Shown: one piece after another, positions 1 through 41,187 of the stretch
Position numbering within the stretch: position 1 is the stretch's first letter
Layout of the letters: every line of letters begins with the position of its first letter
Source: an uncultured Planctomycetia bacterium
GTDB lineage: Bacteria; Omnitrophota; Gorgyraeia; Kaelpiales; Kaelpiaceae
Reading direction: 5' to 3'
Length of the DNA: 41,187 nucleotides
NCBI GenBank assembly: GCA_964627735.1
Contig: CAZVIC010000001.1
Coordinates: 1-41,187 of the forward strand
Translations under genes and position numbers: made by a program
Notes under the pieces: model-generated
Database searches by the model: none
Seen by the model: the letters and a program-made list of their open reading frames with translations, nothing else
Told to the model about the DNA's origin: nothing

Positions 1-2
1 TG

Positions 3-284
3 AAGAAGACAAGAAGGTCATTGTCGCTTATAACAGCGCAATTAAGCAGAGAGGAGCTTCTTAAGAGGAGGGATGTGGAGAGAGATAAAGTTAAGTTTAG
101 ATATTCCAAGGGTTCTAAGTTTAAGTATGATGATATCTTACGATTTAACTTTCAAAGAGTTACAGAAGCATTGAGAGTATTGGAAGAGGTTTCTCAGGTT
201 TTAGATCCTCAGTTAAAACAAAAGTTTATGAGATTGCGTTTTAGAGTTTATGAAATTGAAAAAAGCTCTTTTGCTGCTATATGA
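3..284 (+). CDS. 3' part of a CDS truncated by the window edge; possibly the accessory N-terminal domain that is fused to ThiE in some bacteria, here as a separate ORF
   Basis: The reading frame is open back to nt 3, so the listed TTG at 21 is probably internal. The stop overlaps the thiE ATG (ATGA). The segment ...RVTEALRVLEEVSQVL... resembles, from memory, N-terminal extensions of long ThiE proteins. The assignment is tentative. Confidence 0.35.
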   Translation, partial: KKTRRSLSLITAQLSREELLKRRDVERDKVKFRYSKGSKFKYDDILRFNFQRVTEALRVLEEVSQVLDPQLKQKFMRLRFRVYEIEKSSFAAI

Positions 285-895
285 AAATATTTGAAGATTG
301 TACTATTTACGGAGTCTCTGATACTGGATTTAATCACATAGAGTACCTTGGAGAACTTCTATCTTCTGGTATAGATGTAATCCAACTACGAGACAAAGAT
401 CTTTCTGATAGGGAATTCTATAGCATTGCTATTGTTCTTAAAGAGATGGCGGCTGATTTTGAGAAACCATTTATTATTAATGATAGGCTTGATATAGCCC
501 TTCTTGTAGACGTAGACGGTATTCATGTAGGAGTTGATGATCTCCCACTAAAAGAGGTTAGGTCTATCTTAGGAGAGGATAAGATTCTAGGTTATAGTTG
601 TCATAGCTATCAAGATGTTTTAGATGTTAAAGATGTAGACTTAGATTATATAAGTGTTGGTCCGGTGTTTAAGAGTAATACTAAAAAAAATCTTGAAACA
701 ATAGGGGAGGATGAAATAAAATTGATAACTGATAATATCAAACTTAAACAAGTGGCAATAGGAGGGATTGACTTAAACAACATAAGCATGGTTAGAGATT
801 ACGGCTTTTCTAACGTAGCTGTTATCTCTTCGCTCAATATTTCAAAGGATAAGAAGATGTATATAGATGAGATAAGAAAGGCGGTAACTAAATGA
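281..895 (+). CDS. thiE: thiamine-phosphate synthase
   Basis: 204 aa with a ThiE-like pattern (IDVIQLRDK, IINDRLDIALLVDVDGIHVG, VAIGGI). Its end overlaps the thiC start by 4 nt. Confidence 0.8.
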   Translation: MKIFEDCTIYGVSDTGFNHIEYLGELLSSGIDVIQLRDKDLSDREFYSIAIVLKEMAADFEKPFIINDRLDIALLVDVDGIHVGVDDLPLKEVRSILGEDKILGYSCHSYQDVLDVKDVDLDYISVGPVFKSNTKKNLETIGEDEIKLITDNIKLKQVAIGGIDLNNISMVRDYGFSNVAVISSLNISKDKKMYIDEIRKAVTK

Positions 896-2187
896 CACTT
901 ATAGACAAAATTAAAAAAGGGGATATTCCTCTCTTTATAAAAGAGGTTGCAGATCTTGAAGAAGTTACTGAAGATTTTTTATTAAATAAAATATTAGAAG
1001 GCAGGGTTGTTGTGCCTGACAATGAGTCTCATGCTAATAAGCATAGAGTTGCTATTGGCGAAGGTATGAATGTAAAAATAAATGTCAATATAGGCACATC
1101 TTTAGATAAGGTTGACTTAGATCTCGAGACCAGAAAGATTGAGCTTTCAGAGCGTCTTGAGGCTGATACGATAATGGATCTATCTGTAGGGGGCGATATT
1201 GTTCAGATAAGGAGAGATTTGATATCTAAGACTGTGCTTCCTTTTGGTACTGTACCGCTCTATGAGGTTGCGGCAAGGTGTTCCGGGGAGAAGGGTTCTT
1301 TTGCCAGTGCTTCGGTAGAAGATTTTTTTGAAGTTTTAGAGAGACAGGCTCGTGACGGTGTAGACTTTTTCACAATCCATGCTGGTATTACAGCTGATTG
1401 TATTGATAAGATAAAAAGACAGGAGAGGATGTTAGATATAGTAAGTCGAGGAGGGGCTTTAATGTTGGAGTGGATGATAGTCAACGAGAAAGAAAACCCC
1501 TTTTATGAATATTTTGATAGAGTGCTTGAGATTACCAAGAAATACGATGTTACTATAAGCCTAGGAGATGCTTTAAGACCAGGATCTATATTTGATGCTG
1601 GTGATCCATTGCAATACTATGAGACATTTGTAGTCTCAGATCTTGTGAGAAGAGCTAGAGATTATGGGGTTCAGACTATGGTAGAGGGCCCTGGGCATGT
1701 TCCTCTAAATAAAGTTGAACATGAGATAAAGGCTATTAAAGAGATAATTCAAGGAGCTCCCTTATATGTATTGGGTCCTTTAGTTATAGACTCTGCTGCT
1801 GGGTATGATCATATAAATGCTGCGATTGGAGCATCTATAGCAGCTTATTCTGGAGCCGATTTCTTATGTTATCTTACTCCTGCTGAGCATTTGTCCCTTC
1901 CTGATATAGACGATGTTAGAGATGGTATTATGGCTTTTAAGATAGCTGCTCAGGCGGCAAATTTTTGTCGGGGTAAGGAAAGGGTAATTCAGAGAGAATT
2001 AAAAGTTAATAAAGCACGTAAGAAAAGAGACTGGGAAGAGCAAATGAAGTTTTTCTTAGATAGCGAAAAAGCACTGGAGTATCGCAGTAAGATTCCACCT
2101 GAGATAAATGATACATGTTCTATGTGTGGTAATTTTTGTTCTATGAAGATTGTAGAGAAACATTTAAATAAAAAATTTGCAGTTTAA
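892..2187 (+). CDS. thiC: phosphomethylpyrimidine synthase (radical SAM)
   Basis: 431 aa with ThiC hallmarks (TIHAGI, VEGPGHVPL, LTPAEHL) and the C-terminal CSMCGNFCS cysteine motif. Confidence 0.93.
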   Translation: MTLIDKIKKGDIPLFIKEVADLEEVTEDFLLNKILEGRVVVPDNESHANKHRVAIGEGMNVKINVNIGTSLDKVDLDLETRKIELSERLEADTIMDLSVGGDIVQIRRDLISKTVLPFGTVPLYEVAARCSGEKGSFASASVEDFFEVLERQARDGVDFFTIHAGITADCIDKIKRQERMLDIVSRGGALMLEWMIVNEKENPFYEYFDRVLEITKKYDVTISLGDALRPGSIFDAGDPLQYYETFVVSDLVRRARDYGVQTMVEGPGHVPLNKVEHEIKAIKEIIQGAPLYVLGPLVIDSAAGYDHINAAIGASIAAYSGADFLCYLTPAEHLSLPDIDDVRDGIMAFKIAAQAANFCRGKERVIQRELKVNKARKKRDWEEQMKFFLDSEKALEYRSKIPPEINDTCSMCGNFCSMKIVEKHLNKKFAV

Positions 2188-2231
2188 TTTTAATTGTTTT
2201 GACTATAGGTTGATTTTTAGTCAAATAATAG

Positions 2232-2306
2232 GCGAGTGTAGTTCAGCGGTAGAACGTCAGCTTCCCAAGCTGGATGTCGGGGGTTCGATTCCCCTCACTC
2301 GCTCCA
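2232..2306 (+). tRNA. tRNA-Gly (anticodon CCC), CCA encoded
   Basis: Manual cloverleaf: acceptor GCGAGTG/CACTCGC, D arm GTTC-AGCGGTA-GAAC, anticodon arm TCAGC-TTCCCAA-GCTGG, T arm GGGGG-TTCGATT-CCCCT, then T-CCA. Confidence 0.93.
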
Positions 2307-2334
2307 GTAATGAGATTTTTTCGGAGCTTGTGAT

Positions 2335-2991
2335 ATGAAGATGAAAGTAATTTTTGTTATGTTGTTATTATGGGGTTGCGCATCAACCAATAGTAAGAAT
2401 AGTGTCGAGTCTTTACCTGCATCTAAGGTTCTTGCGGAGTCTTCTTGGGATAAATCTAACGGGCAGTATCATCAAGTCAAAAGCGGAGAGACTCTCTATA
2501 AAATATGTTCGTCTTATAAGGTAGATCTAAAAAATGTAATAAGTGTTAATAATTTAGAAGACCCTTCTAGAATAAAGGAAGGTCAATTATTATATATTCC
2601 AGGCAGAGATATAAAATCTAATATTTCTAGTTCTGATTTCATTTGGCCTGCAGAAGGTACAGTTGTGTCCTATTTTAAAGGTTCGACTTCCAAAGGACTT
2701 AATAAAGGCATAGATATAAAGTTGATTTCATCTCAAAAGGTAATCGCTGCAGCTTCTGGCGAGGTCTGTTATTCTGGTGAAGATATAAAAGGTTATGACA
2801 AAGTTGTCATGATTGATCATGGTGGAGGACTCTATTCTCTGTATGCCTATAATGATGTTCTTTTGGTTAAAAAAGGTGATCATGTTAGGCAAGGCGATTC
2901 TATAGCTCGTATTGATAAAGAGAGCGGAGTCTTGCATTTTGAAGTTAGAAAAGAGAATAACCCTTTAAATCCGTTAACATTTTTAAAATAG
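2335..2991 (+). CDS. LysM domain / M23 family metallopeptidase lipoprotein (NlpD-like)
   Basis: Signal peptide with a lipobox (LLLWGC). LysM segment YHQVKSGETLYKICSSYKVDLKNVISVNNL...LLYIP. M23 core GIDI...VMIDHGGGLYSLYAYN...LHFEVR. Confidence 0.85.
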   Translation: MKMKVIFVMLLLWGCASTNSKNSVESLPASKVLAESSWDKSNGQYHQVKSGETLYKICSSYKVDLKNVISVNNLEDPSRIKEGQLLYIPGRDIKSNISSSDFIWPAEGTVVSYFKGSTSKGLNKGIDIKLISSQKVIAAASGEVCYSGEDIKGYDKVVMIDHGGGLYSLYAYNDVLLVKKGDHVRQGDSIARIDKESGVLHFEVRKENNPLNPLTFLK

Positions 2992-3001
2992 TTCTTATCC
3001 A

Positions 3002-4420
3002 ATGATAAAAATAGGCCCTGTACTAAAAGAACAATTTTCCTCAAGAGAGAAAGAGATAGAAAGATTAAAAAAGATAAAAAATGACTATCTTAATGGTTAT
3101 AGAAGAAATCTTGCTATTCTTGGGCCTTGGAGTATTGGTAAAACATCTCTTATTCTTAAATTTATTCATGATGATCTAGGAGAAGATCTTTTTCCCATCT
3201 ATCTCAACCTTGAAGAAGGTTTTTTAAAAGAGAGTTTTTTAGGGTTTTTACTCCATTCCTTGCGCAAGTTTTCTTTAGTAAATAACGATTTTTTTATAGA
3301 TAATACAGCTGATAGCGGGAGAATTATTGAAAGAGATTATCCAGTCTTTAACTCTATTATAAAAAACATAGAATCAGGTCTTAAAAATAATAATTATGAA
3401 CTCTTGATGAATTCGATATTACGTCTTCCTCTTGCAATTAAGAAAGAGTTCAAGAAGAACTCTCTCTTTGTGATAGATGAATTTTTTGGCCTAAGTAAGC
3501 TCAAGTTAAATTATTGGATGCAGTTATTAAGAGAAAATATCATGTTGAATGAACATGCCTTATTTGTATTAATGAGCTCAGACGAAGATAGATCTAAAGC
3601 GGTATTAAATTCAGAGTTCTCTTTGTTATTTGGTAATTTTGAGATTATGGAGCTGGGTAAGTTCTCCTATCGCGAGTCTAAAGGATTCATAAAATCCAGG
3701 ATGAGTAAAATAAAGGAAATAGATGATTCTGTTGTAGATAGATTGGTAGCTTTGACCGCTGGCGTACCACTCTACTTAGATATATTGACATCCTGGGTTG
3801 AAGAGAACGTGGATAGTTTTGATTCCGAAGCACTTATTTTAATGATTAGGGAGAATCTTATTAGTAATAAGGGCTTTCTTTATAGGTTTTTTAGTGAAAA
3901 ATTAAGAAATTATCCTGGCGTTGAAAAGTTTCAGGAGTTTTTGCCTTTTATCCTTGAGGTTGCAAGGGGCAATACGAAAAAGAAGATTCTTAGAAAACTA
4001 GATCTCTCTTATGCTAATTCTGGCCATTCTATGAACGGTTTTTTGGAGAAAAACGGTAGCTTTTTTAGAATAAAAGATCCGCTTTTTAGAATATGGCTTC
4101 TCTATGCTTATAGTGCAGATCTTATGGGATTAGGAATAGATTTTAAAGCTCGCATAGAGATGTTAGAGAGAGAGCTAGATTCTATTAACTCCGGTTTTAA
4201 TATTTTTTGTAATGACAAACCGATGTCAAAGATAGAAGATATTGTCAAAGAACTTGTCTTTAAATTTGATAATGAGTTTATAGATTTAATTGGTAAAAGG
4301 AAACAATTGCCTAAGATTGTCTCTTTCGAAAAAGAGTTTCAGGGTAGAGATTATACTCTATTTCGCGCAAAGAGGGAAAGGTTGGGGTGCTGGCTCTTTC
4401 TTGTGGTTTCCAGGATTTAA
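3002..4420 (+). CDS. P-loop ATPase of the archaeal-ATPase type (PF01637-like); its C-terminal domain appears to continue in another frame
   Basis: Walker A ILGPWSIGKTSL and Walker B-like LFVIDEF. Overall length and layout resemble ATPase+DUF234 proteins. The ORF ends at TAA 4418-4420 while the +1 frame stays open to 4634. Confidence 0.7.
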   Translation: MIKIGPVLKEQFSSREKEIERLKKIKNDYLNGYRRNLAILGPWSIGKTSLILKFIHDDLGEDLFPIYLNLEEGFLKESFLGFLLHSLRKFSLVNNDFFIDNTADSGRIIERDYPVFNSIIKNIESGLKNNNYELLMNSILRLPLAIKKEFKKNSLFVIDEFFGLSKLKLNYWMQLLRENIMLNEHALFVLMSSDEDRSKAVLNSEFSLLFGNFEIMELGKFSYRESKGFIKSRMSKIKEIDDSVVDRLVALTAGVPLYLDILTSWVEENVDSFDSEALILMIRENLISNKGFLYRFFSEKLRNYPGVEKFQEFLPFILEVARGNTKKKILRKLDLSYANSGHSMNGFLEKNGSFFRIKDPLFRIWLLYAYSADLMGLGIDFKARIEMLERELDSINSGFNIFCNDKPMSKIEDIVKELVFKFDNEFIDLIGKRKQLPKIVSFEKEFQGRDYTLFRAKRERLGCWLFLVVSRI

Positions 4421-4634
4421 AGAACAGGATAGTTATGATATCGTAGAGGTGCTTAAAGATAGTCAGATAAGATTTAATCAAAAGATAGCTATTGTTTCAA
4501 ATCAATTAGAGGATAATAATGTGAATTTAATATTAAAGACTATGGGGTTTTGGCTTTGGGATATAGATTTTTTAGTCAAGCTTTGTGAGTTTTATTCTAT
4601 AACAGGAAAGAATAATGTTGGTAGTTTGGTTTAA
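4290..4634 (+). CDS. probable frameshifted C-terminal continuation of the preceding ATPase (DUF234-like tail); only about nt 4420-4634 likely coding in this frame
   Basis: It overlaps the ATPase ORF by 131 nt in the +1 frame. The tail KIAIVSNQLEDNNVNLILKTMGFWLWDIDFLVKL looks like the end of the C-terminal domain that normally follows this ATPase. There is no convincing independent start or SD. Confidence 0.4.
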   Translation: MVKGNNCLRLSLSKKSFRVEIILYFAQRGKGWGAGSFLWFPGFKEQDSYDIVEVLKDSQIRFNQKIAIVSNQLEDNNVNLILKTMGFWLWDIDFLVKLCEFYSITGKNNVGSLV

Positions 4635-5571
4635 ATTTGCAGCTTATTCTATTGCCATTTTTATTTTTGGTTATCTCTCCTGTAAATATGGATATCTAAT
4701 AACAAAGAAGAGTCGAATATCTGAAGGCTTTATGGGTGTTTTTTTTCTTGCCATGGCTACTTCTTCTCCAGAGCTATTTACTGCTCTTATTGCTGTTAAA
4801 AATAAGGTTTTTAATCTGGCTTTAGGGAATATATTTGGATCCCTCTTAGTTAATGTTTTTATATTAATACTATTAGATCTCTTTGTATCTAAGGGTGGGT
4901 TTTTAAAAAGAAGCAAGAATTTTAAGGGAATATCTATAGTTTTGATATTACAAGCATTGATTATAGTTTCAATTATTTTAAGAAGTGTTTTTGGCTTTAA
5001 TTTAGATTTTCTTAGCTTTGGATTAGAAAATATTTTTATAATAATATTGTATTTTATTTTCTTAAAAGGCGAACTTAAAGATAATGAGTCTAATGTTGTT
5101 TCTTCTGAGGTCAAAAGCAATAGAGGATGCTTAAAAGAATGGATTTTCTTTGTAGTTTCTTTGATTGCAATAGCATTTTTTGCTCAACTGGTAGTTGTTC
5201 AGTCCCGCATCATTGTTGAAAATTCTATGTTGAACTATGTTTTTTTTGGAACGCTTTTTCTAGGTTTTGTCACTTCCTTGCCGGAGCTTGTTGTAACAAT
5301 TTCAGCACTTATGAATAGATCTCATGCTATGGCTATAGGTAATATAATAGGGAGCAATGCATTTGATATAGCCATTATACCTGTTTTAGGTCTGGTCTCT
5401 TCCAAGGTTTCTATTTTATCAAAAGCTTCACTTTCGCATATCTATACTCTTATAGCTGTAGAAATAGTAACATTAACATTATTTATTTTGTTTAGATCTA
5501 AAAAGTTAAATAAAGGTTATGAGCTAATATTGTTGCTTTTGTTAATAGTACCGTTAATAATGATATTTTAA
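4615..5571 (+). CDS. Ca2+/cation antiporter (CaCA, YrbG-like sodium/calcium exchanger membrane protein)
   Basis: 318 aa and polytopic. It has two alpha-repeat signatures, ATSSPELFTALIAV...GNIFGSLLVN and VTSLPELVVTISAL...GNIIGSNAFD. SD AGGAAAG lies upstream. Confidence 0.8.
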   Translation: MLVVWFKFAAYSIAIFIFGYLSCKYGYLITKKSRISEGFMGVFFLAMATSSPELFTALIAVKNKVFNLALGNIFGSLLVNVFILILLDLFVSKGGFLKRSKNFKGISIVLILQALIIVSIILRSVFGFNLDFLSFGLENIFIIILYFIFLKGELKDNESNVVSSEVKSNRGCLKEWIFFVVSLIAIAFFAQLVVVQSRIIVENSMLNYVFFGTLFLGFVTSLPELVVTISALMNRSHAMAIGNIIGSNAFDIAIIPVLGLVSSKVSILSKASLSHIYTLIAVEIVTLTLFILFRSKKLNKGYELILLLLLIVPLIMIF

Positions 5572-5573
5572 TC

Positions 5574-6050
5574 ATGAAGAATATTTGGGCTCCATGGAGA
5601 ATGGAATATATTACAAATCCTGATAAAGACAAAGATTGTATATTTTGCAAGAAAGCCAAAAGCAGCGATGATGAAGCTAACTATGTTTTATCAAGAGGCA
5701 AGCATTTCTTTGTTCTGCTCAATATCTACCCTTATAATAATGGTCATCTTATGATAGCTCCTTATAGGCATCTTTCGGATATTACTGATTTAGATGATTC
5801 TGAGTTAAGTGAGGTTTTTAAATTGATCAAAGATTTTAAGAGAAGATTGAGGAATAAATTAAATCCTGAAGGTTTTAATGTAGGCTTAAATATTGGGGCA
5901 GCAGCAGGGGCTGGCATAAAAGATCATATACATTTCCATCTTGTGCCTCGTTGGATTGGAGATACAAGCTTTATGTCTATTTTATCTGACACTAAAATTT
6001 TGTCTCAATCTTTAAAGGATTTGTATCAGCTTTTAAAATCAGATGAATAG
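5574..6050 (+). CDS. HIT-family nucleotide hydrolase/phosphorylase (Ap4A-phosphorylase-like)
   Basis: N-terminal WAPWRMEYI and the histidine triad HIHFHLVPRW. Confidence 0.85.
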   Translation: MKNIWAPWRMEYITNPDKDKDCIFCKKAKSSDDEANYVLSRGKHFFVLLNIYPYNNGHLMIAPYRHLSDITDLDDSELSEVFKLIKDFKRRLRNKLNPEGFNVGLNIGAAAGAGIKDHIHFHLVPRWIGDTSFMSILSDTKILSQSLKDLYQLLKSDE

Positions 6051-7230
6051 AAAAGAGTATCAAAATATAGAAAATAAAATATTAGCACCGTATGCATTAA
6101 AAAGCTCTTTTAGCAGGGGTAGAAAACATAGCGAAGTTGAGGATAATTATAGGACCTGTTTTCAGCGAGATAGAGATAGGATAGTTCATTCTACTGCTTT
6201 CAGACGTTTAGAGTATAAGACCCAGGTTTTTTTGATACACGAAGGTGATTACTATAGGACTCGTTTGACTCACAGCCTTGAAGTTGCTCAGATTGCACGT
6301 TCTATTGCCCGTGTTCTATCGTTAAACTCGGATCTTGTTGAAGCCATAGCATTAGGTCATGATATGGGACATACTCCTTTTGGTCATTCGGGGGAAGAGG
6401 TTTTAAATTGTTTGGTCTCCGATGTCGGTGGTTTTGATCATAATCTTCAGGGATTAAGGATAGTAGATTGTTTAGAGCTAAGATATCCTAATTTTAGTGG
6501 ATTAAATCTTACATGGGAAGTCAGGGAAGGCTTCCTTAAGCATAGTACACGTTATGATAATGGATATAAAAATCTGACTCCGCAGGGCTCAAAAAAATAT
6601 GGTAGATTAATTTTAGATGAATTTTGTAATCAAGAGCAGCCCACGCTTGAAGCTCAAGTTGTAAATATTGCAGATGAAATCGCATATGATAGCCATGATT
6701 TAGATGATGGAATCACTTCTGGCTTAATTGCTATTTCAAGCTTGAGAAAATTAGAGCTGTGGAAAGAGGCAGAGAAAAGGGTTAAAAAACATTATTCATC
6801 TATGTCTACAAAACTTAGAAAGCATCAGATAATCAGATTTTTAATAGATATGGATGTTAAAGATTTAATTAGGAATTCGTTAAAAAATTTAGAGCCAATT
6901 CATTCCGTAGAAGACGTGAGAATGGCAACCAAAAGACTTATAGATTTTAGTCCTGCTATGCAAAGAAGAAGGAAACCTTTGAGGGATTTTTTATACCAGA
7001 ACCTTTATCATCATTATCGTGTTGTTAGGATGTCTGATAAGGCTAGTAGGATTCTAACAGAGTTGTTCAATGTCTATTATAAAAAACCTGCTCAGTTACC
7101 TGATGATGTTCAGCGTAGGATAAAAAAAGAAGGCCTTAAGCGCACTATCTCCGATTATATAGCCTCTATGACTGATAGCTTTGCTGCAAATGAATATCGC
7201 AAGCTGTTTGACCCCTTGGAAGTAGTCTAA
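6043..7230 (+). CDS. dGTP triphosphohydrolase-like HD-domain protein
   Basis: FQRDRDRIVHSTAFRRLEYKTQVF, RTRLTHSLEVAQIARSIA, GHDMGHTPFGHSGE. It overlaps the HIT gene by 8 nt. Confidence 0.88.
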   Translation: MNRKEYQNIENKILAPYALKSSFSRGRKHSEVEDNYRTCFQRDRDRIVHSTAFRRLEYKTQVFLIHEGDYYRTRLTHSLEVAQIARSIARVLSLNSDLVEAIALGHDMGHTPFGHSGEEVLNCLVSDVGGFDHNLQGLRIVDCLELRYPNFSGLNLTWEVREGFLKHSTRYDNGYKNLTPQGSKKYGRLILDEFCNQEQPTLEAQVVNIADEIAYDSHDLDDGITSGLIAISSLRKLELWKEAEKRVKKHYSSMSTKLRKHQIIRFLIDMDVKDLIRNSLKNLEPIHSVEDVRMATKRLIDFSPAMQRRRKPLRDFLYQNLYHHYRVVRMSDKASRILTELFNVYYKKPAQLPDDVQRRIKKEGLKRTISDYIASMTDSFAANEYRKLFDPLEVV

Positions 7231-7287
7231 TCTAACCATATTGTTATTAAATAGTTAGATTGTTAATCCATGATATTTTATCAATTG

Positions 7288-7316
7288 TTGAAAAAGATTA
7301 CTCCTTGTTGTAAAAT
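7288..7316 (+). promoter_or_regulatory. sigma70-like promoter TTGAAA-17 nt-TAAAAT, ending 8 nt before the ATG at 7325
   Basis: Read directly: TTGAAA 7288-7293 and TAAAAT 7311-7316. There is no SD between the -10 box and the ATG. Confidence 0.35.
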
Positions 7317-7324
7317 AGCTGTAT

Positions 7325-8842
7325 ATGAGTGAAATAACATCAGAGAGAAAAGTTATTGAGACCCTAGATAAAGGCGGGGACTTAGAGAGGCTAAAATTCC
7401 ATCTGGATCAATTGTCGAATTCTAACGTGGTGGTAATTCTTTTTTCTAGGCCAGATTCAAAGATACCGATTCAGGAATTATTAAAAAAGATTAAAAAGAT
7501 AGTAAAAGAATATGGCTTAAAAACTAAGATTGAAAAAGTGACTGTAGAAGAGATAAAAATCAGGATGAAGCAGGCATCTCGGAGTGGTTATTTTGAAGAA
7601 GTAAAATGTAAGCTTACAGAGAGTCTTTGGATTTACCCTCTTGTTCATGGAGGAGCAAATTATGGGTATGTCTGCCTTATTATAGAGAATGGAAATCTGT
7701 CTAAGAAAGTACTTAATTTTGTTGAGGATTATTTAGCAATCTCTTTAGAGAAAGCTTTGAAAGAGCTGGAGCTGATAAAAGTTCATGGTACTTTACGGCC
7801 TCGTGCTATCGCTCTATCTTCTGTTCACACTGTGCATCGCCTGATATCTTCAACGCTTAATATGGATGAGCTTTTACCTCGTCTTGCAAGATTATGTTTA
7901 CAGGTAATACGAGCTAAGAGTTGTGTTATATATTTGAGAGCAGGAAACTATCTGAGGCCTAAGGCGGTCGCTTCTGTTGATTCTTCAGAGAAGCCTCATA
8001 AGATAGATCTTTTAAATTCTAATATTGGTAAAAACCTTGAAGCTGGGACTCTTATTCTTAATAAGAATTCGCTTTGGGTGCCTCTTGTCGAAGAAGATCT
8101 TATCGGAGCAATTGGATTAAAATCTAAGCAGAATGGCAGGTCGTTTGATTTAAATGACAGAGAGATTTTATTGGTTTTATCAGAACAGGCTGTTGTTGCT
8201 ATAAAAAATGCTAAACTATATGAGACTCAAAACAAAATTTTAATAGAGAGCTTGCAATCATTATCAAATATTTTAGAAGCAAAATCACCTAAAATTTATA
8301 CTCACCCAAAAAGTTTTGTTAATTTAGTGCTTGCTATTGCTGATGAATATGGAGTTTCTCAAGAAGAGAGAGAATATATAAAATACGCAACCCTGCTTTT
8401 GGATGCTGGTAAAGTTGCTGTTCCGGAAAATATACTTAAGAAACCAGATCTTTTAACAGAAAAAGAGTATATTTCTGTTCAGGAACATCCAATTAAAAGT
8501 GCTGAAATAATTAAGGCGGTTAAGGCTTTAAAGCCGGCTGTTCCTATAATATTACATCACCATGAAAGGTTTGATGGGAAAGGCTATCCAAAAGGTCTAA
8601 AAGGCAACAAGATTCCGCTTGGAGCAAGGATACTGGCTGTTGCTGATTCTTTCGAGGCAATGGTATGCCATAGACCTTACAAGAAAACAAAAAATTATAG
8701 CACTGCCGTTAAAGAGATAGTAAAACAGAAAGGTGAGCAATTTGACCCCGACGTAGTAGATGCATTTATAAGTTGTGCTAAAAAAGGAAAGATTAAAAAA
8801 ATATCTCAGCGTATGATGGAAGAGATTAAAAAGAAGAAATGA
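7325..8842 (+). CDS. GAF-domain / HD-GYP-domain signalling protein (putative c-di-GMP phosphodiesterase)
   Basis: C-terminal HHHERFDGKGYPKGL...ILAVADSFEAM (HD-GYP). The central region is GAF-like (RAKSCVIYLR...LWVPLVEEDLIGAIGL). The N-terminal ~150 aa are unassigned. Confidence 0.85.
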   Translation: MSEITSERKVIETLDKGGDLERLKFHLDQLSNSNVVVILFSRPDSKIPIQELLKKIKKIVKEYGLKTKIEKVTVEEIKIRMKQASRSGYFEEVKCKLTESLWIYPLVHGGANYGYVCLIIENGNLSKKVLNFVEDYLAISLEKALKELELIKVHGTLRPRAIALSSVHTVHRLISSTLNMDELLPRLARLCLQVIRAKSCVIYLRAGNYLRPKAVASVDSSEKPHKIDLLNSNIGKNLEAGTLILNKNSLWVPLVEEDLIGAIGLKSKQNGRSFDLNDREILLVLSEQAVVAIKNAKLYETQNKILIESLQSLSNILEAKSPKIYTHPKSFVNLVLAIADEYGVSQEEREYIKYATLLLDAGKVAVPENILKKPDLLTEKEYISVQEHPIKSAEIIKAVKALKPAVPIILHHHERFDGKGYPKGLKGNKIPLGARILAVADSFEAMVCHRPYKKTKNYSTAVKEIVKQKGEQFDPDVVDAFISCAKKGKIKKISQRMMEEIKKKK

Positions 8843-9114
8843 AGAATTTTTTTAAAAAAGTAAATAAAGATTCAGTCTTAAGAAAAGTGATAAAATTTTA
8901 TTATAATAATCCCGGATGTATCGATACGGCTGAAAACATAGCTAAGTGGATAGGAGAAGAGGAGGATTTTGTCATTGAGAGCCTAGAGTGTCTTGCAGAA
9001 AATAATATTTTAAACAAAGACAAAAGCTATACTACTGTGGCCTACTCTTATACTCAGGATAAAGATATTGTTGCGGCAGTCAAAGAGTTTATGGTAGAGG
9101 AAGATTATGACTAA
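8839..9114 (+). CDS. hypothetical small protein, possibly winged-helix-like
   Basis: 91 aa. It overlaps both neighbours (4 nt upstream, 8 nt downstream), which suggests translational coupling. I recognise no motif with certainty. Confidence 0.5.
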   Translation: MKNFFKKVNKDSVLRKVIKFYYNNPGCIDTAENIAKWIGEEEDFVIESLECLAENNILNKDKSYTTVAYSYTQDKDIVAAVKEFMVEEDYD

Positions 9115-9829
9115 AAGATTTGTTTGTATTTTTTTATGTTTAATTATTTCGGGTTGTTCCAATAGTCATATCTATAGAAAGAAAGTTGGGATTGGACTTG
9201 ATTCTACCCAAGAGTACAATAAAAAGTTTTATACCTTAACTCCTATTCAGCAGCAGAAAGAGGAGGAGGGGATATTGGTATCAGTAGAGTATATACCCAA
9301 GGAGAGCTTGCAGGATATATTTCTTGATAAAAAAATATATGGAATCTATGCAGGAAAGAGCCCTTATCCTGATGGTACGACAGTTGTGAGAGTAAGAGTT
9401 GAGAATAAGACTGAATCCAGAGTGCTTATTGATCCTGATAATTTTGTGCTGTTGGATGAGCTTGGTACTCAGTATCTCTATATAAGCCCAGAGAGCATTA
9501 AAGAGATCTATGAATCTAAAAGTTTGATCTATGATTTTATGAGATCGAAATCTTTACCTGCTTCTGGAATCTACGGTACTGCTTTAGGTACAGCTCAAGG
9601 CTCAGGTGGTAGAGGGGTAAATAAAAAATTTGTTTTACTTAAGTCTGTAGAGTTAAGAGGCGGTTATATTTATCCGGGAGTTAGCTCTGAAGGTTATCTA
9701 TGTTTTCTTAATCCTGATCCAAAGGCTAAGAATATAAAGTTAATCATATCTAACGTAAAGACTTCTTTTGATGTAAATGATGAGGCTCTAGGAAGAGTCG
9801 ATTTTAAATTTGATTTTAAAAACGAATAA
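9107..9829 (+). CDS. hypothetical lipoprotein with a beta-sandwich-like (DUF4352-like) region
   Basis: Lipobox LIISGC. The segment VRVRVENKTESRVLIDPDNFVLLDELGTQY resembles immunoglobulin-like lipoprotein domains. The family call is tentative. Confidence 0.55.
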   Translation: MTKRFVCIFLCLIISGCSNSHIYRKKVGIGLDSTQEYNKKFYTLTPIQQQKEEEGILVSVEYIPKESLQDIFLDKKIYGIYAGKSPYPDGTTVVRVRVENKTESRVLIDPDNFVLLDELGTQYLYISPESIKEIYESKSLIYDFMRSKSLPASGIYGTALGTAQGSGGRGVNKKFVLLKSVELRGGYIYPGVSSEGYLCFLNPDPKAKNIKLIISNVKTSFDVNDEALGRVDFKFDFKNE

Positions 9830-9837
9830 TCTGAATT

Positions 9838-10410
9838 ATGAAAAACTATAAAGATAATCTTTTCCCTGATATTGACAAAAATGTTGTCAGGCGTAGAAAA
9901 AGAAAGAGATTAAAACTTATAACGGAGCGATCTGTTCGAATAAGCGAGGAGAAGATATGTGCATTTGTTATAGTTATTCTTTTTTTAATGGTAGGCAGTT
10001 ATATTTGTGGGTATAAGAAGGGTGGGGTTATTAGTAATTTAAAAGAGGAGACAGATGTTGTTCTGTCTACTATAGCGGTTGGAGATAAAGAAGAGGCGGT
10101 TGAAGTTGAAACTAATGATTCTAGTTTTGTTTTAACTGAAATCAAAGATGATGAGTTAGGCAAGAATAGAGAGTCTTCGGGATCAAGTTTTGCTTTACAG
10201 GTTGTAACATATAAAAATATGTCCTATGCTGAGTCTGAGAAGGAAAGACTCAGTAAAATGGGTTACCATTCTTATATTCGTGAACAGGGCAGGTATAAGA
10301 TTGTCTTTGTTGGAGATTATAGCGAACAGGGTAAAGCTCGGATTGTTTTAAGAGAGCTTAAAAAAATATATAAAGATGCTTTTATGAAAGAATTAAAAGG
10401 AGGTAGGTAA
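9838..10410 (+). CDS. membrane-anchored SPOR-domain (septal peptidoglycan-binding) protein
   Basis: One TM helix (ICAFVIVILFLMVGSYICGY). C-terminal SPOR-like FALQVVTYKNMSYAESEKERLSKMGYHSYIREQGRYKIVFVGDYSEQGKA. Confidence 0.7.
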   Translation: MKNYKDNLFPDIDKNVVRRRKRKRLKLITERSVRISEEKICAFVIVILFLMVGSYICGYKKGGVISNLKEETDVVLSTIAVGDKEEAVEVETNDSSFVLTEIKDDELGKNRESSGSSFALQVVTYKNMSYAESEKERLSKMGYHSYIREQGRYKIVFVGDYSEQGKARIVLRELKKIYKDAFMKELKGGR

Positions 10411-10667
10411 TGTCAAGGCACCCAAGTTTAAAAGTTAAAGATTCGGATTTACAGCATAGAAATGTACTCAAAAGATTTGAGAGAATAGCTATGTTTTTGA
10501 AAAAGTCCGGAGAAGAAGGTTTGGAAGTATTTAAGTTGCCGAAGTACAAGAGGAAGAGGTTAAAAGCGCTTAAGAAAGAACCTAAGAAAGAAGAGGCTGA
10601 AGGTACAGAGCAGACGGTAGAAGGTAAGGTCAAGTCTGCAGATGATTCTGCCAAAGAAAAATCTTAG
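10410..10667 (+). CDS. small basic protein (TIGR04137-like family)
   Basis: The N-terminus SRHPSLKVKDSDLQHRNVLKRFERI...LPKYK matches my recollection of the conserved small basic protein of PVC-type bacteria. TAATG 1-nt overlap with the SPOR gene. Confidence 0.6.
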   Translation: MSRHPSLKVKDSDLQHRNVLKRFERIAMFLKKSGEEGLEVFKLPKYKRKRLKALKKEPKKEEAEGTEQTVEGKVKSADDSAKEKS

Positions 10668-10686
10668 ATTCGGTTACACATTTTAA

Positions 10687-11784
10687 ATGGAGAGAGTAAA
10701 TCTAGATTTAAAAGATAGGTCTTATGATATTCTGATTTCAGAAGGAGCATTATCGTCCCTTAAGGACGAAGTTATAAGATTAGGTCTAGAAAATCATTTG
10801 GCAGTTGTAGTATCTAATAGGAAAATATGTTCTCTGCATAGAGAATACTTAGAGGGTTCTTTGGGTGTTTTTAAAGAGAGTCTTTTTTTGGAAGTTGCTG
10901 ATTCTGAAAAAAGTAAGTCTTGGCCGGTTCTTTTTAATGTTTTAAGATCAACGGCCGATTTTTCTAAAGCAGAAAGCGTATTATTGATAGCTTTTGGAGG
11001 AGGAGTTATCGGAGATTTGGTAGGTTTTTTAGCAGCTATTTACAAAAGAGGTGTTCCTTTTATTCAAATTCCGACGTCTCTTCTTGCTCAGGTTGATTCA
11101 AGTATAGGTGGAAAGGTTGCGATAGATTTAAAGTGGGGTAAGAACTTGTTAGGAGCTTTTTATCAACCTAAGCTGGTTGTTTCTGATTTAAATTTTTTAA
11201 AGAGCTTACCTTTAAAAGAACTTTCTAATGGGTTGTCTGAAATTATTAAATATGGAATTTTAGGAGATTCAGATTTGTTTGAGTTATTAGAGTCTGAGAA
11301 TGAAAGTCCAGCTTCTTTTCCATTGGCCTTGTGGGGCGATTTAGTTTCAAAATGTAGTAGAATAAAAAAACAGCTTGTTGAAAGAGATGAGCGTGACAGT
11401 AAGGATATAAGAATAGTTTTAAACTTGGGCCATACGATAGCCCATGCTTTAGAGACAGTCTTTGGATATAAAAATATCTCTCACGGAGAAGCGGTATCTT
11501 TTGGTCTCGTTGTCGAGAGTTTGATTGCCAATAAGCTTGGAATTTTAAGCAAGAACGATTTAGAGAGAATAATAAACTTAATTTTGAAGTTTAAGACTTT
11601 ACCCAAAATGAAAAAGAGGATAGAACAAAAAAAGATATTAAATAGCATTCTTTATGATAAGAAAGCTAAATTTGGAATCCCGAGATTTGTGTTACCTAAC
11701 TCTATAGGCTCTGTAATAGTATCTTCGAATGTAGATAGCTCTGTAATAACTTCTGCTCTTAGTGAGAGCCTTAATTATCTTTAA
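10687..11784 (+). CDS. aroB: 3-dehydroquinate synthase
   Basis: GGGVIGDLVGFLAAIYKRGVPFIQIPTSLLAQVDSSIGGKVAID; LNLGHTIAHALE...HGEAV. Confidence 0.9.
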   Translation: MERVNLDLKDRSYDILISEGALSSLKDEVIRLGLENHLAVVVSNRKICSLHREYLEGSLGVFKESLFLEVADSEKSKSWPVLFNVLRSTADFSKAESVLLIAFGGGVIGDLVGFLAAIYKRGVPFIQIPTSLLAQVDSSIGGKVAIDLKWGKNLLGAFYQPKLVVSDLNFLKSLPLKELSNGLSEIIKYGILGDSDLFELLESENESPASFPLALWGDLVSKCSRIKKQLVERDERDSKDIRIVLNLGHTIAHALETVFGYKNISHGEAVSFGLVVESLIANKLGILSKNDLERIINLILKFKTLPKMKKRIEQKKILNSILYDKKAKFGIPRFVLPNSIGSVIVSSNVDSSVITSALSESLNYL

Positions 11785-11810
11785 AAAGCGTTTTATAGTG
11801 AGGTGAGGTT

Positions 11811-12080
11811 ATGTCTGAAGAGTGGATTGAAATAGGAATTGTTACTAATTACTATGCTAAACCTTCTGCTGCTATAATAGAAATCACAGCTCAAAGCTTA
11901 AAGGCTGGCGATAGGATTAAAATAAAAGGACATACGACTGATTTTGAGATGGATGTAAACTCTATGCAGATTGAACATCAGATTGTTGGTGAGATTTTGC
12001 CGGGTCAGATCGTTGGTCTTGGTGTTAAAGAACGGGTTCGTTCCCATGACAGAGTTTTTAGATTAAGGAAAAGCAATTGA
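11811..12080 (+). CDS. translation elongation factor-like small protein (EF-Tu domain-2-like beta-barrel)
   Basis: 89 aa. The pattern IGIVTNYYAKPSAAIIEIT...GDRIKIKGHTTDFEMDVNSMQIEH is typical of this stand-alone family. Strong SD GTGAGGTGAGG. Confidence 0.6.
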   Translation: MSEEWIEIGIVTNYYAKPSAAIIEITAQSLKAGDRIKIKGHTTDFEMDVNSMQIEHQIVGEILPGQIVGLGVKERVRSHDRVFRLRKSN

Positions 12081-12101
12081 AGCTTAAAGAAGGAGGAAGA
12101 G

Positions 12102-12332
12102 ATGGCTAGAGCGTATTTAAAAATTAATGTAGAGCCGGGCGAGGAGAAAGAGGTTATTCAAAAAATGAAATCTTTTGAGAATGTGATAGATGCAAACTTA
12201 ACCTCAGGGGAACAGGATGTTATAGCTCAAATCAAAGCTTCTAATTACGAAGAATTGATGAGATTTGTTGTAACAAAGCTACGTGCAATAGAGGGTATTA
12301 CTAGAACAATAACTAATTTGATACTAGATTAG
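12102..12332 (+). CDS. stand-alone Lrp/AsnC-type ligand-binding (RAM) domain protein
   Basis: 76 aa with a beta-alpha-beta-beta-alpha-beta-like pattern (YLKINVEPG...VIDANLTSGEQDVIAQIKASNYEELMRFVVTKLRAIEGI). Strong SD GAAGGAGGAAG. Confidence 0.65.
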   Translation: MARAYLKINVEPGEEKEVIQKMKSFENVIDANLTSGEQDVIAQIKASNYEELMRFVVTKLRAIEGITRTITNLILD

Positions 12333-12417
12333 TTGTTTTTATTGTATTTTTAATATTTATAGGTCTATCTCCAGCTTGACTTGGCTCTGTTGCCATGCTA
12401 GGATAAGCGAGTTTAAA

Positions 12418-13176
12418 ATGTTAATTAAAATAGTAATCTTATTAGTGGTATTTTTAGTTAAAAACTCCTTTTCTTTAGAGGAGAGTCTGAATAATTTTAC
12501 TTTAACAGGTTATGACAAGCAGAGCAATAAAAAGTGGGAAATGGAAGGAGACAATGCGCAATTAGGCAGAGAAGATGTAGTCTTACAATCAGTTAAAGCA
12601 AGGCTCTATTATGAGAGTGGCCCCATAGACATAAGAGCAGATAAAGGTTTTTTGGATAAAGTGAATAGAGAGATAGAACTGATAGATAACGTTGTTGTAG
12701 AGAATTCAGAAGGTGATTCGCTTTTTACAGATAGATTACATTGGAACCAAGACAAAGAGATTGTCTGGACAGAGGATAGATTGAAAATAGTGAAGAACAA
12801 TAGCGAAGTGGTAGGTGTGGGCGGTGAAATTAACACAAAATTAACAAAAGCCGTTATTAAGAAGGATGTTAAATTTAAAACTGTACCTCAGATTATAATT
12901 AAATCAGATGGGCCTTTAGACATAGATTATTCTGAAAATATTGCGGTTTTTAATGATAATGTTCATGTTTTAGATAGAAAAGGAGAGTTGTTCTGTGATA
13001 AGTTGATTGTCTATTTTGATAAAGATGAAAAGAGCATTAATAAGGCTCACGCAAAAGGTAATGTAAAACTTAGACGGGGCAATTCGTTTATTTATTCTTC
13101 AGAAGCTATATATGACTTAAAAGAAGGAAAAATAAATCTTCTTGGGCGTCCTAAGCTTGAGATATATCCTGAGTAA
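12418..13176 (+). CDS. LPS-transport periplasmic protein, apparent LptC-LptA (OstA-like) fusion
   Basis: The N-terminal anchor MLIKIVILLVVFLV suggests the ATG at 12418 rather than the TTG at 12376. The first half is LptC-like (ARLYYESGPIDIRADKGFLDK...VVVENSEGDSLFTDRLHWN). The second half is OstA/LptA-like (AVFNDNVHVLDRKGELFCDKLIVYFD...AKGNVKL...AIYDLKEGKINLLGRPKL). It lies directly upstream of lptB. Confidence 0.65.
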   Translation: MLIKIVILLVVFLVKNSFSLEESLNNFTLTGYDKQSNKKWEMEGDNAQLGREDVVLQSVKARLYYESGPIDIRADKGFLDKVNREIELIDNVVVENSEGDSLFTDRLHWNQDKEIVWTEDRLKIVKNNSEVVGVGGEINTKLTKAVIKKDVKFKTVPQIIIKSDGPLDIDYSENIAVFNDNVHVLDRKGELFCDKLIVYFDKDEKSINKAHAKGNVKLRRGNSFIYSSEAIYDLKEGKINLLGRPKLEIYPE

Positions 13177-13179
13177 AAG

Positions 13180-13896
13180 ATGTTAAAAGTTAAGGGGTTG
13201 ATAAAAGAGTATAAAAGCAAGAGAGTGGTAAATGGTATCTCGCTTGATGTAGCCAGTTCTGAGATAGTTGGTTTACTTGGGCCTAATGGAGCTGGTAAGA
13301 CCACTACTTTCTACATGATTGTTGGTTTAATTGCTCCCAATAAGGGGCGTGTGTACTTTAAGGATGTTGATATAACAAAGTTGCCTATGCATAAAAGAGC
13401 GAGCTTAGGCATAGGCTATCTTTCACAGGAGCCTGCTATATTTGGAAACTTAAGTGTTCGAGATAATATAATGGCGGTATTAGAAACATTGAATATTCAT
13501 CCGCAGGAGAGGAAATTGAGGCTTGAAATGCTATTAGAAGAACTAAGAATATCCTATTTAGCAAAAAACAAAGCTTATACCTTGTCTGGTGGTGAAAGAA
13601 GGCGGCTAGAGATCACAAGAGCTTTAGCTATAAATCCGTTGTTTCTACTTTTAGATGAGCCATTTAGTGGAATAGATCCTATAGCTGTTGCTGAATGTCA
13701 GGATATTATTTTAGATCTTAAAAAGAAAGGCATTGGAATACTGCTGACAGATCATAATGTCAGAGAGACCTTGGCAATAACAGATAGGGCCTACATAGTC
13801 TCTGAGGGCAGTATTCTTCTTTCAGGAGATGCGGATCATTTAATTAACGATGATAAAGCAAAAAAGGTTTATCTTGGAGAAAGGTTCAGGATGTAA
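13180..13896 (+). CDS. lptB: LPS export ABC transporter ATP-binding protein
   Basis: Walker A GPNGAGKTT, signature LSGGERRRLEI, Walker B LLLDEP, C-terminal VYLGERFRM typical of LptB. Confidence 0.9.
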   Translation: MLKVKGLIKEYKSKRVVNGISLDVASSEIVGLLGPNGAGKTTTFYMIVGLIAPNKGRVYFKDVDITKLPMHKRASLGIGYLSQEPAIFGNLSVRDNIMAVLETLNIHPQERKLRLEMLLEELRISYLAKNKAYTLSGGERRRLEITRALAINPLFLLLDEPFSGIDPIAVAECQDIILDLKKKGIGILLTDHNVRETLAITDRAYIVSEGSILLSGDADHLINDDKAKKVYLGERFRM

Positions 13897-13915
13897 AAAT
13901 GAAAGGGGGTATATT

Positions 13916-14242
13916 TTGAAGACAACAATAACAGGTAGACATTTTGATATAACAGATGCTTTAAAATCTTACATCGAGGGTAAGTTCGATTATCTAGGTA
14001 AATATGTTGAAGATATAATAAGCGCACACGTTGTACTGGAAATCGAGAAGCATCTTTCTGTGGTTGAGATTAATATAGACCTTAAGAGGTCTCATTTTAA
14101 AGTTGAAGAAAAAAATGAAGATATGTATTTAGCTATCGATGAATCATTCGATGTCTTAAAGCAACAGATTTTAAGGTATGAAGATAAGATAAAAATGCAT
14201 AGGGTTAAAGATAAGGATCTTAACAATGAAGATAAAGATTAA
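13916..14242 (+). CDS. hpf: ribosome hibernation promoting factor / RaiA family (short form)
   Basis: ITGRHFDITDALKSYIEGKF...AHVVLEIEKH...VEINI. The in-frame TTG at 13916 preceded by AAAGGGGG is preferred over the listed 13850 start, which lies inside lptB. Confidence 0.85.
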   Translation: MKTTITGRHFDITDALKSYIEGKFDYLGKYVEDIISAHVVLEIEKHLSVVEINIDLKRSHFKVEEKNEDMYLAIDESFDVLKQQILRYEDKIKMHRVKDKDLNNEDKD

Positions 14243-15512
14243 AAGAATTAGTACAGTTGAGAGTGATTTAGAGGTTTATTTGGACCCTAAAGAGGTCGGT
14301 TCTTTAAGGAACAAAGTTGAACTTGATTGGCAAAATAAAGTTGCAATTCCTGGTTATAGGAAAGGTAAAGCTCCGTTGGAGATGGTCTTAGCTAAGCATA
14401 GTGTCGATATAGAGAAAGATATCAAAGATAGTGTAGTCTCTCTTTTTTACAGAAAAGCTATGGAGGCTTCAAAGGTGGAACCGATATCAGCTCCAAGCTT
14501 GATTAATGTTGAGCAAGGCAAGAAAGGTGATTATAAGTTTATCTTGAAAATAGAAGAAGCTCCAAAGGTTAAATTGTCGAAGTATAAGAACATAAAATTG
14601 AATAAGAAGAATGTAAGCGTAGAAGATAAAGATATAGATAAAGTCTTAGATGATATTAAGAAGGAAAAGACGGAGTGGTTAGATGTTCAGAGGCCAGCTG
14701 CTTTTGAGGATATTATCGTTGTAGACATGGAGATAAAACCAGAAGAGGGTGATTTAGATAAAAAAGATAATCTGTCATTATACCTTAATGAGGAGGTTCT
14801 TTTTCCAGAGCTTTTAGAGAATCTTAAAGGTTTAAGTTCTGGTGAAGTTAAGGAGTTTAAGGTTAAAGTGCCAGATGATTACAGAGATAAAAAGATTGCT
14901 GGTAAGGAATGTGATTTTAAGATAAGCGTAAAAATAGTTAAAGAGAAAAAAGAACCTGAACTCAATGATGATTTTGCAAAGAAGCTCGGTAATCATAGTA
15001 ATGTTGACGATTTAAAGAAGGTCATAAGAGAGGAGCTAGAGAACCATCGTATTAGAGAGGCGGATATTGATTTAGAACAAAATCTTATATCTGAACTTAT
15101 TGAAAGCTCTAAGATGGAATTACCGCCTCAGCTTTTAAGTCGTCAGGTAAGTATCTCGGCTGAAGATATAACCATGAGGTTGCTTTATAGGGGGTTTCCT
15201 AAAAAGGACATAGAGACTCAGAGAGAGATGATATTTACAGAGGCTCAGAAAGAGGCCCAGAAAGAGCTTAAAACCTATTTTATATTAAAAGAAATTGCCC
15301 AAAAAGAAAACATAGTGATATCAGATCAGGAGCTGAGTGAGCATTTAAATATTTTAGCCAAGCGTCAAAATAAAACTTTGGATGAATTAGAGTCTAGTTT
15401 TAAAAAAGATAATGGATTGGAGAATATAAAAGCTGGCTTATTGAGAAAAAAAGTTATAGAATTCTTAAAACAGCATGCTGAGATAACTAATATTAAAAAT
15501 GGAGGTGAATGA
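14226..15512 (+). CDS. tig: trigger factor
   Basis: 428 aa. N-terminal ribosome-binding region with PGYRKGKAP (GFRxGxxP motif), then central PPIase-like and C-terminal helical regions. Located directly upstream of clpP. Confidence 0.9.
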
Positions 15513-16120
15513 TGTCTGCTAAATCTCAAACTTTAGTTCCCATGGTGGTTGAGAAAACCGGAAGAGGTGAACGTGCGTTTGATATTTACTCTCGATTACT
15601 AAAAGACAGAATAGTTTTCATAGGCACTCCTATTGATGATAATGTAGCCAATCTTATTATCGCTCAAATTCTTTTTTTGCAATCTGAGGACGCAGATAAG
15701 GATATAAGTGTGTATATTAATTCACCTGGCGGCTCTGTTACAAGCGGATTGGCAATCTATGATACATTGCGTTTTGTAAAACCCGATATCTCTACTTATT
15801 GTGTAGGGCAGGCTGCTAGCATGGGAGCACTGTTACTTATGGCAGGAACTAAAGGAAAGAGATTCTCTTTACCGCATTCTCGGATAATGATTCATCAGCC
15901 TTGGGGTGGCGTACAAGGAGCTGCTGAAGATATTCACATTCAAGCTAAAGAGATACTTCGTTTGAGAGATGAGATAAATGAATTAATATCTATTCATACT
16001 TCTCAATCAATAAATAAAGTTAAAAAAGATACAGATAGAGATTATTTCATGAGTGCAGAAGAAGCAAAAAAGTATGGTTTAATAGATGAAGTTATTTATT
16101 CCAAAAAGAAGAAAAATTAA
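15509..16120 (+). CDS. clpP: ATP-dependent Clp protease proteolytic subunit
   Basis: [48 protein letters not shown]. Confidence 0.95.
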
Positions 16121-16135
16121 ATCAGGAGGATTGAG

Positions 16136-17296
16136 ATGATTAAGCCTTACAAGAAAAAGCTTTTAACTCCAGGCCCAACCCCTGTTCCTGAAGAGGTTCT
16201 GCTTTCACAAGCAAAGTCTACGATTCACCATAGAACAGATGAATTCCGTTCTATATTGAAGGAAGTTTCAGAAGACCTAAAGGTTATCTTTCAAACTAAA
16301 AATCAAGTTTTAATTTTGTCTTCTTCTGGAACTGGAGCTATGGAGGCTGCAGTAGCTAATTTAGTGCAAGATGGTATTAGTTTTATACCTATTGTGGGTG
16401 GAAAATTTGGCGAAAGATGGGCTGAAATAGCCAAAGCCTATGGTGCAGAATATGATATTTTAGATCTAGAGTGGGGGACTGCCCTAAATCTAGATAATTT
16501 AAGAGAAAAATTAAAAATAGGTGAAAGCCGTAAAGTTATTCTAGCAACTTTATGTGAAACTTCTACAGGCGTGAATTATGATATAAAAAATATCGCTAGC
16601 TTAGCCAAAGAGTTCAATGCCTTGGTTGTTGTTGATGCTATAAGCGGTTTGGGGGCTGATGAGCTAAGAATGGATGATTGGGGTCTGGATATTGTTGTTA
16701 GTGGATCCCAAAAAGGGTTGATGCTTCCTCCGGGTCTTGCTTTTATGAGCTTATCTAAAGAGGCACAGTCTGTGATTGAGAAATCCAGTTCTTCTAAGTA
16801 TTATTTTGACTTGATTAAAGCTGGTAAAGCGGCTGCTAAATCTGATACATCTTGGACTCCTGCAGTGAATATGATTGTAGCTCTGCGGACAGCTCTTAAA
16901 ATGATACTTGATGAAGGTATTGAAAACGTCTGGAAAAGACATTCCAATCTTGCTGCTATGACACGTGAGGCAGTTACTTCTTTGGGGCTTAAAGTTTTTG
17001 CTCAGAGCCCTTCCAATGCAGTTACTAGTGTTTTGGTTCCGGATAGTGTAGATTCTGCAGAGATGGTCAAATTTATTCGTAAAGAGTTTGGTATAAGCAT
17101 AGCTGGAGGCCAGGCAGAGTTAAAGGGTAAAATAATTAGAATTGCTCATTTGGGCTATATAAATCTTTTTGATGTTTTATCTGGCATTGCAGCTATTGAG
17201 TTTGGATTACATTGTTTTGGACATAAATTCAAGCTTGGAGCTGGTATTTTAAAGTTAGAAGAAGAATTTCTTAAAAGTTACAAGAAGGAGGCCTAA
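16136..17296 (+). CDS. class-V aminotransferase (serine-pyruvate/phosphoserine aminotransferase type), likely the phosphoserine aminotransferase partner of serA
   Basis: TPGPTPVP at the N-terminus, VVDAISGLG, and the PLP-lysine motif SGSQKGLMLPPGLAF. Adjacent to serA. Confidence 0.8.
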   Translation: MIKPYKKKLLTPGPTPVPEEVLLSQAKSTIHHRTDEFRSILKEVSEDLKVIFQTKNQVLILSSSGTGAMEAAVANLVQDGISFIPIVGGKFGERWAEIAKAYGAEYDILDLEWGTALNLDNLREKLKIGESRKVILATLCETSTGVNYDIKNIASLAKEFNALVVVDAISGLGADELRMDDWGLDIVVSGSQKGLMLPPGLAFMSLSKEAQSVIEKSSSSKYYFDLIKAGKAAAKSDTSWTPAVNMIVALRTALKMILDEGIENVWKRHSNLAAMTREAVTSLGLKVFAQSPSNAVTSVLVPDSVDSAEMVKFIRKEFGISIAGGQAELKGKIIRIAHLGYINLFDVLSGIAAIEFGLHCFGHKFKLGAGILKLEEEFLKSYKKEA

Positions 17297-17297
17297 G

Positions 17298-20202
<2,905 letters not shown>

Positions 20203-20268
20203 AAATGCAGTTTTTGTAAGGATAAAATTAAAATTGTTAAATTATTTGAATATTATTAAGGGGGAATT

Positions 20269-22356
20269 ATGAAAGAGTTGCTTTGGTTGGCTCCGCTTGG
20301 TTCTATTTTAGCGCTTCTATTTTCTACGGTTGTTATAATCTGGATTTTAAGAAAAGACGAAGGAACCGAAAAGATGATCGAGATTGCAAAGGCTGTTCGA
20401 GAAGGAGCAAGAGCTTACCTAAAGAGGCAATATACTACTGTAGCAATATTTTTTATCTTAGCTTTTGTTTTTCTTGTGATGATAGCTAAGCAGGGTTATA
20501 TAGCAGTCTTTGTGCCCTATGCGTTTATAAGTGGAGGATTTTTCTCAGGTCTAGCCGGTTTTATAGGCATGAAAGTAGCAACAAATTCTAGCGCTCGCAC
20601 AGCAAATGCAGCTCGTAAAAGTCTTAATGCTGCCTTAAAAATAGCTTTTTTATCAGGCTCTGTTATGGGTCTTGTTGTTGTTGGATTGGGATTGCTTGAT
20701 CTCTCTATCTGGTATTATATTCTAAACTTTTATTATCGTAATATGGAGACAGGGGCAAGGATATTCAATATCACTTCTACTATGTTGACGTTTGGACTAG
20801 GCGCCAGCTCTATGGCTCTGTTTGCCAGAGTCGGCGGCGGTATATATACTAAGGCTGCTGATGTTGGGGCTGATCTTGTTGGGAAGATTGAAGTAGGAAT
20901 TCCAGAAGATGATCCCAGAAATCCAGCTGTTATTGCAGATAATGTTGGTGATAATGTTGGTGATGTTGCCGGTATGGGAGCAGATTTATATGAATCTTAT
21001 GTAGGTTCAATTGTAGCTACAATGGCTCTTGCTGTTGCAGCTGGATTAGGTGTAGCTGGAGTTACAATACCGATGACAATGGCTGCTTTAGGTGTTTTTG
21101 CTTCAATCGTAGGGATAGTTACCGTAAAAAGTAAAGAGAAGTCTACTCAAGCCGCTCTTCTTTGGGCTTTAAGAAGAAGTACTTTTCTCTCGGCTATTTT
21201 GATTGCAATTTTGGGATATTTTTTGATTACTAGAGTTTTAGGGTTTGAATATATAGGTGTCTATTATTCAGTGATAACAGGACTTTTGGCCGGAATATTA
21301 ATAGGTCTTTCGACTGAATTTTATACTTCACATAGGTATTCCCCAACACGTTCAGTGGCTAAATCTGCTATGACTGGGCCGGCAACTGTTATAATTTCAG
21401 GGCTCTCTGTCGGGATGATGTCTACTTTTATCCCGATAATTACTGTTGCCGTGGCTATACTTTTAAGCTTTTATTTTTCAGGTGGTTTTTCCAGTTTTAA
21501 TCTTGGACTCTATGGTGTTGGAATATCTGCGGTTGGCATGTTGAGTACTCTTGGAATTACTCTGGCAACAGATGCCTATGGCCCTGTTGCTGATAATGCT
21601 GGAGGAAATGCTCAAATGGCTGGTCTTTCGCCTGAAGTTAGAGAGAGAACAGATGCGTTGGACTCACTGGGTAATACTACTGCTGCAACAGGCAAGGGGT
21701 TTGCAATAGGCTCTGCTGCCTTAACTGCTCTGGCTCTTATCGTAGCCTACAAAGAGAGACTCGAGTTTTTAGGTGCTGATTTAGATCTCTCGATATTAAA
21801 TCCTAAAATAATAGTAGGACTATTTATAGGAGGTATGCTACCCTTTCTATTTTCATCTTTGATGATGAGATCTGTTGGCAATACTGCTTCAAAGATAGTT
21901 GTTGAAGTTAGGAGGCAGTTTAAAGAGATAAAAGGATTGATGGAAGGTAAGGCTAAGCCTGATTATGCTCGTTGTGTTAAGATTGTAACTTTAGCATCAC
22001 AGAAACAGATGATATTGCCGGCTGCCATAGCATTGATCTCTCCTGTTTTAGTGGGGATACTGTTTGGAGTCGAAGCTAATATAGGATTACTTATTGCATC
22101 GCTTGTATCCGGATTTGTTCTTGCTGTTATGCTGGCTAATTCTGGAGCCAGTTGGGACAATGCAAAGAAATATGTTGAAGAGGGTAACTTCGGTGGTAAG
22201 GGATCAGATGCTCATAAGGCAGTTGTGGTTGGTGATACAGTAGGAGACCCCTGTAAGGATACAGCTGGGCCGTCTATAAATATTCTTATTAAGATAATGT
22301 CTATGGCTTCTATTGTATTTGCTGCGCTTATTCTTAGCAAAACCTTACTTCCTTGA
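20269..22356 (+). CDS. hppA: membrane-integral, ion-translocating pyrophosphatase (K+-dependent-type signature)
   Basis: 695 aa and polytopic. GGGIYTKAADVGADLVGK, DNVGDNVGDVAGMGADL, GNTTAATGKGFAIGSAAL (Ala rather than Lys in GNTTAA). Confidence 0.95.
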   Translation: MKELLWLAPLGSILALLFSTVVIIWILRKDEGTEKMIEIAKAVREGARAYLKRQYTTVAIFFILAFVFLVMIAKQGYIAVFVPYAFISGGFFSGLAGFIGMKVATNSSARTANAARKSLNAALKIAFLSGSVMGLVVVGLGLLDLSIWYYILNFYYRNMETGARIFNITSTMLTFGLGASSMALFARVGGGIYTKAADVGADLVGKIEVGIPEDDPRNPAVIADNVGDNVGDVAGMGADLYESYVGSIVATMALAVAAGLGVAGVTIPMTMAALGVFASIVGIVTVKSKEKSTQAALLWALRRSTFLSAILIAILGYFLITRVLGFEYIGVYYSVITGLLAGILIGLSTEFYTSHRYSPTRSVAKSAMTGPATVIISGLSVGMMSTFIPIITVAVAILLSFYFSGGFSSFNLGLYGVGISAVGMLSTLGITLATDAYGPVADNAGGNAQMAGLSPEVRERTDALDSLGNTTAATGKGFAIGSAALTALALIVAYKERLEFLGADLDLSILNPKIIVGLFIGGMLPFLFSSLMMRSVGNTASKIVVEVRRQFKEIKGLMEGKAKPDYARCVKIVTLASQKQMILPAAIALISPVLVGILFGVEANIGLLIASLVSGFVLAVMLANSGASWDNAKKYVEEGNFGGKGSDAHKAVVVGDTVGDPCKDTAGPSINILIKIMSMASIVFAALILSKTLLP

Positions 22357-22421
22357 CGGCTAAAAGCAGTAGTGCTAATATTTTAAAGTAATGGTTTTAG
22401 GAAAACATTAGGAGGTGTTAA

Positions 22422-23141
22422 ATGTTTAAAAAAAGTTGGGCTGTTTTATTGGTTGTTAGTTTTTTAGTTTCAGGATGTGCGCTTACTTTCAAGAAAACAC
22501 CGCCAGGTGGGATTGAGAAGGTACAGATCATGAAAAGAGAGTTGCAGCGTTTAAGAATTGAAATCGAAAGATTAAAATCTGAGAAGAACCAAGAGATAAG
22601 AGAGCTAGAGTTAGCAAAAGAGAGCTTAGAGAGTAGGTTCAGCAAGGAGATAGGGGATAGAGACGTTAATCTCTCTTTAGAAGAGAAAGGTTTGGTTTTA
22701 AGATTTGTCGCTGAGATCTTTTTTGACTCTGGCAAAGCTGAACTACGACCTAAGGCATATGCGATGCTTGATAAGGTTGCAATGTTTCTTGAGAAGGATG
22801 TGCCTGATAGAAATATTTCAATAGAAGGTCATACTGACAATGTTCCTATAAAATATTCACCTTGGAAGTCTAATTGGGAGCTTTCTGCAGCAAGAGCATT
22901 AAGTGTGCTGCACTATCTTACAGGTAAAGGAAATTTGGATTCTAATCGTGTGCAGGCTACTGGTTATGGTGAATATAAACCAATTGATTCAAATGAAACC
23001 AAAGAAGATCGACAGAAGAATAGAAGAGTTGAAATAGTCATACTTCCTAAAAAGCTTACCAAGGTTCGAGCTGAATTTTTAGAGGATCTTGGCAAGGCAT
23101 TGGAAGATCGCCAGAGAAGAATCAAAGAGTATGCAAAATAA
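22422..23141 (+). CDS. OmpA/MotB-family peptidoglycan-binding lipoprotein with a coiled-coil linker
   Basis: Lipobox FLVSGC and a coiled-coil segment (LQRLRIEIERLKSEK...). OmpA-like C-terminal domain (FDSGKAELRP...IEGHTDNVP...NWELSAARA...NRRVEIVILP). Confidence 0.8.
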   Translation: MFKKSWAVLLVVSFLVSGCALTFKKTPPGGIEKVQIMKRELQRLRIEIERLKSEKNQEIRELELAKESLESRFSKEIGDRDVNLSLEEKGLVLRFVAEIFFDSGKAELRPKAYAMLDKVAMFLEKDVPDRNISIEGHTDNVPIKYSPWKSNWELSAARALSVLHYLTGKGNLDSNRVQATGYGEYKPIDSNETKEDRQKNRRVEIVILPKKLTKVRAEFLEDLGKALEDRQRRIKEYAK

Positions 23142-23159
23142 TAAAGGAGGGTCTCTTAA

Positions 23160-23531
23160 ATGAGAAAGATTCATATTAGCCTTGTCCTTGTTTTGGTATT
23201 TGTTCTTGTCTGGGCTTTGCTGGAGAGAAAAGAAAGAGTTAAAGTCACAAAGGAGTACAATAGATTAGCTTCAAATTATCATACAACCGTTAAGAATAAT
23301 TCTTATATGGAAGATAAGATTCAAAGTTTTCAGGAAAAACTCGATAGTATTGTCATAAAAAGAGATGAACTATCTGAGGTTAATAAAGCAAAAGAAGAGT
23401 ACATAGATTCGTTGGAGATAAAACTTAAAGAAGCTGTAGGTAGTGTAAATCAACTTAGAGATAAATTGGGCAAATTAGAAGAGTTGTTAATTGGGATTGA
23501 ATACCAAGATGCTTCAAGTGCTCAACGATAA
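23160..23531 (+). CDS. hypothetical membrane-anchored coiled-coil protein
   Basis: N-terminal TM helix (ISLVLVLVFVLVWALL) followed by heptad-like charged sequence. SD AAAGGAGGG. I recognise no family. Confidence 0.5.
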   Translation: MRKIHISLVLVLVFVLVWALLERKERVKVTKEYNRLASNYHTTVKNNSYMEDKIQSFQEKLDSIVIKRDELSEVNKAKEEYIDSLEIKLKEAVGSVNQLRDKLGKLEELLIGIEYQDASSAQR

Positions 23532-23550
23532 AGTTTTCTAATAATTATTC

Positions 23551-24264
23551 ATGATCTCTACTGCCAATACTCCTCAACATATAGCGATTATAATGGATGG
23601 CAACGGTCGCTGGGCTGTTAAGAAGGGTTTTCCTCGTAAATACGGACATAGCAGAGGAGTAAAATCTGTCCATAGAATAATCGATTGCTGTTTGGAGTTA
23701 GGGGTAAAATATCTAACTCTCTATACTTTTTCAACTGAAAATTGGAAGAGACCAAAAAAAGAAGTTGATGCGCTTATGAAGATTTTGGAGGAGAACATAG
23801 ATAAAGATTTAATCAAGCTTACAGGAGAAAAAAATATAAGATTACGTGTTATTGGAGATTGGAAAGCCCTCCCTGGTGAGCTTCCTTCTAAGATAGCCAA
23901 TGCTATTCGCAGAACAGAGGGCTTTGATGGTCTTAATCTTACTTTAGCTATAAATTATGGTGCTAGAGAAGAGATAGTGAATGCTGTAGTTAGAATTGCC
24001 AATGATTTTAAGTCCAATAAAATCAATCTTAAAGATATTGACGAATCTTTAATAAGTAGGTATCTTTATACTTTTGATTTGCCTGACCCTGATCTTTTAA
24101 TTCGTACCGCAGCAGAGTATCGTATCAGTAATTATTTGCTCTGGCAAATGGCTTATACGGAGTTCTATATCACAACAAGACTTTGGCCTGATTTTAGAAA
24201 ATCAGACTTAACAAGAGCTATAGAAAGCTATAAAAAACGCAGGAGAAAATATGGATCTCTTTAA
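23551..24264 (+). CDS. uppS: di-trans,poly-cis-undecaprenyl-diphosphate synthase
   Basis: HIAIIMDGNGRWA, YTFSTENWKRP, RTAAEYRISNYLLWQMAYTEF. Confidence 0.93.
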   Translation: MISTANTPQHIAIIMDGNGRWAVKKGFPRKYGHSRGVKSVHRIIDCCLELGVKYLTLYTFSTENWKRPKKEVDALMKILEENIDKDLIKLTGEKNIRLRVIGDWKALPGELPSKIANAIRRTEGFDGLNLTLAINYGAREEIVNAVVRIANDFKSNKINLKDIDESLISRYLYTFDLPDPDLLIRTAAEYRISNYLLWQMAYTEFYITTRLWPDFRKSDLTRAIESYKKRRRKYGSL

Positions 24265-25072
24265 TAAAAATCTGGTTAAAAGAATTATTAGTAGTTCAGT
24301 AATAATCTTGCTTATATTTTGGATTGTAATATTTTCCAATCTCTTTGTGTACGCTTCTTTAATTATAATACTTGCAACGGTTGCACTTTGGGAGTTTTAT
24401 AGAATTGTTGCAAAAAAATATGGGGATATTTATCCAGGTATCGGTTTTATAATTTCATCTCTTCTTTTTATGTTCTCTTTAAAGAAGAATTTAGGTTTTG
24501 AATATCTTATATATCCACTCTCGTTTGCTTTGATATTGCTATTTCTTTACCAGATGGTAAGAAAGACTAATAAAGATGCAGCTCTATGTTTAGGTCTTAC
24601 TATGCTGGGTTTGATTTACATAACGATACCAGCGATATTTTTAATAAAAATTAGAATGTTCCCAAACGGAGTTGCTTTAGTAGCGTATTATATTTGCGTG
24701 ATCAAAGCAACAGATATAGGCGCCTATTTGGTTGGAGTAAAATTTGGCAAACATCTTTTGATTCCCAGGATAAGTCCTAATAAATCTGTAGAGGGTTTTA
24801 TCGGTGGTATTATATTTGCAATAGCAGCTTCTTATGTGTCCTCTATCTATCTAGGGGTCATATCTTTTTACCATACTCTGGCTATAGGGTTCATTCTGGG
24901 TGTATGCTCTCAGTTTGGAGACCTCTCGGAGTCAGTTCTTAAGCGCGATGCTGACGTCAAAGACTCTGGTAAGACCATCCCTGGATTGGGAGGTGTATTG
25001 GACTTAGTAGACAGCATTTTACTAGCCTTACCATTTTACTATCTGTACGTAGATATGTTTATAATAAAATGA
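24251..25072 (+). CDS. cdsA: phosphatidate cytidylyltransferase
   Basis: Polytopic, with the C-terminal signature SVLKRDADVKDSGKTIPGLGGVLDLVDS. Overlaps uppS by 14 nt. Confidence 0.88.
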   Translation: MDLFNKNLVKRIISSSVIILLIFWIVIFSNLFVYASLIIILATVALWEFYRIVAKKYGDIYPGIGFIISSLLFMFSLKKNLGFEYLIYPLSFALILLFLYQMVRKTNKDAALCLGLTMLGLIYITIPAIFLIKIRMFPNGVALVAYYICVIKATDIGAYLVGVKFGKHLLIPRISPNKSVEGFIGGIIFAIAASYVSSIYLGVISFYHTLAIGFILGVCSQFGDLSESVLKRDADVKDSGKTIPGLGGVLDLVDSILLALPFYYLYVDMFIIK

Positions 25073-26208
25073 AGAAGATTGCTATCTTAGGTTCAACTGG
25101 TAGTGTTGGCAGGCAGACTCTAGATGTGATTGCAAAAAACAGCAATATTTTTGAAGTAGTTGCCCTAGGTGCTGATAAAAACATAACACTCCTTGCTCAA
25201 CAGGCAAAAGATTTTAATGTTAAAAATATTTTTTTAAATCAGGGTGAAAGTTTAACTGGACTACCATTTAATCTTCTTAAATCCCAGAATGATTTTTTAA
25301 ATCTTGTATTAAATCAGAAAGTAGATCTGTTAGTCTTAGCTCTTTCTGGCACAGATGCAGTAGCACCGTTAATATTTGCTTTAGAAAACAATATCAATTT
25401 AGCCATTGCAAATAAAGAAGCTATAATAGCTGTGGGCTCTATTCTTAACAGTATAAGAACAAATAGTAGTTCTGAAATCATACCCTTAGATAGCGAGCAC
25501 AACGCTATATACCAACTTCTCAAGGGAGTCTGTAAGAATGAAATTTCTAAGGTTTTTTTAACTTGTTCAGGGGGTCCGTTTTTAGATTTTTCGGATAAAG
25601 AGTTAGAAGGCGTATCTTTAGAGATGGCCTTGTCTCATCCCAGGTGGGAGATGGGCGATAAGATCACAATAGACTCAGCTACTTTAATGAACAAAGGGTT
25701 TGAGATAATGGAAGCTTGTTATCTGTTTGGACTCTCTCCAAATTCTATAGAAGTAATAATTCATCCAGAAGCAATTATTCATGCTATGATAGAATTTAAA
25801 GATGGAATAATATTTTCTGAGATGGCTTTGCCTGATATGAGAGTATCTATAGCACATGCTTTAGGGTATCCTGCTAGGCTTGATTTAGGCTTGAGGATTG
25901 ATTGGAAGAAGTTAGGTGGGATGAGCTTTAAAGAGGCCCTTAGAGAGAATTATCCTGCTTTAAGGATAGCCTATAACGCATTAGAGAGAGGAGGAAGTTT
26001 ACCGGCTTTTATTGTCAAGGTTGATGAGATTATGGTTAATGAATTTTTGAGCTCCAAAATGGCTTTTAAGGATATAGTATCTTATATTGAAGAAGCTACA
26101 AGGAGACATGATGTTTTTGAGTTAAACTCGATTGAAGATATAGAAAAAGTTTTTAAAGATGCAGAAAGGATATCCACCGATATTATAAAGGAGGTTAGCA
26201 AGAGATGA
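25069..26208 (+). CDS. dxr: 1-deoxy-D-xylulose-5-phosphate reductoisomerase
   Basis: ILGSTGSVGRQTLDV, LANKEAII, PLDSEHNAIYQ, HPRWEMGDKITIDSATLMNKGFE. Confidence 0.93.
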   Translation: MKKIAILGSTGSVGRQTLDVIAKNSNIFEVVALGADKNITLLAQQAKDFNVKNIFLNQGESLTGLPFNLLKSQNDFLNLVLNQKVDLLVLALSGTDAVAPLIFALENNINLAIANKEAIIAVGSILNSIRTNSSSEIIPLDSEHNAIYQLLKGVCKNEISKVFLTCSGGPFLDFSDKELEGVSLEMALSHPRWEMGDKITIDSATLMNKGFEIMEACYLFGLSPNSIEVIIHPEAIIHAMIEFKDGIIFSEMALPDMRVSIAHALGYPARLDLGLRIDWKKLGGMSFKEALRENYPALRIAYNALERGGSLPAFIVKVDEIMVNEFLSSKMAFKDIVSYIEEATRRHDVFELNSIEDIEKVFKDAERISTDIIKEVSKR

Positions 26209-27257
26209 TTTTAGTTATTATTGCTTTTGGTTTTATTGTATTTGTACATGAAGCATCCCATTTTATTATTGCTAAAAGGTTGGGTGTTACTGTTGAGGTT
26301 TTTTCGATTGGATTCGGACCTAAACTGTTCTCTTTTAAAAGTTCTGGAACAGAATATAAAATCTCACTTATTCCTCTTGGGGGGTATGTGAAGATGGCAG
26401 GGGAAGATCCTAGAGGGGAGTTAAAGGGTGATAAGAGTGAATTTCTTTCTCAGCCTCCCGGTAGGAGAAGTTTGATTGTATTAGGCGGTCCTCTTGGTAA
26501 TTATCTTCTGGCTTTCATACTGTTTTTCATACTCTATAGCAGTGGTCTTCCCACAATAGGCACTACTATAGGTGGTTTTAAAGATGGCTATCCTGCTCAG
26601 AGTTCGGGTTTAAAGATAGGTGATAAGATAATTGCTGTTGATGATAATGAGATTGAGAGTTGGGAGGGGTTGATAGCAGAAGTACATCCAAGGCCGAGTC
26701 AGGAGCTTAAAGTGCTCGTAAGGCGTGATCAAGATGAATTTAGCTATTTAGTTAAGACTAAGGATAAAGAGATTTTAGATTTAAATGGTCAGAAAAAGAT
26801 AATTGGATTATTAGGTATATCACCGGATGAACAAGATGTATTTATGCAGAAATACGGCCCCTACAGATCGTTAAGAGAATCTGCAGTTACTATCTTTGAT
26901 ATCTCTGTCAAAACTCTAAGGGCTGTTTTGAATATTGTTCTTGGTAAGCTATCCCTTAAAGATTCGGTTACAGGTCCAGTGGGTATTATTCACATATCAT
27001 CTAAAATGGCCGATATGGGTATGAGCTACCTCCTCTCTTTAATGGCTTTAATAAATGTTAGCCTTGCTATCTTTAACTTATTGCCTATCCCAGTTTTAGA
27101 TGGAGGTCATCTCTTCTTTATTCTGATAGAAAAGATTCGTCGTAAACCTGTCTCTATTGTTGTACAAGAGAGGTTTTCTATGGTAGGGATGAGCTTGCTA
27201 CTACTCCTTTTTATCTATCTGACTTATTTTGACTTAATGCGAGTATTCTTTAAATGA
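26205..27257 (+). CDS. rseP: site-2 (M50) regulated intramembrane protease
   Basis: HEASHFIIAK (HExxH), a PDZ-like segment (GLKIGDKIIAVD), and a C-terminal NLLPIPVLDGGH motif. Confidence 0.9.
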   Translation: MILVIIAFGFIVFVHEASHFIIAKRLGVTVEVFSIGFGPKLFSFKSSGTEYKISLIPLGGYVKMAGEDPRGELKGDKSEFLSQPPGRRSLIVLGGPLGNYLLAFILFFILYSSGLPTIGTTIGGFKDGYPAQSSGLKIGDKIIAVDDNEIESWEGLIAEVHPRPSQELKVLVRRDQDEFSYLVKTKDKEILDLNGQKKIIGLLGISPDEQDVFMQKYGPYRSLRESAVTIFDISVKTLRAVLNIVLGKLSLKDSVTGPVGIIHISSKMADMGMSYLLSLMALINVSLAIFNLLPIPVLDGGHLFFILIEKIRRKPVSIVVQERFSMVGMSLLLLLFIYLTYFDLMRVFFK

Positions 27258-28297
27258 TAAAAAGAAAAATAGTCAATATTGGTAATGTAAAAGTTGGTGG
27301 AGATAATCCTGTTTCTATACAAACTATGATCAAGAAGAGATCTGATCAGTATTCTCAGATAATAGATGAAATAGCCCAATTAAAAGAAGCAGGTTCTGAG
27401 ATTATAAGAATTGCTTATAGAGAAAAAAGCGAGGCAAAGTTTTTAGATAAAATAATTAAAGCAAGCGTATTGCCTGTTGAGGTAGATATTCATTTTGATT
27501 TCAAACTTGCTCTTTCAGCTATTGATTTAGGAGCAGATGCAGTAAGAATAAATCCGGGCAATATCTCAAAAGAAGGGCTGAGAGAGGTCGTATTGTTAGC
27601 CAAGAAAAATAATATTCCAATTCGGGTTGGAATTAATATAGGGTCAGTTCCTGAGAGCTATAGAAGTAAGTATAGCCCTGTTGATTCAATGTTGGAACTT
27701 CTTAAGGAATGTTTAGAGTATATGGAAAGTCTGGATTTTAAGGATATTTTTCTGTCTATTAAAGCTGATACCGTTATGGATACCTATTCAGCTAATTTAA
27801 AAGCAGCTTCTTTATTTGATTATCCATTTCATATCGGCGTTACTGCAACAGGGTCGGGTCTCTCTGCTGTTGTTAAATCTAGCATTGGTATTGGGGCTCT
27901 TCTTATGCAAGGTGTAGGTGATACTATTAGGGTCTCTCTTACTGATTCAACATTCCGTGAGGTTGAAGTTGCAAAAGAGATACTCTCTGCTTTAAGGCTT
28001 CGTAATTTTGGTATTGAAGTTATATCTTGTCCTGGATGTGGCAGATCTCAAATTGATATATTAAATCTAGCTAATAGGGCAAAAGAAGAACTGGGAAAGA
28101 TAAAGACAGAGAAGGTTTTGAAAGTTGCTATTATGGGCTGTGAAGTCAATGGTCCTGGTGAAGCTAAAGAGGCTGATATAGGTGTTGCAGGAGGAATAAA
28201 CTGCGCTATTCTATTTAAAAAAGGAAAACAATTTAAAAGTCTGGATAAAGTAGATCCGATAACTACTTTAATAGAAGAAGTAAAGGAAATGATATGA
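27254..28297 (+). CDS. ispG: 4-hydroxy-3-methylbut-2-enyl-diphosphate synthase
   Basis: IQTMIKK..., RINPGNI, CPGCGRS, IMGCEVNGPGEAKEADIG. Confidence 0.92.
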   Translation: MIKRKIVNIGNVKVGGDNPVSIQTMIKKRSDQYSQIIDEIAQLKEAGSEIIRIAYREKSEAKFLDKIIKASVLPVEVDIHFDFKLALSAIDLGADAVRINPGNISKEGLREVVLLAKKNNIPIRVGINIGSVPESYRSKYSPVDSMLELLKECLEYMESLDFKDIFLSIKADTVMDTYSANLKAASLFDYPFHIGVTATGSGLSAVVKSSIGIGALLMQGVGDTIRVSLTDSTFREVEVAKEILSALRLRNFGIEVISCPGCGRSQIDILNLANRAKEELGKIKTEKVLKVAIMGCEVNGPGEAKEADIGVAGGINCAILFKKGKQFKSLDKVDPITTLIEEVKEMI

Positions 28298-29985
28298 AAT
28301 TTTCAGAAGCTTTTATACCAACAATTAAAGAAGTGCCTAAAGACGCAGAGGCTATATCGCACCAGCTGATGCTTAAGTCTGGAATGATAAGGCGATTAGC
28401 TTCAGGGCTTTATTCTTATCTTCCTCTGGGTTTTAAAACTTTACTTAAAGTTGTAGCTATAGTGAGAGAAGAGATGGATAGAGCTGGAGCTCAGGAGCTA
28501 CTTCTTCCGGCTATACACCCTGAAGAACTTTGGCAGAAGACAGGCAGGCTTTCTACTTTAGGCGAAGATATGATTCAATTTAAAAACAGAGCTGGAAAGA
28601 ATATGATATTAGGACCTACCCACGAAGAGATTGTAACCTGGCTGGTTTCAGGGGAGGTCGAATCTTATAGGCAGTTACCTTTAACGCTTTATCAGATTCA
28701 AACAAAATTTAGAGATGAGCCTAGGCCTAGGTTTGGAGTGATAAGAACCTGTGAGTTTATCATGAAGGATGCATATAGTTTTAATGCAAGCTGGGAGTCT
28801 CTGGATGATAGTTATAAAAAGATGTATCAGGCTTATTGTGATATATTTGAAAGATGCGGGCTTAATTATATTAGTGTTGAAGCAGATCCAGGTGTTATGG
28901 GAGGAGATATCTCTCATGAATTTATGGCTCCTTCTGAATATGGAGAGGATAAAGTCGTATTGTGCTCCGATTGTAACTATGCAGCAAGCTTAGATGTTGC
29001 AAGGAGAATGGAGAATATAGTCAAAGAAGAGGGTAGTCAGAATGGTGTTGTTAAAGAAGTTTATACCCCAGGAGTCAGTTCTGTTGCTGATCTATCTAAA
29101 TTTTTAAAAGTTTCAGCCGATAAACTTTTAAAGACAATAATATATAAGTGTGATACTGGTTTTATTGCTGTTATCGTGAAGGGGGAGAGTGAAGTCAATG
29201 AGATTAAGTTGCGTAAAAATCTTAAATGTAGTGACCTTGGAATGGCAACAGCTTCTGAGATAAAGAGTGAGGCTGGGTCAGAGATAGGGTTTTCAGGGCC
29301 TTTAGGTTTAAAACTAAGGATTATTGCTGATTTTGATGTTAAAGGTCTCTCCGGTGCGATAGCAGGAGCAAACAAAAAAGACTATCATCTGATAAATTTA
29401 TCAGAAGGTAGAGATTTTAAGGTAGCTGAGTTTTGTGACATCAGGAACGTTAGAGAGTCTGACTTGTGCCCCGAATGCGGCAAAGCTTTAAAAATTCAAA
29501 ATGCTATTGAGATAGGGCATGTATTTAAGCTTGGAAATCGATATAGCAAGCCTCTTGATGCACTCTTTGTAGATGATAAAGGGAAGAGCAGTGAAATTAT
29601 TATGGGTTGCTATGGGATAGGCATCAATAGGATAGTAGCCTCTTTTATTGAGCAGAATAACGATGCTAAAGGTATTGTTTGGAAGTCTGCTCTAGCTCCT
29701 TATGAAGTTATTATTATAGCTACAAATGTAGAGGATAAGGAGATACTTCTAAAGTCTGAAGAGATATACCGGTTTCTTAAAGATTCTAATATAGATGTTC
29801 TCTTTGATGATAGACAGATTCGCGCAGGAAATAAATTTAACGATGCAGATTTATTAGGTATTCCATATCAGATAGTAGTAGGTTCTAATTATTTAAAAGA
29901 AGGTAAGTTTGAAATGAGGAAGAGAGGTCAGGAGTTTTTAGTAGAGCTTGAAAAATTGGATCAGATATTGGATAATTTAAGATAG
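28294..29985 (+). CDS. proS: proline--tRNA ligase (bacterial type with editing insertion)
   Basis: LYQIQTKFRDEPRPRFGVIRTCEFIMKDAYSF, GCYGIGINRIV. Its 563-aa length fits the INS-domain form. Confidence 0.95.
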   Translation: MKFSEAFIPTIKEVPKDAEAISHQLMLKSGMIRRLASGLYSYLPLGFKTLLKVVAIVREEMDRAGAQELLLPAIHPEELWQKTGRLSTLGEDMIQFKNRAGKNMILGPTHEEIVTWLVSGEVESYRQLPLTLYQIQTKFRDEPRPRFGVIRTCEFIMKDAYSFNASWESLDDSYKKMYQAYCDIFERCGLNYISVEADPGVMGGDISHEFMAPSEYGEDKVVLCSDCNYAASLDVARRMENIVKEEGSQNGVVKEVYTPGVSSVADLSKFLKVSADKLLKTIIYKCDTGFIAVIVKGESEVNEIKLRKNLKCSDLGMATASEIKSEAGSEIGFSGPLGLKLRIIADFDVKGLSGAIAGANKKDYHLINLSEGRDFKVAEFCDIRNVRESDLCPECGKALKIQNAIEIGHVFKLGNRYSKPLDALFVDDKGKSSEIIMGCYGIGINRIVASFIEQNNDAKGIVWKSALAPYEVIIIATNVEDKEILLKSEEIYRFLKDSNIDVLFDDRQIRAGNKFNDADLLGIPYQIVVGSNYLKEGKFEMRKRGQEFLVELEKLDQILDNLR

Positions 29986-29992
29986 TTAGGTG

Positions 29993-30021
29993 TTGACAGA
30001 TATAGAAAAATCTATTATTAT
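29993..30021 (+). promoter_or_regulatory. sigma70-like promoter TTGACA-17 nt-TATTAT upstream of tRNA-Asp
   Basis: Read directly: TTGACA 29993-29998 and TATTAT 30016-30021. The tRNA starts 22 nt after the -10 box. Confidence 0.45.
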
Positions 30022-30042
30022 TTGCATTCGTACTTCATTTAA

Positions 30043-30118
30043 GGGGACGTCGTCTAGCCTGGCCTAAGACCCCAGACTGTCGATCTGGTGATCGCGGGTT
30101 CGATTCCCGTCGTCCCCG
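30043..30118 (+). tRNA. tRNA-Asp (anticodon GTC), CCA not encoded
   Basis: Manual cloverleaf: acceptor GGGGACG/CGTCCCC, D arm GTCT-AGCCTGGCCTA-AGAC, anticodon arm CCAGA-CTGTCGA-TCTGG, T arm GCGGG-TTCGATT-CCCGT, discriminator G. Confidence 0.93.
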
Positions 30119-30125
30119 TCTTTAA
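30103..30125. repeat. direct repeat copy 1 (ATTCCCGTCGTCCCCGTCTTTAA): last 16 nt of tRNA-Asp plus 7 nt downstream; att-like
   Basis: Identical 23-mer found again at 30838-30860. Confidence 0.9.
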
Positions 30126-30299
30126 AACTTCTAGTTTACCTAATGCCAATAACTTAAGTGTAATTCTGTATTGTATGCGGAGTTACGCTATTTTTGTTAT
30201 ACAAAATACATATTTGTTTTCGTCAATTTTTACACTATACTTAGTGATAGAAAAAGTTTATCCAGCTGAACATTATATGAATATAAATAAGGATGGAAA

Positions 30300-30788
30300 A
30301 TGAATTGTAAATGTTGCTTTTTCTCGGTGATAACGACTTTTTTGCTAATCTTGACTATTTCTCCAATCACTATTAATGCGCTAGAGCCAGTAGAACTCGA
30401 ATTTTTCGCAGGGCCTTGCAATTCTGAGCAAGCGCATGCTTGGGTTGAATCAACTCTTGGAATAAAGCATGTTGAATGGCTAGATAATACTACCTTAAAA
30501 ATAAAAGCTTTTGTAAGTTTGAATTGTGCTTCAAAGGTTGCTAAGGGAGATTATGAAATAACCTCTGACACAATTATTCTTAAATACATATGGGCGAATC
30601 CCACAAAATATGGTGGCGAAATGAGGGCTAAATGTATGTGTGCACAAGAATTGAATTATATATTCAAAAATTTAGAGAAAAAAGATTATCAATTCAAATT
30701 GGAGTCTAAAAAGGATATGTCTTATTCATCAGAAACGTTGGAGAAATTTGGCAATACTACACAAAATACTACACAAGAAAAGAAATGA
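30300..30788 (+). CDS. hypothetical secreted cysteine-containing protein (orphan cargo between the tRNA-Asp repeats)
   Basis: 162 aa. Signal peptide MNCKCCFFSVITTFLLILTISPITINA, SD AAGGATGG, and a C-terminal NTTQNTTQ tandem. I recognise no family. Confidence 0.6.
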   Translation: MNCKCCFFSVITTFLLILTISPITINALEPVELEFFAGPCNSEQAHAWVESTLGIKHVEWLDNTTLKIKAFVSLNCASKVAKGDYEITSDTIILKYIWANPTKYGGEMRAKCMCAQELNYIFKNLEKKDYQFKLESKKDMSYSSETLEKFGNTTQNTTQEKK

Positions 30789-30837
30789 ATAGTAATATTG
30801 TTAGGACGGTAAGGGAGTTAGAAGTTATAGGGATACA

Positions 30838-30860
30838 ATTCCCGTCGTCCCCGTCTTTAA
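30838..30860. repeat. direct repeat copy 2 (ATTCCCGTCGTCCCCGTCTTTAA), preceded by a degenerate tRNA-like stub (about 30803-30853)
   Basis: Perfect 23/23 match to 30103-30125. Upstream AGGACG (30803-30808) can pair with CGTCC (30846-30850), and GGGA/TCCC forms a T-arm-like stem. Confidence 0.9.
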
Positions 30861-30915
30861 TCAAAAAAGTAGATCTTAACATCTATCTGTCTATAGCCTT
30901 TGACTCTTTAAGGAT

Positions 30916-32364
30916 ATGAGAAGAAATGACTGGTTTTTGCCGGTAGCCATAATAATAACAGCAGCACTTTTAAGGTCATATAGCTTAGGTACTCATTTTC
31001 TTTGGATAGACGAAGGAACTGGTTGGTATGTAGCAAAGTTTTTGAGCTTAAAAGATCTTTGGGCAAACAGAATCTATGTAGGACATTTTCCATTCTATTT
31101 TCTGTTTTTAAAGTTTTGGATTATGTTTTTTGGAGATTCAGAGTTTTCTTTGCGTCTACCTTCTTTAATTCCCTCCGTGATTGCGCTGGTAGTTTTTTTT
31201 AATATAAGCAAGTTGCTTTTAAAGACCAACATTGCAAGGCTTTGGTCTCTCTTTATCTTCTCTTTTTCGGTCTATAGCCTAACTCTTGCTCAGGAAGCAA
31301 GGATGTATTCAGTAGCTTTACTTTTATTCTGCTTTTTGATTTTTTTTCTAATTAAAATTATTGAGGATTATCCAAAATATTATTTCTTATATTCCTGTTC
31401 GCTTTTTTTGTTTCTACTAAATGGTAGTGTTTGTATAATCCCATATTTAGGATTATTGTTTTTTCTTTTACTTAAATTTAAAAATAAGATTTATAGAAAA
31501 ATATCTTTTTTAACTGTTTCCGTTTTAATTCCTTTTTTATTTCTATACTATTCAATGTTAGTTAAGTCTCTCAATGTGGATATTGGAGGTTATTATCTTA
31601 AACATAATTTTGTTCTTGAAACGCATCTATTTAATATACTTGGTTGGATTTTAAGATTCTTCAAAGATGTAGTCGGTTTTTCTGAGACAACTTTTTATAA
31701 TCTCTCTTATGGATTAACGTTAGTTTACTTCCTAGTATTTGTTTTGTTTTTATTGTTAGCTGTTTTCGGACTATTAAAGCTATCTAAAGAGTATAGAGAG
31801 ATTGCTTTAATGTTAATAGCAGTCTCTTTTTTATCCTTGCTTTTGAGCTATAAGTTTGAATCTCGTTATTTTTTTCATCTATTACCGTTTATAGCGATAG
31901 GCTGGGGAAATGCTATCTCTATGCTCTACAGCAAAAATAAGAAGCTAACAATGTTATTTATTCTTCTTTGGGGCGGTCTTTACACTAATGATACTATATT
32001 ATATTTTAAGGTTCCCAAGAGCGCTTGGGGTAATATTGCAGATTATATTGAAGATAATGAATCTTCTCAGGATGAAATATGGCTATTGCCTGATTTTTCA
32101 CACAGTGTTTTCAGTTATTACTATAGTGGGGAGAGTAAAATTATAGCAATAAAGTCAGCTGAAATACCTACCGTAGATAAAAAATCAGGAATCTGGTATT
32201 TAGTCTGGTCTAATGTAAAACTTCCATGGGTTGGGGGCAGGCATGCTATTGAAAAGGATAGATTTTTAAAAAGCTTGCTCTATCTTAAAGCTGATTTAGA
32301 GATGTCGAAATATTTTGTGACCAAAAATGGAGAGGTTGAATTACATTATTATATAGTAAAATGA
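30916..32364 (+). CDS. GT-C fold membrane glycosyltransferase (PMT_2 / ArnT / GT39-GT83-like; polyprenyl-phosphate-sugar dependent)
   Basis: 482 aa with about 11-13 TM helices. First-loop acidic motif LWIDEGTGWY, then SEFSLRLPSLIPSVIALVVFF, typical of the ArnT/PMT_2 family. C-terminal ~130-aa soluble (periplasmic) domain. Confidence 0.75.
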   Translation: MRRNDWFLPVAIIITAALLRSYSLGTHFLWIDEGTGWYVAKFLSLKDLWANRIYVGHFPFYFLFLKFWIMFFGDSEFSLRLPSLIPSVIALVVFFNISKLLLKTNIARLWSLFIFSFSVYSLTLAQEARMYSVALLLFCFLIFFLIKIIEDYPKYYFLYSCSLFLFLLNGSVCIIPYLGLLFFLLLKFKNKIYRKISFLTVSVLIPFLFLYYSMLVKSLNVDIGGYYLKHNFVLETHLFNILGWILRFFKDVVGFSETTFYNLSYGLTLVYFLVFVLFLLLAVFGLLKLSKEYREIALMLIAVSFLSLLLSYKFESRYFFHLLPFIAIGWGNAISMLYSKNKKLTMLFILLWGGLYTNDTILYFKVPKSAWGNIADYIEDNESSQDEIWLLPDFSHSVFSYYYSGESKIIAIKSAEIPTVDKKSGIWYLVWSNVKLPWVGGRHAIEKDRFLKSLLYLKADLEMSKYFVTKNGEVELHYYIVK

Positions 32365-32416
32365 GAGTTTTCTTATTGTCAATCTTTTAAGAATATTATC
32401 TAGTATATATTAATAG

Positions 32417-32445
32417 TTGCATTTTTTTGAGTCGTATTATATAAT
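32417..32445 (+). promoter_or_regulatory. near-consensus sigma70 promoter TTGCAT-17 nt-TATAAT upstream of the 2,067-aa gene
   Basis: Read directly: TTGCAT 32417-32422 and TATAAT 32440-32445. This predicts a leader of about 80 nt. Confidence 0.5.
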
Positions 32446-32532
32446 TCCTACTCCACATAAAGCCTTGATTAAGATGGGGATGGAGGGTTGTTGGGAATCC
32501 GATGGTTTTAATTAGCTGAAATATTTAAAGTT

Positions 32533-35500
32533 ATGAGGATAAAAAAGGCACTTTTTAAAAAAAATAATTATTATTTAGGGATAATTGTATTTTTTTTAGT
32601 TTCATTCTTTTTCTCTCTTCCAGGTTTTTCTAAGTCTAATGCTGACAATTCTTTTGGTATTTTAGATTCAAATCAGAAAGGAACTTTTAATATTGGAATT
32701 GCTCTGGGTTCAACAGATAGGGTTTTTGACGAATCCTTAGACAAAGATATCTTAAGATTTAAATATTGGCTACCTCAGGGTTCTATTGTAGGGGTATGGA
32801 CAAAAGGCTATCCCGATGGCTTAGGTAAGGAGAATGTGGATGCTGTTAAGGTCTCTCTTAGAGCTCTTAGTAAAAAACAGCTTGAAGAGGTTGCTGTAAA
32901 GATGGAAATCAAGGGTTCCAGTTCTATGCAGTCAATACCTCTTGTTCTAAAAAATGGTTGGAGTTGTTTTCAAGAGGAGGTTGCTTGGAATACAATAGGT
33001 GATCTTCAAGAGGTATGCTTTGTTGTAACTACTATATCAGGTTTAGATGATGCTACTATCTCTAAGGATGTTTCAGGAGATAAAGCTTTAGAGGGTTTTC
33101 TGTTCTTTGATGTCGAGTTCTACAAGCAGAGTTTTTTGCATAAAAATTATATTTTCTTTAGATTGGCTCTGGTTCTTTTGCTAAGCATAATTATAGGTTT
33201 TGTTGTTAATTTAGTAACCAAGTCGCTGAAAATGAAGCCTAAAAAAAGAAAACTGGCAGCCAAAGCTAAACCTATTTCTTCAGATATCTCTACCCTTACT
33301 AAAATAAAAAGAGATTTACTTTACGGATTAACGTCAGCATTAATAGTTGCGGTTGCCTTTGGGGTATGTTTTCTTAGTACAATCTGTCCGCTAAGTAATG
33401 GTTTTAGTTTGGAATTCATCTTTTTTGGTTTAATAGGTGCGGTCATATCAGAGTTGCTTAAGTTTACAATTACAGGTAGACATCTTAGTCCTTTTCAAGC
33501 ATTTAAGAATGCTTTAATTGTTGGGCTTTTAGCTGCTTCTTCAAGTAGACTTGGAATTCTATTTGCTCCTTCAACATTTGGTCAGGTCTTGATGTTAAAT
33601 AGATATATTGCTGTTATTATCTTTTTAATCTATCAGATGTCCAATGCACGTTCTTTGGCAATTGATGGTAAGCATGTTGGTGTTTTTACAAGTTTTTCAA
33701 TAATATTAACGCCCTATATTTTTAATTGGTTAATGCTTTTGCAGACCCCTATACTTCTTGGGCAGTTAGGTAATATTTTAACTCTAGGGGTTTTATCGTC
33801 GTTTCAAGGTTTTCTGGAAGCTTTGGGTAGAGTTATTGTTCTATTTGGATTTAACGAGGCTATTGCAAATGGCTTTAGTTTGGTCATAAAGAAGGAGCTG
33901 CTTAAGAAGCGCAAACTCCATCTCTTTATTTTACTTATCTCAGTGGGTGTTGTTCTTGCGCCTGTAATAGCAGATTTAGGTTCTACTGCTAAGGTTGGTT
34001 CTCTGCCTGAGGTGGTTAAGATCTTTGTGGTTATATTAACAACCATGTTCTCTTTTGCAGGACTATGGGGCATAGTCTATTTCTTAACAGGAATAGCTCT
34101 TGATTATGGACGTAGAATAGCTCCTTCATGGGAGAGCGTAACTAGTCATGTGAAGACAGGAGTCAAGAAGGGTATGGCTTACAGCGCTCTTCTAATGGGT
34201 TTTATATATTCTGTCTATCTGTTACTAGATTTTAATATACTGCAGTTAGTAGCAGAGAAGACCCCTCTTTTTTTAGGTGTTTTTATTGGGGCTTTGACTT
34301 TGCCGCTATTTAAAACAATTATAGAGACTTTTGATGGTAGTCTGCCTTTTTTTCAGAGAGCACGTTACAACTATCGTGACCATGTTCTTTATGCAAGAGG
34401 TGTTATTTTAGGTCTAGGAGTTGCCTATGCCTTAAGCAATGATTTTATTAATTGGGGTATGTCAAATAGGGTTTTATTTGGTGCTGTTCTTGGTATCTTC
34501 TCATCTGCAGGCATAAGTATCCTTAGAGATGTTTTTTATAAGTCCAAATCTCAGGGGCGGATTCAATCCTGGAGGAGGTATTTAGTCGATGCTATTCTAG
34601 GTGCTTTTATTGGCAGCGCACTAGCTTTCTACCTTGATGCTTTGCAGGTCCCAGTTGTCGTAGAGAAGTTTAAATTGTATACAAGTTCAGGTTTTAAAGC
34701 CGTTGAATATATTACTTATCCTTTGGTTAACAGGTGGGGAAGGATAGATCTAGGAAACTATAGCGGTGGAGTCAGGTTGTTGTTTGACGAATCACTCGCC
34801 GGAGTAATTAACTGGGCTGTTGCTGCTTGGCTATTTGCTATAAACAAAGTCTTTCTTCTTGCTCTTTTTGAAAAACATAAAACACCGATTAAGTTTTTCT
34901 TCTCAAGAGAGGGGCTCTCTCAGCTTATAGAGCATATGATATACGTCTTGCGTTGGGGTTTATGGATGTCACCCATTATATTTACTTTTTTGCGGATGAT
35001 GCCAGATCCAACATGGTACAACCAGGATGGAGCTATCCGTACGCTCTTTGCTATATATCACAATTTAACGATGTCAGATCAGGCATTTAGGCAGTGGAGT
35101 CTCAATCTTTTTGTATATGTTCTTGCTTTTGATTTTTTCCGGGTTCTTATCTGGATGGATCATATGGGCCTACGTGTTGCAACTCTGGTTAACTTGAGTT
35201 TTATAGGATTAGACAAGCTTGACGATAAAGTTGCGCGGTTTATTAAGATGGATACAGCTCAACGTTATATTCCAGAAGCTGTTAAAAGATTTTGCACTTG
35301 GGGTCCTCTTTTAATACCGTTCTATATTCCAAGAGGAGAGGATTGGAACTATGCTTGGAATAAATCAGGGGCTATACGTGATTCTCTTGGAGGAGGTATC
35401 TTTGCTTTTTTAGAGGGCGTTAGATTACATCAGATGCTCTTATCATTTATTGTTGCAATATTTGTTTTTAGTGTAGCATCGTTTTTAATCCGCTCTTTTA

Positions 35501-38500
35501 GACGGCGTTCCAAAAAGAAATGCATAAAGGTTTATCATCTTGCTAACAAAGTTGGATATAGAACTTTTCTTAAGGAAAATGGAGAGATATATAGTCAGGT
35601 TGATCATAAAAAGAGCAGCGTCTATCCTCCGGAATATGATATCACCAGGCGATCCTATGATCTTATAGACCCTTGCGGTAGGATTCTCTATTTAGTTGAT
35701 ACTTCTGTTGAATCTAATCAGCGCTATTGGCCTGTAGTTGGCAACTTCCCTGAAGATAAATTCCGATCTTCTAAAATCAGTGCTAATCTAAATTCTCTAA
35801 AAGTTGTTAACTCTTCAAACGGTATTGAAACTACTGTTGATATAACTTTACCTAATCAAGATAGCAGGGTTGAGATTTGGAAGATAAATATCAAAAACCT
35901 TAAAAATGATAAGCGCAATTTAAAGGTTGTTCCTTACTTAGAATGGGTTCTTAATGGAGGCTTACATGATAGGTTCCATACTCAATATGCACGGCTATTC
36001 CCTGAGATGGAGTATGTTAGCGGGTTCAATACTCTTCTATCCTGGCAAAAGTGTACTAATTCTATGGGTATTTTAGCAACCGATGTATCTCCAGAAGGTA
36101 TTTTGTTTTCCAGAATGGATTTTATAGGTCGTGCCCAAAGTATCTGGCATCCAAGAGTGCTTGATACTTTAGATTTCATGAAGGCTCAGAATACCGAACG
36201 TTATCCGACTTTCGATCCGATTGGAAGTCTTATGCTTAATGTGGATCTCGATCCTAAATCTTCTAAGACCATACATCTTATGATTGGCTATGAAGAGAGT
36301 CGTAGTTCTGCTCTTGATTTGGTGAAGAGAACATTAAAACCTAAACAGACTGCTGTAGATTACGAACCCAAAAGAGAGAAAAAACTGCTTATTGGTCATG
36401 GAGAGATTCTTCCTGGAACACCACAGCCTTATTCTGAATACGTAGAGAATGGAAATAAGATATTAGTCCGTACTCCTTATACTCCCAGACCTTATGATCA
36501 TGCTATGTCTAACTCTCTAGGGCATTCTGTTATGGTTACGAATCGTGGCCTTCATACATCTTGTAACGGAAACTCTCAGCAGAACCGCTTGACTCCAGAT
36601 TGGTCTGATACTGTTACAAGAGAGATTCCTGGGGAGGCAATATACTTATATGACATAGATGAAAATAGGTGGTACTCTCCTACCTATTTCCCGCTTAATG
36701 ATAATAGCGTTAAGAATACATCTGAATTCAGCGTTGATGGTAGTGCAGTTTTTAATATGAAAGGAAAAGATATCTCAACCGAGCTTACCGTTTTTGTACC
36801 TCCAGATGAACCTTTAGGTGTCTATCTTTTGAAGATAAAAAATAATAGTGGTCGCAAGAAGAGATTTCGTGTTGCTCCTTATTTTCAGATGGTACTTGAG
36901 TTTATGCCTGAACGATCAGGTGAGTTACTAATAAACTATGATAAAGATAACGATGCTATTCTGTTTCACAATCCGCGCAATATGTTCCGTAAAGGTTGGG
37001 CTTTTGTATCAAGTTCAATCCATTCTGAGAGCATAGAGACAAAAAGAGGTAGGTTCTTTGGTTCAGGTCGAGGTGTGACCAAACCATTTATGGTAGAGAA
37101 GGGCAGAGCTGATAGTACTCAACTTTGTGACGACAGCCAGATAGCTGCTCTTTTAAATACGGTGGATATTCCTGCAGGTGGAGATTGTACGGTTGCATTT
37201 ATTTTGGGTCAGACAGATAAAAGAGATGAGGCGCTTAAGCTGGTTAAGAAATATAAAAGCTTGGATTATGTTAACAAGAGCCTTGATAATACACGTAGCT
37301 GGTGGTTAAGCTTCGTAGAAACAGTAGAGGTTAAAACAAATCAGGTTGAGTTTGATCGTTATCAAAATTGGCTTAAATACCAGGCTTTGGCAGAGAGGAT
37401 CTGGGCTCGAAGAGGTTTTTATCAGACAAGCGGAGCATTTGGCTTTAGAGATCAGCTTCAGGATTCTGTAAACCTTATCTGGGTAGACCCCATGTTGGCT
37501 AGGAAACAGATTATTCTTCATGCTTCTCACCAATTCTTTGAAGGAGACGTTTATCACTGGTTCTTTACTCAGCTTGATGGTAGAACTGCTTTTGCCTGTC
37601 GTTCTCATGCCTCAGATAATCCTCTTTGGCTTTCTTGGGCTATTGTAGAGTACGTTAGAATGACCGGTGATAATTCGCTTTTAGATGAAACAGCATCCTA
37701 TGTATGGTCAGAGTTTCCCTTTGCTGATCTACCACACAATAAGACAGGCTGGGGTCATATCTACCATCGTTCAACCAGAGCAGAGTCTATCTATAAACAT
37801 GCTTTAAGGTCTATAGATCTTATTTTAGAAAAACGGTTAGGAGAACATGGAATACCATTGATAAGGACCGGAGACTGGAATGACGGTTTGGATGAAATAG
37901 GGAGCGAAGGAAGAGGTGAGAGTATATGGTTAGGATTCTTCCTATATTACATCTTAAGGCATATGCTTCCTATAATTGAGAAAGAAGAAGGTCTTGATAG
38001 AAAAGAACACTACTTAAGAAAATTGCAGAAATTAGAGAATGCTCTTGAAGGTACTTGGAGAGAAGATAGATATTTACGAGCTATTCACGATGATGGCACT
38101 GAGATTGGAATAAAAGATAGTGGTGTCTGGGAGATAGATGCTCTGACTGCTGCTTGGGCTGTTAAAGCTGGTGTAAACCTAGAAAGGTCACTTATAGTAT
38201 TCCATACTGCACTAGAGGTGCTTGAAAAAGAAGATGTTGTCTTACTTGGTTGGCCGGCATTGCGTGAAGATACAAAGCCTTACCTTGGGAGAAGCTCTAG
38301 GTATCCTGAGGGAGTTCGTGAGAACGGTATGTATTGTCATGGTGTACAATGGCTTATAAAGGCATCTAGAGTCCTTGCAGAGCGTTTTGAGAAGCTAGGG
38401 GACTATAAGAAGGCTGATGAGTATAGAGCTATAAGCTATAGACTTTGGCGTAAGATTACACCCATTGATCATGTAATAGGGGATAAAATAGAAATTTATG

Positions 38501-38736
38501 GTGGCCAACCTAATAAGCAACCAGCAGATATTCTTACTAATTTTGAGGTTGGGCGTATGATTTGGAATGGATATACTGGTGCTGCTGGTTGGCTATTTCG
38601 TCAATCAATGGAAGGTGTTGTAGGAGCATCTCTTGTAGATAATAAATTGGTAATACCAGATGATATCAACAAACCTAGAGGCGTGCTAAGAGTAGAGAAG
38701 GTTTCTAGAGATATAACTAGGAGCCCTCTAAGTTAG
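32533..38736 (+). CDS. giant multidomain membrane protein: exported N-terminal domain + ~18-20 TM helices + C-terminal GH94-family glucan phosphorylase module (1,2-beta-oligoglucan / cellobiose phosphorylase / cyclic-glucan-synthase C-terminus type)
   Basis: Uninterrupted 2,067-aa ORF. Signal/anchor helix at aa ~14-31, a hydrophilic beta-rich domain at aa ~35-200, and hydrophobic helices at aa ~205-986 with only short loops. The soluble region aa ~1000-2067 carries GH94-type motifs: FGFRDQLQD (aa 1636-1644), TGDWNDGLD (aa 1779-1787), RENGMYCHGVQW (aa 1929-1940), YTGAAGW. It also has the PRPYDHAMSN...NRLTPDWSDTVTREIPGEAIYLYD beta-sandwich signature. Confidence 0.85.
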   Translation: MRIKKALFKKNNYYLGIIVFFLVSFFFSLPGFSKSNADNSFGILDSNQKGTFNIGIALGSTDRVFDESLDKDILRFKYWLPQGSIVGVWTKGYPDGLGKENVDAVKVSLRALSKKQLEEVAVKMEIKGSSSMQSIPLVLKNGWSCFQEEVAWNTIGDLQEVCFVVTTISGLDDATISKDVSGDKALEGFLFFDVEFYKQSFLHKNYIFFRLALVLLLSIIIGFVVNLVTKSLKMKPKKRKLAAKAKPISSDISTLTKIKRDLLYGLTSALIVAVAFGVCFLSTICPLSNGFSLEFIFFGLIGAVISELLKFTITGRHLSPFQAFKNALIVGLLAASSSRLGILFAPSTFGQVLMLNRYIAVIIFLIYQMSNARSLAIDGKHVGVFTSFSIILTPYIFNWLMLLQTPILLGQLGNILTLGVLSSFQGFLEALGRVIVLFGFNEAIANGFSLVIKKELLKKRKLHLFILLISVGVVLAPVIADLGSTAKVGSLPEVVKIFVVILTTMFSFAGLWGIVYFLTGIALDYGRRIAPSWESVTSHVKTGVKKGMAYSALLMGFIYSVYLLLDFNILQLVAEKTPLFLGVFIGALTLPLFKTIIETFDGSLPFFQRARYNYRDHVLYARGVILGLGVAYALSNDFINWGMSNRVLFGAVLGIFSSAGISILRDVFYKSKSQGRIQSWRRYLVDAILGAFIGSALAFYLDALQVPVVVEKFKLYTSSGFKAVEYITYPLVNRWGRIDLGNYSGGVRLLFDESLAGVINWAVAAWLFAINKVFLLALFEKHKTPIKFFFSREGLSQLIEHMIYVLRWGLWMSPIIFTFLRMMPDPTWYNQDGAIRTLFAIYHNLTMSDQAFRQWSLNLFVYVLAFDFFRVLIWMDHMGLRVATLVNLSFIGLDKLDDKVARFIKMDTAQRYIPEAVKRFCTWGPLLIPFYIPRGEDWNYAWNKSGAIRDSLGGGIFAFLEGVRLHQMLLSFIVAIFVFSVASFLIRSFRRRSKKKCIKVYHLANKVGYRTFLKENGEIYSQVDHKKSSVYPPEYDITRRSYDLIDPCGRILYLVDTSVESNQRYWPVVGNFPEDKFRSSKISANLNSLKVVNSSNGIETTVDITLPNQDSRVEIWKINIKNLKNDKRNLKVVPYLEWVLNGGLHDRFHTQYARLFPEMEYVSGFNTLLSWQKCTNSMGILATDVSPEGILFSRMDFIGRAQSIWHPRVLDTLDFMKAQNTERYPTFDPIGSLMLNVDLDPKSSKTIHLMIGYEESRSSALDLVKRTLKPKQTAVDYEPKREKKLLIGHGEILPGTPQPYSEYVENGNKILVRTPYTPRPYDHAMSNSLGHSVMVTNRGLHTSCNGNSQQNRLTPDWSDTVTREIPGEAIYLYDIDENRWYSPTYFPLNDNSVKNTSEFSVDGSAVFNMKGKDISTELTVFVPPDEPLGVYLLKIKNNSGRKKRFRVAPYFQMVLEFMPERSGELLINYDKDNDAILFHNPRNMFRKGWAFVSSSIHSESIETKRGRFFGSGRGVTKPFMVEKGRADSTQLCDDSQIAALLNTVDIPAGGDCTVAFILGQTDKRDEALKLVKKYKSLDYVNKSLDNTRSWWLSFVETVEVKTNQVEFDRYQNWLKYQALAERIWARRGFYQTSGAFGFRDQLQDSVNLIWVDPMLARKQIILHASHQFFEGDVYHWFFTQLDGRTAFACRSHASDNPLWLSWAIVEYVRMTGDNSLLDETASYVWSEFPFADLPHNKTGWGHIYHRSTRAESIYKHALRSIDLILEKRLGEHGIPLIRTGDWNDGLDEIGSEGRGESIWLGFFLYYILRHMLPIIEKEEGLDRKEHYLRKLQKLENALEGTWREDRYLRAIHDDGTEIGIKDSGVWEIDALTAAWAVKAGVNLERSLIVFHTALEVLEKEDVVLLGWPALREDTKPYLGRSSRYPEGVRENGMYCHGVQWLIKASRVLAERFEKLGDYKKADEYRAISYRLWRKITPIDHVIGDKIEIYGGQPNKQPADILTNFEVGRMIWNGYTGAAGWLFRQSMEGVVGASLVDNKLVIPDDINKPRGVLRVEKVSRDITRSPLS

Positions 38737-38775
38737 TTTTCAATCGATTGATAATAGTCTTTTTAAAAACTCTTA

Positions 38776-38805
38776 TTGATTTTTTTAGCATTTAGTTGTT
38801 ATATT
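38776..38805 (+). promoter_or_regulatory. possible promoter TTGATT-18 nt-(TGT)TATATT upstream of the small basic ORF and the IMPase gene
   Basis: Read directly. The TGn extended -10 box may compensate for the 18-nt spacer. Confidence 0.3.
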
Positions 38806-38835
38806 GCTGTATGCTTTTAAGAAAAGGAGGTAGTT

Positions 38836-38925
38836 ATGAGCAAGAAGTTGACAAGAGGATTGAAGGGTAGAAGAAGAAGAAAGAGAATGTCTGGAAAGCC
38901 TAACAAAAACAAGAAGGAAAAATAG
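38836..38925 (+). CDS. unlisted 29-codon ultra-basic small ORF (MSKKLTRGLKGRRRRKRMSGKPNKNKKEK); possibly a bS22-like small ribosomal protein or a leader peptide
   Basis: Canonical SD AAAGGAGG lies 5 nt before the ATG. 16 of 29 residues are Lys/Arg. The stop TAG (38923-38925) is 1 nt before the TTG start of the next gene. Confidence 0.45.
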   Translation: MSKKLTRGLKGRRRRKRMSGKPNKNKKEK

Positions 38926-38926
38926 T

Positions 38927-39721
38927 TTGAATCTAAAGAAGATCCTTAAGTCTTCTCAAGGCGCTGCTATTGCTGCAGGGGATTATGTTCTATCTAATCT
39001 TGGTAAGATAAAAAATATTGAGTTTAAAGGCGAACGTAATTTAGTTACTGAAGTAGACAAAAGATCTGAGGAGATGATAAAGAGCTTTCTCTTTAAAAAA
39101 TACCCCGCTTTTAATTTTGTAGGTGAAGAGTCTGGAGGAGATATTAATAGTGAGTATTACTGGTTGGTTGATCCTATAGATGGTACAAATAACTTCTCTC
39201 ATACTTTTCCAGTTTTTTGTATTTCGATAGCGTTATTAAAAGATAAGAATCCTATTCTTGGAGTTATCTATGATCCAACACGAAAAGAGATTTTTTCGGC
39301 AATATTAAAAGACGGTGCTTATTTAAATGGAAAGAAAATATCGGTTTCGAAAGTAGATAAGGTAAGCCGTAGTTTAGTTGCAACTGGGTTTTATTATGAT
39401 TTCAAAGATCAGTCAGATACTAATATAGAACATTTTTCTAATTTTATATACCATGCTCAGGGTATACGCAGATGTGGTGCTGCAGCTTTGGATCTTGCTT
39501 ATGTTGCTTCTGGTAGACTGGATGGTTTTTGGGAGCTCGGTTTAAATCCCTGGGATACTGCAGCCGGAATTCTCCTTGTTGAAGAGGCTGGAGGTAGGGT
39601 TACTCGAATGGATGGAGAAGATTTTAACCCTTTTTATCCTAATATATTGTCTTCCAATGGGCTCTTACACCAGGAGATGTTGCGAATTTTGTCTTTAAAA
39701 GATAAGCTTGGTAAGAATTAG
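38927..39721 (+). CDS. suhB: inositol monophosphatase family protein (SuhB/IMPase-like)
   Basis: VGEESGG, WLVDPIDGTNNF, RRCGAAALDLAYVASGRLDGFWE, WDTAAG. TTG start. Confidence 0.88.
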   Translation: MNLKKILKSSQGAAIAAGDYVLSNLGKIKNIEFKGERNLVTEVDKRSEEMIKSFLFKKYPAFNFVGEESGGDINSEYYWLVDPIDGTNNFSHTFPVFCISIALLKDKNPILGVIYDPTRKEIFSAILKDGAYLNGKKISVSKVDKVSRSLVATGFYYDFKDQSDTNIEHFSNFIYHAQGIRRCGAAALDLAYVASGRLDGFWELGLNPWDTAAGILLVEEAGGRVTRMDGEDFNPFYPNILSSNGLLHQEMLRILSLKDKLGKN

Positions 39722-39755
39722 TTTAAGTTGTGCAAATTGTTTTAATAAAGTTGTT

Positions 39756-39783
39756 TTGATTTTTTAATTTGATGTGTTAGAAT
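39756..39783 (+). promoter_or_regulatory. promoter TTGATT-16 nt-(TGT)TAGAAT upstream of the tRNA-Met/tRNA-Val pair
   Basis: Read directly. The -10 box ends 19 nt before tRNA-Met. Confidence 0.4.
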
Positions 39784-39802
39784 GTACCGTTGCTGATTGA
39801 TC

Positions 39803-39875
39803 GGTCCCGTAGCTCAATTGGCAGAGCAGCTGACTCATAATCAGTTGGTTCCAGGTTCAAGTCCTGGCGGGACCA
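39803..39875 (+). tRNA. tRNA with CAT anticodon, elongator-type Met (tRNA-Ile2/lysidine not excluded)
   Basis: Acceptor GGTCCCG/CGGGACC with a paired 1-72, so not an initiator. D arm GCTC-AATTGGCA-GAGC, anticodon arm GCTGA-CTCATAA-TCAGT, T arm CCAGG-TTCAAGT-CCTGG. Confidence 0.9.
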
Positions 39876-39902
39876 GCTTAGAGTGATTTAAGAGTGTTGA
39901 GC

Positions 39903-39976
39903 GGGCGGTTAGCTCAGTTGGCTAGAGCGCCACGTTCACATCGTGGATGTCGGAGGTTCAAGTCCTCTATCGCCCA
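39903..39976 (+). tRNA. tRNA-Val (anticodon CAC)
   Basis: Acceptor GGGCGGT/ATCGCCC, D arm GCTC-AGTTGGCTA-GAGC, anticodon arm CCACG-TTCACAT-CGTGG, T arm GGAGG-TTCAAGT-CCTCT. Confidence 0.92.
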
Positions 39977-39990
39977 ATTGGTTATTTTAT

Positions 39991-40710
39991 ATGAAAGTAC
40001 AAGATTTTAAAAAACAGATTGAGTTTTTAAAAGAGCTTCAGAATTATGATTCTAAGCTCCATGATTTAAATTTTCGTAAAGAGGATATGCCTAAAAAGCT
40101 TCAAGATTTTAGAAATGGATTGGATCAGAAAAAAGAAGATATTGATAAGATTGAAGAAGAGAGTAAAGACCTGCAGGTTAAGATAAAAGATAAGGAGCTA
40201 GAACTTCAAGCTGCTGAAGAGGGAATTCAAAAGTTTAAACAACAGCTTCTCCAGATAAAAACTAATAAAGAGTACAAAGCTCTCTTAAGCGAGATAGATG
40301 GTAAAAAGGCTGATAATTCATGCATTGAAGATGAAATATTAAAATTGATGGATAGCCTAGATGAAGTAGGGACAGTTCTTAATAGAGAGAAGGGTGAGCT
40401 TAAGAAGCTTGAAGAGGAGTTTCAGCAGGAAGAGAACAAGGTTAAGCAAGAGATAGTTGTGGTTGAAGAGGATATCAAATCTCAAAAAGCAGAGAGAGAT
40501 AAAATTGCTCAAGAGGTGGATTCTGAAATCCTCTCTATATATGAAAGATTGATTGAAAGTAAAGAATGTTTAGCCGTTGTTCCAGTTATTGATGGTGCCT
40601 GCGGCGGCTGTCATCTAAGTCTTCGCCCTCAAACAATAAACGAGATAAAAAAGGCAGACAATACTGTGACTTGTGAGCGCTGCTCTAGGATGTTCTATCT
40701 CGATGAGTAG
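39991..40710 (+). CDS. coiled-coil protein with C-terminal C4 zinc ribbon (COG1579/DUF164-like)
   Basis: The ATG at 39991 (MKVQDFKKQIEFL...) is preferred because the listed 39943 start lies inside tRNA-Val. Long heptad region, then CGGCHLSLRPQ...CERCSRMFY. Confidence 0.75.
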   Translation: MKVQDFKKQIEFLKELQNYDSKLHDLNFRKEDMPKKLQDFRNGLDQKKEDIDKIEEESKDLQVKIKDKELELQAAEEGIQKFKQQLLQIKTNKEYKALLSEIDGKKADNSCIEDEILKLMDSLDEVGTVLNREKGELKKLEEEFQQEENKVKQEIVVVEEDIKSQKAERDKIAQEVDSEILSIYERLIESKECLAVVPVIDGACGGCHLSLRPQTINEIKKADNTVTCERCSRMFYLDE

Positions 40711-41116
40711 TTTTAAGCTTTATTCAGACGGTTCTTCTAGAGGCAACCCTGGTCCGGCTGGGATTGGTGTTGTTATTAAGGATCCTCAGGGGGTTATCGT
40801 AAAAAAAGTCTCTTTTTCTATTGGTTCTAGTACAAATAATGTTGCTGAATATCTAGCTCTTATTGTTGGTCTTACTGAGGCGTTGATTTTGGGAATAGAT
40901 GATTTAAAGGTGTTTTTAGATAGCGAACTGTTAGTTAAGCAGGTTAAGGGTGAGTACAAGACGAAGAAAGAACATTTAAAACCCCTTCTTATGAATATAA
41001 AATATTTATTGAGTAATTTTAAGAAGATAGATCTTAATCATGTTTTACGGGAGAACAATAAGGAGGCCGATAGGCTTGCTTATTCTGCTACAGAATCCAA
41101 GGATGTTCTATTTTAA
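40703..41116 (+). CDS. rnhA: ribonuclease H (type 1, RNase HI-like)
   Basis: The ATG at 40703 overlaps the upstream stop by 8 nt (ATGAGTAG). DEDD pattern: LYSDGSSRGNPGPAGIG, NNVAEYLAL, FLDSELLV, NKEADRLA. Confidence 0.85.
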   Translation: MSSFKLYSDGSSRGNPGPAGIGVVIKDPQGVIVKKVSFSIGSSTNNVAEYLALIVGLTEALILGIDDLKVFLDSELLVKQVKGEYKTKKEHLKPLLMNIKYLLSNFKKIDLNHVLRENNKEADRLAYSATESKDVLF

Positions 41117-41117
41117 A

Positions 41118-41187
41118 GAGGCAGGTTGGATGGCCGCTCTTTCTTTTGAAGGAGAGGAAAGTCCGAACTCAGAGGGTGAGTGTATTC
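41118..41187 (+). ncRNA. rnpB: RNase P RNA (bacterial type A), 5' portion truncated by the window end
   Basis: P3-like hairpin CTCTTTC-TTTT-GAAGGAG followed by the universally conserved AGGAAAGTCCG..CTC.GAGGG..AG block (compare E. coli GGAGGAAAGUCCGGGCUCCAUAGGGCAG). Confidence 0.7.

What the first reader, a model, noticed from the sequence alone, without database searches (positions are those of the whole stretch)
32533..38736. 2,067-aa fusion of an exported domain, a ~20-helix membrane domain and a complete GH94 phosphorylase, with no glycosyltransferase domain
Seen: a single intact ORF. Its last ~1,070 aa carry the motif set of GH94 enzymes (FRDQLQD, GDWND, RENG.Y.H..W, TGAAGW, plus the duplicated N-terminal beta-sandwich region). 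That is about the size of a free-standing 1,2-beta-oligoglucan phosphorylase. The module is fused to ~780 aa of tightly packed TM helices and an N-terminal extracytoplasmic domain. Established: the known membrane-bound GH94-containing protein family is cyclic beta-1,2-glucan synthase (Cgs/NdvB/ChvB). There a cytoplasmic GT84 domain polymerises from UDP-glucose and the GH94 part trims chain length. Soluble GH94 enzymes are catabolic phosphorylases. Here no loop between helices exceeds about 50 aa, so a GT-A domain cannot be present. Inference: either the phosphorylase runs in the synthetic direction (glucose-1-phosphate donor) and feeds a glucan through its own channel, or the protein couples beta-glucan import to phosphorolysis. 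As far as I know, neither arrangement has been described.
Basis: partly seen in the sequence, partly recalled or inferred. Interest (0 to 1): 0.85.

Follow-up and report, generated by a model that had tools for sequence, protein, structure and literature searches.

The report
Membrane-embedded beta-1,2-glucan phosphorylase, new membrane domain
This Omnitrophota gene fuses a sugar-binding module outside the cell, a roughly 19-helix membrane domain unlike any solved structure, and a complete Cgs-type GH94 phosphorylase inside the cell; relatives occur in more than 500 species, nobody has characterised it, and it may move a glucan chain across the membrane.

Summary
ORF 32533-38736 is intact and encodes 2067 aa. 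It has a signal or anchor segment, an exported CBM11-like beta-sandwich (aa 40-197), about 19 TM helices (aa 205-996) and a full GH94 module (aa ~1000-2067). No glycosyltransferase domain appears by Pfam, NCBIfam, PDB profile search or AlphaFold2.

It is not a chimera. Relatives of the membrane domain occur in 559 species genomes, mainly Omnitrophota. Every full-length relative inspected also carries GH94.

[quoted passage not shown] The membrane domain has no Pfam, PDB sequence or Foldseek match, despite a confident model. Its C-terminal third is the most conserved part of the protein.

In about a quarter of loci, exported SGL-clan beta-1,2-glucanase-like genes lie nearby. One conserved cluster adds a sugar ABC importer, a ROK kinase, a soluble GH94 and a two-component system.

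My best reading (0.42) is a catabolic membrane phosphorylase. The new domain would thread beta-1,2-glucan inward to the GH94 site. A G1P-driven synthase-exporter (0.2) and a non-conduit role (0.25) remain open. The family is real, widespread and apparently undescribed; the mechanism is untested.

The parts
32533..38736 (+). Whole gene: 2067-aa fusion of CBM-like domain, membrane domain and GH94 module
   Evidence: Intact ORF. It aligns end to end with about 40 homologues at 46-84% identity.
32417..32445 (+). Promoter-like TTGCAT-N17-TATAAT, 88 nt upstream of the ATG (weak evidence)
   Evidence: Found by regular-expression search of the sequence. The consensus scanner did not list it. It is a sequence match only.
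32533..32649 (+). N-terminal signal peptide or signal anchor (aa 1-39; hydrophobic core aa 15-33)
   Evidence: Hydropathy peak of 2.15 at aa 15-33, preceded by K/R-rich residues. Poorly conserved in the family: 13% mean identity.
32650..33123 (+). Exported CBM11-like beta-sandwich module (aa 40-197)
   Evidence: The AF2 model shows an all-beta domain with pLDDT about 85. Foldseek matches CtCBM11 (1v0a, 6r31) at E about 1e-4, TM-score to target 0.55. hhalign gives 95.6% probability, E=1.3e-8, against the N-terminal CBM module of the SGL-clan neighbour proteins. Larger homologues carry 1-4 tandem copies; the ~1800-aa subfamily has none. The window copy has no Pfam hit.
33145..35520 (+). Membrane domain of about 19 TM helices (aa 205-996) with no known family or fold
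   Evidence: Hydropathy. AF2 model of the domain alone has pLDDT 82.6 and pTM 0.79 and is all-helical except for one hairpin. The best Foldseek PDB hit has E=0.055 and all TM-scores are <=0.2. No Pfam hit at E<=10 and no PDB profile hit. No internal repeat by hhalign. Loop K+R counts fit an N-out, C-in topology.
34633..35412 (+). Most conserved core of the protein (aa 701-960): periplasmic hairpin, TM15-18, and motifs RWGLWM (807-812), WYNQDG (828-833), DHMGLR (876-881), PFYIPRG (929-935)
   Evidence: Mean identity to the query is 71-73% across 42 homologues, against 67% for the GH94 catalytic barrel. Ten of the 16 Trp residues in the membrane domain are invariant. Invariant columns are listed.
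35557..36288 (+). GH94 supersandwich copy 1 (aa ~1009-1252), equivalent to Cgs subdomain GP1
   Evidence: PF06165, E=1.2e-27, on aa 991-1316 scanned alone. BLAST maps it to Cgs residues ~1620-1900. It starts within about 5-10 residues of the last TM helix.
36499..37209 (+). GH94 supersandwich copy 2 (aa 1323-1559)
   Evidence: This is the best-scoring PF06165 stretch.
37300..38625 (+). GH94 (alpha/alpha)6 catalytic domain (aa 1590-2031), including FRDQLQD (nt 37444-37464) and GDWND (nt 37870-37884)
   Evidence: PF17167, E=4.9e-61. Aligns to the A. tumefaciens Cgs phosphorylase domain at E=5e-108 for the single sequence and 2.4e-169 for the family profile. The second Asp of GDWND aligns with Cgs catalytic acid D2528, by counting along the alignment and taking the residue number from PMC10901819. 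These motif columns are invariant in 43 sequences.

Best explanation
The gene encodes a membrane-integrated glycoside phosphorylase of the GH94 family. Its most likely substrate is beta-1,2-glucan.

Shown:
- A CBM11-like module is predicted to lie outside the inner membrane.
- A strongly conserved domain of about 19 TM helices, with no known relatives, follows it.
- A complete Cgs-type GH94 module with intact catalytic motifs starts within a few residues of the last TM helix, on the cytoplasmic side.
- The protein carries no glycosyltransferase.

Inferred:
- The membrane domain is a conduit that links glucan in the periplasm to the cytoplasmic active site.
- The outer CBM captures a linear beta-1,2-glucan chain.
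- The chain is threaded through the membrane domain, non-reducing end first.
- The GH94 module removes glucose units with phosphate and releases glucose-1-phosphate inside the cell.
- Phosphorolysis, at cellular phosphate levels far above glucose-1-phosphate, would act as the ratchet that pulls the chain in.

The physiological role would be catabolic. The substrate could be exogenous beta-1,2-glucan or the cell's own periplasmic glucan, cut by exported SGL-clan glucanases encoded nearby in many genomes.
For: Domain facts.

GH94 module.
- It is closest to the Cgs phosphorylase domain (2.4e-169). Cellobiose phosphorylases score 1e-60 and SOGP 1.5e-3.
- Catalytic motifs are invariant in the family.

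Topology and coupling.
- Charge bias fits CBM outside and GH94 inside.
- There is almost no linker between the last TM helix and GH94.
- The membrane domain is fused to GH94 in every full-length representative inspected. It was not seen with any other catalytic domain.
- aa 701-960 is the most conserved part of the protein, and 10 of 16 Trp in the membrane domain are invariant, as expected for sugar contacts.

Context.
- A PF10091/SGL-clan gene lies within about 5-7 kb in 16 of 69 species loci. Gene order differs among Omnitrophota, Elusimicrobia and FCPU426.
- These neighbours carry signal or lipoprotein sequences and the same CBM module.
- Their best PDB matches are beta-1,2-glucanase XCC2207, GH144 SGL and the Cgs cyclisation domain.
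- The closest relative, Ca. Kaelpia imicola, shares the window's gene order. It has such a gene just past the point where the window ends.
- One conserved cluster reads: SBP, soluble 803-aa GH94, response regulator, histidine kinase, CBM protein, SGL-like, TPR protein, this gene, GH189-like lipoprotein, two ABC permeases, ROK kinase. That is a catabolic layout.
- In FCPU426 the gene is followed directly by an SBP and two permeases.

Established knowledge: characterised GH94 enzymes work in the phosphorolytic direction in vivo, including the length-control domain of Cgs (PMC10901819).
Against: - No transport or enzymatic data exist.
- I could not inspect model coordinates. A continuous path through the membrane domain to the GH94 -1 subsite has not been shown.
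- Where the catabolic cluster is present it already encodes an ABC importer and a soluble GH94. A second import route is therefore not obviously needed.
- About three quarters of loci show no glucan genes within the flanks available. These include the alphaproteobacterial ones and the 41-kb window itself.
- The conserved 11-locus cluster may partly reflect shared ancestry rather than function.
- Beta-1,2 specificity rests on similarity to Cgs and on neighbours, not on mapping of subsite residues.
- No polymer-threading importer driven by phosphorolysis is known, so the prior is low.
Confidence: 0.42

Rival explanations
1. Synthase-exporter. The GH94 module runs in the synthetic direction, with glucose-1-phosphate as donor and a sophoro-oligosaccharide primer. 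It pushes the growing beta-1,2-glucan out through the membrane domain. Outside, the CBM and exported SGL-clan enzymes hold, trim or cyclise it. This would be a glycosyltransferase-free analogue of Cgs or of OpgH/OpgG.
For: - The nearest relatives of the GH94 module, and of one neighbour, are domains of the biosynthetic enzyme Cgs.
- A membrane synthase paired with periplasmic beta-1,2-glucanases is the known layout for OPG biosynthesis. OpgG and OpgD are glucanases or transglycosylases (review PMC11842490).
- A periplasmic TPR protein sits immediately upstream in 11-12 loci. From my own knowledge, TPR partners are typical of synthase-dependent polysaccharide secretion.
- The gene is widespread and usually stands alone among housekeeping genes, as in this window.
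- Exit-side CBM-like domains are known in BcsB (own knowledge).
Against: - No phosphorylase is known to act as the physiological polymerase of a bacterial envelope glucan.
- Cellular phosphate/glucose-1-phosphate ratios favour phosphorolysis (established knowledge).
- No priming function is evident.
- The GH189-like neighbour keeps the acid/base Glu (YTEPR) but has Pro where Cgs and TiCGS have the nucleophile Glu (GMSPS against GISE). It is probably not a retaining cyclase.
- The conserved cluster carries an SBP-dependent importer, a ROK kinase and a soluble GH94, which are catabolic features.
Confidence: 0.2
2. The enzyme is catabolic but the membrane domain is not a glucan conduit. Instead it would anchor or scaffold the phosphorylase at the membrane, for example beside an ABC importer. 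Alternatively it has a separate job: sensing, binding or modifying periplasmic glucan, or an unrelated transport activity. GH94 would simply degrade oligosaccharides imported by other systems.
For: - ABC importer genes accompany the gene in two phyla.
- No structural similarity to any known channel, transporter or synthase was found.
- No direct evidence for a pore exists.
Against: - About 800 residues and 19 helices are far more than an anchor needs.
- The domain's core is more conserved than the catalytic barrel, with invariant Trp, Asp, Arg and Asn motifs on both membrane faces.
- It was not found without GH94 in any full-length sequence inspected, or with any other partner domain.
- The link to GH94 is rigid and has essentially no linker.
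- Most genomes show no adjacent ABC system.
Confidence: 0.25
3. The ORF is an artefact: an assembly chimera of a membrane-protein gene and a phosphorylase gene, or a decayed Cgs that has lost its GT84 and cyclase parts.
For: - In the Ca. Kaelpia imicola MAG the orthologue is called as two ORFs of 1512 and 567 aa.
- One TM-only ORF (P0081) ends 16 nt before a contig end.
Against: - Relatives of the membrane domain occur in 559 species genomes and 590 clusters at 50% identity. Every full-length relative inspected has the same end-to-end architecture, and the junction is conserved.
- The Kaelpia split lies inside GH94, not at the domain junction. It looks like a frameshift or sequencing error.
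- The membrane domain shares nothing with the 6-TM region of Cgs.
- The catalytic motifs are under clear purifying selection.
Confidence: 0.01

Closest known systems
[quoted passage not shown]
   Same: It is the only characterised membrane-bound protein with a GH94 module. That C-terminal phosphorylase domain is the closest solved relative of aa ~1000-2067 (E=2.4e-169). Both have two supersandwich domains and an (alpha/alpha)6 barrel, and the FRDQLQD and GDWND catalytic motifs are shared.
   Different: Cgs has 6 TM helices, an N-terminal domain, a GT84 polymerase, a PF10091/GH189 cyclase and a Rossmann-like insert between GP1 and GP2. All of its soluble domains are cytoplasmic (PMC10901819). 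This protein has none of these parts. It has instead about 19 TM helices of an unrelated fold and an exported CBM.
Soluble 1,2-beta-oligoglucan phosphorylase (SOGP; Lin1839, LpSOGP PDB 5H3Z)
   Same: It is a GH94 enzyme of about 1100 aa with an extra N-terminal domain. It acts on beta-1,2-gluco-oligosaccharides. It is encoded in catabolic clusters with ABC importers and beta-1,2-glucanases (PMC3960220; PMC12102758).
   Different: It is soluble. Its sequence is only remotely related to this family (profile E=1.5e-3).
OpgH/OpgG system for osmoregulated periplasmic glucans
   Same: It pairs an inner-membrane protein that handles beta-1,2-glucan across the membrane with periplasmic beta-1,2-glucanase or transglycosylase partners. 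This is a functional analogy.
   Different: OpgH is a GT2 enzyme that uses UDP-glucose. OpgG and OpgD are GH186, not SGL-clan. There is no sequence or fold relationship.
Processive synthase-translocases with exit-side carbohydrate-binding domains (BcsA-BcsB)
   Same: The concept is the same: a cytoplasmic catalytic site directly coupled to a membrane path for a glucan chain, with jelly-roll sugar-binding domains on the periplasmic side (own knowledge).
   Different: BcsA is GT2. Foldseek found no similarity between the membrane domain and any PDB entry. The direction proposed here is inward.
Phosphotransferase-type group translocation
   Same: Uptake is coupled to a chemical change that delivers a phosphorylated sugar to the cytoplasm. 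This is an analogy only.
   Different: There is no homology. The phosphate here would come from inorganic phosphate by phosphorolysis of a polymer, not from PEP.

Membership tests
GH94 glycoside phosphorylases | Supersandwich domain (PF06165) followed by the (alpha/alpha)6 catalytic domain (PF17167) | tested here: met
   PF06165 scores E=2.6e-67 with two copies. PF17167 scores E=4.9e-61, matching profile positions 1-420 of 420.
GH94 glycoside phosphorylases | Catalytic acid Asp in the DWND motif, plus the FRDxxQD, RENG...H and TGxxGW motifs that surround the sugar and phosphate site | tested here: met
   All motifs are present. They align with those of Cgs and cellobiose phosphorylase and are invariant in 43 family members. 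The roles of individual phosphate-binding residues are from my memory, not tested here.
GH94 glycoside phosphorylases | Phosphorolytic activity on a beta-glucoside | not testable with these tools
   This needs an enzyme assay.
[quoted passage not shown] | GT84 (GT2-like) polymerase domain docked under the TM helices | tested here: not met
   No GT hit appears in Pfam, even at E<=10 on pieces of the protein, in NCBIfam or in a PDB profile search. AF2 shows aa 200-1000 as all-helical with no alpha/beta domain.
[quoted passage not shown] | PF10091/GH189 cyclisation domain in the same polypeptide | tested here: not met
   It is absent here. Every true Cgs hit carries PF10091.
[quoted passage not shown] | C-terminal GH94 length-control domain | tested here: met
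   The family profile matches 8rf9 residues 2034-2764 with E=2.4e-169. The first sandwich matches Cgs residues ~1620-1900.
[quoted passage not shown] | Six TM helices and a Rossmann-like insert between GP1 and GP2 | tested here: not met
   The protein has about 19 TM helices. Only about 70 aa separate the two sandwich domains here. The Cgs insert is 166 aa.
1,2-beta-oligoglucan phosphorylase (SOGP) subfamily | Close sequence relationship to Lin1839 or LpSOGP | tested here: not met
   5h3z scores only E=1.5e-3, 18.7 bits, against the family profile. phmmer does not find it at all.
Known membrane glycosyltransferase, transporter or channel folds (GT-C, BcsA-type, MFS, ABC, MOP, AT3 and others), tested for aa 205-996 | Structural similarity of the membrane domain to a solved member | tested here: not met
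   Foldseek of the confident model (pLDDT 82.6) against 350,542 PDB chains gave a best E of 0.055 and TM-scores <=0.2. Only solved structures were searched; AlphaFold DB was not available.
CBM11-type carbohydrate-binding module, tested for aa 40-197 | Beta-jelly-roll fold and sequence match to PF03425 | tested here: inconclusive
   The fold matches CtCBM11 at E about 1e-4 with TM-score to target 0.55. The window copy has no Pfam hit. Homologous modules in neighbour proteins hit PF03425 at up to E=1.9e-7 and are linked to this domain by hhalign at E=1.3e-8. Sugar binding was not tested.

The most novel reading that the evidence does not exclude
The roughly 19-helix domain is a new class of polysaccharide translocon, hard-wired to a phosphorylase. 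The protein would move a beta-1,2-glucan chain across the inner membrane and drive that movement by chemistry at the chain end. One option is vectorial phosphorolysis: import that delivers glucose-1-phosphate. The other is the reverse, nucleotide-sugar-independent synthesis and export. Either would be a transport-catalysis coupling not known for any glycoside phosphorylase, carried out by a membrane fold with no solved relative.
Probability: 0.55. Interest if true: 0.9.

Novelty: new variant of a known kind. Interest (0 to 1): 0.72.

Why it matters
Beta-1,2-glucans are envelope and host-interaction polymers. Their enzymology has only recently been mapped (SOGP, SGL/GH144, GH162, GH186, GH189 and the Cgs structure).

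This family adds a widespread player that has been overlooked. Relatives occur in 559 species genomes and 590 sequence clusters. They are found widely in Omnitrophota and also in Elusimicrobia, Planctomycetota, Auribacterota and Hyphomicrobiales. Databases label them only as 'hypothetical', 'GT36' or, wrongly, 'cyclic beta-1,2-glucan synthetase'.

Two things would follow if the membrane domain carries the glucan chain:
- It would be the first phosphorylase-coupled polysaccharide translocon.
- It would suggest how periplasmic glucans are retrieved or, alternatively, made without nucleotide sugars.

Even on the most conservative reading, it defines a large new membrane-domain family with a confident model and no structural relatives. 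It also corrects a recurrent misannotation.

Tried and rejected
- GT domain hidden in the membrane region: rejected. Pfam was run on the whole protein and on four pieces at E<=10, with NCBIfam, a PDB profile search and AF2 secondary structure.
- Membrane domain related to a known fold: nothing significant. Foldseek was run on aa 1-1020 and on aa 200-1000 alone; the first run matched only the CBM.
- Internal duplication of the membrane domain: none found by hhalign between sub-alignments.
- Alternative architectures of the membrane domain: none found. A profile search of 1.84 billion representatives gave 590 hits. All long hits have GH94, and short hits have no other Pfam domain. Only the best 150 hits are visible, so the weak tail (E from 1e-10 to 1e-3) could not be examined.
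- A second word-indexed search with the membrane-domain profile returned only 10 partial proteins and added nothing.
- Assembly chimera: rejected.
- Periplasmic 'cyclase' partner: the GH189-like neighbour lacks the nucleophile Glu in the pairwise alignment. I therefore did not use it as support for a split Cgs.
- Conserved neighbourhood in Alphaproteobacteria and several Omnitrophota: none found.
- Upstream PMT_2-like gene as a partner: it is conserved only in Kaelpia.
- Literature: five searches found no description of a GT-less TM-GH94 protein. Subscription-only papers are not covered.
- Not possible: I could not read model coordinates, so pore geometry and the TM-GH94 interface were not examined.

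Full report
**Observation.** The window holds one uninterrupted ORF at 32533-38736 (+), encoding 2067 aa. Pfam finds only GH94 domains. PF06165 occurs twice (aa ~1009-1252 and 1323-1559) and PF17167 once (aa 1590-2031). NCBIfam finds nothing.

Hydropathy and two AlphaFold2 models give a consistent layout:
- an N-terminal signal or anchor segment (hydrophobic core aa 15-33);
- an all-beta domain (aa 40-197);
- about 19 TM helices (aa 205-996);
- the GH94 module, starting within about 5-10 residues of the last helix.

Model confidence is good: pLDDT 79.0 and pTM 0.75 for aa 1-1020, and pLDDT 82.6 and pTM 0.79 for aa 200-1000. Loop K+R counts alternate cleanly. They place the N-terminal domain outside and GH94 in the cytoplasm. 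One claim needs correcting. Two non-hydrophobic gaps of 77-80 aa exist, so it is not true that no loop exceeds 50 aa. They are helical and cannot hold a GT-A domain.

**The gene is real.** The window protein aligns end to end with about 40 proteins at 46-84% identity. These come mostly from Omnitrophota MAGs, with some from Elusimicrobia.
- A profile of the membrane domain alone found 590 clusters (50% identity level) among 1.84 billion representatives.
- Every long hit also carries GH94. Short hits carry no other Pfam domain.
- A scan of one genome per GTDB species found 559 genomes encoding a relative. The top 80 are mainly Omnitrophota, with Elusimicrobia, Auribacterota, Sumerlaeota, Planctomycetota and FCPU426.
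- A shorter subfamily of about 1800 aa lacks the exported domain. It occurs in Hyphomicrobiales, Beijerinckiaceae, Methylocystaceae and Deltaproteobacteria.
- Source annotations read 'hypothetical', 'glycosyl transferase family 36', 'GH36-type...' or 'cyclic beta-1,2-glucan synthetase'.

An assembly chimera is therefore excluded.

**Source organism.** The window comes from a close relative of Candidatus Kaelpia imicola (Omnitrophota). The proteins are 84% identical and the gene order is the same.

**The GH94 module.**
- The family profile matches the phosphorylase (GP) domain of A. tumefaciens Cgs at E=2.4e-169.
- Cellobiose and chitobiose phosphorylases score 1e-60 to 1e-40.
- The soluble 1,2-beta-oligoglucan phosphorylase LpSOGP (5h3z) scores only 1.5e-3.
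- The first sandwich corresponds to Cgs subdomain GP1. The Rossmann-like insert of Cgs is absent.
- The second Asp of GDWND aligns with Cgs catalytic acid D2528.
- The catalytic motifs are invariant across 43 sequences.

The module is thus a complete, apparently active phosphorylase of the Cgs type rather than the SOGP type.

**What is absent.** True Cgs proteins carry PF10091 (the cyclase) and a GT84 domain, and they have 6 TM helices. All were checked here and none is present. The protein is therefore not a Cgs. That database label is a misannotation.

**The exported domain.** Foldseek matches CBM11 of C. thermocellum (1v0a, 6r31) at E about 1e-4 and TM-score to target about 0.55. Many other CBM jelly-rolls also match. 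hhalign links the domain to the N-terminal CBM module of neighbouring SGL-clan proteins at 95.6% probability, E=1.3e-8. Homologues carry between 0 and 4 tandem copies.

**The membrane domain.**
- It has no Pfam match even at E<=10.
- It has no PDB sequence or profile match.
- No internal repeat is detectable.
- Foldseek against 350,542 PDB chains finds nothing. The best hit has E=0.055 and all TM-scores are <=0.2.

It is therefore unlike GT-C enzymes, BcsA-type channels, MFS, ABC or MOP transporters and AT3 proteins, at least at Foldseek's sensitivity. Its C-terminal third (aa 701-960) is the most conserved part of the whole protein. Mean identity there is 71-73%, against 67% for the catalytic barrel. 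This segment holds the invariant motifs RWGLWM, WYNQDG, DHMGLRVATLVNLSF and PLLIPFYIPRG. A further motif, ETFDGS, sits at a cytoplasmic helix end. Ten of the domain's 16 Trp residues are invariant. This pattern is typical of sugar-contacting surfaces, although that reading is an inference.

**Genomic context.** The window itself is a housekeeping region with every gene on the + strand. It runs thiE, thiC ... lptC, tig, clpP, serA, purA, H+-PPase, uppS, cdsA, dxr, rseP, ispG, proS. A PMT_2-like membrane protein comes next, then this gene, then an inositol monophosphatase, a CT398-like protein and RNase H.

In Ca. Kaelpia imicola the same order continues with RNase P RNA and a 459-aa PF10091 protein. 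Its best PDB match is beta-1,2-glucanase XCC2207 at 3.9e-24. That position lies just beyond the window's end.

Among 69 species loci with the gene, 16 have an SGL-clan gene within about 5-7 kb. Among the 33 loci with at least 3 kb of flank on both sides, 8 do. Gene order differs between Omnitrophota, Elusimicrobia and FCPU426.

One cluster is conserved in at least 11 Omnitrophota loci. In order it contains:
- a solute-binding protein (SBP);
- a soluble 803-aa GH94;
- an OmpR-type response regulator and a histidine kinase;
- a CBM11-like protein;
- a CBM-carrying SGL-like enzyme (XCC2207 5e-65, GH144 5e-44);
- a TPR protein;
- this gene;
- a lipoprotein with a CBM11-like module and a GH189-like domain (TiCGS cyclisation domain 5.6e-44, Cgs CY domain 4e-39);
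- two ABC permeases;
- a ROK kinase.

In FCPU426 the gene is followed directly by an SBP and two permeases.

The GH189-like neighbour keeps the acid/base Glu but has Pro at the nucleophile position of TiCGS E1442 and Cgs E1386. It is probably a glucanase rather than a cyclase.

Other loci show no glucan genes nearby. These include the alphaproteobacterial ones.

**Mechanism.** These points are shown:
- a cytoplasmic Cgs-type phosphorylase;
- a rigid join to a conserved new membrane domain;
- a CBM on the outside;
- recurrent association with exported beta-1,2-glucanase-like enzymes that share the same CBM.

The enzyme needs phosphate or glucose-1-phosphate, which are cytoplasmic. The CBM and the partner enzymes are outside. 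The simplest link between them is that the membrane domain passes the glucan chain across the membrane.

The direction is inferred, on three grounds. Every characterised GH94 works phosphorolytically in vivo. Cellular phosphate greatly exceeds glucose-1-phosphate. The conserved cluster has a catabolic layout. I therefore favour import or turnover coupled to phosphorolysis (0.42).

The synthase-exporter alternative (0.2) draws on the analogy with OpgH/OpgG and Cgs, on the TPR partner, and on the housekeeping context of most loci. A non-conduit role for the membrane domain (0.25) is kept because ABC importers and a soluble GH94 accompany the gene where the cluster is complete, and because no pore has been demonstrated. 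The remaining probability covers functions I have not considered.

**Novelty.** Five literature searches and a reading of the Cgs structure paper, the GH189 paper, the cyclisation review and the new-SGL-families paper turned up no GT-less TM-GH94 protein. The GH94 part is a known kind. The membrane domain and the fusion are new. I rate this as a new variant of a known kind. There is a substantial chance (about 0.55, import or export combined) that it is a categorically new translocation mechanism.

**Limits.**
- There is no wet-lab evidence.
- I had no access to model coordinates.
- Only solved structures were searched.
- The weak tail of the profile search was not visible.
- Beta-1,2 specificity is inferred from relatives and neighbours.

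Noticed in passing
window 41117-41187 (+); L083 18593-18899: The last ~70 nt of the window are the 5' end of a class A RNase P RNA, cut off by the window edge. The Ca. Kaelpia imicola orthologous region scores 172.5 bits for RF00010 and aligns to the window's end. The window itself gives no Rfam call.
   Followed up: yes
L083 19139-20518 (just beyond the window's 3' end by synteny): In the closest relative, a 459-aa PF10091/SGL-clan protein follows RNase P RNA. It has an N-terminal hydrophobic signal-like sequence and its best PDB match is beta-1,2-glucanase XCC2207 (3.9e-24). The window's organism probably has the same gene about 0.5 kb past position 41187.
   Followed up: partly
window 39903-39976 and 39943-40710: tRNA-Val(CAC) overlaps the mechanically called GTG start of the CT398-like / zinc-ribbon ORF. 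The real start of that gene must lie further downstream. tRNA-Met sits at 39803-39875, tRNA-Asp at 30043-30118 and tRNA-Gly at 2232-2306.
   Followed up: no
window 30916-32364 (+): The gene immediately upstream encodes a 482-aa PMT_2-like (GT-C type) membrane protein (E=8.9e-7). It is conserved at this position in Ca. Kaelpia imicola but not next to the TM-GH94 gene in other lineages. Its function and any link to the glucan system are unknown.
   Followed up: partly
window 30300-30788 (+): This 162-aa ORF between tRNA-Asp and the PMT_2-like gene has no Pfam hit. Kaelpia has no called gene at the equivalent place, so it may not be a real gene.
   Followed up: no
L083 10001-16197: The Ca. Kaelpia imicola orthologue is called as two overlapping ORFs of 1512 and 567 aa. 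The break lies inside the GH94 region, not at a domain border. It is probably a frameshift or sequencing error in that MAG.
   Followed up: no
L084 16222-18270; L008 13678-15744: The lipoprotein encoded directly downstream of the TM-GH94 gene in at least 10 Omnitrophota loci is most similar to the Cgs/TiCGS cyclisation domain (GH189). It keeps the acid/base Glu (YTEPR) but has Pro at the nucleophile position (GMSPS against GISE). It may represent an unrecognised, non-retaining branch of this clan.
   Followed up: partly
L091 510-2921: The conserved Omnitrophota cluster also encodes a soluble 803-aa GH94. It is equally similar to cellobiose phosphorylases and to the Cgs phosphorylase domain (both about 1e-150) and only 28% identical to the window's GH94 module. 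Its specificity is unknown; a sophorose-type disaccharide phosphorylase is one possibility.
   Followed up: partly
L001 16261-18381 and three other loci: A protein of about 700 aa with no Pfam hit lies directly downstream of the TM-GH94 gene in four loci. One is the 2.16-Mb contig that carries P0039. I did not test whether it is a divergent SGL-clan member.
   Followed up: no
L085/L086 6001-9012: P0081 is a 1003-aa ORF containing only the CBM-like and membrane domains. It ends 16 nt before the contig end in two assemblies. It could be a genuinely split gene or an assembly break.
   Followed up: no
window 1-41187: Essentially every credible ORF is on the + strand and GC skew is positive throughout (0.07-0.34). 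This suggests one long co-directional block on the leading strand.
   Followed up: no
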